Assembly: GCA_963701855.1 (NCBI GenBank) | Contig: CAVPBK010000006.1 | Location: forward strand, 768,001-832,000 | Source: Nitrospirota bacterium | GTDB taxonomy: Bacteria > Nitrospirota > Nitrospiria > Nitrospirales > Nitrospiraceae | Direction: 5' to 3' | Length of the DNA stretch: 64,000 bases | Shown here: positions 1-64,000 of the stretch, in pieces | Layout of the letters: each line of letters begins with the position of its first letter | Position numbering within the stretch: position 1 is the stretch's first letter | Translations under genes and position numbers: made by a program | Notes under the pieces: model-generated | Seen by the model: only the letters and a program-made list of their open reading frames with translations | Told to the model about the DNA's origin: nothing | Databases searched by the model: none

Positions 1-438
1 GATCAGGAGGAAAAAAAAGGCGAAGACGGTCTCGGCGCAGAACCCGGCCAGCAGGGAATAGCCGGCTGGAGAGTGCTCGCCATAGCCATTGGAGGCGAAG
101 CCGCCGGGGACGAAGCCGGCCCGCCCGGTGGCGATGAGATAGAGCACCCCGGCCCCGAGAATCCCGCCGATCACTTGGGCGGCAAGATAGCCCGGGACTT
201 CGTGGGCGGGGAAGCGCTTGCTGAGCAGGAGCCCGATGGTGACCGCGGGGTTAATATGGCAGCCCGAGATATGGCCGAAGGCGTAGACCGCCGTGACCAC
301 GGCCACTCCGAAGGCAAACGCGATCCCGACGACCCCGATGCCGAGCTGCGGAAGGCCGGCGCTCAGGAGGGCGCTCCCGCAGCCGGCAAAGACTAACCAG
401 AAGGTGCCGAGCGCTTCGGCGGCGAGTCGTGGCCCCAT
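1..438 (-). CDS. aqpZ: Aquaporin Z, N-terminal part (truncated by the window edge; absent from ORF track)
   Basis: Own translation from ATG at 438 (SD GAGGAGG upstream): MGPRLAAEALGTFWLVFAGCGSA...FGHISGCHINPAVT...ASNGYGEHSPAGYS. Contains the first NPA motif and the AqpZ-typical NGYGEHSP. Confidence 0.93.
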   Translation of the reverse strand, partial: MGPRLAAEALGTFWLVFAGCGSALLSAGLPQLGIGVVGIAFAFGVAVVTAVYAFGHISGCHINPAVTIGLLLSKRFPAHEVPGYLAAQVIGGILGAGVLYLIATGRAGFVPGGFASNGYGEHSPAGYSLLAGFCAETVFAFFFLLI

Positions 439-764
439 CGTGCCTCCTCGGATCGTGTCGTGCGATTTCCCGCACTATGCCCGGAGCCGTGCCAAAGTGC
501 AAGCGGCCTTGGAGCCAGGCTGGCGAGGGTCGTCGCTCTTCGGACTAGCCTATGATCGGGAGGAGACAATGAGCAAAAAGGAGGCGAAGAATTACAGGCT
601 ATCAAGCGATACCAATGTGAGTTCAATCCTGCTCCAGCCTGAAATCAAACTCTCCCAATACGGCCATAGCAACTTCTTTCTTCCGCGATCACTTCGCCGA
701 TATCCAGCAATCCCCGTGGGTATGTTTTATGCGGATGTGTCAAAGGGAGAAATAAAATTCTCCA

Positions 765-793
765 TTGACACATTTTTCTAATGGGCGTAAGAG
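765..793 (+). promoter_or_regulatory. Putative sigma70 promoter TTGACA-N17-TAAGAG, embedded in a dyad at 735-773
   Basis: Perfect -35 at 765-770, 17-bp spacer, weak -10 at 788-793, AT-rich upstream. Confidence 0.45.
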
Positions 794-816
794 AAATCTA
801 CGGCCCATTCATTCAC

Positions 817-1223
817 TCGATCAGGGGGACTGGACAGGGCGCGCGACTGTTAACGGGTTCCCCCGCCAACTTTCCAAAGAGAGGAGGGTAGCGATGGATG
901 ACCTGACTCCACCTGGCCACACAGGCCCGCCGATTCGAGGGCGGGTTTCTGATCGGTCGTGCTAGCCGGTTCTCCACTGGCTGTGTCGTAACGACAGCAA
1001 AGACCAATAGGTTACTAGCCGATTTTCATCTTGGAGAACTCGACGCTGGCACGAGGAACATAAGCGCCTGGGATGATTTTATTTTCTCCCGATCAGCAGC
1101 CCAATGCTTTAGTTGTCGCGCGGGCCTCAGTTTTATTAGCTGGGCCGAGACAATCACATAGCTGACCCGGCGTCCTAAGCGCCACGAACGGGCGACCTCC
1201 CACCTCAGTGCAGGGTCGCCCGT
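817..1223 (+). ncRNA. Candidate large structured non-coding RNA, family unknown
   Basis: Many nested helices: 817-824/949-956, 923-931/940-948, 957-966/1045-1054, 968-976/1032-1040, 1093-1097/1161-1165, 1188-1197/1214-1223. G-U pairs favour the + strand. No long ORF. Confidence 0.5.
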
Positions 1224-1229
1224 GCCGTT

Positions 1230-1515
1230 CTAACAGGCTGTTGAAAAAGTCGTTCTTCTCACCCGCCCAACCCAGGCGGATATTTCACCCACCCACCCTG
1301 AGTCTGCCAAGACAGCCTCTTTGCCCAGGGACGCACCTTTTCTCATGCAGCGTTCTCACATCGTTCAGATCCTCCAGGTACCCCAGAGGGTAAGCTCTCG
1401 GCCCTTCACTCGCTGCGGCCTTATTGAACAGCCTGCGGGTTCAGCTGAGACCTTCCGTGAGTTCACCCAATCCTGGATTCTTCTAGTCCACAGTAACTCT
1501 TCAGCATCCTGCTAG
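1230..1515. repeat. MITE/REP-like element, family A (CAGGCTGTTGAAAAAGTC...TTGAACAGCCTG, with a further end TCAGCATCCTGCTAG)
   Basis: Terminal inverted repeats. Internal sequence (AGATCCTC...GTAC.CCAGAGGGTA...CTCGCTGCGGCCTT) is shared with the copy at 28812-28942. Confidence 0.7.
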
Positions 1516-1520
1516 ATTTG

Positions 1521-2888
1521 TCAGGGTTTGTGCTGGGGAAACGTACGGCGTTTGCGCCAGAAATAATAGAGCGGAATTCCACTCAGGACAGTCACCGCGC
1601 CATACAACGATTCTGTAGGACGTTGGACGAGACTGTAAATAACCAATGTAGCGGCTCCGATGACGAGAACTGCGGGCAAGAATGGATAGAGTGGGATGTG
1701 GTATTGGTGGGGGTTCGCGACGCTTGTAGGACGAAGACGAAAGATCGTGGAGAGAGTCAACGCCATGAACAATGAGAGAACGAGGCCACTGTAAACAAGG
1801 AGTTGCTCGAAGGTTCCGCTCAGAATGAGCAACGATGCCCAGAGGCTTTGAAAGACGATGGCGCGAACCGGCGCCGCAGTGCCGGGATGAAGATGCGCAA
1901 GCCATGAACCGATCATGCCGTCGCGAGCCATGGCCCAATAGACGCGAGGCCCTGCCCAGGTCATGGCGCTTACTGCCCCTGCAATGGAGAGACAGAGAAT
2001 GGCGGCCACAAGCCGCCCGCTCTCCGGCCCCCACAAAGCTGTGGCTGTCTTCTCCACGACCGGGATAATCGGTTCCTGTGCCAGCTCCGTGATCGACAAC
2101 GCCGATAGATAGACGACGTTCAGCAGCAGATAGATCGTGGCGACGAAGGCAGTGCCCCCGATCATGATCTTCGGCAAAGTCTGCCTGGGATCGACCATGT
2201 CGCCGGCAATGTACCCTGCAACGTTCCAGCCTAGATAACAGTAGGTCACAATCACAAGCGCAATGGCAGATGCCCCAAGCGTCGGCTGTTGCATGGTGGA
2301 CCTGACAAGGAGATTGTCCCCGTGCCCAATCACCGCTGCGAACCCACCGAGAATCAATCCCCCAATGGCGACGACCTTTGTAGTCGTCAACAGCAATTGC
2401 ATGCGGCCGCCAGCTCCCACACCTCGACAATGCATGGAGGTTAGTATCCACAGCAGAGAGAGCGAGAGACCCTTCGCCACCCATCCCTGCGCATCTTCGA
2501 TCGGGACGACGCGCAGAGCATAGGACGAAAAACTGATGGCTGAGGCCGCGACTGCCGCACCAAAGCCGATCGTAAAGGAGGTCCAGCCACTGAGAAATGC
2601 CACCAGTGGTCCGTAGGCCTCTCGCAGGTAGACGTAATCGCCTCCCGCATGAGGTAGAGCGGCTCCCAGCTCTCCATAGACCATGGCACCACCGAGAGCA
2701 AAGAGCGCTCCGACGAACCACAACAGGAGAATCAGCATCGGGTCACCGAGATCGCGGGCCATCAATCCCGTGGTGGTGAAGATCCCGCCCCCAATGATGT
2801 TGCTCACCAGGACGCAGGAAGCTGTGAACCAACCGATCTTCTGCGTGGTTGATTTGAGGCTTGGCTCGCTGATTGAGAAATGGCTCAT
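1521..2888 (-). CDS. APC-superfamily amino acid permease
   Basis: 455 aa, about 12 TM segments. Motifs IIGGGIF, YGELGAALPHAGGDYVYLREAYG, GPRVYWAMARDG. Confidence 0.93.
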   Translation of the reverse strand: MSHFSISEPSLKSTTQKIGWFTASCVLVSNIIGGGIFTTTGLMARDLGDPMLILLLWFVGALFALGGAMVYGELGAALPHAGGDYVYLREAYGPLVAFLSGWTSFTIGFGAAVAASAISFSSYALRVVPIEDAQGWVAKGLSLSLLWILTSMHCRGVGAGGRMQLLLTTTKVVAIGGLILGGFAAVIGHGDNLLVRSTMQQPTLGASAIALVIVTYCYLGWNVAGYIAGDMVDPRQTLPKIMIGGTAFVATIYLLLNVVYLSALSITELAQEPIIPVVEKTATALWGPESGRLVAAILCLSIAGAVSAMTWAGPRVYWAMARDGMIGSWLAHLHPGTAAPVRAIVFQSLWASLLILSGTFEQLLVYSGLVLSLFMALTLSTIFRLRPTSVANPHQYHIPLYPFLPAVLVIGAATLVIYSLVQRPTESLYGAVTVLSGIPLYYFWRKRRTFPQHKP

Positions 2889-2955
2889 AGCGTTGGTGGT
2901 TGGATGAGAATCGGGGGCTTTCTTTTCTTCCTCTCCTTCCCTACCATACTGAGCG

Positions 2956-3951
2956 ATGCCTGGGAAGCAACCAAAAGCCCCCCGTGCCGTCGGTGTCGTG
3001 CGACGTCGTCGCCAGCCTGCCCATGTGTCGGCCGGTTTGAACGCGATCGAACTCCAAGCCGCTGCGCCTCCGAACGATGTTGCTGACCTGCATAGAGCGA
3101 TCGAGGGTGATGGCGGGAAGGTTTTCGCGATCTATCGGGAGCCCTATGGTGGACGCTGGCTGTTGCTGGCAGCCTTGCCGATTGCACTCGTTGAGCCGAC
3201 CCCTTTTCAGCGCAATCTCTCCGAAACGCACGTTCGCAAGCTAGAGCTCGTAATCGGCAAGATCGGACGATTTCTCGATCCGATCATTGCGGTGCGCGCG
3301 CCAAAGAGTGAGCAGGCCGCGAGATACTGGACCCCCAACGGCAACCATCGGCTCTCGGCGATGAAGACGCTGATGGCGAAGAGCATTGTCGCGATTGTAG
3401 TGCCGGAGGTAGCCGTGGCCTATCAAATTCTGGCATTGAATACGGAAAAGGCGCATAACCTGCGGGAGAAATCGCTGGAAGTGATTCGGATGTACGAGGA
3501 GCTGGCCCATCTCGATGACGCGACCGAAGAGATCTACGCGCTGGAGTTTGAAGAGCCTAGCTTCATTACGCTCGGTCTCTGCTACAAAGAACGGCCACGA
3601 TTCAGCGGCGGAGCTTATCATCCCGTACTCAAGCGAGTAGAGGAGTTTCTCAAGAAGCCGATGCGCACGACGATTGAACTGCGGCGGAAGCGGGCGCGCA
3701 CGGTGCTCGTACTTGACGATGAGATTGTGAAGCAAGTCGAGGCGCTCAAGGCACGGGGATTGACAAGTCCTTATCTGAAGAGCTTCCTGGTCGCGCGTGT
3801 GAATCCCATCCGCTTCCGGCCAAAGGATGCTCCTCCCCTGTCATTCGATGACGCACTGGATCGGATGACCAAAGCCGCGGAGAAATTCAATCCCGAGAAG
3901 ATCAAGCTTGACGATCTGGCAAAAACAGGCGGCGCGCCGGACGAAGGCTAA
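2956..3951 (+). CDS. ParB/Srx N-terminal domain protein (stand-alone)
   Basis: PTPFQRNLS...FLDPIIAV...YWTPNGNHRLSAM resembles ParB boxes I/II (GxxR). No parA nearby. Confidence 0.8.
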   Translation: MPGKQPKAPRAVGVVRRRRQPAHVSAGLNAIELQAAAPPNDVADLHRAIEGDGGKVFAIYREPYGGRWLLLAALPIALVEPTPFQRNLSETHVRKLELVIGKIGRFLDPIIAVRAPKSEQAARYWTPNGNHRLSAMKTLMAKSIVAIVVPEVAVAYQILALNTEKAHNLREKSLEVIRMYEELAHLDDATEEIYALEFEEPSFITLGLCYKERPRFSGGAYHPVLKRVEEFLKKPMRTTIELRRKRARTVLVLDDEIVKQVEALKARGLTSPYLKSFLVARVNPIRFRPKDAPPLSFDDALDRMTKAAEKFNPEKIKLDDLAKTGGAPDEG

Positions 3952-3964
3952 TAAAGGAGGTTAC

Positions 3965-4375
3965 ATGCCCTATTTTATTCTTGGCTTGTCATTGATACTG
4001 TATGGGCTCAGTCTAAACCCGTCTGCGCTGGCCGCCGAGATCATGCCCATTGCCAAGATTATGGAACGTCCTGCGGACTATCAGGCCAAAGTCGTAATCG
4101 TGGAGGGACGGGCGAGGGAGGTGATGGAGCTGCCACCTCGATTCAGGGTGCATCGCTGCGCCGGGGGACCCGTCTACGACGCACAACTGTTCACGCTGCA
4201 GGACCAATCCGGGTCCATCCAGGTAGGAGTGGCCGGGACTTGCAAGCCGAATGCGATGCAACCGGTTGTCGAGGATGAACGTTTGCGCATCCGTGGAGTC
4301 GCGGTCGCAGATGAACAGGATCCTCGAGGGATTCCCATCATTTACGCAGACGCCATCGACCGCATGACACCCTAA
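3965..4375 (+). CDS. Secreted OB-fold-like protein
   Basis: SD AAGGAGG, signal peptide ending ALA. Pattern YQAKVVIVEG...FTLQDQSGSIQV...RLRIRG resembles bacterial OB-fold proteins. Confidence 0.65.
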   Translation: MPYFILGLSLILYGLSLNPSALAAEIMPIAKIMERPADYQAKVVIVEGRAREVMELPPRFRVHRCAGGPVYDAQLFTLQDQSGSIQVGVAGTCKPNAMQPVVEDERLRIRGVAVADEQDPRGIPIIYADAIDRMTP

Positions 4376-4402
4376 TCTGAATCTACTTTTGAAGGGAGAA
4401 TC

Positions 4403-4756
4403 ATGATGAGCTTAGCCGACAATACATGCGTGCCCTGCCGAGGTGGGGTGCCGCCGCTTCCTGCCGATCGGACACAGGCGCTCTTAAAGGAACTCGGCCG
4501 CGGCTGGTCGTTGAATGCCCAAGGACATCTTGAGCGCTTGTATACGTTCAAGGATTTTGCCCAGGCCTTGGCCTACGTGAACAAGGTGGGTGCCGTGGCA
4601 GAAGCGGAAGGCCACCATCCTGATCTCTATCTTGCCTGGGGTAAGTGCAGGGTCGAAATATGGACGCACAAGATTAACGGCCTGACGGAGAGCGATTTTT
4701 ACATGGCCGCCAAAGCTGATCGCGAGTTTGAACCGTTTCGCGGAGCTGCCAGTTAA
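4403..4756 (+). CDS. phhB: Pterin-4a-carbinolamine dehydratase
   Basis: AEAEGHHPDL and WTHKINGLTESDF motifs; N-terminal CVPC. Confidence 0.93.
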   Translation: MMSLADNTCVPCRGGVPPLPADRTQALLKELGRGWSLNAQGHLERLYTFKDFAQALAYVNKVGAVAEAEGHHPDLYLAWGKCRVEIWTHKINGLTESDFYMAAKADREFEPFRGAAS

Positions 4757-4799
4757 CCGCAAATCAGGATGGTTGCACCATGAACCCACAAGGCAACAG

Positions 4800-6659
4800 A
4801 TGAGCGACAAGGCCCAGGTGGCGCTCGTCAATATGCCGTTCAGCTACTCGAAGTATCCCTCGATCCAACTGGGCACACTCTCGGCGCTGCTCAAATCAAA
4901 GGGCATCCCCGTCGATTGTCATCATCTCAACGTCCGTTTTGCCCACAAGATCGGCGTGCCCCTCTATGAAATGGTCTGCGAAAAACGGGCTCTGTTTGGC
5001 GAATGGATTTTTTCATACCTCTTGTTCCGCGACAACCCGAAACGCGCTGAGTATCCTCACCTGTTTAAGCCGGTGTTCGAGCAACTCGCCAAGGAAAGCG
5101 GCCATCCAGCCTCATTCTTCGAAAACATGGCGGCGAGAAGTGCGCCACAGTTCTTAACCTGGGCTCTAACCTCCATCGACTGGGGGCAATACAAGATTGT
5201 CGGCTTCACTTCCACGTTCGATCAAAATGTCGCGAGCCTGACGATGGCAAAACTCATCAAGGATCTCTATCCCAACGTGATGATCGTCTTCGGCGGAGCA
5301 AACTACGATGGCGAGATGGGACTGGAATACTTCCGAGCTTTCCCCTTCATCGACCATGTCGTGGTGGGAGAGGGAGAAGAGGTGTTCCCGGAATTGGTTC
5401 GATATCTCCTCGCAGGAAAAGTCGGGACCATTCCCACAGGCGTGACGTATCGAGAAGGAGCGGCGATCTCGTTCACTCCCAACCACTCGCTCTTCTCAGA
5501 CTTCGCGAAGACCGGTCCACCCGACTATGACGACTACTATCATCTGCTGGCGGAGTTGGGCGAAGCGGCACAGGGGCTCGATCGAATCTTGTTGTACGAA
5601 GGTTCGCGAGGCTGTTGGTGGGGGGAAAAACATCACTGTACGTTTTGCGGGTTGAACGCGCAAAGCATGAAATTTCGGGCTAAATCGTCCGAGCAAGCGG
5701 CCCGGGAGATGGCCTACCTTTCTAACCGCTACGATACGGCCCGATTTCGCCTGGTGGACAACATCATTGATATGAAATATATCGAGAGCCTCTTCGGTCG
5801 GTTTGCGGCTGACCATTGTGACCTCGATGTATTTATCGAAACCAAGAGCAATCTTCAGAAGAGCCAGATTCGAACGCTCGCTGCCGGGGGGGTCAAATGC
5901 ATGCAGCCGGGCTTAGAGAGCCTGAGCATCAATCAACTACAGGCGATGGATAAGGGCGTGACGCCGATGCAGAATATTATCTGTCTTAAGTGGAGTTCCT
6001 ATTATCATGTCGCGGTGTCCTGGAATATCTTGCTCGGATTTCCCGGAGAAACGAATGAGGATTACCGCCGGCAGATCGACCTGATTCCCTCATTGTTCCA
6101 TCTGCACCCACCGGAAGCCACCGGGAAGTTCTGGCTGCAACGATTCAGTCCCTATTACACCAAACCACACGAATATGGAGTCCGCATCACCGGTCCCTGG
6201 ATGGCATACGAGTATGTCTACGATGCCAGGCAGGTGGATTTGAGGAAGATTGCCTACGATTTTGAGTATGAGCTGGACAATTGGAACGTGGACCAGCAGG
6301 TCTACCAAGAATTAGTCGACCTCGTGCAGGAGTGGCAGAAACTGGCCGAATCAAGCGATCGGCCATTCCTCTATTACTCAAAAGCGATGGACTATGTCAC
6401 CGTCTACGATGGCCGAAACCCAAAAGGACCAATACGAAAGCGCTACGATTGGCCTGCAGCGGGAATCATCGAAGTCTGCAACGAAACGGCAAAAAGTGTC
6501 GAGCAAATCCGCACGTTACTGGCAGCCCGACCTGGTAAGAGCGAGAATGTTGATGCAGAAATCAATCAGGCGCTCGTTGTATTGACGGCTGCACGGATTC
6601 TCTACGAAGAGCGCGGAAAGTATTTCACCCTGGCCGTTCCAGAAAACCCCTACCTTTAG
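4800..6659 (+). CDS. Cobalamin-dependent radical SAM C-methyltransferase, RiPP-maturation type (TIGR03975-like)
   Basis: N-terminal LVNMPF...PSIQLGTL B12-binding domain, GFTSTFDQ, FGGAN, and SRGCWWGEKHHCTFCGLN (CX7CX2C). Confidence 0.88.
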   Translation: MSDKAQVALVNMPFSYSKYPSIQLGTLSALLKSKGIPVDCHHLNVRFAHKIGVPLYEMVCEKRALFGEWIFSYLLFRDNPKRAEYPHLFKPVFEQLAKESGHPASFFENMAARSAPQFLTWALTSIDWGQYKIVGFTSTFDQNVASLTMAKLIKDLYPNVMIVFGGANYDGEMGLEYFRAFPFIDHVVVGEGEEVFPELVRYLLAGKVGTIPTGVTYREGAAISFTPNHSLFSDFAKTGPPDYDDYYHLLAELGEAAQGLDRILLYEGSRGCWWGEKHHCTFCGLNAQSMKFRAKSSEQAAREMAYLSNRYDTARFRLVDNIIDMKYIESLFGRFAADHCDLDVFIETKSNLQKSQIRTLAAGGVKCMQPGLESLSINQLQAMDKGVTPMQNIICLKWSSYYHVAVSWNILLGFPGETNEDYRRQIDLIPSLFHLHPPEATGKFWLQRFSPYYTKPHEYGVRITGPWMAYEYVYDARQVDLRKIAYDFEYELDNWNVDQQVYQELVDLVQEWQKLAESSDRPFLYYSKAMDYVTVYDGRNPKGPIRKRYDWPAAGIIEVCNETAKSVEQIRTLLAARPGKSENVDAEINQALVVLTAARILYEERGKYFTLAVPENPYL

Positions 6660-6662
6660 CCT

Positions 6663-6690
6663 CTAGCAGGATGCTGAAAAATTCCTCCAG
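6663..6690. repeat. Single end of MITE family A
   Basis: CTAGCAGGATGCTGAAAAA is the reverse complement of the end at 1501-1515. Confidence 0.5.
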
Positions 6691-6805
6691 CGACTCTTGC
6701 GCGTGACAAGCGCGACGCCAAGCCCCTACTCCGAGTGTCTCGTTTTCCCCGCCAGTCTTGCGCGTCTTATCCCGTTACCCCGGGGGCAGTATTCCCCCGA
6801 TGTGC

Positions 6806-7138
6806 TCACATCGAGAGTTTGTCGGCGACGTTGCGCATCTGGACGCCGTGCGCGAGGGAAGCGCCGCCTCGGATGGCACAAGCGACGTGGACGGCTTCTG
6901 TCATTTCTTCGATATTCGACCCTTTTTCTAAGGAGGCCTGTGTGTAGGCATCAATACAATAGGGACATTGGACTGCGTGAGCGACGGCAAGAGCGATGAG
7001 AGCTTTCTCTCGCTCCGTCAAGGTTCCTTCAGCGAAGACGGCGCTGTAGTAGGCCATGAATTTCTCCCAAAGATCCTTGCTGCCCTTACCCATCTCGGCG
7101 AACTTGCCTAGGTCGTGGGGATGATAATAGGTTTCCAT
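6806..7138 (-). CDS. AhpD/CMD-family peroxidase-like protein (TIGR04169-like, 'arsenosugar biosynthesis-associated')
   Basis: YY.P.DL.KF N-terminus, EREKALIALAVAHAVQCPYCIDAY, AIRGGASLAHGVQM. Confidence 0.85.
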   Translation of the reverse strand: METYYHPHDLGKFAEMGKGSKDLWEKFMAYYSAVFAEGTLTEREKALIALAVAHAVQCPYCIDAYTQASLEKGSNIEEMTEAVHVACAIRGGASLAHGVQMRNVADKLSM

Positions 7139-7162
7139 AAACGGCTCCGTCCATATGGTGAG

Positions 7163-7221
7163 TGTTCAATGTTGAATGCTGAAGCGGGGTCCGCTCTTCG
7201 TTCACAATTCATCATTCAACA
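7163..7221. repeat. Palindromic 7-mer tandem repeat
   Basis: TGTTCAA-TGTTGAA-TGCTGAA ... TTCACAA-TTCATCA-TTCAACA. Confidence 0.65.
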
Positions 7222-7232
7222 TTGCGGTTCGA

Positions 7233-7517
7233 TTACGCGTTGCTAGGCGGTTCGGGATCAGCCTGCGTGAGCACCTGCGAAAACCGCGTGCCGACAATGC
7301 CGGTCACCTTGGCCATGAGGTCGGTCACCTCTTGCCATTCCTGCGGCCGTAAATCCTGTTTCAGTTGTGGATGAATCACCCATTGGGCATCGACTTGTGT
7401 TCCCTTTCGGCTCACGAGCACCCGAAGCAGTTCCACATCCTTGGTGCGTGAATCGGCCCCTGCGTCTTGAGGTGGGTTTCCGTTTGGTTGTCCCGATGGA
7501 AGCGTTGAACGTGCCAT
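7233..7517 (-). CDS. Hypothetical protein
   Basis: 94-aa ORF with SD (AAGGAG) upstream, co-oriented with its neighbours. Confidence 0.65.
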   Translation of the reverse strand: MARSTLPSGQPNGNPPQDAGADSRTKDVELLRVLVSRKGTQVDAQWVIHPQLKQDLRPQEWQEVTDLMAKVTGIVGTRFSQVLTQADPEPPSNA

Positions 7518-7658
7518 GCAATCAATCTCCTTCCCTTTTGTAGTAGGAGATCATACTTTATCGTCATTCTGTCTGTATATCTGCCAGGAATCCCTTGTGG
7601 TCGGACTGGACTGTTCGGCCATCTGGCTGGTCTGGTGCGAGGATAGCGGGACTGAGCC

Positions 7659-7841
7659 TTAATCCGCATTATTCGTGAAGATTCGTCCCGAAAGCGTGCG
7701 GACGTGAAGCGAGACAGGCACTCGGAGCCATCAAGCCCTGAGACATACTCGTGCAATATGTCGAAGGGTGAACGGCGAGACTGCCCGTCGTAGCAGCGTA
7801 TCCGCGTTTGCAGCAGAAGCTTCATGAATAATGCGGGTTAA
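7659..7841. mobile_element. MITE-like element, family B
   Basis: TTAATCCGCATTATTCGTGAAG / CTTCATGAATAATGCGGGTTAA form a 20/22 inverted repeat. Related copies at 9654, 25944 and 62969. Confidence 0.75.
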
Positions 7842-8656
7842 GAGGCAATCGTATTTTCTTTGAGCAGCTCAAGCATGGCTTGCTGGATAGGCCCGTTACT
7901 TGCGACCAGTTCGCGCCCGTAAATAGAGTGCGGAGCACCTTTGAAGTCCGTTACCTGGCCACCAGCTTCGCGGAGAATGACGACTCCCGCCGCCATGTCC
8001 CAAGGGTTCAGTGTCACTTCCCAAAATCCATCGAACCGGCCGGCCGCGACATAGCAAAGATCCAGAGCTGCCGTTCCAGTTCGCCGCAATCCTTGTACTT
8101 TTAGGGCGAATCGCGCGAAGTGATTTAAGTTATTGTTCGGGGTTTCGCGAATGTCGTAGGCAAATCCGGTCACGAGGAGTGCACGGTCGAGATGGTCCGT
8201 CGCGGACACGGAAATGGGGGCTCCGTTGAGATAAGCTCCACAACCGATTCGCGCAGTGAAAAGTTCGTCTCGAGTCGGGTCGTAGACCACCCCGATAATC
8301 CCGCGTCCGTCACATTCCAGCCCGATGGACACGCAGTAGGCGGGAAACCCGTGGGCGAAGTTGGTTGTGCCATCAAGCGGATCAATCACCCATTTGTAAC
8401 GGGATGGAAATTCCTCGGTCAGCCCACGTTCCTCGGCAAGGACATGATGGGTTGGGAACGCCTCGTGGATGACCTCGATGATCCGTTGCTCCGCCTGACG
8501 GTCGGCATCGGTGACAAGATTGATGATCTGCTTATGCTCAATCCGAAAACCAGTGCGCGTGCAATCTGTTAGAACGGCTCCAGCCTGGCGGGCCGCGTCG
8601 ATGGCAACTGAAAGAAGTGTGTCGGAAGGGATATCCTGGTCATACGGTAAGGACAT
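7838..8656 (-). CDS. suhB: Inositol monophosphatase
   Basis: LVTDAD..AE, WVIDPLDGTTNFAHG and WDMAAG motifs. Confidence 0.93.
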   Translation of the reverse strand: MSLPYDQDIPSDTLLSVAIDAARQAGAVLTDCTRTGFRIEHKQIINLVTDADRQAEQRIIEVIHEAFPTHHVLAEERGLTEEFPSRYKWVIDPLDGTTNFAHGFPAYCVSIGLECDGRGIIGVVYDPTRDELFTARIGCGAYLNGAPISVSATDHLDRALLVTGFAYDIRETPNNNLNHFARFALKVQGLRRTGTAALDLCYVAAGRFDGFWEVTLNPWDMAAGVVILREAGGQVTDFKGAPHSIYGRELVASNGPIQQAMLELLKENTIAS

Positions 8657-8857
8657 GGGACGGCATCATAGCACGAGACTGTTTTTCTACGAATATTCAA
8701 GGAAGAGAACTCTCGAACGGGAAACAATCCAAGTTATTTAGACCAAAACTAACCGATTCTTTGGCATTCTTACTGACCGAGCAGATGACACTGAACGCAA
8801 GTACGGACACGATTTAAAGCGATCATGCCATGCAAGCCACTATTGTAACTTTATATA

Positions 8858-8886
8858 TTGACTTGCTACGCAAGCAATGATATAAA
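8858..8886 (+). promoter_or_regulatory. sigma70 promoter TTGACT-N17-TATAAA with extended -10 TG
   Basis: Near-consensus, 30 bp upstream of the ORF at 8916. Overlapping dyad CTTGC-TAC-GCAAG. Confidence 0.7.
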
Positions 8887-8915
8887 GCAAGCATGCTTCA
8901 TCTGGGGGCAAGTTT

Positions 8916-9425
8916 GTGGAAGAACTCACCGACATATTGGTTGGCCTTGAACAGCGAATCAGCGCCTACAAGAACCGGCTGCAGGAGCTTGAAAAGAAGC
9001 GGCGTCGTTTGGACGATGAAATCGCCACGATTAAGAAATACTTGGAGTTGGCAGAAACGCTCTATCGCGTTGAAGCGGACAAGGCCAAGCTCGCTAGTCT
9101 CTCTAGTCAATTTTATTCAGATGAAAAAGGTGCTCGTCAGCGACCGAATACCGATGTCACCGACCAGTCGAGGGAAATCCTCATGGGGCGGAGCAAGTAT
9201 TCGGGTAAAAGCGTGTCGGAAGCCGCGTACGAAATGCTCCGAGAGGCGAATCGTTCGATGCATGCAAAAGAGCTTGTGCAGCGATTAGTCGAGGGAGGGC
9301 TCCAGATCAAGGGGAAAACGCCGCTGACGTCTGTTGCCACGTCCTTGAAGCGGGACAAGCGGTTCAAAAAAGTGGGGCCAAATACGTTCGAGGCATTGGA
9401 AGAATCCCTGATCCATGCAGTGTAG
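8916..9425 (+). CDS. Coiled-coil plus winged-helix (HARE-HTH-like) DNA-binding protein
   Basis: N-terminal heptad coil; C-terminal SEAAYEMLREANRSMHAKELVQRL...GKTPLTSVATSLKRDKRFKKVGPNTF. Confidence 0.75.
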   Translation: MEELTDILVGLEQRISAYKNRLQELEKKRRRLDDEIATIKKYLELAETLYRVEADKAKLASLSSQFYSDEKGARQRPNTDVTDQSREILMGRSKYSGKSVSEAAYEMLREANRSMHAKELVQRLVEGGLQIKGKTPLTSVATSLKRDKRFKKVGPNTFEALEESLIHAV

Positions 9426-9474
9426 TGTGTCTGGGCTTGTTAGACCTCAAAATACACGAAGGGGGGTGAGAGTC

Positions 9475-9513
9475 TTGGCGACGAAGAAAGCAGCAAAGAA
9501 GAAGAAGAAGTAG
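9475..9513 (+). CDS. Candidate 12-aa lysine-rich micropeptide MATKKAAKKKKK
   Basis: Strong SD AAGGGGGGTGA at 9459-9469, TTG start, TAG stop, followed by a GC hairpin. Confidence 0.5.
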   Translation: MATKKAAKKKKK

Positions 9514-9540
9514 TCCCCGCCGTGATTCTAGCGTCGGGGG
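9514..9540 (+). terminator. GC-rich hairpin after the micropeptide ORF
   Basis: TCCCCGCCG...CGTCGGGGG; no U-tract. Confidence 0.35.
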
Positions 9541-9653
9541 CGAGGCCACTTGCTCCCGACGTTAAATCGTAACTTTATTACCTGCAGGTCATAATTCATC
9601 TCGCCTGAACTGGCAAGACTGTGCACAAGTTTCCATTCAAGAAGATGAGCGGC

Positions 9654-9831
9654 AGCCCGCATTGTTTATGAAGATTCTTCGCAAGAGCGCGTTCCTCGTA
9701 AAACGTATCTCGCATTCGACGATACAGACACACTCGTTCCGTCCTGCGCTCATGCTTCACGAACGACGTTTCACGCGCAATAGCCGCGTATCCACGCTTG
9801 CAGCAGAAGTTTCATGAGTAATGCGGGTTAA
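9654..9831. mobile_element. MITE-like element, family B
   Basis: AGCCCGCATTGTTTATGAAG ... TTTCATGAGTAATGCGGGTTAA. The right end is nearly identical to 7795-7846. Confidence 0.72.
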
Positions 9832-10763
9832 GAGGCTTGGAGAGCTACCAGCGATGCGGGTCGCGATACAGCTACGGCAGAGCGTGGCTCAGACACGGGG
9901 ACTGTCTTGTCGGCGTTGAGCAACACCCAGCTATCAGGATGGGTGAGAATCTGTTGAACGAGGCGTGTATGTATTGCATGCCCAGAACGCTCGGCGATTA
10001 AGTGCCCGATAAAAGGTACACCGAGCAGGGAAAAATCTCCGATCAGGTCCAAGATCTTGTGTCGCACGAACTCATTCGTAAAACGAAGGCCTGACTCATT
10101 AAGAATGCCGTCTTGAGAGAGAACGATCGTATTATCTAAATTTCCGCCCTGACCGAGCCCGCGAGCCCACAGCGCCTCTACTTCCTGCAAGAATCCGAAT
10201 GTCCTGGCATCTGCGATCTCCCGTTCAAATGCATGAGCTGAGTGCTCATAGACGTAGGTCTGCGTCTGGATCAACGGATGATTGTAGTGGATGGAATAGG
10301 TGATCTTGGTAGTCGAGGACGGTTCGATGCGAACTCGACGAGCTCCATCCACCACCTCGAGAGGCCGAGTGATTTTCAGATAGGGTTGCCGCCGGCCCTG
10401 AAGAACAATTCCGGCTGATCGAATCAAGCGAACGAAGTGCGCCGCGCTGCCGTCCATGACAGGAGCCTCACCGGCATCAAGCTCCACATATGCGTTATCA
10501 ATGTCGAGTCCGGCCAAAGCAGCCAAGACGTGCTCAATCGTCTTAACCTGAAACCCGTTTCCGCTGATCGCGGTGCAGAGTTCCGTAGGCACCAAATGCT
10601 CGATGGAGGCCGCGAGAGACGCTCCATCTTTGCCGTTCCGGTTTATAAAGACGACGCCTGTATTTATTGGAGCAGGCCTGAGCGTAAGGGTAACGGGCTG
10701 TCCTGAGTGGAGCCCAACTCCAGCACAACTCACTGCATTCGCTAAGGTTTGTTGAGCTCTCAC
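9828..10763 (-). CDS. lpxC: UDP-3-O-acyl-N-acetylglucosamine deacetylase
   Basis: GVGLHSG, TIEHVLAAL, PVMDGS, ARTFGF, EFVRHKILDLIGD, SGH. Confidence 0.97.
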   Translation of the reverse strand: MRAQQTLANAVSCAGVGLHSGQPVTLTLRPAPINTGVVFINRNGKDGASLAASIEHLVPTELCTAISGNGFQVKTIEHVLAALAGLDIDNAYVELDAGEAPVMDGSAAHFVRLIRSAGIVLQGRRQPYLKITRPLEVVDGARRVRIEPSSTTKITYSIHYNHPLIQTQTYVYEHSAHAFEREIADARTFGFLQEVEALWARGLGQGGNLDNTIVLSQDGILNESGLRFTNEFVRHKILDLIGDFSLLGVPFIGHLIAERSGHAIHTRLVQQILTHPDSWVLLNADKTVPVSEPRSAVAVSRPASLVALQAS

Positions 10764-10795
10764 ACAGTCACCTCATTAAGTACACAGCGGGTATC

Positions 10796-10811
10796 AGCAA
10801 CTCATGTGCCA
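10796..10811 (-). promoter_or_regulatory. sigma54 (-24/-12) promoter of lpxC
   Basis: Minus strand reads TGGCACATGAGTTGCT, matching TGGCAC-N5-TTGCW, 32 bp upstream of the start. Confidence 0.75.
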
Positions 10812-11126
10812 GACTGTATTTTTGTGATAAACTATCACATCTTATTGATAATAAACATTATATTGCCGTTAATGGATATGGGGCCATGTTGCAAAAACAT
10901 GACACCTGTGACTTTTCAAAGATTATTGAATCCTAATTCCCTCCTCTATGCAAAACGAACCAGCGAATTGCACATGGAATCGATCATTGCGAGTGGCAGC
11001 AAGAGTTGACGGAGATGACTCACCATCTGTTGACAGCTGACAAGGAAACTGTGGTGATCAGTCGATTTAGGAGAGCTACAAGCCGCTTGTCTGATCAGAA
11101 CGTTTCTACTTGGTGGCCATAGACAA

Positions 11127-11798
11127 TTACGGCCGAGGATCCAGCTCGATGAGTCCTTTCCGAATGGCCAGGATGGCCGCTTGCGTACGGTCATAGACTT
11201 GCAGCTTATGAAAAATGTTCCGCACATGATTCTTGACGGTCTTTTCGCTCAGATCCAAGTTATTGGCAATTTCCTTGTTCGTCTTGCCGTCTGCGACCAA
11301 GCGCAAGACCGTGATCTCTCGCTCCGTCAGATCGTGCTCAACCCACCCAGGCTTTTTCCCCTTCTTCTGTGACATCAAGGAGAACTCCGCCAAGATCTTG
11401 CTCGCGACGGATGGATGGATCAGCGACTCACCCTTGTAGATCGCACGAATCGCGGCGACGATCTGAGAGGACTCGGAATCTTTCAACAGATATCCAGTGG
11501 CCCCGGCGCGCACCAAATCGAAGATGTATTGTTGCTCGTCATACATGGTCAGCGCTACGACTCCGATGTGAGGGAACTCGCGCTTGATTTGTCTAGTCGC
11601 TTCGACTCCGCCCATTCGAGGCATGCTCACGTCCATCAGCACGACGTCGGGAACCAACGTCCTCGCCTTCTCAACCGCTTCCATGCCGTCTTGGGCCTCG
11701 CCTACGATATGAATGTCGTCTTTCGTCTTGAGGATTGCGACCAGTCCTTCGCGTACGACACGATGGTCGTCCGCGATGAGCACCTTAATCTTTTCCAT
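11127..11798 (-). CDS. NarL/LuxR-family response regulator
   Basis: REC domain (IADDH, LMDVSMP) plus LuxR HTH (LTEREITVL...SEKTVKNHVRNIFHKL). Start corrected to MEKIKV. Confidence 0.95.
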   Translation of the reverse strand: MEKIKVLIADDHRVVREGLVAILKTKDDIHIVGEAQDGMEAVEKARTLVPDVVLMDVSMPRMGGVEATRQIKREFPHIGVVALTMYDEQQYIFDLVRAGATGYLLKDSESSQIVAAIRAIYKGESLIHPSVASKILAEFSLMSQKKGKKPGWVEHDLTEREITVLRLVADGKTNKEIANNLDLSEKTVKNHVRNIFHKLQVYDRTQAAILAIRKGLIELDPRP

Positions 11799-12918
11799 GA
11801 GCGGTCGTCTCCTTTTTAACCAGGGGAATATTGACGACGATCGTCGTGCCACGCCCCTTCTTAGACTTGATCTTGCCTTCACCACCCACCAGTCGAGCCC
11901 GCTCCAGGATTCCGCGAATCCCGAAATGGTCCCATTTGTCGGGATCTCGCAGCACGGTGTCCATATCGAATCCCACACCGTTGTCCCCGATGGTGACCCT
12001 GAGGCGTTTGGTGTCGATGTCCAGCCCCACAGTAACCCGAGTCGCTTTCGCGTGCCGTTCCACGTTGCTCAGAGCCTCTTGCACAATGCGAAACAAAAAG
12101 ATCTTGGTACGCGGAAATAAAATCTGTTCATCGCCGGATACGCGGAACTGCGTCTTGATATGATACTGGGTCTCGTACGAGGTGAGATAGTTGGTCAGAG
12201 CTGGGAGGAGTTCCATCTTGTCGTAGTGAAGTGGGCGGAGATTGAAGATGACCTGCCGCGCTTCATGGATGGCCAGTTTCAGCTGGGCTTTGCTTTCGCG
12301 CAAGGTAGCCAGGCTGGCTTTCGGATCTTTTCGAATCAGTTGCAGGCTCAGATCCAGTTTGAAATTCACCCCGGCCAAGTTCTGCACGAGGCCATCGTGC
12401 ATTTCACAGGCGATGCGTGTCCGTTCCTCCGTCACCACCACACCTGTCTCCTTGACATATAGTCGATAGAGTGATTGATATTTATTCAATGTTTTCTCGA
12501 TATCTGACGTGGCACGAATGCGGGCCTCGATAAGCTCCCACATGAATTTAGCGCTAGCCCCACCAATAATGGTAACGCCCATCCGGTGGAAGTCTTGGAG
12601 CAACTCCCAGACCTTGGTATCACCCGACACATCGATGATGAGATCCACTCGCTCGAGGTCCAGAAGCCGACGGTAATCGCGGGTCACGGGAATGCCGAGC
12701 CGTTTCGCCAGTTCGACGCCCGGAGCGGTTTTCTGAACTTCGGCCACGCACACGATTTTTACCAGTGGGTCTGTCGCAAAGATTTCCATCAGTGCCGTGC
12801 CGCCTCGGCCTGCACCGATAATCGCCACATGCGTACCACTCGGCGCTCCTGCCTTGGGTAGTTGTCCGGGAGACTTGGATTGGATTGCCGGCATCATGAC
12901 GCCTACTTGCGGAGACAT
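11785..12918 (-). CDS. Cytoplasmic HisKA_3 sensor kinase with N-terminal Rossmann-like domain
   Basis: VAIIGAGRGG; ERTRIACEMHDGLVQ; QEALSNVERHA; DNGVGF; GRGTT. No TM segments. Confidence 0.9.
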   Translation of the reverse strand: MSPQVGVMMPAIQSKSPGQLPKAGAPSGTHVAIIGAGRGGTALMEIFATDPLVKIVCVAEVQKTAPGVELAKRLGIPVTRDYRRLLDLERVDLIIDVSGDTKVWELLQDFHRMGVTIIGGASAKFMWELIEARIRATSDIEKTLNKYQSLYRLYVKETGVVVTEERTRIACEMHDGLVQNLAGVNFKLDLSLQLIRKDPKASLATLRESKAQLKLAIHEARQVIFNLRPLHYDKMELLPALTNYLTSYETQYHIKTQFRVSGDEQILFPRTKIFLFRIVQEALSNVERHAKATRVTVGLDIDTKRLRVTIGDNGVGFDMDTVLRDPDKWDHFGIRGILERARLVGGEGKIKSKKGRGTTIVVNIPLVKKETTAHGKD

Positions 12919-12994
12919 CGCACCATGTTGTAACCCGACGAACGGCAGAAGGAAAGGAGAGGCCGATAAGGAAAGAGCAGGGATCCCGCGGCCC

Positions 12995-13459
12995 TCATCG
13001 CTCGCGGCGTTGCTGAGCCAACGTTTTCAGCTCATCCATGAACTGGTCGATATCTTTGAATTCGCGGTAGACAGAAGCAAAGCGAACATAGGCGACCTGG
13101 TCCAGTTGATGAAGTTCTTTCATCAACTCTTCACCCACGACCCGGCTCTCGATTTCTGTTTCGCCCATTTCCTGAATACGTTTCTCGATGCGATCCGTCA
13201 CGTCTTCGATGGTGGCGGTACTGATCGGCCGTTTTTCACAGGCCTTCTTGAGACCGGCGAGAATTTTGGTACGGTCGAACGACTCCCGGCGGCCGTCCTT
13301 CTTCACCACCATGGGAAGAATTTCTTCGACGCGTTCGTAGGTGGTGTAGCGACGCTTGCAGCCGAGACATTCGCGGCGGCGGCGAATCACCTCGCCCTCC
13401 TTCGCCATGCGCGAGTCAACGACCTTGTCTTCAAGTTCATCGCAGAACGGACATTTCAC
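12995..13459 (-). CDS. nrdR: Transcriptional repressor NrdR
   Basis: MKCPFC...DSR...[10 protein letters not shown] zinc ribbon, ATP cone, AYVRFASVY. Confidence 0.98.
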
Positions 13460-13489
13460 AGGCGGTGATCCTGCCCCGTTTGGCGCGGG

Positions 13490-14752
13490 TTAGTAGGCAT
13501 GAAAGATAGGGAAACGACCGCAGAGCGCTTTGGCTTGAGTGCGGATTTCCTCGAGCGTCGCAGGTTCTTCCCGATGCTGCAGGGCCCGGTCAACCAAGCC
13601 AACAATCTCTTTCATCTCGGCCTCCCGCATTCCACGGGTGGACACAACGGGAGTTCCGAGTCGAATCCCACTGGCGACGGCCGGCGGCTTCTCGTCGTAG
13701 GGCACGGCATTCTTGTTCACGATAATGCCGGCAGTGCCCAAAGCCGCGTCCGCTTCTTTGCCTGTAATACCCTTGTTGGTCAGATTCATTAACATGAGAT
13801 GAGTATCCGTGCCACCCGACACAATCTTATAGCCACGATCGAGGAGCCCTTGGGCCAGCACCTTCGCATTGGCAATGACCTGCTGCTGGTAGCGCGTAAA
13901 AGCCGGTGAGAGGGCTTCCTTGAAGGCAACGGCTTTCGCTGCAATCACATGCATCAAGGGACCACCCTGTATTCCGGGGAAGAGTAATTTGTCGACCGCT
14001 TTGGCATACTCAGCCTTGCACATCACGACGCCACCCCTAGGTCCGCGCAGGGTCTTGTGGGTGGTCGTAGTGACAAAGTCGGCATAAGGAACAGGGTTCG
14101 GATGGAGCCCTGCGGCGATCAACCCGGCAATGTGGGCGATGTCGACCAACAGGTAGGCGCCGACCGACTTCGCGATCTGTTGGAATCGTGGGAAATCGAA
14201 GGTGCGCGCATAGGCGCTGGCGCCGACGACGAGCAGGCGTGGCCTGCATTCCTCGGCCACCTTCTGCACTGCGTCATAGTTGATGGTTTCGGTTTCACGC
14301 TCTACGCCGTAGGAAAACACACGGAACAGTATCCCTGAAAAATTGACCTTGCTGCCGTGGGTGAGGTGCCCCCCTTGGGAGAGGTCCATGCCCAGAATGG
14401 TGTCGCCGGGTTTCAGTACGGACAGATAGGCCGCCATATTGGCTTGCGACCCCGAATGTGGCTGCACATTCACATGCTCCGCCCCGAAAATCTGCTTACA
14501 TCGCTCGATGGCAAGATCCTCGACCGTATCCACATACTGACAGCCGCCATAGTACCTCTTTCCCGGATACCCCTCGGCGTACTTATTGGTCATGATAGAG
14601 CCCTGAGCGGCCAGGACGGCTAGACTGGCGAAGTTCTCCGAGGCGATCAGGAGCAGCCTGTCACGCTGCCGCTCTTCCTCGGCAATAATCGCGGCATAGA
14701 CATCCGGGTCTGTGGCTTTGAGTGCGTCTAAAGAACCGACCGCATCGCTCAT
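13490..14752 (-). CDS. glyA: Serine hydroxymethyltransferase
   Basis: [35 protein letters not shown]. Confidence 0.99.
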
Positions 14753-14769
14753 GACAGCTCGTTCCCTCG

Positions 14770-15243
14770 TTAGGCTTCTGCTGGGACCGTTTCGGCGTCC
14801 TGTTTCTTCACGACGTGGATAACCACAGTGGCAGTCACATCCCGTGGAAGCTTAATCGGCACAGTGAAGGTGCCGAGTTCCTTAATCGGGTGATCCAACT
14901 GGATCTTGCGCCGATCCACCGTAAATCCCTGTTCCAGCAATTTTTCCGCAATGTCCTTGGTTGTGACAGACCCGAACATCTTGTCGTCCTTGCCGACCTG
15001 GGCCTGCACTGTGAGCGACACAGCTGAGATGCTCTTGGCGTGGGTTTCGATCTCCAGCTTTTCTTTTTTCGCCCGTTCGCCGGCTACGCGCTTGATATGT
15101 TCAAAGGCCTTGATGCTGCGACTGTCGGCCAGCACAGCTTTTTTTCGCGGGAGCAGAAAATTCCGTGCGTACCCATCTTTCACATCAAGTAGATCTCCGA
15201 GATGTCCGACCCCGTCCATCGTTTCTTGTAGAATGACCTTCAT
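14770..15243 (-). CDS. rplI: 50S ribosomal protein L9
   Basis: MKVIL...[12 protein letters not shown]...KMFGSVT. Start corrected to ATG at 15243. Confidence 0.97.
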
Positions 15244-15445
15244 GCCCCTAACTCCTTCTGTTGGAAAGGGAAAGAGGATACTGGGGGACCGGTGAAAAGT
15301 CAATTCGCAATGTGCGGGAAGATGTTCATTGAGACATAGTCGTAGACGATCATGAACGAGAATGTACTCACCTGCCAAACTGGACAGGTGTAATAGGCCG
15401 ACCGTATGATGACGCGCTATACGAGGACTATCACCCAAGAAGCTT

Positions 15446-16897
15446 ATGACCGCGCGAGACCTTCTCGAAACATGGGCGCTCCGCCTTGAAGCCGAACAAA
15501 CACGGGTGAGGGATACAGCACTCGACCAGCCAATTGCTCAAGTGGCAGGCCGGCTTGTGCACATGATCGGCACGCTACAGCTGTATGAGATGACGCTCCC
15601 GCAGGGCTCGTCCATCGCACATGACACCCCTCTCTCAATTATCCCCTCAGACGACATAGAGCCAACCGAAGGCATCGTGCTTGGCGGGCAAGGCAACGTG
15701 GCCCTCGTGCAGACATTTGATGCCATTGGACAGTCCTGTACCGAGGCGACAGTGGTTCCTGATCGAGCCGGACTTCTGGCCACGTCGGCCAAGCGTTTGC
15801 GTGACATGCTTGCGCAACCCGACGCCTATCGACTCGGCCCAGCAGATCGCTTGGCGCCTCTCCTCGAAACACCGACGGGAGCAGGAGAACGTTCCGTGTC
15901 AGACGCCGGGTCGTCGATCCTCACAACCGTTTGGGCGAACGAACTTCCGGTGCGACGACAACGATTAGCTGTGCTGGCAATCGAACTGATTCGCGCTAAT
16001 AAGCGCATTCTGGTGGTCTGTCCTGATCACCAGGCGGCAGACGCACTTGTCGGAACCATCGCGCGAGCCATGAAAGCCGTAGGACTGACGTATAAAACGT
16101 GGGTAAGCCGCTATGAAATGGCCTTGGCCCAGCAGAGCGAGGGCATCGGGATTCAGGAGCTGGGATTCGAAGCGCAGATGCACCAATTCTATGCCAAGTC
16201 TCGCGCAGATAAGGCCGCGCTCCGACGCAAGTACGATCGATTCCGCGAACTGACGCCCGTACTGGCGTATAAGAAGCAGAAGCAAAAAGATCTCGATGAA
16301 GTACGTCTATTGGAATGGCGATTGCTGACGCAACACAGCGACCTACAGGCCAAGATCTCAGACGTGAATGCCACGCTGGCCGAGTATGAGAACCTTCCAC
16401 TCCTTAAGCGGCTCAGCCTGCAGGTTGTCGGGAAAAATGTCGAGTCGCTGCATCAATATCTCGAGCTGTATGAAAGTCAGTGCGCCGAATTGAAAGGGGA
16501 ACTCGATGTCGCCAAGGTGCGCGTCGATGAACTGGTGCCGGAAGCCGCTGTGCCGAAAGACATGCGTCCGGAGTTTGACGAACTCAAGGAAGAGATCCTC
16601 CGGCTGGGCGGTACGAAAAAGATCCGAGAGTTACTCGCGGCGGAAGAAGACACGAACCGCCAGGCCTTCATTCAAAATCGACGGCTTGTGGTCACGACGG
16701 CATCGCGCGTCCTGAACGATCCCCTATTCAGTCGCGTTCGGTTCGATGTCTTGATGGCCGATGAGGCGCCCTGGATCGCGGCCGCCCCATTGCTCGGCGC
16801 CGCCGGGCTCGCCCACGAAAGGATCGTGATCAGCGGCGACCAGCGCGACATCGAATCGGCCGGACTGTGGGCCTCACGCGAGTCAGAGCTGCGATGA
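15446..16897 (+). CDS. Degenerate SF1 (Upf1/DNA2-like) helicase-domain protein with long coiled-coil insert
   Basis: KRILVVCPDHQAADAL (motif Ia), LVVTTAS (Ib), FDVLMADEA (II), IVISGDQRDI (III). No Walker A and no second RecA domain. Confidence 0.7.
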   Translation: MTARDLLETWALRLEAEQTRVRDTALDQPIAQVAGRLVHMIGTLQLYEMTLPQGSSIAHDTPLSIIPSDDIEPTEGIVLGGQGNVALVQTFDAIGQSCTEATVVPDRAGLLATSAKRLRDMLAQPDAYRLGPADRLAPLLETPTGAGERSVSDAGSSILTTVWANELPVRRQRLAVLAIELIRANKRILVVCPDHQAADALVGTIARAMKAVGLTYKTWVSRYEMALAQQSEGIGIQELGFEAQMHQFYAKSRADKAALRRKYDRFRELTPVLAYKKQKQKDLDEVRLLEWRLLTQHSDLQAKISDVNATLAEYENLPLLKRLSLQVVGKNVESLHQYLELYESQCAELKGELDVAKVRVDELVPEAAVPKDMRPEFDELKEEILRLGGTKKIRELLAAEEDTNRQAFIQNRRLVVTTASRVLNDPLFSRVRFDVLMADEAPWIAAAPLLGAAGLAHERIVISGDQRDIESAGLWASRESELR

Positions 16898-16959
16898 TCG
16901 AAGCCGCTTGCTTGACGGGGACCTCGCGAATTCAGGATAATCCGCTTCCACCTCGATGT

Positions 16960-17046
16960 GCCGAAGTGGCGAAACTGGCAGACGCACTAGATTCAGGGTC
17001 TAGCGCCCGCAAGGGTGTGCGGGTTCAAATCCCGCCTTCGGCACCA
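16960..17046 (+). tRNA. tRNA-Leu (anticodon CAG), long variable arm, encoded CCA
   Basis: GCCGAAG/CTTCGGC acceptor stem, CTAGA-TTCAGGG-TCTAG anticodon arm, GGTTCAAATCC T-arm. Confidence 0.97.
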
Positions 17047-17149
17047 CCGTTCTTGCCCTCTTTGTTTTTCATGCTCTTAGCTGTCACTAAACTAGGTTTG
17101 CTAACCAATTGCTAACCAGTGATTGCAACTATCCATGGAGGACTGTCTC

Positions 17150-18400
17150 TGTTGTGCCCCGGTAAAAGGTAGACAGGTCCTCTACGCGAGGAGGGATTCA
17201 TGGACACTGCAGTGAAACCTGTCCAGACTGGTCGAGGGCGGCGGCGACGGTGGAGTGCCGAACAGCAATTGATCGTGCTGCAGGAGTGGCAGACTGGGAT
17301 CCCGCTCGAGGAGATCTGCCGGAAATACGCGATGAATGCCGCGCAGATGTATCGGTGGAAGCGCAGCCTGGACCACGGGCTCAAGGAGCCCGGTGAGCTG
17401 GGGCCGAAGAGTCAGGTGCTGGGCTTGCCGAAACGGGTTGAGGAATTCGAGCGGGCGCTGGGGCGGAAGGCCTTGGAGGGGGAGGTGTTAACAAAAGCCT
17501 TCGCGCTCAAGGGACTCAGATTACCCGAGGGAATAGAAGATGGTTGGCGCGGGTCACGGGATGTTCTAGCGTCTTGGCCTGTCGGGTCTTGGACAAGCCA
17601 CGGAGTTGGTTTGACGACCGACGGTCGTCCGGGCTGGGATGGCCGGTGAGGCGGCCGGACGTGGAAGCGGCGATGGGCCGACTCCTGGGGAGCATCCTAT
17701 GGCTACCGACGGATCCACGCGCTGCTCACGCGCCAGGGACTGACGTGCGATCTCAAGACCGTGTGGGAAACGATGCGTCGGCGTGGCGGGCTCTCGACCA
17801 GTCGCACACGCCTGATCCGGTCTGGGCGGCGACACGAGGGGCAGGTGCGTGTGGCCGAACCGAACCGGCGCGGGACCTTGGACATCACGAGCCTCCGAGC
17901 GTGGGACGGTCGGAAGGGACGCGTGGCGATCATGATCGACGGTGCGGATTGGATGGTGTTGGCCTGGCGCTTCGCCACGCGGATCACCGCCGAGGATCTG
18001 GCCGAGATGCTGCGCGAAGCGATATTCCGGCGATTTGGGGAGACACGAGTCCACGCGCAGGGGATCGAGTTTCTCAGCGACAACGGACCGGAATACACGT
18101 CGCATCGGTTCCGACCGTTCGTGCGAGCCATGGGGCTCATCCCCTGTCACACGCCCCGGCGGAGTCCGCAGTCGAATGGATGAGCCGAGGCCTTCTTCGG
18201 CAGCTTCACACGGGATGATGTGCACCAGGCGTGTCTCGACACAGTGGACGCGGTCCGGCGACAGGTGCCGGCGTGGATCGACCATGACAACCGGGAGGCG
18301 CCGCACAGCGCCTTGACCATGCAGTCGCCGGTCGAGTGCGATGCAGCGTGGTGAGTCAAAAACAAGACACGACCTGTCCACAATTAAGCGGGGCAGTACA
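17150..18400 (+). mobile_element. IS3-family insertion sequence, inactivated
   Basis: TG...CA ends with 23/30 inverted repeat. Flanks GTCTC/GTCTT may be a degenerate target duplication. Confidence 0.85.
17200..18389 (+). pseudogene. IS3 transposase orfA/orfB pseudogene
   Basis: orfA HTH (RRRWSAEQQ...ICRKY...MYRWK). orfB YGYRRIH, LDIT, FLSDNGPEY, PQSNG followed by in-frame TGA at 18181, plus a frameshift. Confidence 0.85.
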
Positions 18401-18740
18401 GTCTTCGGCAAAGGCTCCGCGCTCCACCATGAATGAGAACCAGTCCAGTGCGTGGAGGGAAAGTGTTAGAACACTGACTTGACGCTTATCACCCGTCACT
18501 ATTGGCTTGCGTCGAAATTGAGGCGTGGATGTACTGGATTCCAAAAGGCTGAGACACTTTGCACCCACTTTCACGTAGTCGCGCTCTGTCCATACTATCG
18601 GCTGCTGTTGTTGAGTTACCGGCAATTGGCGCAGAGCCTGTCCGATTTTGGCGGTGTCCTACGTCTATTGATGCATCCGAGCGCCAATGGTAGCATGTCA
18701 CGCATGTGACGAGGCTGGAATTTTGTAGCACCGCCCATAG

Positions 18741-19439
18741 TTACTCGTGGCACATGATTAAATCCGTTAAATCCACATGGTTCATTTGATCCACGAAGGC
18801 AAGATCATAAAAACCCACCAGAAACTCTACGCCTAAGAATTGACCACGAACGACGCAGTACTCACCGAGAACGCCTGCGGTAAGCGCTGCTCCAATGACT
18901 TCTATCTCGACGCCTTGTTTTACGGCTACATAATCCTGTGTCCAGGTCCTAACGAAGCCCGATTTATTCCACTCCTCATGGTTCGTCAGCGCATTCCATC
19001 GCAACCATTTTCCGTCGAGTGAACGCACATCAGCTTCTTTGTTCGTGCGAATAATTACTGTCCCTTTCTGAGCGGCTTCTACTGCGGCTTTAAACGAAAT
19101 GAATGGTATTACCTCCTCTTCTGTTTGGACACCACCGACACTGCTGATGATTGTGTCATATACTGATTCCTTCGATGCAAAGCGGCGATCGGAACTGCGT
19201 ACACCGAGCAAATGTTGCCCAACTGGAACCGAAAAGCTTTTCCTTTTACCGGGACCCAATTCTCCAATGACTTTGGCATCCAGGCGTAACGCACAAGCAA
19301 TGGGAGCATTACACTTTATTAAGAGCTTACCGGATGGCTCAGCCCAAAGCGGGGTATTATGCCAAGGCAGTGAGGATGCTGAGATCATGGCGAGCAAAAT
19401 GAGTATCTTCCGAAATCTGATTAATATACAAAGCAGCAA
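18741..19439 (-). CDS. Hypothetical secreted protein (PEGA-like N-terminal beta domain)
   Basis: Signal peptide; GKLLIKCN...LRLDAKVIG...VPVGQHLLGV pattern. Start uncertain. Confidence 0.5.
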   Translation of the reverse strand: MLLCILIRFRKILILLAMISASSLPWHNTPLWAEPSGKLLIKCNAPIACALRLDAKVIGELGPGKRKSFSVPVGQHLLGVRSSDRRFASKESVYDTIISSVGGVQTEEEVIPFISFKAAVEAAQKGTVIIRTNKEADVRSLDGKWLRWNALTNHEEWNKSGFVRTWTQDYVAVKQGVEIEVIGAALTAGVLGEYCVVRGQFLGVEFLVGFYDLAFVDQMNHVDLTDLIMCHE

Positions 19440-20379
19440 AGAATCATCCTCGTTCAGATTAGGAGCTCTTCAGAACATCCGGAGACTTGGTTATAGACTC
19501 CACATTCCGTTACAGAAGTAAGCAGCGAAGACTTTCACCATAAACCACTTCAAAGTATGGCGACAATTTACCTGCCAGCCCAGTTATATTATCAATGATG
19601 GCATTCTTGTCTCCATCCGATAGTCTTCCGGTAAAGATTAATCCCCAGTAAATGAGGAGTGGTCTGGATCGATTTGTCGAGAAGACCTTCGGCCAACTTT
19701 CTAGCCTTCTAATCATCGATATTGCGGTCCTTCGATCTCTGGGAGTACATGCCTCCCCAACCTGGCCAGTTGGATAGGCCTGGCATCGCGTTTCGAAAAC
19801 AGGACCTCTGCCAAACAGGGGAAAATGCTACCGCAAGCAGACTTTTCCTCGAAAACGTGAGCTAGGCTAGGGAAGATTTATCAGAAGGTATCACAACAAC
19901 GCCTGGGTACCTAGGACAAATCATGGTTTCGGCTATACCCCACTCGCACATCAAGTATTGCAATCAACACGCAATCTGCCAAACTGACGCCGAGTGGTTG
20001 CCAGCAATGTGTCTTTTGTTTATTTCGCGTATAAATGCCATGACTCCACAGCATGCCCCTCCGGGGGGTGTGCCGATTAAGGCAGGTGTTAATACAGTGT
20101 TAACGGACGCGACAAAACGGGTTGAAGTGAGACGAACAGGGACAAAGTGAGACAAGTAGCCATGGCGCGAATTGCCTGGAGCGCAAAGGGGATTGCCCAC
20201 GTCATCATAGACTTGAGCAACCCCCTCTGATACAATTCCACCTTCGGCACCAAACAAATCCCCCATGCCCTTCACGCATCATCCCTGCCGCCGCTTTCCT
20301 GTGCAATGTTCCGTGACATATAACGCTGACCCATTTTTAAAGCTGATCCTCGTTTCATATTTCACCCCTCACGGTTTTT

Positions 20380-20979
20380 ATGAGTGACGATCGGATCATG
20401 GGGTTCCGGCTCCCCGTCGCCCTTGCACTGTCGATTGTCTATCTCACCGCGCCTGCGTGGGCTGACTTCAAAGCAGGCATGGACGCCTATCTCCGCAGCG
20501 ATTACGCCACGGCGTTGCGTGAGTGGCAGCCGCTGGCCGAGCAGGGACAGGCCGTCGCGCAATACAATCTCGGTCTGCTCTATGCCAATGGACAGGGTGT
20601 CACAAAGGACGATGCCAAAGCCCGGCAGTGGTACGAGAAAGCCGCCGTCCAAGGACACACGGAGGCTCAGGTTAACCTGGGAATTTTATTGATGTATGCG
20701 CGGGGTGGTCAGCAGGATTACAAGATGGCGGTGTACTATTTACGGCTGGCCGCCAATCAAGGAAACGATTTAGCGCAACGACGACTTGGCCAGATGTTTG
20801 AGCGCGGAGAGGGCGTGCCGCAGGACTATGTCCGAGCCTACATGTGGTACAGCCTTGGGTCAGCAAACGGCGCGGAGGCCGGGGCCAGGCTGCGGGATGC
20901 GCTCGCCAAACGGATGGAGCCTGAGCAAATCACCGAGGCGCAAAAGCTGGCGCGGGAGTGGAAACCGAAAGGGAAATGA
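20380..20979 (+). CDS. Secreted Sel1-like repeat protein
   Basis: AWA signal cleavage; repeats AEQGQAVAQYNLGLLYANGQGV..D..KA..WYEKAA. Confidence 0.92.
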   Translation: MSDDRIMGFRLPVALALSIVYLTAPAWADFKAGMDAYLRSDYATALREWQPLAEQGQAVAQYNLGLLYANGQGVTKDDAKARQWYEKAAVQGHTEAQVNLGILLMYARGGQQDYKMAVYYLRLAANQGNDLAQRRLGQMFERGEGVPQDYVRAYMWYSLGSANGAEAGARLRDALAKRMEPEQITEAQKLAREWKPKGK

Positions 20980-21250
20980 GCGACGAATAGGCCACAGAGG
21001 GAACCGTATCCATCGAACAACAACGGCCTCCGTAATCCGAAAAAATATCGGATAGGCTCCTACCTCTCACTCAACATCCACGACTGCATCAGAAACGCTC
21101 TAAAAACATGCGGGCTGAACCTGCAAGAGTTCTGATCCACATACCCTCGAAATTCAAGCCTGCCAAAGTTGGCCGACCGCATCCTTAAGTCAGATGATGG
21201 AGGACAGGTTTAGTCATAGGAGCAGCGGTTTAGGAAAGCGTTTTCACCAC

Positions 21251-21304
21251 CCTACTCCAGCCTATTCCAACTCACTCAGGCCCACTCCAGCCAAGGTTTG
21301 CGCG
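21251..21304. repeat. Left arm of a 10-mer-periodic palindrome split by IS3
   Basis: CCTACTCCAG-CCTATTCCAA-CTCACTCAGG-CCCACTCCAG, complementary to 22663-22714. Confidence 0.7.
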
Positions 21305-21431
21305 AAATGATCTTCCCCCGATTTTATAGACACTGGTTTCTGTGTGGACCATCTCCATGTGAAGCCAACCGCGATCTCATGCGTGCGCGCCGCAAAATCG
21401 ACGCACACCATTGATCCAGGATCGACGATCA

Positions 21432-22322
21432 TCACGGCGTCCATACGGTAGACGCCCCCGATTGATGGTATGGGTATTGATGCTCAAAGTCCATCGGGCT
21501 CCGATACCCCAAACGCGAATGGCGTCGGCTTCGATTATAGAAGCCCTCTACGTACTCAAAGATGTCGGCGCGGGCTTCTTGGCGAGTCGCATACTGCCGT
21601 CGGTGAATCAGCTCGGTCTTCAACGTAGCAAAGAAGCTCTCCACGACGGCATTGTCCCAGCAATTGCCGGGGCGGCTCATCGAGCCCCGGATTCCGCAGC
21701 TGACTAACCGGTGCTGATAGGCCACCGCGCCATACTGGCTGCCTCGATCCGAATGGTGCAGGAGCCCGGCCAACACAGGCCGTTGGTGCAGCGCCATCTC
21801 TAAAGCCGTCAGCGTCAGCGCGATCGTCTGCTGTGCATCCATGGCCCAGCCGACCACCCGCCGCGAGTACAAATCGATCACCACGGCGAGATAGAGCCAA
21901 CCCTGGCGTGTGGGCACGTAGGTGATGTCGGCGGCCCACTTCTCATTCGGCCGTGTGGCGGTGAAGGCTCGTCGCAAGACGTTCGCCCGCACCACCGCGG
22001 GAAGCGCGCTGGCCGGTGGGCGCCAGCTCCGCCGTCGAACACTGCGGAGCCCATGCAGCCGCATGAGCCGAGCCACGCGATGGCGGCCGACCCGCAACCC
22101 GTGGGCGCGCAGATCCTGATGAATCCGCGGACTCCCATAGCGGCCGCGCGACGCCTGGTAACAGGTCCGAATATGCGTGACCAGCCATTGATTCTGCTGC
22201 GCGCGTGCACCGAGCGGACGACGGCACCAGGCGTAATAGCCGCTCCGGGCCACGCTGAGGACGCGACACAAGACCTCCACGGGATACGCGGCCTTCTCCG
22301 CCTGGATGAAGCGATACCTCAT
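21432..22322 (-). CDS. IS3 transposase OrfB (DDE integrase core)
   Basis: YGSPRI, WAADITY, HSDRGSQY, CWDNAVVESFF. Probably fused to OrfA by -1 frameshift at AAAAAAAG (22351-22358). Confidence 0.93.
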   Translation of the reverse strand: MRYRFIQAEKAAYPVEVLCRVLSVARSGYYAWCRRPLGARAQQNQWLVTHIRTCYQASRGRYGSPRIHQDLRAHGLRVGRHRVARLMRLHGLRSVRRRSWRPPASALPAVVRANVLRRAFTATRPNEKWAADITYVPTRQGWLYLAVVIDLYSRRVVGWAMDAQQTIALTLTALEMALHQRPVLAGLLHHSDRGSQYGAVAYQHRLVSCGIRGSMSRPGNCWDNAVVESFFATLKTELIHRRQYATRQEARADIFEYVEGFYNRSRRHSRLGYRSPMDFEHQYPYHQSGASTVWTP

Positions 22323-22600
22323 CCCGACTCCTTGGCAAAGAAGGCCACGGCTTTTTTTAGGATGTCGCGCTCCATGCGGAGTTGCTCGACTTCTCGCCGC
22401 AAGACCTTGAGTTCCTCGGTCGCCAGAAAGCTGTGGGATCCTTGGGGCGCCCCCGCCGCTTGCCGCATCCATCGATTGAACGTCGGTTGGGGAATGCCCA
22501 ACTCCCGCGCCACCTGGCACTCGCTCTTCCCACTGCGTCGGCACAAGTCCACGGCTTCCTGCTTAAACTCTGGCGTGAAACTCCGTCGCTGCTGGCCCAT
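22319..22600 (-). CDS. IS3 transposase OrfA
   Basis: RRSFTPEFKQEAV...VARELGI...ERDILKKAVAFF. Confidence 0.93.
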   Translation of the reverse strand: MGQQRRSFTPEFKQEAVDLCRRSGKSECQVARELGIPQPTFNRWMRQAAGAPQGSHSFLATEELKVLRREVEQLRMERDILKKAVAFFAKESG

Positions 22601-22662
22601 GAGGCACCTCCCTTCGCTGATTATGCACGGAAGGTGTCCACAAAATCAGGGAAAGACCAAAA

Positions 22663-22731
22663 GGCGAACTTTGGCTGGAGTAGGCTGGAATAGGCTGGAG
22701 TGAGTTGGAATTGAGCACAAAATGAGCACAA
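22663..22731. repeat. Right arm of the 10-mer palindrome plus TGAGCACAA direct repeat
   Basis: CTGGAGTAGG-CTGGAATAGG-CTGGAGTGAG-TTGGAATTGA; TGAGCACAA at 22712 and 22723. Confidence 0.7.
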
Positions 22732-22915
22732 CGTGGTGATGAGAAGATTTTAGTTTATACTGACGATCGATAAAAACCGACATCGAAGAGGTTCTAACTC
22801 CACACTCTTTCCCGGCGGCAATCGAAAGAATTGCTGTCTATCATAGTTGAAGGTAGGATCAAGAACTCGGACAAATGAGTATTACAACATCGCATTGTTG
22901 CGTGAGGAGTACCCT

Positions 22916-23722
22916 ATGGAGACCAAGAAATCCTATGAGGCAATCCAGACTGGACTTTCAAGGCGTAAGATTCTGGTTCGTGGAAGCCAAGTCGTGGCGG
23001 GTATGGGCGTTGCCGCCTTGCTCGGCAACCTAGAAGCTTTACTCAGCAAATCGTATGGAATGGCCCCGGCAGCAACGAACCTGCTCGATTCTCTGATACC
23101 CGGTCGGACGGCTTTACTTGTCATCGACATGCAGCGTGACTTCCTTTCACCGAAAGGGTATGCCGCTCAGGCAGGAGTGGACATTACACCCTTGGTCGCC
23201 GCCATCGCTCCAATCCAAAAGTTGTTAGCCGTAGCACGCCCAGCCGGGTTGCTCATCGTGCACACCCGTGAAGGTCATGTGCCTGACCTGTCCGATTGTC
23301 CGCCCTACAAATTGGAGCGTAGCCGGAAGGCCGGAGCAGAAATTGGTTCAAAAGGTCCGCTCGGTCGTCTGTTGGTTCGGGGTGAAGTGGGACACGATTT
23401 CATCGATACCTTACGTCCGCTTGAGAAGGAAATCGTCATCGACAAGCCGGGCTATAGCGCATTCCCTCACACCACCCTGCAACAGGTCCTTACTAAAAGC
23501 GGGATTGAAACGTTGATCCTGACTGGCGTCACCACGGAAGTGTGTGTGAGTTCGACACTACGGAGTGCCGTTGATCTTGGATACCGTTGCATCACGGTGA
23601 GTGATGCCTCTGCGTCTGGAGATCCGAGCTTGCACAAAGCAGCACTGGCAATGATCGGTGTGGAGGGGGGCATCTTTGGAGAAGTAGCCACCACTTCTCA
23701 GGTCGTCAAACGACTTGCATGA
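22916..23722 (+). CDS. Tat-exported cysteine hydrolase (isochorismatase fold; biuret/triuret/guanylurea hydrolase-like)
   Basis: SRRKIL twin-arginine signal; D-K-C triad in IDMQRDF, IDKPGYSAF, GVTTEVCV; HTREGH.PDLSD and GPLGRLLVRGE segments. Confidence 0.85.
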   Translation: METKKSYEAIQTGLSRRKILVRGSQVVAGMGVAALLGNLEALLSKSYGMAPAATNLLDSLIPGRTALLVIDMQRDFLSPKGYAAQAGVDITPLVAAIAPIQKLLAVARPAGLLIVHTREGHVPDLSDCPPYKLERSRKAGAEIGSKGPLGRLLVRGEVGHDFIDTLRPLEKEIVIDKPGYSAFPHTTLQQVLTKSGIETLILTGVTTEVCVSSTLRSAVDLGYRCITVSDASASGDPSLHKAALAMIGVEGGIFGEVATTSQVVKRLA

Positions 23723-23878
23723 TGTTGCGAGCCTACGGAAGTATAGAAGCGATCCAAAAAGGCTCTTGAGTTCAAAAGGCTATCCCTTTGTTTTACTTCA
23801 GGGCCGAGACCGCATCTAAACAGGGGCAGAAACAACTGCTATTGATCAGTGGGTTTCCTGCATCCGTCTAACTAAGCT

Positions 23879-23908
23879 ACCTGTCCCAATTTTAAGTGGG
23901 GCACGACA
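23879..23908. mobile_element. Orphan IS3-type terminal inverted repeat
   Basis: ACCTGTCCCAATTTTAAGTGGGGCACGACA resembles the right end at 18371-18400. Confidence 0.55.
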
Positions 23909-24121
23909 TTGAAATACTCACTGGGTGTTCCTGTTTTCTGCTTAATTTGTATTCCTTTTTGATTCTTTGTAGTGAGGTAGGCTTCTATTACATTCCATGA
24001 ATTCGCGGCACGGGTGAAGGTGAGGCACTCGACTTCGCATCAGTTACGAGAGCTGCTCAACCGGATGGGCAGGATCATTGAGGGGCAACGGATCGCCTCG
24101 AAAAGCGACTCGGTAGGAGTT

Positions 24122-25019
24122 CTAACAATACTTCTTTAAATCCTTGTCTCCACAGATGTAGTCATTAGTAAAGACAAGCCAATCCTTTCGAAAGTCCCCT
24201 CCGATGCTATGCGCAAGCTCTAACGCGTGCAAAAAATACTTCCTCGCATTTTGCATATCGCCTTGTTCCCAATACGTCATCCCCATATCGTCGTACATTA
24301 TGGCTTCGAGTTGGCTAAGGCCAATAGGGCTCACTTCCTCTTTTTTGGACCGGGCGATGAATTGTTCCATTTCCTCATAGGAGCCGCCCCATCGAGGTTT
24401 AAGAGAGGCCATATACCGACCGCGAGCCAGCGTATTAATCGGAAGCATCTTATTGGCAGCGATAACTAACCCCCCTTGCAAGCTCCTTGTCTCCTCTCGA
24501 TTTACTTATTTCGAGCAACTGGAACACGCTTAAAAAAGGCTTTTCCGTTAGGTCTAAAGAGTTGCTTAACTCAGTGAACGCGATCTCATTGAGTTGTTGC
24601 ATCCTTTGTATTTTATCTTGCGGTGTTTGGCTGATGTACTTGCCCCCTCTGGCATCTGCGGCTTTTCTTTTGAAATGGACACCTCGTATTAAGTGTGCGG
24701 CATATGATCGTGGGATTGCTTTTTTCCACTCCTCAACTTTTGCAAAGGTTTCTTCGTCTAAATCATAAAACTGTCTATAGATGTTTCTGAGTTGGATTTC
24801 CGACAGCGTTCCATTTTCAAATCTCTCTTGAACCTGACGTGTGGCGGATTCGAGTGTTTCAAACTCTTGCGCCTTTAGCAAAGGAAGTAACCCCGTTTCA
24901 TAGTACTCATTAGAAATGCTGGTGCGCGTCGGCGTACAACCCAAGATAGAGGACAACGCGAAGATACTCAGGAGAACGAGTAGATTTATTTTCAATCTCA
25001 TAATAACTTTGCCGCACAA
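24122..25019 (-). pseudogene. DUF4034-like/TPR lipoprotein split by a frameshift in a G6 tract
   Basis: Lipobox ILGC; AADARGGKY and LKPRWGGSYEEM motifs. Removing one G at 24470-24475 fuses the two ORFs. Confidence 0.7.
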
Positions 25020-25185
25020 TTAGAAACAAGAGAGGATGTCGAATGACATACAAAAGCCTAGCAGACATCGAGAATTTGGCAATCATGCTGCTATAGCATC
25101 TTGGTTTCCCGTTTAAACTGCTCTTGGACAATTCAGGTTCCTCCGGCGAAGACACCAGTTACTTTGCGCTTTTGAGCTAGGGCTA

Positions 25186-25360
25186 TTTCCCGCGACGCTT
25201 CTTGCGGCGACTTTTGCCGCGCAGGTAATCAGAATCATCGACGGCGACGCGATGGAAGTCCTGCACAATCAACGCCCTGAACGCATCCGCCTCAGCAGCA
25301 TCGATTGCCCAGAGAAAGGGCCAGGCATACGGCAAGCGAGCCAAGCACACCGCCTCGGCC
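25186..25360 (+). pseudogene. Thermonuclease (SNase) gene fragment (absent from ORF track)
   Basis: Own translation: AQVIRIIDGDAMEVL...ERIRLSSIDCPEKG/QAYGKRAK. One frameshift, truncated, no start codon. Confidence 0.8.
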
Positions 25361-25943
25361 ACGGCAAACGCCCACCGCGTCCGACGTGAAATCGCTTGGA
25401 CACGTAAGGTTCCTAATACATTTGTGCTCAAGCCTACCACAAGGCCTGAAACACTCTGGAGGTAATCGTCTTGTTCCGCCTATGACTTAGGAATGATGAC
25501 AGTGGAACTTGACGGCACTGGTTGAGAGAGGTGAAGAGGATTGAAGGTCATATTCATTTGTTTTTGGAACAGGCCGAAGGATACGTCAATGCCTAAGAAA
25601 AATCGACTTCCCCACTCTCGACATTGGGAGAGGTTTTTGGACACTATGCGTGGAACGACTGAGCAGGGGGAAAGAGGCTGAAGGTCGCGTTGAAAGTTCC
25701 GTTCTTGTACAAACTGGTGAACCCAATCAAAGCTCGAATGAGATACAAGCGGCGGTCGTAAAACGGTCATATACATATAGCAGAGCTACTTTCCGCTCAT
25801 TCCTCCCCACTCAATCTCACTCTTTATCAAATCGCAAGTCGTTGACTTGTTTCCGTAAACTTTGTGAAGGTCGCGTCAACCATTGTGGGGGCTGAATTGG
25901 CATCAAATCCCGCCTTCGGCACTATTCCTCCCTCTTTTGTTCC

Positions 25944-26071
25944 CTAGCCCACATTACTCATGAACGCTTCTGTTGCAATCTCCGATCCGCTGCTGCGACG
26001 AGGCCTCGGCCAGCGGGCTCGCGACTCAGTTCAGCGATTTCGCGACGAACCGTCATGACTAGTGCGGGCAG
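25944..26071. mobile_element. MITE-like element, family B (inverted)
   Basis: CTAGCCCACATTACTCATGA ... TCATGACTAGTGCGGGCAG. Confidence 0.65.
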
Positions 26072-26163
26072 AACTCTTCAAGAGTAGAATCCTTACCTGG
26101 TAAAGGCGTGGGCACGGACAAGAGGATTGGTCTTTTCGGCTCCTACCGGAGACCAGGGATTTC

Positions 26164-27082
26164 ATGAGAATCGTGGTCAGCGGCGGAACGGGGTTCATCG
26201 GTCGGCCCTTATGTGCCTCGCTCTGTCAAGATGGGCATCAGATTACCCTCCTCACGAGAAGGATAGGAAAGCGCAACGGTTCTATGGCTTGACCGTCACG
26301 GCTGTCGAGTGGAATGGCCGGGAGGCGGGAGCCTGGGAGCATTGTCTCGAAGGTGCGGATGCTGTCATCAATCTCGCCGGTGCGCCGATTGCCGATGGGC
26401 GCTGGACCGATGCCCGCAAGCAACTCCTCACCGAAAGCCGCGTCCTCACTACTCGTCTACTGGTAGCAGCCTCTGTCCCGCAGCCCCTCGAAACCGCGCA
26501 CGCTGATCAACGCTTCCGGTATCGGCTACTATGGGACCAGCGACGATCGTGTGCTGGATGAGGGCGCCGTGCGCGGCCAAGGCTTTCTGGCCGATCTCTG
26601 TCTCGCGTGGGAGGCGGAGGCGCTTCGGGCCGCGGAGTTCGGTGTGCGAGTCGTCATGTTGCGGACTGGAATGGTGCTCGAACAAGACGGTGGTGCCTTG
26701 CCGAAGATGCTGTTGCCGTTCCAGCTCTTCGCAGGCGGCCCGATCATGCCGGGAACCCAGTGGGTGTCGTGGATCCACCGGCGTGACCACATCGGATCTG
26801 ATCCAGTGGCTGCTCGCAACGCCAAGCGTCTCCGGCCCCGTCAATGCGGTGGCTCCCGAACCTGTGACGATGAACCAGTTCTGCGACGCGCTCGGGCGAG
26901 TCCTCCACCGGCCATCCTGGATTCCCGTGCCGGGCTTCGCGCTGTACGTGGCACTGGGTGAACTGGGGACGCTCATGACCACGGGCCAACGGATCAATCC
27001 GGCAAAGGCGCTCGCCGGGGGATACGCCTTTCACTATCCGACGCTGGAACCGGCCTTGCGGGCGATCGTGACGAAGAGATAA
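26164..27082 (+). pseudogene. TIGR01777/YfcH-family NAD-dependent epimerase-like gene with three frameshifts
   Basis: MRIVVSGGTGFIG; AVINLAGAPIA.GRWT; SGIGYYG; GGALPKM; WIHRRD; GPVNAVAP, spread over four reading-frame segments. Confidence 0.85.
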
Positions 27083-27195
27083 CGGAGGGTGTAGCATGGT
27101 CCCAGCGATCGATCTATTTAAATCCACTCGTGCCGCCGCGAGGCTCTGTGTACGCGGACTTGCACATCGATTGTCATTCACAAGGAGGCATTCAC

Positions 27196-27684
27196 ATGAT
27201 GACCAAGAAGATCACTGTCACGACCACCGTACTGCTGAGTGTGCTGACTGTCGTGTTGTGTCTGATCTCAGGCAAGACGAGTGAAGTCAGGGCTGCTGAG
27301 GAGCAGGACAAACAAGAGAGTCAGACCCAACGACCACACGAAAACGATGCCAATCTGCCGAAGGGTGTGATTGGGGTCTCACTGCGTGTCGGGGCAGAAC
27401 GTATCGGCGATCCGGCTTCGCTGTATGTGGCCCATGTGCATCCGGAAGGCCCGGCACAGCAAGCAGGCCTCAAGCACGGAGATGAAGTAATGACGGTGAA
27501 CGGTGCGGCAGTCACGGGTAAGACCTATGAGCAGGTGATACAGATGGTGCGTGGGGAAGCGGGCACAGCGGTGAAACTGGGTGTGAAGGGAGACGGTGGT
27601 GTGCGCGAAATTACGATCACACGTGTCGCCGCCGAAAAACTCTATAAAGGCGAGATGGGATCACATGGGAGGCCAGCACGATAG
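27196..27684 (+). CDS. Secreted PDZ-domain protein
   Basis: SD AGGAGG, signal peptide, GVIGV...VHPEGPAQQAGLKHGDEVMTVNG...VRGEAGT. Confidence 0.88.
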   Translation: MMTKKITVTTTVLLSVLTVVLCLISGKTSEVRAAEEQDKQESQTQRPHENDANLPKGVIGVSLRVGAERIGDPASLYVAHVHPEGPAQQAGLKHGDEVMTVNGAAVTGKTYEQVIQMVRGEAGTAVKLGVKGDGGVREITITRVAAEKLYKGEMGSHGRPAR

Positions 27685-27860
27685 TCACCCGTCTGAGCGA
27701 GCGCGAGACCGATCGGTTGTGGCAGGAACAGACTCAAGAGCGCACGGCCAACCCACACACGTGATGGACTGATATCCTAGACGCATGACGTTGACGCGAA
27801 CGCGAGGTTGAACGTTCACCTTTCGCGCATCATAGCTGCCGGCGCACAACAGAAGGCAAG

Positions 27861-28814
27861 ATGACGACCCCGCCACTCCGTCTTGGCATCAGCCGTTGCC
27901 TTCTCGGTGAAGAGGTCCGTTACGACGGGAGACACAAACTGGACAATTTCCTGACGGAGGTGTTGGGCCGCTATGTTGAGTGGATCCCCGTCTGTCCGGA
28001 AGTTGAAGCAGGGCTCGGCACTCCTCGTGAGCCGATGCGGCTGGTCGGCAACCCTCAGAATCCCCGACTCGTGACGATCGAGAGCAGGATAGATCACACG
28101 CGCGCACTGGAGACGATGGCCACGAAGCGGATAGAGGGACTTAAGAGTTTGGACTTATCCGGGTACGTGTTTAAAAAGAACTCGCCGAGCTGTGGTATCC
28201 AGCGAGTTCGTCTCTACAATGAGCATGGAATACCCAGCCGGAACGGAGTCGGGCTATTTGCGCGGGCCTTTATCGAGCAGTTTCCGTTGATTCCAGTCGA
28301 GGAAGAAGGACGGCTCTGCGAGCCTACACTCAGGGAGAATTTTATCGAGCGGATCTTCTGTTACCGCCGCTGGCAGGATCTTGCTCAGAGTGGAGTCACG
28401 AGGCAAGCACTGGTGCAGTTCCACACGATCCACAAATATTTGCTGTTGGCTCATAGTCCACAGCAATACGAGGTGCTCGGACGGCTGGTCGGTCAGGCTC
28501 ATCAGCACCGTCCCAAGGATGTCGCTCACCGGTATGGGGAACTGTTCATGAAGGCATTGGCCGTGAAAGCAACGGTGCGCAAACATGTGAACGTACTCCA
28601 GCACATCCTGGGGTATTTCAAGGAGCGGCTCGGCGCTCACGAGAAAGCCGAGCTATTGGGCGTGATCGGTGATTATCATCAGGGACTCACGCCCTTGATC
28701 GTTCCTCTTACGCTGATCAAGCACTACGTTCAGATCTTCGATGTCGGCTACATTCGTGATCAGGTCTATCTCAATCCGCATCCGAAAGAGCTCATGTTGC
28801 GCAATCATGTGTAG
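27861..28814 (+). CDS. DUF523 (2-thiouracil desulfurase-like) plus DUF1722 (YbgA) protein
   Basis: GISRCLLGEEVRYDG, CPEVEAGLGTPR, SPSCG, FHTIHKYLLLAHS, YLNPHP. Confidence 0.92.
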   Translation: MTTPPLRLGISRCLLGEEVRYDGRHKLDNFLTEVLGRYVEWIPVCPEVEAGLGTPREPMRLVGNPQNPRLVTIESRIDHTRALETMATKRIEGLKSLDLSGYVFKKNSPSCGIQRVRLYNEHGIPSRNGVGLFARAFIEQFPLIPVEEEGRLCEPTLRENFIERIFCYRRWQDLAQSGVTRQALVQFHTIHKYLLLAHSPQQYEVLGRLVGQAHQHRPKDVAHRYGELFMKALAVKATVRKHVNVLQHILGYFKERLGAHEKAELLGVIGDYHQGLTPLIVPLTLIKHYVQIFDVGYIRDQVYLNPHPKELMLRNHV

Positions 28815-28942
28815 CGGGCTGTTGAAAAAGTCCGCCGGCATTGTTCTCGCATCGCTCAGATCCTCAACGTACTCCAGAGGGTACACCTCCGGTCCTTCGC
28901 TCGCTGCGGCCTTGCTGGACGGTCTTTTTGAACTGCCTGCTG
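28812..28942. repeat. MITE/REP-like element, family A
   Basis: TAGCGGGCTGTTGAAAAAG ... CTTTTTGAACTGCCTGCTG inverted repeats; starts in the stop codon of the upstream gene. Confidence 0.75.
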
Positions 28943-29049
28943 ACAATGCGTGAACTGTCTTCGACCGTCGGCATCCTATGTATCCCTGAGTCCCTGAATT
29001 ATTTTTCAACAACCTGGTCATGTTTGTGTATGAAGAAAGGAGTCAGGTA

Positions 29050-29559
29050 ATGGCGACTGTTGTACGGGGAGTGATTCTTGTCGGTCACGGCGGCATTCCC
29101 AAGGGTTGCCCGCAGGAATTGATCACGAAACTGAAACGGCTGGAAGGCCAGCGGCGGGCGGAGGGCACACCGATTTCGGCAGAGGAACATGAATTGGACA
29201 CAAGAATTCGCCAATGGCCGAGGACGTCGGAGACGGACCCCTATCGATCAGGACTTGAAGCGGTGGCTGCTCAGTTGCAGGCCAACCTGGGGGAGGTGCT
29301 GTTTGCTGTCGCCTACAACGAGTTCTGTGCACCGACCTTGGAGGAATCGGTGGAGGAGCTGATCAAGAAGGGCGCGACCCACATTACCGTGACCACAACG
29401 ATGTTTACGCCGGGCGGTTCTCACTCGGAGGTGGAGATTCCAGAAATCCTCGATCATCTGCGGCCACAGCATCCTGGAATCGAACTCCGTTACGCCTGGC
29501 CATTCGACCTGAAGCTTGTCGCGAGTACGTTGGCGGAGCAGGTCAAGCGCTTTTCCTGA
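29050..29559 (+). CDS. CbiX/SirB-family chelatase-like protein
   Basis: VILVGHG, AYNEFCAPTLEE, MFTPGGSHSEVEIP. Confidence 0.85.
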   Translation: MATVVRGVILVGHGGIPKGCPQELITKLKRLEGQRRAEGTPISAEEHELDTRIRQWPRTSETDPYRSGLEAVAAQLQANLGEVLFAVAYNEFCAPTLEESVEELIKKGATHITVTTTMFTPGGSHSEVEIPEILDHLRPQHPGIELRYAWPFDLKLVASTLAEQVKRFS

Positions 29560-29587
29560 GGACAGTTTGCGGTTTCACCACTGCAGA

Positions 29588-32500
29588 CTATTTGGCAACG
29601 GGCAGTTCCGGGTCTCCTCCGTCAGCCGGTGCAGCGAGAATACTTGCGCCAGGCCTACAGGCCGATTCCGGGAAGCAGGGGGGGATCTCGCGCGCCACAC
29701 TCTGATTGTCCGATTTCACGTCGGTCTTCGATTCGGCGACGACCGTCTTAGGGAGATACGTCGACATAACGCTGATTACCGGGGGATCGGACGGCTCGTG
29801 AAGGTACCAGGGCACAACTGAATCGAGGTTGAACGAGGGAGTCAATCCAAAGACACCACCAAAAGGATTGTTGCTCGGAGGGACAGGACAGCCGTTGAAG
29901 CAGACGAGTCCGGGCGGCACGTTCAAGAGCGTGAGGGTGTTACCCGGGAGCACGATTCCCGTTAAGAAGGCGGAGATGCCGGCAACAGCGGTCGTGGAGC
30001 GAATGCTCAGCGTGCCGGGATTCACGTTGACCGTCATGGGCGCCGCTTGTGTCCCCACGACCCCGTTGAGGGCCTGCAGCGCCGAGTTTGCGCCGGCCGT
30101 CACGTTCGTTCCCGAACCAGCCGCGCTCAACACTGAGCCTCCTGCGATGACATTCACCCCTCCACCCGTGCTGAGCGATCCCAACGTCACATCCGTTCCC
30201 GCCGTATAGGTGATGGTGCCGCTGCTGGTGGTCGTGGCGGCGGGGGCCATCGTGATCGAACCGGTCGTCGCTGTCACCATGACGGCACCATTCGCCGTGA
30301 GGTTAGCCGATTGGGCCACCGTATTGACTCCGGTCAAGTTAAGGGTTCCGCCTGTCGAGACTACCGGCCCACCTATAGTCAAGTCGTTGGCGCTGATGGC
30401 GATGTTGCCGGACACCGTTGACGCATTCATCGTCAGGGCGTTGGCGTCTGTCAGTGAGACGTTGTTGCCGTTGGTGATGCCGACGGTGCCGAAGTTGTTG
30501 CTCCCGTTGGTCAAGGTGATGTCGTTGGCTCCAGCAGCCAGGGTTGTGATCCCGGCGATCGTGAGTGCACCAGTCTGCGAGATCGTTCCCCCGGCCGTCG
30601 CATTGAGATTTCCGCTTGCCGTCAGGCTCGGGAACGTGATGGGTGCATTGTCGAACGTCAATGTGAGGTTGCGCAGATTCGTCACACCTGCCAAAGCCGG
30701 GATAGTCGCTCCTGCGTTGAGATTGCGCAATCCGATGTCGCGGATGTTGGTCTGGGTGCCGCCGAAGCCCACGGCGCCACCGAAGTTATTGGCCTGCGTG
30801 TCGAGGAGGATGTCGGAGGCGGCAACAGTAGTCACCAACGTGGTTGCCCCGCCGATCGTCAAGGCTCCGGATTGGGTAATCGAGCCACCAGCCGTGGCGC
30901 TGAGATTGCCGCTCGCCGTCAGGCTCGTGAGCGCGATCGGTGCATTATCGAACGTCAGAGTCAGGTTGCGCAGATTCGTGAGTCCCGCGAGAACCGGAAT
31001 GGTGGCTCCGGCATTCACATTGCGTAGCGATACATCTCGGATGTTGGTCTGCGTGCCGCCAAAGACTACGGCACCGCCGAAGTTGTTCGCCTGGGTGTTG
31101 AGCAGGAGATCGGAGTTCGTCGCGGTGCTTGCGAGAGTGGTCGTTCCGGTCACGGTCAATGCGCCGGACTGGGTCAATGTTCCACCAGTGGTCACAGCGA
31201 GATTCCCGCTGACTGAAGAGGCGCCAAGTACCAGCGCAGTACTATCGGTCAGCGTAACATTGTTGCCACTCGTCACTCCCACCGCGCTGAAATTATTTCC
31301 TACATTGGTCAAGGTGATGTCGTTGGCTCCGGCTGTCAACGTGGTTGTGCTGGCGGCGACGATAGCTCCGGTTTGGGTGATGGCTCCTGTCGACATGATG
31401 CTGAAGGTGCCGGTCGATGTCGTGCCGGTATTGGCACTGACCGTACCGATCGTGACGGGACCAGTTTCGGCCAAGGCAATGTTGCCTCCCGCCACGTTCA
31501 CCAGATCGAAATTATTAGCCGGGTTCGTGAGCGTGACGTTGCCGTGCTTGCCGGCCGTGCCGCCTAGATCCGTGATGGTCAAACTCTGTCCCGCATTCAC
31601 ACTCACCGGCGCACTCTGCGTGAGGTTATAGGTGTTCGTCGTGGTCCCAGTAAAGGTGGGCGCTGCGGTGGTTACCGAGACACTGCCGCCGAAGGTATTG
31701 CTCGCGTTGTTGAGATTTATAGCCTGTGGGAGCAGCGGTGCGCCGGCGAAGGCAGCGGTCGTCCCTGTTGTGTTCACCGTGATGTTGCCGGTGCCGGGCA
31801 GGGGCAGCACGTTGAGATTGGTGTCGGCGCCCAACACAAAGACTGAGCTTCCGCCACCGATGGAGGATTGCGTGCCGCCGATGCGCGTCGTGCCCAGGAG
31901 GCTGACGTTCCCTGCCGATGTCAACGTGGCCTCTCCGACAACGGTGAGTGTTTGGCCAACCGGTAGCGTGAGGTCCCCGACCGTTGTGGTCGCGACAAGA
32001 TTGCCACCGACCGTCGAGGTCCCGAGGGTGAGTGCGCCGCCGTTCGCGAGAGTCACGGAACCGAGCGTGGCGGCCGCGGTCGTATCGAAGGCCGCATTAC
32101 CAGCAACACTTAACGCACCGGACTGACTGATCAAGCCGCCTGCTACTGCAGTCAAATTCCCGCTCGCCGTCAGAGCCGTTAGGATCATCGGCGCGTTATC
32201 GAATGTGAGCGTCAGGTTACGGAGACTTGTGAGCCCCACAAACGCCGGGACGGTAGCCCCGACGTTCACATTGCGCAGGCCCAGATCACGGATGTTGCTC
32301 TGCGTTCCACCGAACAACACTGCACCACCGAAGTTATTCGCCTGCGTGTCGAGCAGGATATCGGAGTCTGCCACGGTCGTGGCCAGTGTAGTCGTGCCAG
32401 AAACCGTAATTGCGCCAGTCTCGGTGATCGATCCGCCGGCTGTCACATTCAGATTACCACCCGCTATCAGCGTCAGAGCCGGAAGTGTGATCGGGGCGTT

Positions 32501-35500
32501 GTCGAACGTCAGGGTCAAGTTGCGCAGATTAGTCAGGCCGGCCAAGGCCGGGATAGTCGCTCCAGCGTTGAGGTTACGCAATCCGACGTCGCGGATGTTG
32601 GTCTGGATGCCGCCAAAATCCACGGGGTCGCCGAAGTTGTTGGCTTGCGTGCCGAGCAAGAAGTCTGATCCCACAACGGTGGTGGCCAACGTCGTCGCTA
32701 CCGCCGACCGTCACGGCACCGGACTGATTGATCGAGCCCCCCGCCGTGAGATTCACATTGCCACTCGCCATCAGGGTCGGTAACGTCATCGCGGCATTAT
32801 CGAAGGTCAGTGTCAGGTTCCGCAGATTGGTCAGACCGGCGAGGACCGGCACCGTCGCCCCGGCGTTGACATTCCGCAGCTGCACGTCACGGAGGTTGGT
32901 CTGGGTGCCGCCGAAGCTCACGGCGCCGCCGAAGTTGTTCGCCTGAGTATCCAGCAGGATGTCGGTGTTGACTGCCGTGGCCGTGAATGATGTGGTGCCG
33001 GTCACCGCGAGCGCTCCGCTTTGTGAGAGCACGCCGCCCGTCGTAAGGGCAAGATTGCCGCTGAGGGTGGACGCGGCGAGAATCAGCGCGTTAGCGTCAG
33101 CCAGAGCGACGTTGTTGCCGTTGGTGATGCCGACGGTGCTGAAGTCGTTGCCCGCATTGGTCAGTGTGATGTCGTTCGCTCCAGCAGCCAGGGTTGTCAT
33201 CCCAGCGACCGTGAGTGGGCCGCTTTGGGACAGGACGCCATTTATCGTGACGTTGAGATTGCCGCTGACCGTAGAGGCGCCCAGCACCAACGCATTGGTG
33301 TCCGTCAGCGATACATTGTTGCCGCTGGTGATACCGACAGTGCTGAAGTTGTTGCCCACGTTGGTGAGCGTGATGTCATTCGCCACGCCTGCCGCAAGCG
33401 TGGTCGCGCCAGTGACCGCTACCGCACCGTTCTGGGTGATGGCACCGCCGGTGGTGACGTCGAGGCTACCCGAGACGGTCGAGGCACCGAGAACGAGAGC
33501 GTTGGCATCGTTGTATAGGACGTTGCCGGTTGTGTTGGCCGTAAGAGTCGCGACATCGTTCGCACCGTTCGTCAGCTGGTATGGCCCGCTGCCCTGAAGA
33601 CTCAAGGCCGACGCGAGAATCGGTTGGGTCTGTGAGACCAATCCGCCGCTCTGTAACGTAACGGTACCGGCGTTCGCAGTAAGGCCTGCGATGGCAGGAT
33701 GGAAACCATCCACGGTGGCGCTGACACTGCTAACCGCAAATCCGTTCGTGTCAGTAACGCTGATGTTCCCTGCTGTAGTCTGAGCGGCCAAGGTTGTGAC
33801 GTTGTTAGTGGGTTGCGTCAAGCTAATGCCCGTGACGGCGGATAGACCGGCTGTACTGGCCGTGATGGTTCCCGCGGTCTGTGTGATGGTTCCTGTTGTC
33901 GTCAGCCTCAACGAACCGGTACCCACGGTCAGATTGCTGCCCAGACTGATCCCGCCTGATCCGCTGAGGACGCCAAGATTCTGATTTCCACTGACAAAGG
34001 GCGCATTCTCGAAAGTCACAGAGCCAGTGCCGCCGTTCACCACGTTTATGGCGCTTGGGGCTGCCGCGACACCGGTGACAAAGATGTTGCCGGTATGGGT
34101 AGGCCGGCCGATCGTAAAGCTGCCCGCCGTCACGCCGGCGAAATTCGACCCGTAATAAACGTCCGTCACGCGCCCGGTATTCACGTCACCGAACTCAATC
34201 GTTCGCGTCAACACGCTGGGCGCAAGCGAGAACGCGCCAGTACCTACATTGATGCTGGCGCCGTTCGGATTCAACGTGTCGGTGAAGAAATTGATCAGCC
34301 CATTACCGGTTGTCGCGACGGTGGTGCCGCCCGTAAGGTTGATCGCCGGCGCGTCGACGGTGACGCCTGATCCCGCAGCGTTGTTTATGGCATTGCTGCC
34401 GAACGTGACGGTTCCACCGGTCGAGGTCAGGGTGGTGGCTTGATTCATCGTCACGTTGTCGTTGTAGGTTTGATTCCCGGATGTCGTGACGCTTCCACCA
34501 TTGATGGCCGTGGTGCCGCCGGCATTCGTCGTCAGACTCGTGAGAGCCGTTGAATTCCCGACTGCGCTGTTGAATGTTGTCGTGCCGGTGCTGTTGGCCG
34601 TCAGACTGAAGGCGCCGTTGACCGTGCCGTTCATCATAATAGCGCCGTTGCCGGCATTCATGGCAACATTGGTTCCGAGGGTGACCGGGCTATTCAACGT
34701 GATCGCACTATTCGTCGTCGTGAGATTACCGTTGAGCGTGGTCGCTCCGATGTATGTCTGTGTGCCGACTGTGGTGACAGGACCCAGGGCGATAGAACCA
34801 ACAGTGGCACTCAGTGAGGAGAGAGGGGTGGTTCCGCCAATGGCACTCAGAAAATTGATGCCTCCCGTTCCACTGGAGACGGTGAGCTGAGACCCACCAT
34901 TGACCGTTCCGCCGACGGTCATCGTCGTTCCATCTGCGACAGTGAACGCGCTATTTGCGGCTAAGGTAATGGGCCCGGCAAAGGTATTATTCCCGGCGAG
35001 ATTGGCGAGGGTCCCGCCGTTGAGCGTGATGGACTCCGTGGTGCTGTAGTTGATCCCGCCGCTGAAGCCCAGGGTTGCTCCGGCAGCGACTGTCGTCCCA
35101 CCCGCTACTGTCCCCAGCGCATTGTTGACTGCCGCAACCAACGTCCCCGCATTAATATTTGTTACGCCGGTATACGTGTTGTTCCCCGAGAGGGTGAGCG
35201 TTCCCACTCCTTGCTTCGTCAGGCCCCCCGTGCCGCTCAGCACGCCCGAGTAGGTGGTGGACGAGTTGTCTCCGCCGGCGGTCAAGATGCCGCTCCCGAG
35301 CGTGACAGTGCCCGCGCCGGCCAGTGACCCGATCGTCTCGGCAAAGTTGTTCAGATTGAAGGTCGCGCCGCCCGCCACGGTGAGCGCACTGGTATCGGCG
35401 ATGCGGTTTGCCGCACCCAAGGTGAGCGTCCCCGCGTTGATGGTCGTCGCACCCGTGTACGTGTTCGCGCCCGAGAGCGTGAAGATCCCCGTACCTTGCT

Positions 35501-38500
35501 TCGTCAATCCTCCGGCGCCGCTCAAGATCCCGGTATAGGTGGTCGTGCCATTGTTCCCACCCGTGGTCAGCGTGCCGGCACCGAGCGTGACGTTGCCTCC
35601 AGCGGCCCCGCCGCCCGCGAGCGAGCCGATCGTTTCGCTGGTGCCGTTGAGATCCAGGGTCGCGCCCGCAACATTCGCAAGCGTGACGGCGGACGTATCG
35701 GCGATGGCCGCGCCCCCGGCCACCTGCACGGTGCCCGCATTGATCGTCGTCGCGCCGGTATAGGTATTGGCGCCCGAGAGCGTGAAGATCCCGGCCCCGG
35801 CTTTGGTCAGCCCACCGGTCCCGCTCAGCACGCCCGAGTAGGTCGTGTTCGTCGCATCGCCCGTGGTGAGCGTCGCGGATCCTAACGTCACAGCACCGGC
35901 CCCACTCAAGGACCCGATCGTCTCGGCAAAGCTATTCAGGTCGAAGGTGGCCCCCGCATTGACCGTAACAGCATTGGTGTCTGCGATGCGGTTCGATGCA
36001 CCGAGTTGCAAAGTGCCTGCATTGATGGTCGTCGCACCCGTGTAGGTGTTGACCCCTCCATAGATGAGCGTACCGTTGCCGTCCTTCGTTAAGGCACCGG
36101 CGCCGGAGATCACTCCATTTTCAGTCAGTGTGGTTCCCACCGCACTGGTGATGGTTTCCGAGCCAGCGGCGAGGCTGATGGGTCCGGCGAAGATATTGTT
36201 ACCGGCCAGATTGCTGAGGGTTGCGCCAGTATTGAGTGTGACCGATTCCGCGGTGGCATAATTGATCCCGCCGCTGAAGCCCAGGGTTGCTCCGGCAGCG
36301 ACTGTCGTCCCACCCGCTACTGTCCCCAGCGCGTTGTTGACTGCCGCAACCAACGTTCCCGCATTGACGTTTGTTACGCCGGTATACGTGTTATTCCCCG
36401 AGAGGGTGAGCGTTCCCACTCCTTGCTTCGTCAGGCCCCCCGTGCCGCTCAGCACGCCCGAGTAGGTGGTGGACGAGTTGTCTCCGCCGGCGGTCAGGAT
36501 GCCGCTCCCGAGCGTGACAGTGCCCGCGCCGGCCAGTGACCCGATCGTCTCGGCAAAGTTGTTCAGATTGAAGGTCGCGCCGCCCGCCACGGTGAGCGCA
36601 CTGGTATCGGCGATGCGGTTTGCCGCGCCCAAGGTGAGCGTCCCCGCGTTGATGGTCGTCGCACCCGTGTACGTGTTCGCGCCCGAGAGGGTGAAGATCC
36701 CGGTCCCGGCTTTAGTCAGGCCGCCCGTCCCGCTCAGCACGCCCGAATACGTCGTCGCGGCATTATTCCCTCCAGCGGTGAGCGTGCCCACGCCGAGCGC
36801 CACATTGCCACCAAGGGCACCCCCGCCGGCTAATGACCCGATCGTTTCGTTCGTGCCGTTGAGATCCAATGTGGCGCCCGCGACATTGGCAAGGGTGACG
36901 GCGGACGTATCGGCAATGGCCGCGCCCCCGGCCACCTGCAACGTCCCGGCATTGATGGTGGTGGCACCGGTATAGGTATTGGCGCCCGAGAGCGTGAAGA
37001 TCCCGGCCCCGGCTTTGGTCAGCCCACCGGTCCCGCTCAGCACGCCCGAGTAGGTGGTGGACGAGTTGTCTCCGCCGGCGGTCAAGATGCCGCTCCCGAG
37101 CGTGACAGTGCCCGCGCCGGCCAGTGACCCGATCGTCTCGGCAAAGTTGTTCAGATTGAAGGTCGCGCCGCCCGCCACGGTGAGCGCACTGGTATCGGCG
37201 ATGCGGTTTGCCGCACCCAAGGTGAGCGTCCCCGCGTTGATGGTCGTCGCACCCGTGTACGTGTTCGCGCCCGAGAGCGTGAAGATCCCCGTACCTTGCT
37301 TCGTCAATCCTCCGGCGCCGCTCAAGATCCCGGTATAGGTGGTCGTGCCATTGTTCCCACCCGTGGTCAGCGTGCCGGCACCGAGCGTGACGTTGCCTCC
37401 AGCGGCCCCGCCGCCCGCGAGCGAGCCGATCGTTTCGCTGGTGCCGTTGAGATCCAGGGTCGCGCCCGCAACATTCGCAAGCGTGACGGCGGACGTATCG
37501 GCGATGGCCGCGCCCCCGGCCACCTGCACGATGCCCGCATTGATCGTCGTCGCGCCGGTATAGGTATTGACGCCCGAGAGCGTGAAGATCCCGGCCCCGG
37601 CTTTGGTCAGCCCACCGGTCCCGCTCAGCACGCCCGAGTAGGTCGTGTTCGTCGCATCGCCCGTGGTGAGCGTCGCGGATCCTAACGTCACAGCACCGGC
37701 CCCACTCAAGGACCCGATCGTCTCGGCAAAGCTATTCAGGTCGAAGGTGGCCCCCGCGGCCACGGTGAGCGCACTCGTATTGGCGATCCGGTTTGCCGCG
37801 CCCAAGGTGAGCGTCCCCGCGTTGATGGTCGTCGCGCCGGTATACGTGTTATTCCCCGAGAGGGTGAGCGTTCCCACTCCTTGCTTCGTCAGGCCCCCCG
37901 TGCCGCTCAGCACGCCCGAGTAGGTGGTGGACGAGTTGTCTCCGCCGGCGGTCAGGATGCCGCTCCCGAGCGTGACAGTGCCCGCGCCGGCCAGTGACCC
38001 GATCGTCTCGGCAAAGTTGTTCAGATTGAAGGTCGCGCCGCCCGCCACGGTGAGCGCACTGGTATCGGCGATGCGGTTTGCCGCGCCCAAGGTGAGCGTC
38101 CCCGCGTTGATGGTCGTCGCACCCGTGTACGTGTTCGCGCCCGAGAGGGTGAAGATCCCGGTCCCGGCTTTAGTCAGGCCGCCCGTCCCGCTCAGCACGC
38201 CCGAATACGTCGTCGCGGCATTATTCCCTCCAGCGGTGAGCGTGCCCACGCCGAGCGCCACATTGCCACCAAGGGCACCCCCGCCGGCTAATGACCCGAT
38301 CGTTTCGTTCGTGCCGTTGAGATCCAATGTGGCGCCCGCGACATTGGCAAGGGTGACGGCGGACGTATCGGCAATGGCCGCGCCCCCGGCCACCTGCAGC
38401 GTCCCGGCATTGATGGTGGTGGCACCGGTATAGGTATTGGCGCCCGAGAGCGTGAAGATCCCGGCCCCGGCTTTGGTCAGCCCACCGGTCCCGCTCAGCA

Positions 38501-40709
38501 CGCCCGAGTAGGTGGTGGACGAGTTGTCTCCGCCGGCGGTCAAGATGCCGGTCCCGAGCGTGACAGTGCCCGCGCCGGCCAGTGACCCGATCGTCTCGGC
38601 AAAGTTGTTCAGATTGAAGGTCGCGCCGCCCGCCACGGTGAGCGCACTGGTATCGGCGATGCGGTTTGCCGCACCCAAGGTGAGCGTCCCCGCGTTGATG
38701 GTCGTCGCACCCGTGTACGTGTTCGCGCCCGAGAGCGTGAAGATCCCCGTACCTTGCTTCGTCAATCCTCCGGCGCCGCTGATGACGCCGCTAATCGTTA
38801 ACGCACCGGCATTGTTCAGGGAAAGCGACCCGGTACCGAACGCCACATTTCCGGCAACGGTCGAGGCAGTCGTCGATTGCAATGAGATCGTTCCGGCGGT
38901 GGTTGTTAGCGCTTGCGCTGTAATACCGCCTGGACTAAATGGCCCGACGGCCGAGGTACCTATCGTGAGAGAGATGTTCCCGCTCCCAGCATTTAATGTG
39001 GTGCCCGCTCCCATCGTGATGTTTCCGACTCCGGCCAGCCGATCTGCCGCTGTAGCGGCGAAATCGTTTGCAGTGAGAGAGATGTTCCCGTTGGTCGTAC
39101 TTACGTTTGCATTGACGGCGATCGAACGACCGGCCTGCATCGTAATTCCGACTCCGGCATTGGTCATCGCGATGGCGTTGGTAACAGTGATGTCGGTATT
39201 GGCCTGGAGGACGACGTTGGCCAATTGGCCATTGATGCTCGCCGGCGTAATTGTGGTTGTGGCACCGATGTTGTTGCCGAACAGATTATTTACTCCATTG
39301 TTGTATGCCACGCCTGCCGCGGCGATCGTAATGTTTCGAGGATCTAGCAACAGAGTACCCGCTCTGCCGAACGGCGCCAGTGCGTTGACCGTTCCGGCGA
39401 TGCCCAGGTTTTCCTTGCTGGAGAGCTCGACAAATCCGCCGTTGCCGCCCAGTTCGCCGCCGCGTGCAAGGATGGTCGCTCCGCTATCAAAGAACGTATT
39501 GTGATCCGACCAGACACGCAGCCGACCTCCGGAAGAGTGGCCGATTCCGCTGATGTCGATGGTGCTGCCGCTTGCCAGCACCGTGCGTGTCGTCGAAGCG
39601 ATGACCACGTCTCCGCCATTCACACCCTCTGCTCCCGTAGCCACAATCGAACCGAACTGTCCAACCCGCTCCCCCACCATTGTCACAGATCCCTGCGCTG
39701 CATTCGGTGCTACGGCTGCCACATCGATCGTACCTGTATTGACGACGGCGCCACTCACATCGCCGGACGGGCGCATTGCTCCAGCCGTCGTAGCTGCGAC
39801 CAGCCTCTCGTCTCCGCCGAGGAGCTGAACCACTCCTCCATGATTCTCGAAGCTGCGAGCTCGGATCACGCCGCTCTGATTCACGACGGAGGAGAAGATG
39901 TCCCCGGAGGCTTTGGCCTGCAGAATGACGTGGCCACCATCGGCTTGGATCGTGCCTGTATTGCTAACCGCTGAGCTGAGGGGCTTGCCATCAACACCTA
40001 TCACTTGATCCAGCACCTTACCACCGAGGACGTAATTGATGAGGCCGTCTCCCATCAAGTCGACCGTGAGCGTCTTGCCTGAGGCTAAGACGGCGGTGCC
40101 GAGATTTGCGACTATCATACCCTCGTTCGACACTCCAGGAGCAGCGAGCACCACGAAGCCGTGGTCGGACACATGAATCGTGCCTTGGTTCACCACGGAC
40201 TTAAGACTCATGAGCGGATCTTGTGCGAAAAGGTACCGGCCTGCCATGAAGTCATCGTCACGAATTTGCAGCGTGGTGGCGAGCAATCCGCCGACGTCGA
40301 TCTGGGCACCGGCGCCGAAGAGGATGCCGTTCGGGTTTAAGAGGAAGATGCGACCATTCGATTGCAGGTGTCCAAGAATCACAGAGGGATCGGTTCCAAT
40401 CACCCGATTTAATGCGATCGAATGCACCGATGGTTGCACAAAATGAACGGTTTCATCCCCTGCGATCGAAAAGCTTTTCCAGTTGAGAATGGCCTTGTCG
40501 GTAGTCTGTTGTATATCCAGCTGGTGCGGATTGACCTGTTGAATGGTTGCATGGCCGCCGACCACGTTGCCATCGATTGGAAGGGCCACGACCAGGCTCG
40601 GCAAGAACAGCTGGAGTGAAGCCAAGACAGCACAGAGGGCTCGGTACGGATTTGAAAATCCACGCCACCGGCTTCCGACTGCGATCTTCCGAGAACTCCT
40701 GTTGGTCAT
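29588..40709 (-). CDS. Giant filamentous haemagglutinin-like TpsA exoprotein (about 3,706 aa if the frameshift at ~32699 is corrected)
   Basis: Signal peptide; TPS domain (ALNRV, LLNPNGILFG); many autotransporter-type beta repeats GGLTK.G.G.FTLSGANTYTGATTINAGTL. The same repeat type continues across the frameshift. Confidence 0.9.
35049..38780. repeat. Near-identical intragenic duplications in tpsA
   Basis: 35234-35957 vs 37034-37757 (offset 1800, two mismatches seen); ~36377-37322 vs ~37835-38780 (offset 1458); ~35049 vs ~36261 (offset 1212). Confidence 0.9.
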
Positions 40710-40895
40710 CTTTCCAGTGGGCTCCTTCTATGTAGATGATCGCAGTTACATGGAGAAAAGTCGTTATACAAACGATATGCCTCGGAGGGACTATCCCGAA
40801 TGAATGCAAGGCAATACTGCTGTTCTAACGAGTGACAACGAATCACAGTGGACATCATTGTTACCTTTGGCCAGAAAGAGTCACTCGCATGCTCC

Positions 40896-42512
40896 TTAGA
40901 ACCGTGCAATGGCTTGTAAATAGAAGATCGGAGAACGGTCTCCGGCAATAGTTCCCCCGGCCGGCGTGGGGCCGATGGGAAACCCGACATCGAATCGCAA
41001 CCTGGTTGAAAAATAGGGCAACTCTGTCTGCAAGCCGACACCAGTGCCGGTCAAGCTGCTGGAGGGCTGTTCGCCTGGCTGGGGATTGCGCAACAGCCCG
41101 GCACCATGGTCGATGAAGACTGCTGCTTGCGTCGAGCCAAGCACCGACGGGAAGAACGGGACGCGCGTTTCAGCCGAGACGGTATAGCCCTCGTCGACGA
41201 ACCGCTCGCCGAGCTGATAGCCTCGCACCGAATCCGGTCCACCCAACAGCATCTGTTCGATGACCACGACCGGCCCTGTCGTGGCTTGCCCATTCGCTCG
41301 TACGACCAGCAGCGCGCCGTGGCCGAGACTCTGAATGCGTCCGGTATACAGTGTCGCTTTCGTGAAACGATCGTCGGCCCCCTGTCTCGAGGTCTGTGGT
41401 GCGTTATTATCCATGCCGCCCAACATCTCGCCGAGCCCCTGGAAACCATACAGGGAGAAATAGGTTCGGCCAGACAGGTCGAGCCGATCGTAATTCACGC
41501 CGAGCTTGGCCAGACGGATTCCGTCATCACCAGTAAGACTGCCCAAAGTAAAGAGCCGACTGTCTTTCGACGCGAACCCGGCTTCGGCCATCAACGTCTG
41601 AAATCGCGTCTTGATGAAGGGGTGGGTCACAGAGATGTCGTACGTTTTGATGGTGCCGTGGATCTGTAATGCGGCCAACTCGGCCCCAACGTCGAATCGG
41701 CCATCGGAGCCTGAGAGGACCAACTTGGTTCCGTGAACTCCAATGGGAACGGCATAGGCTCCGATGAGGAACAACAAACGATCCGGATCTTGGCCCATGA
41801 TTCCGTTGAGGTTCAGTGTTGCGCCGTCGAACAGCACGTTGCCGACTTCGATACCGGCCCCGAAACGGTTTCGCGAGATCCGATTGAAGCCGTAGTTGTT
41901 GTAATCCAACGTGGCGTGAATCGGCAGCTTGTCTTCAGCTTTGACGTGCACATTCGTCGATCCAGTCGAGGCGCCCGGCTCCAGTAAAGCGGAGACCTTC
42001 AGGTTTGGATACTCGTTGAGCAGAAGCAGCGCACGCTCGAGCGCGACGTTCCGGACAACTTTATCCTCCATGGCTTGGGCGAACCTGCCGCGAATGAATT
42101 CGGTCGAATAATGCTGATTGCCGGTGACGAAGATTTCTCCGACTCGGCCTTCCAAAATTGCGATGGTGACCACGCCGAATCGGATTTGTTGTTGCGGCAC
42201 GTAGGTCGTCGCGAGCGTGTAACCTCTCTGTTTGTAGAGACCTGTGACGCTAGCCGCGACCTCCTCGAGTCCAGACAGGGTGAGTAAGCGGCCGACGCTA
42301 GGCTGAGTGAGCGCTTCCAGCTCGGCTTGCGATATCACCGTGTTTCCGGTGAAAGAAAATCCCTTCACCAGCAGGCTGTCGTTAGGGGCAGTTGGTTCGG
42401 CAAAGGTTGGTGACGAGAAGCCAAACAGACACGTACTGAGTAAGAGGATGAACCACCAGCCGATTCGTCGATGTCCTGGGTAAGGTATGTGGTCCATCCG
42501 TTGTCGCTTCAC
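40896..42512 (-). CDS. ShlB/FhaC/HecB-family TpsB outer-membrane transporter
   Basis: POTRA domains (FTGNTVIS, YKQRGY, LEGRVG), LGGPDSVRGY motif, C-terminal Phe. Confidence 0.95.
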   Translation of the reverse strand: MKRQRMDHIPYPGHRRIGWWFILLLSTCLFGFSSPTFAEPTAPNDSLLVKGFSFTGNTVISQAELEALTQPSVGRLLTLSGLEEVAASVTGLYKQRGYTLATTYVPQQQIRFGVVTIAILEGRVGEIFVTGNQHYSTEFIRGRFAQAMEDKVVRNVALERALLLLNEYPNLKVSALLEPGASTGSTNVHVKAEDKLPIHATLDYNNYGFNRISRNRFGAGIEVGNVLFDGATLNLNGIMGQDPDRLLFLIGAYAVPIGVHGTKLVLSGSDGRFDVGAELAALQIHGTIKTYDISVTHPFIKTRFQTLMAEAGFASKDSRLFTLGSLTGDDGIRLAKLGVNYDRLDLSGRTYFSLYGFQGLGEMLGGMDNNAPQTSRQGADDRFTKATLYTGRIQSLGHGALLVVRANGQATTGPVVVIEQMLLGGPDSVRGYQLGERFVDEGYTVSAETRVPFFPSVLGSTQAAVFIDHGAGLLRNPQPGEQPSSSLTGTGVGLQTELPYFSTRLRFDVGFPIGPTPAGGTIAGDRSPIFYLQAIARF

Positions 42513-42800
42513 TTTGCCATCAAGCTATGCCAAGATATTCAACAATTGACGCGCATCCACATTTCGCAATGAGGTCGCAAGCTTGTTGACGTGGATTTTG
42601 ATCTTGAGTCTTGCGTCGGCCTGGTCCGGCTGTGCGATTCACCCAAATCCTTCGTCGGAATCCCGTACGAAGGATTCGGTCGAGGGCCAGCCCCCTTCGG
42701 ACGTCGAAAACACAGAACCGCCAAGACGACCAGCAACAACCTGCCCACCAGGGATGCGTGGATCTTGCTAACTGTGTGATTTCAAGCAAGATGGGCGCGA

Positions 42801-42820
42801 CTAGGGTCATTTGACCCTAG
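42801..42820. promoter_or_regulatory. Perfect dyad, candidate operator
   Basis: CTAGGGTCA-TT-TGACCCTAG between the divergent tpsB and pyrE. Confidence 0.45.
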
Positions 42821-42918
42821 CGTGGAATAGAGAACAAGGCAATGAAATATCTGTTTTTATACGTAGTAGCCACGCGGCGAGGGATTCACCCTTCTACCGC
42901 TCTCTCTGACGATTGATC

Positions 42919-43497
42919 ATGACAATACGAGACGATCTCGCGAGCGCATTTCATGACACGCAGTCGTTCAAGTGGGATCCGATTAAAGGATTCACATTGG
43001 CGTCCGGTCAGACCAGTCCCTTCTACGTCGATTGTCGATCTTTAATGGCGCACCCGGGATCACGCCGTCTTGTGGCCCACCTCGCATACGAATCATTGCG
43101 GCTAGTCGAGCTCGACTGCCTTGGTGGACTGGAAATCGGAGCGATTTCCATTGCCACCAGCATCTCGGATTTTGCGTTCGTGGCCCAACCTCCACGAACG
43201 TGGCGGACCTTTGTGGTGCGGAAGCAGGCGAAGGATCATGGGCTCGGAAAACTTATCGAAGGATCGTTTCAGCCAGGGGACCGCGCTGTGATCGTGGATG
43301 ATGTGCTCACAAGCGGAGGCTCGCTTCTCAAGGCTGTTTCAGCTGCCAGGGGCGCCGGCCTAACTGTGACGCATGCCTTGGTGATCGTGGATCGGAAGGA
43401 GCAGGATGGGCGGCACAAGGTTGAAGCTGAAGGGCTGACGTTGGTGAGCCTGCTGACCATTGACGACCTGACCAGTGCGCAACCAACCCTCTCGTAA
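42919..43497 (+). CDS. pyrE: Orotate phosphoribosyltransferase
   Basis: FTLASGQTSPFYVDCR, VRKQAKDHG, IVDDVLTSGGS. Confidence 0.95.
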   Translation: MTIRDDLASAFHDTQSFKWDPIKGFTLASGQTSPFYVDCRSLMAHPGSRRLVAHLAYESLRLVELDCLGGLEIGAISIATSISDFAFVAQPPRTWRTFVVRKQAKDHGLGKLIEGSFQPGDRAVIVDDVLTSGGSLLKAVSAARGAGLTVTHALVIVDRKEQDGRHKVEAEGLTLVSLLTIDDLTSAQPTLS

Positions 43498-43515
43498 ATT
43501 TCAGCAGAGATTGTT

Positions 43516-43827
43516 TCACTTACATTGAAATTGAATGCCCCATCGGCGCTCCGGTATGGCTTCCTGCGCGCCTTCTACTGGGCTGACAATGCGGGTTCGT
43601 CCTTTGGTTTCCCCCTCTTGTATTATGGTATAGGGGCCATCGCATTTCTCCTTCATGAGGGCGAGGGCGTTTGTGCGAAACGGGGACAGCATCGGTCCCT
43701 GCTCTCCTATGAAGGGATAAACAACCACCCCTCCGTCTTCCCTCTCCTGAAGCAGTTTTGCCCCCTCTCCACAGCCAGCCAAGGTAATGAAGAAAAAGAG
43801 GACGGCGAGGCTTGACCAGATCTTCAT
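43516..43827 (-). CDS. Hypothetical lipoprotein
   Basis: MKIW...ITLAGC lipobox. Confidence 0.65.
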   Translation of the reverse strand: MKIWSSLAVLFFFITLAGCGEGAKLLQEREDGGVVVYPFIGEQGPMLSPFRTNALALMKEKCDGPYTIIQEGETKGRTRIVSPVEGAQEAIPERRWGIQFQCK

Positions 43828-43906
43828 ATGTTCCATATCATACTCATGAGAGTGATTCTCAGTCGAATGATTCACCGCTCTGTTTTTCTGCTGAAAAGAG
43901 GCAACC

Positions 43907-44332
43907 ATGGCTTTGCGCATTGTCGCCGTAATTCTCGGTCTGTTTCTGCTGTCTGCGATTTCAATCAGTGGTGTATCAGCCCATCATTCCTACTTGCTCA
44001 CAGTCCAGCAATTACGTGCTGGATTGACTAAGGCGCCTTCGATGCCGCAGAAGGGTTTCATCCTGATCGATGTCCGAACTGCGGAAGAACATACAGCAGG
44101 ATTCATTCCCGGAACCGATCTGAACATCGACTTCAGGGAAATTCAAGCTCGGCATCGAGAGATCGGAGCCAATCTGGATGACCATCTGGTGGTCTATTGC
44201 CAGTCTGGACATCGCAGCAACATTGCGGCAGAAACACTCGCCGATTTGGGCTACCGTCATGTCTATAACGTCAGCGGCAGCATGAGTGCCTGGCTTGCAG
44301 CAGGCTTTCCGGTTGAATCGGGGCGCCGATGA
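43907..44332 (+). CDS. Periplasmic rhodanese-domain protein
   Basis: Signal peptide; LIDVRT.EE, VVYCQSGHRS, GSMSAW. Confidence 0.92.
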   Translation: MALRIVAVILGLFLLSAISISGVSAHHSYLLTVQQLRAGLTKAPSMPQKGFILIDVRTAEEHTAGFIPGTDLNIDFREIQARHREIGANLDDHLVVYCQSGHRSNIAAETLADLGYRHVYNVSGSMSAWLAAGFPVESGRR

Positions 44333-44444
44333 AAGAGTCCGCAGCCTTTTCAGGCGGTTAAGTCTCGGGTCGAGGCTGAGATCTAAAAAGTCTGACGTTC
44401 ACTCAATCTTGAACTTGAGATCAGCCTACACTGTCTCAACACAC

Positions 44445-45344
44445 TCACTTATCCACGGTCTTGGCACCGGCTTGGTCCCGTCGTGGACTGATCCCGATCA
44501 CGGCTGGTAGTCCGATGTGAGTTGCGATGCTGTCTTCTAATAGGTGTGACCAGCTGTGTAACCCGGCCATTTTAGTCGTAGCTTGTTGGAGCAAGGGGCT
44601 GACGGCGATGTCGGAAGAGGATCCTCCGTCCATGGCCATGACCTGGCGTAGGGAGGGAAAGACGTCCCGCAGACATTTTCCAAGAGCATGGAGTGACACC
44701 ACTTCCGTGGTCTTGAGGACGAAAAGATGTCCATTCATGTGTTCTGCGACAAGAGTCTGATGTGCGCGTTTCCCGGTTTGGCGCACACGGATTTTCCCGG
44801 TCCGGTCAAGGAGCATAAGCGATTGCGCAACTTCTCGATAGGGAACATGCTGCTCATCGAAGGTATCAAAGATCAAATCCAAAACCCGCGCGTGCTGTGA
44901 ACGATCCTCCGCCGGTTCCGCCACAAACAATCCCAGCCAGGTCGCATGCCGCTTACTCCCAAGCGAACGGCCGTTTCCATAGAGCAGCCCTAGATAGGCA
45001 TAATTCTCGCGGAAAAGCCCGGCATTGAATACTAAATCATGGCCGGTTCGTTCTTGCCATTGGCCAATATCGAGCGGTTCTGAGAAGCCATCTTGTTGGT
45101 AGTAGTGCACGGTAAAGCGATAGCGATCGGGGTCGATTTCGACGGCAACCAGCGGCGCGACGTCTGGGCACTGCGTGTGAGGATTCCAGACTGAAATGGA
45201 TAAACCATTTCCGAGTTGGTCCCCCGTAAGGGTCTGAGCCGTCGTCGTCAAAGGTCCGCCGAATATGACGAAGATGATACCCAGGAGAAATCTGGCGGCA
45301 GAGGTGAAAGATAGAGACCAGTGGAAGCTGTTGTCCCGCATCAT
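44445..45344 (-). CDS. Phosphodiester glycosidase (NAGPA-like) family protein; start uncertain
   Basis: VFNAGLF and AMDGGSSS motifs; N-terminal hydrophobic segment. Confidence 0.7.
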   Translation of the reverse strand: MMRDNSFHWSLSFTSAARFLLGIIFVIFGGPLTTTAQTLTGDQLGNGLSISVWNPHTQCPDVAPLVAVEIDPDRYRFTVHYYQQDGFSEPLDIGQWQERTGHDLVFNAGLFRENYAYLGLLYGNGRSLGSKRHATWLGLFVAEPAEDRSQHARVLDLIFDTFDEQHVPYREVAQSLMLLDRTGKIRVRQTGKRAHQTLVAEHMNGHLFVLKTTEVVSLHALGKCLRDVFPSLRQVMAMDGGSSSDIAVSPLLQQATTKMAGLHSWSHLLEDSIATHIGLPAVIGISPRRDQAGAKTVDK

Positions 45345-45436
45345 CGTGTCTCTGGATCGAATAACGTGAGAACCGATATGGAGCGTCAAATCGTTCGAGA
45401 GGAAAGGGCATCGGATTCGATGCAAGTCTCGCATGG

Positions 45437-47059
45437 TCAATGCAGGGCTTTCGAAGATGTCGATGGGGAGGCGCCGGCCCTGTTCGATGGCACATTGGCA
45501 TCAAGCAAATTGCGGACTGCCCGGGCAAGCGCCTCAGGAGTGAAGGGTTTTTGCAAGAAACTGCTCGTTCCTTCTTCTAGTCCAGCCATGATACTGACGT
45601 CATCCATATACCCCGATATGAATAGGGTTCGTAAATCTGGATAGATTACGGAAAGATGCTGTGCCAGTTCCCGGCCGGCCATGCCGGGCATGACGACGTC
45701 GGTCAGAAGAAGCTGAAAGGATCCTGCTTGTTGCGTCGCCAGCAAGCAGGCTTCGATCCCGTTCTTGGCTTCTAGGATCCGATAGCCCAGCTTTCGCAGT
45801 TCGTCTCGCATGAGCACCCGTACGCTTTGTTCATCTTCCACCAAGAGAATCGTTTCCGTACCTCTCTGCGGCTGTCCCAAGGGCTGGGGCGGCGCGGTGG
45901 AGATGACCTCGGACTCGACTCTCGGAAAATACAGGTCGAAGCGCGTGCCGTGGCCTACTCGGCTTTTGACGTCGATGGCGCCACCGCACTGTGTGACAAT
46001 CCCAAATACCGTGGAGAGCCCCAGACCGCTGCCCTTCCCCTCTTCCTTCGTAGTGAAAAATGGTTCGAAGATATGGGATTGGGTCTTGCGGTCCATGCCG
46101 CAGCCAGTATCGCTGACGGCCAACCGGACATAGGGGCCAGGTAGTAACGGGGTGAGGTAGTAGACCGGACTACGGGTCAATTCGACCTGAGCCGTTTCGA
46201 TCGTGAGCGTTCCACCCTTCGGCATGGCATCCCGCGCGTTGACGACAAGATTGACCAGAACCTGCTCAAGTTGGGCTTGGTCGGCACGCAGCCGCCCATT
46301 CGTCTGATCGAGTTTACTGACGAGCCGAATGTCGTCGCCGATGAGGCGGCGCAGCATGGTTTCCAAACTCATGACAGCGGTATTGAGTGACAGAGTTCTC
46401 GGGTCCAGCGATTGTTTACTACTGAACGTGAGTAGTTGCCGAATCAACGTCGCGGCCCGTTCGCCGGCCTTCAGTGTTTCTTCGATCTTTCCGCGAAGGG
46501 GGTGCAGCGGGCCGAGTTCTGTCAAGAGAACTTGACTGTAGCCCATGATGACAGTCAGGAGATTATTGAAGTCATGCGCAATCCCTCCGGCCAACCGGCC
46601 AACTGCTTCCATCTTCTGGGACTGCCTAAACTGTTTCTCGCTCTGCCGAAGAGCCTCTTCTGCCCGCTTCCGTTCGGCTTGGTTATCAAGTTCACGCAGT
46701 GCGCGCTGGACCGAGGGCACCAATCGTCCGAGCCGTTGCTTGAGCACATAGTCCGTCGCGCCTTGATGCATGGCATCGATAGCCAGTTCCTCTCCGATGG
46801 TGGCAGAGACAAAAAGGAAGGGTACATCAGGGCAGTGCTGACGTGCCAAGGTGAGCGCCGTCATCCCGTCGAATCCCGGAATCGAATAGTCCGCCAGGAT
46901 CAGATCCATCCGGCCTTCCTTGAGTGCCGCTACAAATGCCTGACGCGTGTCGACGAGTTGCGACTGGCAGGGGATCCCGCCCTCGATCAAGGTGGTCGTA
47001 ATGAGTTCCGCGTCGACCGGATCGTCCTCGAGGTGGAGCAGGCGGAGTGGGGGTTTCAC
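45437..47059 (-). CDS. Hybrid sensor kinase REC-HisKA-HATPase-REC
   Basis: LEDD/DYSIP; GRLAGGIAHDFNNLL; NARDAM; GSGLGL; C-terminal REC. Confidence 0.95.
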   Translation of the reverse strand: MKPPLRLLHLEDDPVDAELITTTLIEGGIPCQSQLVDTRQAFVAALKEGRMDLILADYSIPGFDGMTALTLARQHCPDVPFLFVSATIGEELAIDAMHQGATDYVLKQRLGRLVPSVQRALRELDNQAERKRAEEALRQSEKQFRQSQKMEAVGRLAGGIAHDFNNLLTVIMGYSQVLLTELGPLHPLRGKIEETLKAGERAATLIRQLLTFSSKQSLDPRTLSLNTAVMSLETMLRRLIGDDIRLVSKLDQTNGRLRADQAQLEQVLVNLVVNARDAMPKGGTLTIETAQVELTRSPVYYLTPLLPGPYVRLAVSDTGCGMDRKTQSHIFEPFFTTKEEGKGSGLGLSTVFGIVTQCGGAIDVKSRVGHGTRFDLYFPRVESEVISTAPPQPLGQPQRGTETILLVEDEQSVRVLMRDELRKLGYRILEAKNGIEACLLATQQAGSFQLLLTDVVMPGMAGRELAQHLSVIYPDLRTLFISGYMDDVSIMAGLEEGTSSFLQKPFTPEALARAVRNLLDANVPSNRAGASPSTSSKALH

Positions 47060-47538
47060 AGATCCTTTGTGGAAAGACTATTCGTTTCGTTCGGGTCAGA
47101 GCCTTCGGGGGGCGGTTCGTTAATCACACCCCAAAATACACCAAGTTCTTTCACGGCCGTGATGAACTGCTGAAACTCAACCGGCTTTACCACGTAGGCG
47201 TTAGCGCCCAACGCATAGCTTTGGGCCAAATCACGCTCCTCGCGCGAAGACGTGAGCATGACGACGGGAATCGGTTTCAAGTTTACATCGTTTTTAATGG
47301 TTTTTAAGACCTCGAGCCCGTCGACTTTTGGCATCTTGAGATCCAGAAATACGACCACGGGATTGCCCTGCTGCCTGGAAGCAAAGACTCCGCGGCAATA
47401 GAGGTAGTCGAGGACTTCAGCTCCGTCATGGCAGACCACTACTTTGTCGGCAATGTGATGCTCTTCCATGGCGGCCAGCGCAAGCTCAGCGTCACGCGGA
47501 TTATCTTCAGCAAGCAGGATGGGCTTGACCGTGGTCAT
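47056..47538 (-). CDS. Single-domain response regulator (Rcp1-like)
   Basis: ILLAEDNPRD, FLDLKMPKVDG, MLTSS, GANAYVVKP. Start corrected to MTTVKP. Confidence 0.93.
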   Translation of the reverse strand: MTTVKPILLAEDNPRDAELALAAMEEHHIADKVVVCHDGAEVLDYLYCRGVFASRQQGNPVVVFLDLKMPKVDGLEVLKTIKNDVNLKPIPVVMLTSSREERDLAQSYALGANAYVVKPVEFQQFITAVKELGVFWGVINEPPPEGSDPNETNSLSTKDL

Positions 47539-49019
47539 CTGAGAGACCTCGCGAGCGGGAGCGAAAAGTAGAAGGTGGCCCCTTGGTCCAACGCCCCTTC
47601 GGCCCAAGTCTTCCCACCATGCCGATGGATGATCCGGCGCACATTGGCGAGACCAATGCCGGTGCCTTCAAATTCGTCACTCCGATGGAGGCGTTGAAAT
47701 ACGCCGAACAACTTGTCCACATATTGCATATCGAACCCTACCCCATTATCACGCACGAATACCTCGGCTTCAACAGAGTTCCGTATGACGGCGCCGATCT
47801 CGATCTTGGTCTCCGGCCTCGTGGCTGTAAATTTCAGCGCATTGGAGATCAGATTCGCGAAAACTTGGCGCAACATGGCCGGATCTCCTGACACGCTAGG
47901 TAGTGGGTGCATTGTCCAGGAGATTGTCCGCCCTTGCAAGTCAAGACGTAAATCGTGAAGGACTGTCTTGACGAGTTGATCCAGGTTGACCGTCGTGCGG
48001 AGCATATCCTGGCGACCCATGCGGGAAAAGACGAGCAGGTCGTCGATCAGTTGTCCCATCTGCTTCGCGGAACTTGAAATCGTCTGCAGATAGCGGCGGG
48101 CTTTGTCGTTGAGCGTCTCACCGGCCACCTTGGACAACAGTGCCGCATACCCATCGATATGACGAAGCGGGGCACGCAGGTCGTGCGACACGGAATAGCT
48201 GAACGCTTCTAATTCTTTATTGGAAGCCTCAAGCAACTCGCCACGGGTCTGCAACTCCGCGGCCACGCGGCGTCGCTCCGTGACATCGTGATGGATCAGA
48301 AAGTACACGGATCCCAAGAGAACCAATTGCAGGAGCGCACCGAGGCCAAGCAAGGCAATTGTATTATTCGTGCTTCCAGCGGATTGAGTCACGCGGGCAT
48401 GAATCGCTCGTTGTTCAGCAGAGTCGAGTTCCGTCATTAGGCTATGGATTCCCGCGAGCTCGTTCTTTGCCGCTCCGGAGAGCGCGAGATGGCGGACACC
48501 TTCATAGCCAAGCTTCTCACGCTGGGTGATGGCTTCCGCCTCTGCACCCAATTGCCTGGCGATGAGCCGTTCGAGTGTCTCCACACGATCCCGTTGTTCA
48601 ATTCCCTCGTTTGTCAGGCCTCTGAGATACCGAAGGTATTCGGGCATTCGTTCAACAGCGGTCAGGTAGGATGTGAGGTACGACTCATCGCCGGTGACGA
48701 GATAGCGCCGATGGCCGCTTTCAGCTGCGTCAAGAGCTTCTCCGACTGAATTAAGAAGTTGTAGCAATTCGTGGCTTTTGGTATCGAGCCGGTTATTCTC
48801 GATCAAGACAGCGGTGTTGCGGTAGGAGATGGCGCTGATGACCACAATGCAGGCAAAGACAAGTCCAAATCCAGCAAGGACGCGTCGTTCGATCGACCAA
48901 TGGATGAACCATCCCCTGAGCCCGCCGGTCTCGGGAGTCGGCGCCGGTCTGGTGTCGGGAACCGGTTCAGATCGAACGGATAAGGGCGTGGCTGGATGTT
49001 CCTGGGTGATGGATTCCAT
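47535..49019 (-). CDS. CHASE3-domain sensor histidine kinase
   Basis: Two TMs flanking AESGHRRYLVTGDESYL; FSYSVSHDLRAPLR; DNGVGF; GTGIGL. Confidence 0.94.
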   Translation of the reverse strand: MESITQEHPATPLSVRSEPVPDTRPAPTPETGGLRGWFIHWSIERRVLAGFGLVFACIVVISAISYRNTAVLIENNRLDTKSHELLQLLNSVGEALDAAESGHRRYLVTGDESYLTSYLTAVERMPEYLRYLRGLTNEGIEQRDRVETLERLIARQLGAEAEAITQREKLGYEGVRHLALSGAAKNELAGIHSLMTELDSAEQRAIHARVTQSAGSTNNTIALLGLGALLQLVLLGSVYFLIHHDVTERRRVAAELQTRGELLEASNKELEAFSYSVSHDLRAPLRHIDGYAALLSKVAGETLNDKARRYLQTISSSAKQMGQLIDDLLVFSRMGRQDMLRTTVNLDQLVKTVLHDLRLDLQGRTISWTMHPLPSVSGDPAMLRQVFANLISNALKFTATRPETKIEIGAVIRNSVEAEVFVRDNGVGFDMQYVDKLFGVFQRLHRSDEFEGTGIGLANVRRIIHRHGGKTWAEGALDQGATFYFSLPLARSLR

Positions 49020-49146
49020 GGTTCAAAGACGCACGGGCGTGGGGAGATAAGCCAATGTCGTAGAAACTGTACCCTCCTCCAGAAGACCCTGCAAGAAATA
49101 TTTTAGCAGAATGCTCGCCGGACGCTGGGGAACTGTCCCCGGAGCC

Positions 49147-50649
49147 TTAGCCGCCGAACGGGGCGACGGTAGGGGGAACGGGAAGGGCTGCGGTTGGATC
49201 AGCCACATTTGAAAATACCAAAATGGCCGAGACAACCCAATCGGTGACGGGCTGTGGATAGATGCCGATCGCGAGGGTGCCGGCGAGACAGACGTAGACC
49301 ACCGCTTTGATCGGGCCCGATACTTTAAGAGGTGACCGGTCATGGGGCTCACTCACGTACATCTTCTTCACGACGATGAGGTAGTAGTACATGGAAATGA
49401 CGATGTTGATGAGCCCGACAGTGATGAGTATGTAGAGCCCTTCTTTTATGGCCGCGACAAAGATGTACAATTTGCCGATGAAGCCGGCCAGCGGAGGCAC
49501 CCCAGCCAGAGACAAGAGAAAAATCAGCATAGAAAAGGCGAGAAAAGGCGACCGACGGCCCAGGCCGCTGTAGTCCTCGATTTCCTCACTGCCGATAGCT
49601 TCGCTGACAGCGATGACAATGGCGAATGCGCCGAGATTGGCGAACAGATAAGCCACGAGGTAGAACAACATCGCGTCGCTGCCCATCTTCGTACCAGTCG
49701 CAAGACCGATCAGCACGTTGCCGATCTGGGCAATACCGGAATAGGCCAAGAGCCGTTTCATGTTCTTTTGGGCAATGGCCACGATGTTGCCGTAGGTCAT
49801 GGACAGGATGGACACAGCGACAATCAGCAGGACCCAGACCGGCTTAAAGGTTGTCAAGGCAACGAGGAACATTCTCAGAAGAATGGCAAGGGCCGCTCCC
49901 TTTGGTGCGATCGAGAGGAACGCCGTCACCGGTGTCGGCGATCCATGATAGGTGTCTGGAATCCATGAGTGGAAAGGCACGGCGCCGATTTTGAATCCTA
50001 GTGCGGCAAAAATTAGCAGGAAGCCAATGGCCAATCCAGGTGTGGCCTGTGCCGCCTTCATATCGGAAAACACCAGTTTGCCAGTTTCTCCATAGACCAA
50101 ACTGATGCCATAGACGAGCAGAGCGGCGGCGAAGATGCCCAAGATAAAAAACTTGATTCCCGCTTCGTTCGAAGCCGTGTCCTCGCGGAGATACGCCACG
50201 AGGACATAGAAGCCAAGGGTGGAAAACTCCAAGGTGACGAAAACCGACAGCAGATCGTTCGCGGAAGCCATAAACATCATTCCGAGAGCCGACATGACGA
50301 TCAGGGAATAATACTCTCCGCGGAAATACTTGAATCGATGGATGAAATCAACGGAGGCCAGAATGACGAGGATCGTCGATCCGATGATGAACATTTTGAA
50401 GAACAGGGCCATCCGGTCGAGCGCAAACATGTTCGCAAAGAGAGTCCCGGTGATACCGGAGATATCGAACCAGACCAGGCAACCCAGGGTAGCGACAAGC
50501 CCCGCGATGCTGAAGTAGGCTAATTGTTCGTTGGGCAGCCTAGGAAACGAGAAATCAATGATCAGAATGAGACATAACCAGGACGTGAGCAGGATCTCCG
50601 GTAACAGCAATAGGAGATCGGAGGGAGACATTGTAAACGCGAAGGTCAT
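49147..50649 (-). CDS. nuoN: NADH-quinone oxidoreductase subunit N
   Basis: EAGIKFF, FKIGAVPFHSWIPDTY, KRLLAYS, SLAGVPPLAGF. Confidence 0.96.
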   Translation of the reverse strand: MTFAFTMSPSDLLLLLPEILLTSWLCLILIIDFSFPRLPNEQLAYFSIAGLVATLGCLVWFDISGITGTLFANMFALDRMALFFKMFIIGSTILVILASVDFIHRFKYFRGEYYSLIVMSALGMMFMASANDLLSVFVTLEFSTLGFYVLVAYLREDTASNEAGIKFFILGIFAAALLVYGISLVYGETGKLVFSDMKAAQATPGLAIGFLLIFAALGFKIGAVPFHSWIPDTYHGSPTPVTAFLSIAPKGAALAILLRMFLVALTTFKPVWVLLIVAVSILSMTYGNIVAIAQKNMKRLLAYSGIAQIGNVLIGLATGTKMGSDAMLFYLVAYLFANLGAFAIVIAVSEAIGSEEIEDYSGLGRRSPFLAFSMLIFLLSLAGVPPLAGFIGKLYIFVAAIKEGLYILITVGLINIVISMYYYLIVVKKMYVSEPHDRSPLKVSGPIKAVVYVCLAGTLAIGIYPQPVTDWVVSAILVFSNVADPTAALPVPPTVAPFGG

Positions 50650-52364
50650 TGATCGCTCCGTGAGGCGTCAGGCGCGGAAAGCGAAACGTCACCAGGGAGC
50701 GCGGCCAAGTTCTGCGGGGAAGAATCAACCCTCGCTTCACGTTTCACGTCTAACGTTTCACGTTCTTGCGAGGCCACCGGCACGACGCGGGTGATCTTTG
50801 CAATCAAGGGATCGACGCCAGACCGCACCACATTGTAGAGGTGCATGGGGAAAAAAAAGAACCCGATGCTGACGGTAATCATGATCAAGAGCGGAAGACG
50901 ATCGGCGACGGAGACTGCGTCATGTGCATGACTGTACTTCTGGTCCATGGGTCCATAGAAAAGTCCGCGCATCATCTTGAATAAATAGGCCAGGGTCAAG
51001 ACGATGCCGACCACCGCCACGATGACTTGGAACGGATACTTGTTCCAACTGCCGACGATGATCATCACTTCGGCGATAAAATTCACGGTGCCAGGCACGC
51101 CGATTGAGGCCATACAAGCCACCACAAAACAGCCTGAGATGAACGGCATGCGATTCGAAAGCCCGCCGAGCGAGGGGATATCGCGGGTGTGCGTCTGATC
51201 GTATACCCACCCGGCCATGGCAAAGAGCATGCCCGTGGCCATGGCGTGGGCGAACATATACATCACCGCCCCAGTCAAGCTGATGTAGTCCAGGGCGGCC
51301 ATGCCTAGGAAAACATAACCCATGTGACTGGAACTGGAATATCCAATCACATACTTCGTGTCTTTGGCGTAGAACGCCACGAACCCGCCGTACACGATAC
51401 TGAACATGCAGAGCACGGCCGCGATGGGCATGAGTTCTCTGGTGGTCTCCGGCAAAATCTCAAAGGCCACCCGGATAATGGAAAAATGGCCGAGCTTCAT
51501 CAGCACTCCCGCGTGCAACATGCTTGTGGCGGCCGGCGCGGCTGCGTGGCCCACTGGAGACCAAGAGTGCAGCGGCCATAACGGTGCAATCGAGGCAAAG
51601 CCGAAGAAGATCAGGATCCAAATGATCTTGTCCAGCGTCGTGCCTAAGACCGGGATGTTCATCAACTTGGCCTGCTCACGCAGAACTAGAATGTCGAAGG
51701 TATTGAGCCCTGCGTACTTGTAGATCAGCAAGATGCCCATCAGCGCCGCGACGGCAAAGGCCGAGAGGAAGAGCACCAGTTTCATCGCGGCGTACTCTTT
51801 ACTGTTGGACCCGAAGTTGAGGATGAACCCGACCGAATCCCGCAGTTTGAGGCCTTCCGGATCCGTCATCTCGTTGTATGTTTTTGTGTGGCTTCCCCAC
51901 ATACCCAACAGGAGATACATGGGGATCACGGACATTTCGTAGAAGAAAAAGAGAAAGAATAGATCCAACGACATGAAGACGCCGATCGTAGCGGCGGCGA
52001 GGATGAGCAGCCAGATATAGAATTCTTTCGTCCGATCCTTGATATGCCAGGAGACAAAAATGCCCGCGAACAACAAGATGCCCGATGCCAGCACCAGCGG
52101 GGTGCCGATCCCATCCACTCCGAGGTGGAGTGAGATGCCTAGTTGGCGGGACCATTCAAATCGCTGGACGAACTGGAAGCCTCCCTTCACGTAATCGTAG
52201 GCGTAGAACAAATAGAGTGAAGCAAGCAATGAGACAAGCGCTGATCCTGCCGCGATCCCACGCACAAGCATCATTTGGCGGTTGGAAACGAAGATCAGCG
52301 CGATGGCCCCCACGAAGGGGGCAAACAGGATGTAGAGCAGCGCGTAATCGGCCATACGATTCAA
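50646..52364 (-). CDS. nuoM: NADH-quinone oxidoreductase subunit M (second copy)
   Basis: LGVDG, FFYE..VIP, PLWPLHSW.P, YSSSSHMG, HA; loop insertion and C-terminal extension. Confidence 0.93.
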   Translation of the reverse strand: MNRMADYALLYILFAPFVGAIALIFVSNRQMMLVRGIAAGSALVSLLASLYLFYAYDYVKGGFQFVQRFEWSRQLGISLHLGVDGIGTPLVLASGILLFAGIFVSWHIKDRTKEFYIWLLILAAATIGVFMSLDLFFLFFFYEMSVIPMYLLLGMWGSHTKTYNEMTDPEGLKLRDSVGFILNFGSNSKEYAAMKLVLFLSAFAVAALMGILLIYKYAGLNTFDILVLREQAKLMNIPVLGTTLDKIIWILIFFGFASIAPLWPLHSWSPVGHAAAPAATSMLHAGVLMKLGHFSIIRVAFEILPETTRELMPIAAVLCMFSIVYGGFVAFYAKDTKYVIGYSSSSHMGYVFLGMAALDYISLTGAVMYMFAHAMATGMLFAMAGWVYDQTHTRDIPSLGGLSNRMPFISGCFVVACMASIGVPGTVNFIAEVMIIVGSWNKYPFQVIVAVVGIVLTLAYLFKMMRGLFYGPMDQKYSHAHDAVSVADRLPLLIMITVSIGFFFFPMHLYNVVRSGVDPLIAKITRVVPVASQERETLDVKREARVDSSPQNLAALPGDVSLSAPDASRSDQ

Positions 52365-53920
52365 TCCACCCTTACCGGCTGTTTGGGCTCGATCGACGCC
52401 ACGGTCCCCCGGTCCAGTCGATCGACTAACGCCTGCACCGACCCGTTCATCATTCTCAAGAAAGGAGCGGGATAGAGGCCAATCCAGAGGATCATCACCG
52501 ACAAGGAAGCTGCAATGAGCATTTCACGGGGATGCAGATCGCTGATGGAGTCCTTGACGGCTTTGCCAAGCGGCCCCAACATCGACCGCTCGTAGTACCA
52601 GAGAAAATAGGCTGCACTAAAGATGACGCCAGTGACAGCAATCCCACCATACAGCCAATTGGCCTTGAAGGTTCCCAAGAGGATGAGGAATTCACCGACG
52701 AAACCGTTGGTGCCCGGCAAGCCGATCGATGCCAGCCCGATGAATAAAAAAAAGCTTGCGAGCACGGGGGTCTGTTTGGCCATGCCGCCGAATGAGCCCA
52801 GTTGGGTGCTCTGCTGCCGTGAGTAGAGAAAACCCGCGATAAAGAACAATCCCGCGGTGCTGAACCCCAAGTTGATCATGGTGAGCAAGCTGCCTTGAAG
52901 ACCCTGATAGTTAAGAGCGAAAAGGCCGATCACCACAAACCCGAGGTGACTGATGCTGCTGAATGCGAGAAGCCGGCGAAAATCTTGCTGGACCAGCGCC
53001 ATGATGGCCCCATAGAGAATCGCCGCCAATCCCAGCGCCATGATAATCGAAACGACAGTCTGGCTTTTCGATGCGTCGGGAAGCAACGGAATGCTAAACC
53101 GGATGAAGCCGAATGTTCCAAGCTTCAGCCCAGCCAGTACCACCGCCATGCCGATCGGACCTTCGAGAAGGGCGTCTGGAAGCCAGGTGTGGAAGGGGAA
53201 CACCGGAGCCTTGAACGCGAAGCCGAGGAACAGCAGCCAGAAAATGAGGATTTGTTGGCTGAGCGGGATCGGAACGGAAAGCAGTTCCAATAAGTCAAAC
53301 GAGTAGGTCTGCTCCATATGGCGTAACGTCGCCCACTGGTGATAATTGATGTCCAGGAGGGCAATGCCCACCAACATAAAGACACTGCCAAGCAAGGTAT
53401 AGAGCACAAATTTCAGCGCAGCATAGTGCCGCTCCGCTCCTCCACCCCAGAGCTTGATCAAAAAGTAACTGGGGATGAGCATGAGTTCCCAAAAGACGAA
53501 GAAGAGGATCAAGTCGATAGAGAGAAAGACCCCCATCGTGGTCGTCTCGAGGGCAAGAAGCGCCATCATATAAAGCTTCACTTGATGGCGGATGGTATCC
53601 CAGGAATAGATGATGATGAGGACCCCGAGGAATGCGGTGAGTCCAACGAAGAGGACGCTGATCCCATCAACTGCAAGGTGGTAACTGACCCCAAGGGCGG
53701 GAATCCACGGCACATGTTCGGAGAACTGCATGGCAGCCGATTCGGGAATGAATCGTAAAAGCACGAATACAGAGAGGGCCAACTCCAGGAGCGCGATCGT
53801 TAAGGCGGAAGTACGGACCATGTCCTCGTCGTCGAACAGCCACAGGACGACGGCCCCAATGACGGGGAGAAAAAGAATACAGGTGAGAATCGGAAACGTT
53901 GACGCCAGTTCCTCTAACAT
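52361..53920 (-). CDS. nuoM: NADH-quinone oxidoreductase subunit M (first copy)
   Basis: AVDGIS, FWELMLIP, FKAPVFPFHTWLPD, SSISHLG, GLPGTNGFVGE. Confidence 0.96.
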   Translation of the reverse strand: MLEELASTFPILTCILFLPVIGAVVLWLFDDEDMVRTSALTIALLELALSVFVLLRFIPESAAMQFSEHVPWIPALGVSYHLAVDGISVLFVGLTAFLGVLIIIYSWDTIRHQVKLYMMALLALETTTMGVFLSIDLILFFVFWELMLIPSYFLIKLWGGGAERHYAALKFVLYTLLGSVFMLVGIALLDINYHQWATLRHMEQTYSFDLLELLSVPIPLSQQILIFWLLFLGFAFKAPVFPFHTWLPDALLEGPIGMAVVLAGLKLGTFGFIRFSIPLLPDASKSQTVVSIIMALGLAAILYGAIMALVQQDFRRLLAFSSISHLGFVVIGLFALNYQGLQGSLLTMINLGFSTAGLFFIAGFLYSRQQSTQLGSFGGMAKQTPVLASFFLFIGLASIGLPGTNGFVGEFLILLGTFKANWLYGGIAVTGVIFSAAYFLWYYERSMLGPLGKAVKDSISDLHPREMLIAASLSVMILWIGLYPAPFLRMMNGSVQALVDRLDRGTVASIEPKQPVRVD

Positions 53921-53929
53921 CGCAGTGCT

Positions 53930-55894
53930 TTACAGTTGCATGATGAGCTGAATAACGACCGCCAGCAGAAAAAGCCCGGCCACTATGATGGCGGCATAAT
54001 GATGCACCATCCCGCTCTGCAGTCGCCGCCATTGGCGGGCTGCGAGATGGTTGCCGTATCCGATCACATTGAGGCCGCCGTAGATCACGTATTTCTCCGC
54101 CCACGTCGAACCAGCCGCGGCCAATCCGGCCAGCTGCGCGACGCCGTGCACGAGGCCGTCGATCACAATGCGATCAAACCAGTCGAACACAAATCCCAGC
54201 TTCTTGGCCGGCTCCACCCATAACAGATCATAGAGTTCATCGACATAGTACTTGTTGAGCAAGATCCTGTAGCCCGCCTGAAATTGTGCGGCCAGGCGGT
54301 CCGGCGCCGAAAGATTTACGCTATAAAAATAGTGCGCGAGGCCCCAGCCCAGCAACGCAATCCCTGTGGCAACCATCATAAGCATGAGCACGAGCCCGGT
54401 GCTCACGTCATGCTCCCCTCCCGTGCCCGCAACCGGTGCAAGAAATTGATGGAGCCAGCCCTGTTCAGGGGGAAAGCCCAGAAATCCACCAAGAATAGAC
54501 AGCACACCTAACACCATAAGCGGACCGACCATCACCATAGGAGACTCATGGACATGTTCCTCCGTATGATGGTCCATGCGAGATGCCCCATAAAATGTCA
54601 GATAGATCAGGCGGAACATGTAGAAAGAAGTCAAGAGTGCGCCGACGGCAGCCATTCCGTAGAGCAGATAGTGGTGATGCGTGAAAGCATGGGCCAGGAT
54701 TTCATCTTTGCTCCAGAAGCCTGCCAACGGCGGAATGCCTGCAATGGCGATCGTGCCGACCAGAAACAGTCGATAGGTCCAAGGGATTTTTTGGCTGAGG
54801 CCACCCATCTTTCGAATGTCTTGCTCGCCCGAGAGCGCGTGGATCACCGATCCGGCGGTGAGGAACAAGAGGGCCTTGAAGAAGGCATGGGTCATGAGGT
54901 GGAAGATGGCAGCCGTATAGGCTCCAATCCCGCACCCGAGAAACATGTACCCAAGCTGGCTCACGGTCGAATAGGCCAGAACTCGCTTAATGTCCGTTTG
55001 CACGAGGCCGATGGTGGCGGCAAACAAGGCTGTGAGTCCGCCGATGACGCCAACGATCGTCATGGCCATCGGCGACAAATCGAAAATGGCATGGTTCCGT
55101 ACGATCATGTAGACCCCGGCTGTCACCATCGTTGCCGCATGGATCAATGCGCTGACGGGTGTCGGACCTTCCATTGCATCCGGGAGCCAAGTGTAGAGAG
55201 GAAGTTGAGCCGATTTGCCGACTGCTCCGACAAGGAGACAGAGTGCAATCGCGGTGGCCATCTCCGGCGAGAGCTGGCCGATTTGGGAAAAGACTTTTGT
55301 ATAATCGAGCGTCTTGAAATTGACAAAGATGAGAAAGATGGCCAGAAGGAATCCCGCGTCCCCGATGCGGTTCACCACAAAGGCTTTCGAGGCAGCCTTT
55401 GCAGCGGAGACCTTGTCGTAGTAGTAGCCGATCAACAGATAGGAACAGAGTCCCACCCCTTCCCAGCCGATGAAGAGCACCACATAGTTGTTCCCCATGA
55501 CGAGGAGCAGCATAGAGACCATGAAGAGGTTCATGTAGGTGAAGAATCGCGTGAATCCACTTTCCCCATGCATATAGCCGACGGAATAAACGTGGATCAG
55601 GAGCCCAACCCCCGTGACAACGAGCAGCATCATGCATGTGAGAGGATCAACAAGGTATGCGAGATTGACGGTGAGGTCACCGCCGAAAATCCATTGATAG
55701 ACAATGACTTCATGGGGCGCGCCGGTCTGTAGGATGTCTACAAACACGCCGATTGTGCAGAGAAACGACAAACCCACCGATCCCCAAGCAAGCCGGTGCG
55801 CGACATCGTGGGAATACCGCCTGCCGAAGAACCCGTTCAGGATCACGGCCAGTAAGGGAAACAGCGGAATGAGCTTGATGAGCAGATCCGTCAC
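53930..55894 (-). CDS. nuoL: NADH-quinone oxidoreductase subunit L with lengthened C-terminal helix
   Basis: GKSAQLPLYTWLPDAMEGPTPVSALIHAATMV; HAFFKALLF. Confidence 0.97.
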   Translation of the reverse strand: MTDLLIKLIPLFPLLAVILNGFFGRRYSHDVAHRLAWGSVGLSFLCTIGVFVDILQTGAPHEVIVYQWIFGGDLTVNLAYLVDPLTCMMLLVVTGVGLLIHVYSVGYMHGESGFTRFFTYMNLFMVSMLLLVMGNNYVVLFIGWEGVGLCSYLLIGYYYDKVSAAKAASKAFVVNRIGDAGFLLAIFLIFVNFKTLDYTKVFSQIGQLSPEMATAIALCLLVGAVGKSAQLPLYTWLPDAMEGPTPVSALIHAATMVTAGVYMIVRNHAIFDLSPMAMTIVGVIGGLTALFAATIGLVQTDIKRVLAYSTVSQLGYMFLGCGIGAYTAAIFHLMTHAFFKALLFLTAGSVIHALSGEQDIRKMGGLSQKIPWTYRLFLVGTIAIAGIPPLAGFWSKDEILAHAFTHHHYLLYGMAAVGALLTSFYMFRLIYLTFYGASRMDHHTEEHVHESPMVMVGPLMVLGVLSILGGFLGFPPEQGWLHQFLAPVAGTGGEHDVSTGLVLMLMMVATGIALLGWGLAHYFYSVNLSAPDRLAAQFQAGYRILLNKYYVDELYDLLWVEPAKKLGFVFDWFDRIVIDGLVHGVAQLAGLAAAGSTWAEKYVIYGGLNVIGYGNHLAARQWRRLQSGMVHHYAAIIVAGLFLLAVVIQLIMQL

Positions 55895-55895
55895 G

Positions 55896-56198
55896 TTACC
55901 ACTTTAAGAAGTTCATCTCGTCCACGTTCGTGGAGATCTTTCCACGGAACACGACGATGATGATGGCCAGCCCGATCGCCGCTTCCCCGGCAGCAATGGC
56001 GATGATAAAGAGTGCCACCAGTTGACCCGCCATAGATTCCAGGTAATGGGAGAAGGCAACGAAGTTAATGTTCGCCGCGTTCAACATGATCTCGACAGAC
56101 ATGAGCACGATGATGAAGTTCCGCCTGATCAATACGCCGAGCAGGCCGGTGATAAAGAGCACGGCGCTGACGGCGACATATGCGCTGAGTGGAATCAT
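55896..56198 (-). CDS. nuoK: NADH-quinone oxidoreductase subunit K
   Basis: RRN...SVEIMLNA; AAGEAAIGLAI. Confidence 0.97.
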   Translation of the reverse strand: MIPLSAYVAVSAVLFITGLLGVLIRRNFIIVLMSVEIMLNAANINFVAFSHYLESMAGQLVALFIIAIAAGEAAIGLAIIIVVFRGKISTNVDEMNFLKW

Positions 56199-56205
56199 AG
56201 TGACC

Positions 56206-56297
56206 CGTGAGGCGTGAGGCGTGAGACGTGAGGCGCACGAACCCTTGTCTTTTCTGTTGTCGTTCGTCCCTTCACGCCTAACCCCTTACGCCTTACG
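56206..56297. repeat. Palindromic 7-mer tandem repeat between nuoJ and nuoK
   Basis: (CGTGAGR)x4 ... CTTCACG-CCTAACC-CCTTACG-CCTTACG. Confidence 0.75.
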
Positions 56298-56810
56298 TTC
56301 TTTGTTGGACGGTTTCGGCGTTTTTGCGAGCACGATCGCTCCAATGACGGCTCCCAGCAAGAACACCCCGACGATCTCGAACTGCAACAGATACTCGCTG
56401 AACATCTTGATCCCGACCGCGTGGGTACCCCCGGCCTCAAGTATCGCCTCGGTCGGCGCATCGCCCTTTGCGCCCCCGAATGGTGAGCGGACCAGGAGTG
56501 CCAGCACGTACAATGATCCGATGGCTGCTGGCCCCAGAAAGTACAGGTAGGAGGAGTGGAAATACCGGTCGTCGGTTTTCAAGTTCATGAGCATCAGTAC
56601 GAAGAGATACAAGACGAGGATCGCACCGGCATAGACGATGATCTGCACGGCCCAGAGGAACTCGGCGTTGAGGAGAATGAAAAGTCCTGAAACATGGACC
56701 AATAAGGCAAGAAGCGCCAGACCACAATGCACCGGGTGCTTGAGCGCGACCGTCAAGACACCCGCAGCAATACTGGCCAATGCGAAATAGGCAAAAAAGA
56801 TCGAAACCAT
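56286..56810 (-). CDS. nuoJ: NADH-quinone oxidoreductase subunit J
   Basis: AEFL..VQIIVYAGAILVLYLFVLML; FE..GV.LL. Confidence 0.96.
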   Translation of the reverse strand: MVSIFFAYFALASIAAGVLTVALKHPVHCGLALLALLVHVSGLFILLNAEFLWAVQIIVYAGAILVLYLFVLMLMNLKTDDRYFHSSYLYFLGPAAIGSLYVLALLVRSPFGGAKGDAPTEAILEAGGTHAVGIKMFSEYLLQFEIVGVFLLGAVIGAIVLAKTPKPSNKERKA

Positions 56811-56817
56811 CGATTGC

Positions 56818-57405
56818 TTAGCTCAGATGCTTGGGTGGTGGTTGGGTCGACTTGAGTACCGATTGCGGGAAGTAGTACCGATATTCCCGGCTTTCCTCGA
56901 CGTTCTGTTCCTGGTTGTGCGCGTACAAGTATTTTTTTGCATCGTCGAGATGACGCTCACCGATTTCGTACAGCCGCTTCTTGTCGAACAGCAAGGTGCG
57001 CTTATCGTGGGTCGAGAACTCGTACATTTTCGTCATAGCCAGCGCATTAACGGGACAAGCCTCGACACAGTAGCCGCAAAAGACACATTTCGTAATGTCG
57101 ATATAAAACTCGCTGGCAAATCGCTGCAACGGACGCGCCGGATCTTCCAGGCTGATGACCTTGATGCAGCGGGACGGGCAGGCGGCTTCGCAGAGATCAC
57201 AGCCGACACAACGTTCCTGGTGATCGTCGTAGCGTAGGAGTGCGAGTGCTCCTCGGTGGGTGTCGGGAAGGGTTCGCTGCTCCCGTGGATACTGAAACGT
57301 CATGGGCTTATGGAACATGTGCTTGAACGTCACCTTCATGGCGTCCCAAATTTCATAGAACAAGGCGGCCTGGAGGATTTGCTTTGTTAGTGTGGCAACA
57401 CTCAT
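56818..57405 (-). CDS. nuoI: NADH-quinone oxidoreductase subunit I
   Basis: CVGCDLCEAACP and CVFCGYCVEACP. Confidence 0.97.
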   Translation of the reverse strand: MSVATLTKQILQAALFYEIWDAMKVTFKHMFHKPMTFQYPREQRTLPDTHRGALALLRYDDHQERCVGCDLCEAACPSRCIKVISLEDPARPLQRFASEFYIDITKCVFCGYCVEACPVNALAMTKMYEFSTHDKRTLLFDKKRLYEIGERHLDDAKKYLYAHNQEQNVEESREYRYYFPQSVLKSTQPPPKHLS

Positions 57406-57425
57406 ATCCGTTACCCTGCTCCCTC

Positions 57426-60122
57426 TTATGCCTTTTCGATCGTCACGCGGGTCCGCTTAAACGAGGGAACTCCGGTCGTCGGATCGACCTGAACCGACAT
57501 CAAATCCTTCACAGGCGGCTCATTGAAATGCTCTGGGAAGAAGCAGGTCTGTGGCGCGACAGATTGATCAGGTTGCACCGCCAATTGCATTGAGCCGAGG
57601 TCCGACGTGAGGCGCACCGCCATCCCCTCACCCACTGCAAGTTGCTCCATATCTTGAGGATTCATTCTGAGCCGCCCGGTATTGGGGGCAATCGTGATGA
57701 GCCCTGGAGCTTCAGTGGACAGCTTGCCGGAATGATACAAGACCTGTCCCATCAACAACGCGAAGGGGCGACGGTTCTCGGAGTCTGATGGAGCAGGGGT
57801 TTGATAGCGTGCTGCCACATCGGTGGCGTAGCCGTTGGAGAGATAGCGGTCCACCATCGGCACAACCTTGCGCGGCTGTCCTAGGTTGTAATACCCGGGC
57901 AGCAACTTCATGATCTCGGCTTGAATATCGTTCGGAGATTCGTATTCCCATTGACAGCCCAGCGCGTTAGCCAAGGCCGTCATGATGTGCCAGTCCGGCA
58001 AACTTTCCCCGATGGGATCGATGGCCTCACGGACGCGCAGAACTCGGCCTTCCAAGTTGGTGAAGGTGCCGTCCTTTTCGGCAGAGGTACAAGCCGGCAA
58101 CACTGCATGCGCCATCCGCGCAGTCTCGGTCAGGAACGGATCCTGAACGACGAGCAATTCCAGTCGGTCCAGCGCGGCGCGGACTTCCATCGATGCAGGC
58201 AATGTGGCGAGCGGGTTTTCTCCGATGACATAGAGGGCGCGGATCTGGCCGCTCCTGCAGCGCTTGAGAATTTCGACGAGATTCGCGCCAGAGCCGGCCG
58301 CTGGGAGCGTGACGTCCCAGGCCTTGGCAAAGCGATCGCGAGCTGTCTGATCATTGAACGAAGCTTGGCCAGGAAGGAATTCCGGCGCGGCGCCCATATC
58401 CACGGCGCCTTGCTCGTTCGGCTCTTCTGTCACCGTATTCACCCCGCAGCCAGGTTGGCCCAACTTGCCTGTGACCCAGGCGAGGTCGATCAGTTTCAAG
58501 ACGTTCTGATACCCGTCTGGCTGGCGGACGATGCCTTCGGCGCAGAGAATGATGGCCCGAGACGCTTCCGCGAAGATCGCCGCAATATCTTTTAATGATT
58601 CGACCGACATGCCGGTCTGAACAGCCACCTGCTCTAACGAGATGTGGGCCACGGCGGCCTTCAAGGATTCGAAGGCTTGTGGATGTTTCTTGATGCTCTC
58701 TTCGTCGATCAAATCCAGCTCCAGGGTAGCCTTCACAAGTCCGTCGATCACGAGTCCCTCCGTTCCCGACTTGATCAGGACAGGATGGGACGCAAGCTTG
58801 GCCATGTTCGTGATTGCGGAATCGATGACGACTACTTGCGCTTTATAGACGCGAATAGCTTCTTTGATACGCACAGCCGTGAGCGGGTTTGTCTCCGAGA
58901 TATTAGAACCGATGAGTATCACTGCTTGGGCTTTTGTCAGGTCTTCCCAGTCGTTCGGGCTCCGTCCAATTCCCAAGGCGTGCCGAGAGGCATGGACGAA
59001 GTTGAGATGGCCGTAGCGCGCGCTGCTATCGAGATGGTTCGTCCTGAACCCTGCGCGCATGAGTTTCTGAAAGAGATACAGCTCTTCGTTGGTACAGCGG
59101 GCGGTGATCAGACCGGCAATCGCATCTGGTCCGTTCTTGCGTTGGATTTCTGAGAATCGATCCACCACCTGGTGCATGGTTTCGAGCCAGGGAGTTTCGA
59201 CGAGCTGATTACCTTTACGAAGGAGAGGCTGCTTCAGACGTGCGGCGCTATCGATGTACTCGAAGCCGAAACGCCCTCGCACACAGAGTCCACCGTGCCC
59301 CTTGGCCGTCTCGGCTCGGTCGCCCCATTTGTTCTTCCAGGACAGAGGCGAGGTCACACGGACGACTTCCGCGTCCTTAGTCTCAAGATACATCTGGCAG
59401 CCGTCCCCACAGTAGTTACAGGTTGTTGTGGTTTTTTTCATCTGCCACGGCTTGTATAAATATTTAGAGAACTTGTTCGTGATCGCGCCGACCGGGCAGA
59501 CGGCGAGGCAGTCTCCACAGAACTCGCAGGACAATGCAAGATCTCCCTTCGGCACCACTTGATTAAATCCGCCCTTCTTCATGAATTGGAGCGCGTCGAT
59601 CATCAACACGTCCTTACAAACGTTGATGCATTCCGCGCAGGCGATGCAGCGGTTCATATTGAAGTCGAGCACGGGACTGCGCGTATCTTCCGGAATAAAT
59701 TTCTGCTTCGCGTTAGCCAGATTCGTCACGCCATGCCGGAAGGCCATGTCTTGCAGTTCGCAGTGGCCGTCGGCGTCGCAGACCGGGCAGTCAAGCGGAT
59801 GGACCGAAAGATGTTTTTCCACTGCTTTCTTCCTGGCTTGAAAGAGTTCGTCTCCCTCGGTTTTGATAATCATGCCGGCTGCAGCTTTGGCGGTGCAGGA
59901 CCGGACAGGAGCTTTCTTGCCCTCCTGCATGACCAAACACATACCGCAGGAACCGAAGGGATCGAAGGTGTAGTGGTAACACATGGCCGGGATGATCTTG
60001 CCCGTGCTCGATATCACATCATAGAGCGAGACCCCGCTCTTTGCTGTCACAGACTTCCCATCGATCGACAGTTCGATCGTAACTGCTTCCACGTCGGGAT
60101 TGGTTGCTGGCTTCAAACCCAT
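57426..60122 (-). CDS. nuoG: NADH-quinone oxidoreductase subunit G-like (FdhA-like molybdopterin-family scaffold)
   Basis: 2Fe-2S (C..GSCGMC..C), HPLDCPVCD..GHCELQD, two ferredoxin motifs, CNYCGDGC; position within the nuo operon. Confidence 0.88.
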   Translation of the reverse strand: MGLKPATNPDVEAVTIELSIDGKSVTAKSGVSLYDVISSTGKIIPAMCYHYTFDPFGSCGMCLVMQEGKKAPVRSCTAKAAAGMIIKTEGDELFQARKKAVEKHLSVHPLDCPVCDADGHCELQDMAFRHGVTNLANAKQKFIPEDTRSPVLDFNMNRCIACAECINVCKDVLMIDALQFMKKGGFNQVVPKGDLALSCEFCGDCLAVCPVGAITNKFSKYLYKPWQMKKTTTTCNYCGDGCQMYLETKDAEVVRVTSPLSWKNKWGDRAETAKGHGGLCVRGRFGFEYIDSAARLKQPLLRKGNQLVETPWLETMHQVVDRFSEIQRKNGPDAIAGLITARCTNEELYLFQKLMRAGFRTNHLDSSARYGHLNFVHASRHALGIGRSPNDWEDLTKAQAVILIGSNISETNPLTAVRIKEAIRVYKAQVVVIDSAITNMAKLASHPVLIKSGTEGLVIDGLVKATLELDLIDEESIKKHPQAFESLKAAVAHISLEQVAVQTGMSVESLKDIAAIFAEASRAIILCAEGIVRQPDGYQNVLKLIDLAWVTGKLGQPGCGVNTVTEEPNEQGAVDMGAAPEFLPGQASFNDQTARDRFAKAWDVTLPAAGSGANLVEILKRCRSGQIRALYVIGENPLATLPASMEVRAALDRLELLVVQDPFLTETARMAHAVLPACTSAEKDGTFTNLEGRVLRVREAIDPIGESLPDWHIMTALANALGCQWEYESPNDIQAEIMKLLPGYYNLGQPRKVVPMVDRYLSNGYATDVAARYQTPAPSDSENRRPFALLMGQVLYHSGKLSTEAPGLITIAPNTGRLRMNPQDMEQLAVGEGMAVRLTSDLGSMQLAVQPDQSVAPQTCFFPEHFNEPPVKDLMSVQVDPTTGVPSFKRTRVTIEKA

Positions 60123-60193
60123 GTTGTTTCCTCGTGAAAAGTGAAACGAAATCGCCGCTCTACCATTTACTTTTCACATCGTCCACTCCGCGT

Positions 60194-61438
60194 CTATCGG
60201 TCGCACTCCCCCATCACAATGTCGTAGGTCCCGAAGATCGTGACCGCATCGGAGATCATGTAGCCTCTGGACATATGGTCGAATGCGCCCATGTGAACAA
60301 AGGAGGGGGCGCGAATTTTCAAGCGGTAGGGTTTCCCGCCGCCCGTGCTGACGATGTAGAAGCCCAACTCCCCCTTATGCGCTTCTGTTCCACAATAGAT
60401 CTCTCCCGGAGGGGCGTCGAAGCCCTGCGAGAAAAGCTTGAATTGCTGGATCATGGATTCCAGATTCGTAAAGACTCGTTGCTTTGGCGGCAATGTGACG
60501 CTAGGCACATCGGCCATAATGGGGCCGTCCTGCATCTGCTCTAGGCATTGCCGGATGATTTTCACGCTCTCGTAGAGTTCCTGGACGCGGATCCAGTACC
60601 GGTCGTAGGTATCGCCGTTCTTGCCGAGCGGCACACTGAATTCACATTTTGGATAGGCCGAGTACGGCTGGGCTTTACGGAGGTCGTAGTCGACACCGGA
60701 GCCACGGAGCGTTGGGCCACTCAGGCCGAAGCTCACGGCGTCTTCCGCTGAGATAATGGCCACTCCTTTAGTCCGCCCGACCCAAATCCGGTTCGTCTCC
60801 AGGAAGACCATGTACTCGTCGATTTTTGACGGAAAGTAGTCCAAGAACTGCTTGAGTTTATTAAGCAACGAGGACGTGAAGTCCCGCTCGACGCCGCCGA
60901 TGCGATACCAACTGGTGGTGAGGCGCGCGCCACAAAGTTCGTCGAACCAATCCATCAAAATTTCCCGATCACGGAAACAATAGAAAAAGACGGTCATGGC
61001 TCCAATGTCGAGCGCCTGGGTGCCGAGCCAAAACTGATGACCGATGATTCGTTGGACCTCTGCCACGATCGTGCGCAGGTATTCTGCACGGTCCGGCACG
61101 GTAATATTCATCAGCTTTTCGACCGCGCGACAGTAGGCAAAATTGTTGTACATCGCGCAGACATAGTCGAGCCGGTCGGTATGGGGGATAAATTGGTGAT
61201 AGGTGCCGTCTTCCGCAAGCTTCTCCACCCCACGGTGCAAATATCCCAACACGGGGGTAGACTTGACGAGGCGTTCTCCTTCTAATTCGAGAATCACTTT
61301 TAGCACCCCATGGGTAGCAGGGTGCTGGGGGCCCATATTGAGCAGCAGTTCTTCCGTGCGCAGGGTTGGAAGGGTCTCGCTTCCCGGATGAGCCAGATCG
61401 ATCTTGTAGACGGTTGTTCGTTGATCTTCAAAAGCCAT
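60194..61438 (-). CDS. nuoD: NADH-quinone oxidoreductase subunit D
   Basis: LNMGPQHPATHGVL, GYLHRGVEK, DRLDY, GECDR. Confidence 0.98.
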   Translation of the reverse strand: MAFEDQRTTVYKIDLAHPGSETLPTLRTEELLLNMGPQHPATHGVLKVILELEGERLVKSTPVLGYLHRGVEKLAEDGTYHQFIPHTDRLDYVCAMYNNFAYCRAVEKLMNITVPDRAEYLRTIVAEVQRIIGHQFWLGTQALDIGAMTVFFYCFRDREILMDWFDELCGARLTTSWYRIGGVERDFTSSLLNKLKQFLDYFPSKIDEYMVFLETNRIWVGRTKGVAIISAEDAVSFGLSGPTLRGSGVDYDLRKAQPYSAYPKCEFSVPLGKNGDTYDRYWIRVQELYESVKIIRQCLEQMQDGPIMADVPSVTLPPKQRVFTNLESMIQQFKLFSQGFDAPPGEIYCGTEAHKGELGFYIVSTGGGKPYRLKIRAPSFVHMGAFDHMSRGYMISDAVTIFGTYDIVMGECDR

Positions 61439-61446
61439 CGCTTGTC

Positions 61447-61950
61447 CTACCGAGCCGTTTCGTCCAGAAACTCGAATGTGTCGCGCCAGCCCCTGCCTCG
61501 GAGCGGAAAATCTTTTCGCAACGGGTAGCCTTCGGTATAATCATCCGGCATGAGGATTCGACGAAGATCCGGATGGTGCCGGAATCGGATTCCCATCATG
61601 TCGTAGACTTCACGCTCCATGAAGTCTGCGCCTTTCCAGAGATCCGTCAGAGAATCCACAATGCAATCCGATTCCGGCACCCTGGTCTTGAGCCGAATAC
61701 GCTGGCGTTTCCTGATCGAGTAAAACTCGTAGACAACTTCAAATCGCTCTTCGTCGTCAGGCCAGTCGACCGAACTCACATGCACGATATAGTCGAAGTC
61801 CATGGCCGGGTCGTCATGAAGGAATTGAGAGACCTCATGGAGTCGATCCCGCGTCACAGTCACCGCAAGATCGCCACGCCATTCGACGGCCTTGACGAAG
61901 CCGGCAGAAAAGTTTTCTTGGAGTCGGCTGGCCATTTGCTGCAAGGACAT
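61447..61950 (-). CDS. nuoC: NADH-quinone oxidoreductase subunit C
   Basis: EREVYDMMGI.F.HHPDLRRIL, PLRKDFPL. Confidence 0.97.
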   Translation of the reverse strand: MSLQQMASRLQENFSAGFVKAVEWRGDLAVTVTRDRLHEVSQFLHDDPAMDFDYIVHVSSVDWPDDEERFEVVYEFYSIRKRQRIRLKTRVPESDCIVDSLTDLWKGADFMEREVYDMMGIRFRHHPDLRRILMPDDYTEGYPLRKDFPLRGRGWRDTFEFLDETAR

Positions 61951-61960
61951 CGACCGAGAC

Positions 61961-62488
61961 CTATATTTTCAGACCGGGCTTGACCTGATCCGGTTGCTTC
62001 TGAAACACGGGTTTCAGCATGATTCGTTCTTGTAATTTGAGTATGCCGTCAAAGAGTGCCTCCGGCGTTGGAGGGCAACCCGGTACATAGATATCAACCG
62101 GAACAAAGCGGTCGACACCTTGGACGACACTATAGCTGTCATATATATTTCCTGACGTCGCGCAAGACCCCATGGCAATGACATATTTCGGCTCGGGCAT
62201 CTGATCGTACAATTTTCGGATAACGGGGGCCATCCGCCGGCAAACGGTACCGGCCACAATCATCAGATCGGACTGGCGCGGTGAGGCCCGAAAGACACCG
62301 GCACCATAGCGATCCATATCGTACCGTGATGAGACTGCGGCGATCATTTCGATCGCGCAGCAGGCCAAGCCAAACGTCATGGGCCACAGTGATCCCTTGC
62401 GACCCCAGTTGACGGCTTTTTCTATCGTCGTGATAATGACATCGGACGTGCCATCCTTGTCATGACGACCAATTTGGATCAGTCCCAT
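61961..62488 (-). CDS. nuoB: NADH-quinone oxidoreductase subunit B
   Basis: [25 protein letters not shown]. Confidence 0.98.
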
Positions 62489-62862
62489 TCCAGGGCTCCC
62501 TTCCGCCAAGCATAGACATAGGCCACCAAAAACAATCCGATGAAAACCAGCATTTCAATCAACCCGATCAACTGGATCTTGGTAAAGACCACTGCCCAGG
62601 GATACAGAAAGATGACCTCGATATCGAAAATAACGAAAAGCATCGCAAAAATGTAATACCGAACTGGGAAGGGCATCCGAGCGTCTGAGAACGGTTCTGC
62701 TCCACACTCATAGGTAGTCAATTTCTCCTGTTCAGGATATTTTGGATGGACCAGATAACTGATGATGAGCGACCACATGCCGAACGTCAGCGCTATGATA
62801 ACAAAGAACAAAATCGGAAAGTATCTGGTCAGATACTCAAGAAGTAACTCAGAACCGCTCAT
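62479..62862 (-). CDS. nuoA: NADH-quinone oxidoreductase subunit A
   Basis: YECG, FVIFDIE..FLYPWA, KGALEW. Confidence 0.98.
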
Positions 62863-62968
62863 TGGCCTGACCTTTCAATATCTTAAGATACAAAGAGGGG
62901 TGGATTTTAGACTTTGCATGATGAAGATAGCAAGCGTCCAAAAGACCTGTGGGATCGACCCGAAAGTC

Positions 62969-63161
62969 CTAGCCCACATGATTCACGACGGCTTGTCATG
63001 AAATCGTCGTGGTCACGAGGGAGACGGACATACGGAGCCCTGAGGCCCCAAGGCTCACACACGGTTGTCGAGAGGGTGAGCAGCTAGCCGGGTCGCTAAA
63101 AGCTCATCACAGCTGCGAATCTGCAATCGCACTAGAAACGCTCATGAGTATTGCGAGCTAG
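62969..63161. mobile_element. MITE-like element, family B
   Basis: CTAGCCCACATGATTCACGA ... TCATGAGTATTGCGAGCTAG, with CTAG at both ends. Confidence 0.65.
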
Positions 63162-63602
63162 ACTCTGTCGTGGTCAGAAGCATGGCTGGCGCGAATGAGA
63201 AGCCAGGGTGTTGAGACCTCTATATATCTAGGGGACAGGGGCGTAGCGCAATTAAAAAACCCCGTTCTGCTCATGAAATTTTATCGTCCTTCTGGAACAG
63301 CATATTTATGAAGGGCTCTTCACTCTGTCTGGTGGGGCGGGCGACATGCGACCTGACGACATGCGCAGGTGGGAGGGTGGCAGCTCATCAATTTGATCCC
63401 ATTCAGGCTCCAGGGCCGAGAACGCCTTGGCTTTCTTGCGTCGATGAATCTGGGTCTCAAGGCGGGGACGGTCTTCGCATTGAGCGCCGTGGATAGTAAG
63501 TTGGTCAGGCACCATGATGTTCCCCGCTATGTGAAATCATTGTTCGTAGCACCATAACATCGGGTAAGTTAGTGGGTCAATGAAGACAAAGCCTCAATAT
63601 TC

Positions 63603-63630
63603 TTGACAATGCAGGACTATTTGCTATGGT
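63603..63630 (+). promoter_or_regulatory. Putative sigma70 promoter TTGACA-N16-TATGGT with extended -10
   Basis: About 40 bp upstream of the ATG at 63672. Confidence 0.5.
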
Positions 63631-63671
63631 GTTGACAGCAATAACTTGCCTTATCATGAAGGACAACCACC

Positions 63672-64000
63672 ATGGCTAACTATTCAATAAAATGTGCCGT
63701 CACTCTCATAGTCTGGACCTTGGCCACTCCGCTCCTTCCTCTGGCCTGGGCAGCCGACGACCTCACTTCGATCCGAGTCGGAGAATCAGCTTTGGCCTAT
63801 TCGTCCGGCTCAATCCAGCGATCAACACCACAAGATGGGTTTGTGAATGTGATTACCGGCGACAATCAGACGACCGGAGATCACATGATCTTGGGAACCC
63901 GGGATATCCTGTACCTCCGGTTGAAGAGTCCCGGCGATGTTGCACCCGGAGATCTTTTCACGATCTATAGACGAGCACTCAAAGTATTCCATCCCACCAC
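63672..64000 (+). CDS. Secreted protein, partial (FlgT-C/TsaP-like beta domain; absent from ORF track)
   Basis: Open from ATG 63672 to the window end: MANYSIK...PLAWA|ADD...DILYLRL...PGDLFTIYR...VFHPT. Confidence 0.7.
   Translation, partial: MANYSIKCAVTLIVWTLATPLLPLAWAADDLTSIRVGESALAYSSGSIQRSTPQDGFVNVITGDNQTTGDHMILGTRDILYLRLKSPGDVAPGDLFTIYRRALKVFHPT

Follow-up and report, generated by a model that had tools for sequence, protein, structure and literature searches.

The closest described systems to the RNA reported here are mgtL and mgtP, the proline-codon leader ORFs of the Salmonella mgtA and mgtCBR leaders, which are sensitive to EF-P and to proline (PMC5299641, PMC6460261, PMC12856214). 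Both set a very short ORF with proline codons in a structured RNA, where ribosome speed is thought to select alternative downstream structures, and SecM, a ribosome arrest peptide, is named alongside MgtL (PMC12856214). The RNA described here shares the very short proline-codon ORF and its structured surroundings, and may work in a similar way. However, mgtL and mgtP precede the gene that they control, whereas the copy in our window is closed by its own terminator with no downstream gene. It also differs in its length (~425 nt), its nested long-range helices and its [T/S]PP[G/D] motif, and has no sequence similarity to either leader. A regulated gene downstream in the same transcript, as in leader attenuators, is absent from the window copy and present only in paralogues at amoC and at a CBS gene.

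TnaC and MifM are further ribosome arrest peptides. Like SecM, TnaC and MifM, the peptide predicted here has a short conserved motif in otherwise free sequence, which would pause translation and remodel the downstream RNA; the arrest peptides differ in regulating an adjacent gene and in needing a longer specific sequence, the putative motif here spanning about five residues. Dual-function small RNAs such as SgrS/SgrT, RNAIII/delta-haemolysin and SR1/SR1P have defined base-pairing targets and functional peptides of 26 to ~45 residues. They resemble our RNA in being independent transcription units that combine a structured regulatory RNA with an mRNA for a small peptide, and differ from it in these defined targets and peptide functions. 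OLE, GOLLD, HEARO, ROOL and raiA are large structured bacterial RNAs of unknown function held in Rfam. They too are hundreds of nucleotides long, built of many covarying helices, restricted to certain lineages and seen in environmental RNA, but the window RNA matches none of 4227 Rfam models, and we know of no conserved mini-ORF led by a Shine-Dalgarno (SD) sequence in any of the five. tmRNA is likewise a structured RNA of ~350-400 nt containing a short reading frame, from which the window RNA differs in having an SD and AUG and in not matching the tmRNA model.

In soils, sediments, drinking water and wastewater, nitrite is oxidised mainly by Nitrospira, whose comammox members are also complete ammonia oxidisers. 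To our knowledge, almost nothing is known of RNA-level regulation in these bacteria. In the literature searched, which covered few subscription journals, we found neither this RNA nor an amoC leader ORF described, nor any sRNA from Nitrospira.

Transcription unit and genomic setting

The window, meaning the whole stretch of 64,000 nucleotides that was analysed, is C6:768001-832000 of a 4.3-Mb, 15-contig Nitrospirota genome; positions below are those of the window unless a contig is named. An aquaporin-like gene (1-438, minus strand, start at 438) and an amino-acid permease gene (1521-2888, minus strand, ending at 1521) flank a 1.08-kb intergenic gap that contains the RNA unit at ~801-1226 on the plus strand, the upstream neighbour being divergent and the downstream one convergent. 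We conclude that ~801-1226 is very likely a conserved, structured and independently transcribed RNA gene of ~425 nt. The original prediction had placed a free-standing ncRNA in a gene-free stretch behind a TTGACA promoter and had noted that the next gene is convergent, so that the unit is no leader for a downstream gene. The promoter box and the convergent next gene are as described and the free-standing nature of the unit, with its conserved promoter and terminator, holds; the stretch is not strictly gene-free and the label ncRNA is not supported, for a conserved 23-codon ORF lies at 894-965 and is intact in all 60 copies aligned below.

With 700-1300 as the query, BLAST returned a block of 77-97% identity from 18 of the 24 genomes of the genus. 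Identity starts abruptly at CCATTGACA (765) and stops just after the last hairpin, at ~1230, and the flanks of the block cannot be aligned among same-genus orthologues. On the downstream side, 15 of 19 orthologous loci have the convergent permease as their neighbour, while the upstream genes vary; the locus is thus inherited vertically. A mobile or repeat element was rejected, the locus being syntenic and the family having three copies in the genome. Separately, a dispersed repeat begins at ~1229, right after the terminator, and many short BLAST matches of the locus correspond to it and partly to the 3' module.

The conserved block begins at the -35 box TTGACA (765-770), and a putative -10 box, TAAGAG (788-793), follows after 17 nt. 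For comparison we distinguished window-type copies (group A), a second stand-alone paralogue (group B, with 20 full-length copies collected from other members of the genus), the group-B 5' part directly upstream of amoC (group C), and short, degenerate copies (group D). TTGAC is kept in 19/19 group-A orthologues and in 19/20 group-B copies, the twentieth extract starting within the box, and 24/28 copies from other genera have the -35 box within their first 80 nt. The corresponding -10 boxes are TAAGGA or TAATGA in group B, TATACG or TATAAT in group C and TAGCAT in the sister families; since these variants keep the same spacing, TAAGAG behaves as a -10 box. A promoter and terminator scanner run over 400-1600 called no promoter and no plus-strand terminator. 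It missed the -10 box because position 6 of TAAGAG is not T, and its U-tract rule is likewise not satisfied by the window copy. From the position of the promoter, transcription is predicted to start near 800, with CGGCCCA (801-807) at the 5' end.

At the other end, a candidate intrinsic terminator (1188-1232) consists of a stem formed by ACGGGCGACC (1188-1197) and GGGUCGCCCGU (1213-1223), followed by GCCGUUCUA. This stem (helix 18 of alignment A3, below) is 97% paired with two-sided changes in 6 of 11 pairs, and the terminal hairpin first proposed at 1188-1223 thus recurs in the consensus fold and is kept across 60 homologues. In other genera the terminator stems have a wholly different sequence and are followed by U-rich tails such as GUGUUUAUUUUU and CUGCUGUUUUU; the window tail, on which the scanner made no call, is weakly to moderately U-rich. 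A sigma-70-type promoter (TTGACA, 17 nt, TAAGAG) probably drives the unit, and an intrinsic terminator would end it. Conserved -35 and -10 boxes, a covarying terminator and U-rich tails across the family give the RNA a promoter and terminator of its own, as in dual-function small RNAs.

Contigs assembled from four metatranscriptome runs of four studies cover parts of 796-1205, although strand, ends and level cannot be read from such contigs and RNA libraries may contain DNA. Several contigs are near-identical to the window, among them those over 877-987 (1 difference), 1032-1133 (1 difference) and 904-976 (none). Summed word depths range from tens to thousands, the depth over 944-980 also collecting paralogues. 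Contig cover is absent over 500-684 in all four runs and before 796 in three of the four, an absence that is not in itself evidence. Sixteen more RNA runs shared 12-19% of the words sampled from the stretch and were given no weight.

Known RNA families

At gathering thresholds, Rfam 15 (4227 models, among them those for tmRNA, RNase P, 6S, SRP and riboswitches) matched only a tRNA at 16960-17043 in the whole window. Lowering the threshold to E <= 10 over 400-1600 added just four matches, all to eukaryotic families, at chance level and scoring no more than 19.6 bits, and a search of five to six loci holding homologues gave none. No known family therefore matches the unit, bearing out the earlier failure to recognise a known RNA by eye. 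In particular, the genome's tmRNA lies elsewhere (C6:1060370-1060719, 189.8 bits) with no match to the tmRNA model at the unit, and its RNase P RNA also lies elsewhere. A weak 6S-like match was seen at another place in the genome.

Homologues and distribution

Using the 125-nt core (876-1000) as a single DNA query, BLAST found the RNA in 129 of 201 Nitrospiraceae genomes and 18 of 39 genera. A covariance model of 112 positions of the RNA core detected it in 55 of 62 Nitrospiraceae genomes and, weakly (31-41 bits), in 7 of 62 and 8 of 21 genomes of two sister families; across a draw of the phylum it matched none of 117 genomes in 22 further families. Eight of the weak sister-family matches were fetched. 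All eight carry TTGACA, an SD-led mini-ORF and a terminator, and in six the 3' hairpin can be recognised as well, so these eight are real family copies; their flanking genes differ. Other genera, including complete genomes, hold full-length copies of ~400 nt, often as tandem pairs ~500 nt apart. As far as searched, the family is confined to the order that holds Nitrospira. The genome studied here has only three copies.

Several paralogues are joined to protein genes. The orthologue profile matched contig C15 of the same genome, where the RNA adjoins two amoC genes. This genome has four amoC copies, one of them followed by the start of an amoA-like ORF; the 3' module follows three of the four, and the 5' module precedes one. 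Of 85 genomes searched, 56 bear amoC, and in at least 19 of these the 5' module immediately precedes an amoC gene. In subgroup B1, comprising 8 of the 20 group-B copies, a same-strand CBS-pair gene (Pfam CBS, 4e-31) follows the RNA after ~115 nt. The paralogues thus use the unit in cis, as 5' leader and terminator around amoC or upstream of a CBS-domain gene. We aligned C15 with a B1 copy taken from a genome that lacks amoC. Segments 14-377 and 377-457 are contiguous in B1, and their matches in C15 are split by 873 nt holding amoC, so amoC was inserted into a copy of the RNA gene, whose promoter, leader and terminator it now uses. Additionally, 11 of the 18 genus genomes with a group-A orthologue have no amoC at E <= 1e-30, six of these being 95-99% complete. 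The element is therefore independent of ammonia oxidation.

Secondary structure

The minimum free energy of 817-1223 on the plus strand was -170.4 kcal/mol, compared with -144.4 +/- 6.3 for dinucleotide shuffles (z -4.15; 0/100 shuffles as good), so the segment originally proposed folds better than shuffled sequence. The minus strand gave z -3.0, and the boundaries derived here (801-1226, plus strand) gave z -4.13.

We then evaluated pairing in two alignments, A2 (39 same-genus copies, with an RNAalifold structure) and A3 (60 copies, other genera included), against controls in which partners were slid and against 500 shuffles. For A2, 92.6% of cells were paired (41-47% when slid) and 29 of 91 pairs had two-sided changes (10-17 when slid), with none of the 500 shuffles reaching any measure. 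For A3, 88.4% of pair cells were paired (42-47% when slid), 62 of 101 pairs had changed on both sides (34-45 when slid), and the covariation score was 0.244 compared with 0.08-0.10 for the controls (0/500 shuffles). The original prediction has both homologues, found by BLAST, and covariation behind it, although most two-sided changes separate paralogue groups, which leaves fewer independent events than the cell counts imply. Its argument from G-U pairs also carries over to the family: such pairs are frequent on the plus strand (A3 169:431 is GU in 42/60 copies and 502:508 is UG in 55/60), which fits a plus-strand RNA.

The consensus suggests one large domain, closed by pairing of the 5' end with a stretch that lies ~20 nt short of the 3' module. 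Within this domain would lie a small 5' hairpin domain and a long rod in which long-range helices are nested. The predicted terminal closing helix pairs CGGCCCA (801-807) with UGGGCCG (1141-1147). It was the best helix, in the same place, in 28 of 60 copies, with compensated variants GCGGCCCU/AGGGCCGC and CGGCCCG/CGGGCCG, and with CUGGUCC/GGAUCAG instead in group B2. Shuffling did not discriminate it (mean best helix 6.7 nt observed, 5.8 nt shuffled), and the case for it is its constant position and compensated variants rather than this control. The 5' domain hairpin (824-864; A3 helices 1 and 2) pairs GGGGG 824-828 with CCCCC 860-864 and, inside, GACAG 833-837 with CUGUU 847-851, with two-sided changes in 5/5 and 4/5 pairs. 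Six short group-B copies lack this domain, which is thus dispensable. Next to it, an anti-SD, CUUUCC (870-875), pairs with the SD GGAGGG (883-888), being 99% paired in A2 (helix 1) and 89% in A3 (helix 3); pair 82:93 of A2 is UA in 19 copies and CG in 18.

Strand GGCCCGCCGAU (924-934, ORF codons 11-14) has two possible partners, 1115-1126 in a long-range helix and 939-945 in a local hairpin. For the long-range helix (A3 helix 6), pairing stands at 93.8% and 6 of 11 pairs have two-sided changes; the local hairpin (924-931/939-945) is 95% paired with weak covariation (two-sided changes in 2 of 6 pairs). These two partners of 924-931, the local GGGCGGG and the distant GCGCGGGCC, are mutually exclusive. 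The local hairpin could be a by-product of two similar 3' strands. A second long-range helix joins CUGAUCGG (949-956) to CCGAUCAG (1089-1096), and here groups A and B differ at three neighbouring pairs by compensatory changes (A2 163:315, CG 20/GC 18; 164:314, GC 19/AU 18; 167:311, AU 19/GC 18). Further in, the rod pairs 957-976, which includes the near-invariant GCUAGCCGGUUCUCCA, with 1032-1054 and bears an apical hairpin at 980-998. These three helices (A3 helices 11, 12 and 14) have two-sided changes in 7/9, 6/9 and 4/5 pairs, and the rod appears likewise in the single-sequence MFE fold. The 3' strands of the long-range helices, which are the clearest of the fold, are CCGAUCAG and GUCGCGCGGGCC (1115-1126) and fall within 1089-1126. 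Towards the 3' end, hairpin GGCGUCCUAAGCGCC (1169-1183; A3 helix 17) is 100% paired and nearly invariant in sequence in 60/60 copies, with recognisable variants in the sister families.

Much of the architecture read from the single sequence is therefore retained, with a different arrangement of domains. The hairpin drawn at 825-863 recurs as 824-864 in the consensus fold, and the long rod with its apical hairpin recurs at 957-976/1032-1054 and 980-998; both are kept across the 60 homologues. The closing of a first domain by 817-824/949-956 is possible in the window but was rejected, as the family partner of 949-956, with compensated changes, is 1089-1096. The separate third domain drawn at 1093-1165 likewise gives way, consisting mostly of 3' strands of long-range helices such as that of 924-934 with 1115-1126. 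The repeat TAAGCGCC does occur twice (1061-1068 and 1176-1183), and both copies had been proposed to pair with GGCGT at 1169-1173; this pairing is kept for the second copy, as hairpin 1169-1183, and is lost for the first in subgroup B1, where AAGCGGC stands instead.

A conserved mini-ORF

The SD GGAGGG (883-888) ends 5 nt before an ATG at 894, which opens the 23-codon mini-ORF MDDLTPPGHTGPPIRGRVSDRSC* (894-965, plus strand) with a conserved core at codons 3-8 (D-L-T-P-P-G). The ORF is intact in 60/60 A3 copies, and codons 1-14 are free of indels. Codon 5 is T or S, codons 6-7 are PP and codon 8 is G or D in all 60, and codon 3 is D or E in 58; the two Pro codons vary at their third positions only (CCA/CCG/CCC for codon 6, CCU/CCG/CCA for codon 7). 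Length varies among the 60 copies, with 14 codons in 20, 16 in two, 23 in 37 and 34 in one, and in two further copies, excluded from A3 because they are cut by the ends of their loci, the ORF stops right after PPD at 8 residues. The sole conserved peptide is thus M-x-[D/E]-x-[T/S]-P-P-[G/D], with a variable C-terminus. A second 'GPP' is not conserved as peptide (GPS, GLP, GPQ, GPR) but is conserved as RNA, being helix strand 924-931. The core is kept in all eight fetched sister-family matches, as MDDLTPPD, MEDLTPPD, MNDLTPPD or MDDATPPG, persisting where the RNA itself scores only 31-41 bits. The peptide matched nothing in Pfam or NCBIfam.

Some of this conservation may belong to the RNA. CCACC, within the two Pro codons, has a possible partner in GGUGG/GGGUA, immediately downstream of the SD (A3 helix 4, 79% paired), so that its invariance could in part reflect constraint on the RNA; the pair involving the third position of codon 6, however, is broken without compensation in 10 of 60 copies. 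With the SD sequestered by the covarying anti-SD helix and the AUG in a small hairpin, the ORF may be mostly silent. Overall, the conservation pattern points to selection on translation of the [T/S]PP[G/D] motif, and we consider it likely that the mini-ORF is translated. An SD-led ORF intact in every aligned copy means that the RNA is probably not purely non-coding. A type I toxin mRNA was also considered and rejected: MDDLTPPGHTGPPIRGRVSDRSC is charged and proline-rich without a hydrophobic stretch, and no antisense feature was seen.

Weighing alternative explanations

The covarying structure, spanning nearly the whole molecule, raises the possibility that the RNA is purely non-coding, GGAGG, AUG and CCACC being structural or binding elements of an RNA that acts by its fold, for example through a protein at the GGCGUCCUAAGCGCC hairpin or at GCUAGCCGGUUCUCCA. 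The compensated SD-anti-SD helix and the pairing of CCACC with GGUGG are compatible with this view, as is a peptide of 14-34 residues (8 in two more copies) with a variable C-terminus and no Pfam or NCBIfam match. We regard it as possible but on the unlikely side, given a frame free of breaking indels from the ATG to codon 14, Pro codons that change at third positions only even where this breaks the codon-6 pair uncompensated (10/60), and a [T/S]PP[G/D] core that outlasts the RNA's own similarity in the sister families. At the opposite extreme, the 14-23-residue peptide might be the product, the structured 3' part merely stabilising its mRNA. The strong SD, the ATG, the conserved N-terminal core and the terminator would suit such a small-protein gene; the conservation of only about five residues in an ORF that may stop after 8 or 14 codons would not, and the best covariation and the near-invariant non-coding segments fall in the ~260 nt past the ORF, where a stabiliser has no need of them. 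This explanation is improbable.

Two further explanations draw on the paralogues. An ordinary cis-acting leader or attenuator of a neighbouring gene is what the copies upstream of amoC and of the CBS-pair gene appear to be, but for the window copy we hold this to be distinctly improbable: it has its own terminator, the next gene is convergent here and in 15/19 orthologous loci, and the flanking genes change in the sister families. The presence of the 3' module after three of four amoC copies and of the 5' module before one might instead mark the locus as a remnant of an amoC transcription unit, or as a mobile or repeat element, kept by chance. The family nevertheless extends across Nitrospiraceae and sister families, sits here at a syntenic locus with only three copies in the genome, and is carried without amoC by 11 of 18 orthologue-bearing genomes of the genus (E <= 1e-30; six 95-99% complete), and pairwise alignment identifies amoC as the inserted piece. 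Chance retention is thus very improbable indeed, and an amoC remnant that has lost its coding sequence was rejected in view of the amoC-free carriers and the direction of insertion, the distribution contradicting it.

Proposed mechanism

To the reading that we prefer, a translation sensor of the leader-peptide type that stands alone in the window copy and couples ribosome pausing on the mini-ORF to the fold, we give about an even chance. That it works specifically as a pause-gated switch is plausible but more tentative. Motifs at which ribosomes pause and depend on EF-P include Pro-Pro with Gly or Asp as the next residue. Under the proposed mechanism, the mini-ORF would be translated and ribosomes would pause at Pro-Pro-Gly/Asp. 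When the P site holds the second Pro codon (912-914), strand GGCCCGCC (924-931, codons 11-13) would start 6 nt after the A-site codon, at approximately the mRNA entry of the ribosome. Because GGCCCGCC has two conserved and mutually exclusive partners, a paused or passing ribosome would decide the fold of the distal ~300 nt. Given the terminator and the convergent next gene, the window copy would have to exert its effect either as an RNA in its own right or through being translated. Candidate segments for base pairing with targets are the near-invariant, unpaired or semi-paired GCUAGCCGGUUCUCCA and the CCUAA loop.

More speculatively, and in our estimation rather unlikely as a whole, the RNA may be an abundant, trans-acting sensor of translation status throughout the order. 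EF-P-dependent pausing on the eight-codon [T/S]PP[G/D] ORF would then flip the ~300-nt domain, exposing the invariant hairpin or GCUAGCCGGUUCUCCA to a protein or mRNA, and the module would later have been co-opted in comammox Nitrospira as an expression platform for acquired amoC.

Conclusions

A covarying RNA of ~425 nt that is present in most searched Nitrospiraceae genomes and seen in environmental RNA libraries is a candidate core regulator, one that can be studied in cultured strains. It is unusual for a free-standing unit to carry a conserved polyproline mini-ORF, and the combination offers a testable case of translation-coupled RNA switching beyond leaders of the classical kind. In one paralogue amoC has been inserted cleanly, which shows how an ammonia-oxidation gene gained by horizontal transfer came under native expression signals, and this amoC-carrying paralogue provides a handle on the differential control of amoC copies.

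An amoC copy within an RNA-gene paralogue

Comparison with locus L040 (1494-1990) showed that a paralogue of the RNA gene on contig C15 of the same genome (locus L028, C15:55000-64000, at 4640-6010) is interrupted at a single point by an 873-nt amoC insertion. The inserted amoC copy has its own SD and uses the promoter, mini-ORF leader and terminator of its host RNA unit. Among the 85 genomes searched, at least 19 of the 56 bearing amoC have this amoC-within-RNA-unit arrangement.

Other members of the family

A third amoC copy lies on the minus strand of L029 (C6:111500-116500 of the same genome) at 1947-3311. It bears the 3' hairpin and terminator of the RNA family, and the flank downstream, of the type found in family subgroup B1, runs into a CBS-pair gene. 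The small ORF upstream of this copy is a different one, MGKIFRRDVQDQPTKVVLKYMKGG*, and overlaps the amoC ribosome-binding site. A short, degenerate copy of the RNA gene (L028 3407-3521; locus L036 ~2020-2130) retains a promoter, an SD and MEDLGSPDQNVSAN*, from which Pro-Pro is gone; located between two amoC copies, it precedes a CBS-pair gene by ~360 nt.

Several other Nitrospiraceae genera carry two tandem copies of the RNA gene ~500 nt apart (loci L079, L082, L088, L089, L090, L091, L096 and L097), with one member resembling the window type, group A (5' CGGCCCA), and the other the second stand-alone paralogue, group B (MEELTPPD/MEDLSPPD).

Sequence surrounding the window copy

Directly after the terminator begins a dispersed repeat (window 1229-1460) with 22 further short matches in the same genome and many in same-genus genomes; its contig depth was very high in one metatranscriptome. 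About 1.5 kb before the window, C6:766166-766462 scored 26.4 bits against the tmRNA model, a weak match below the threshold; the real tmRNA sits at C6:1060370-1060719.

Within the promoter spacer, AATGGGCG (window 780-787) is nearly complementary to CGGCCCAUU at the predicted 5' end (801-809). The resulting inverted repeat (window 781-808) straddles the -10 box and is kept in group A; it could be an operator.
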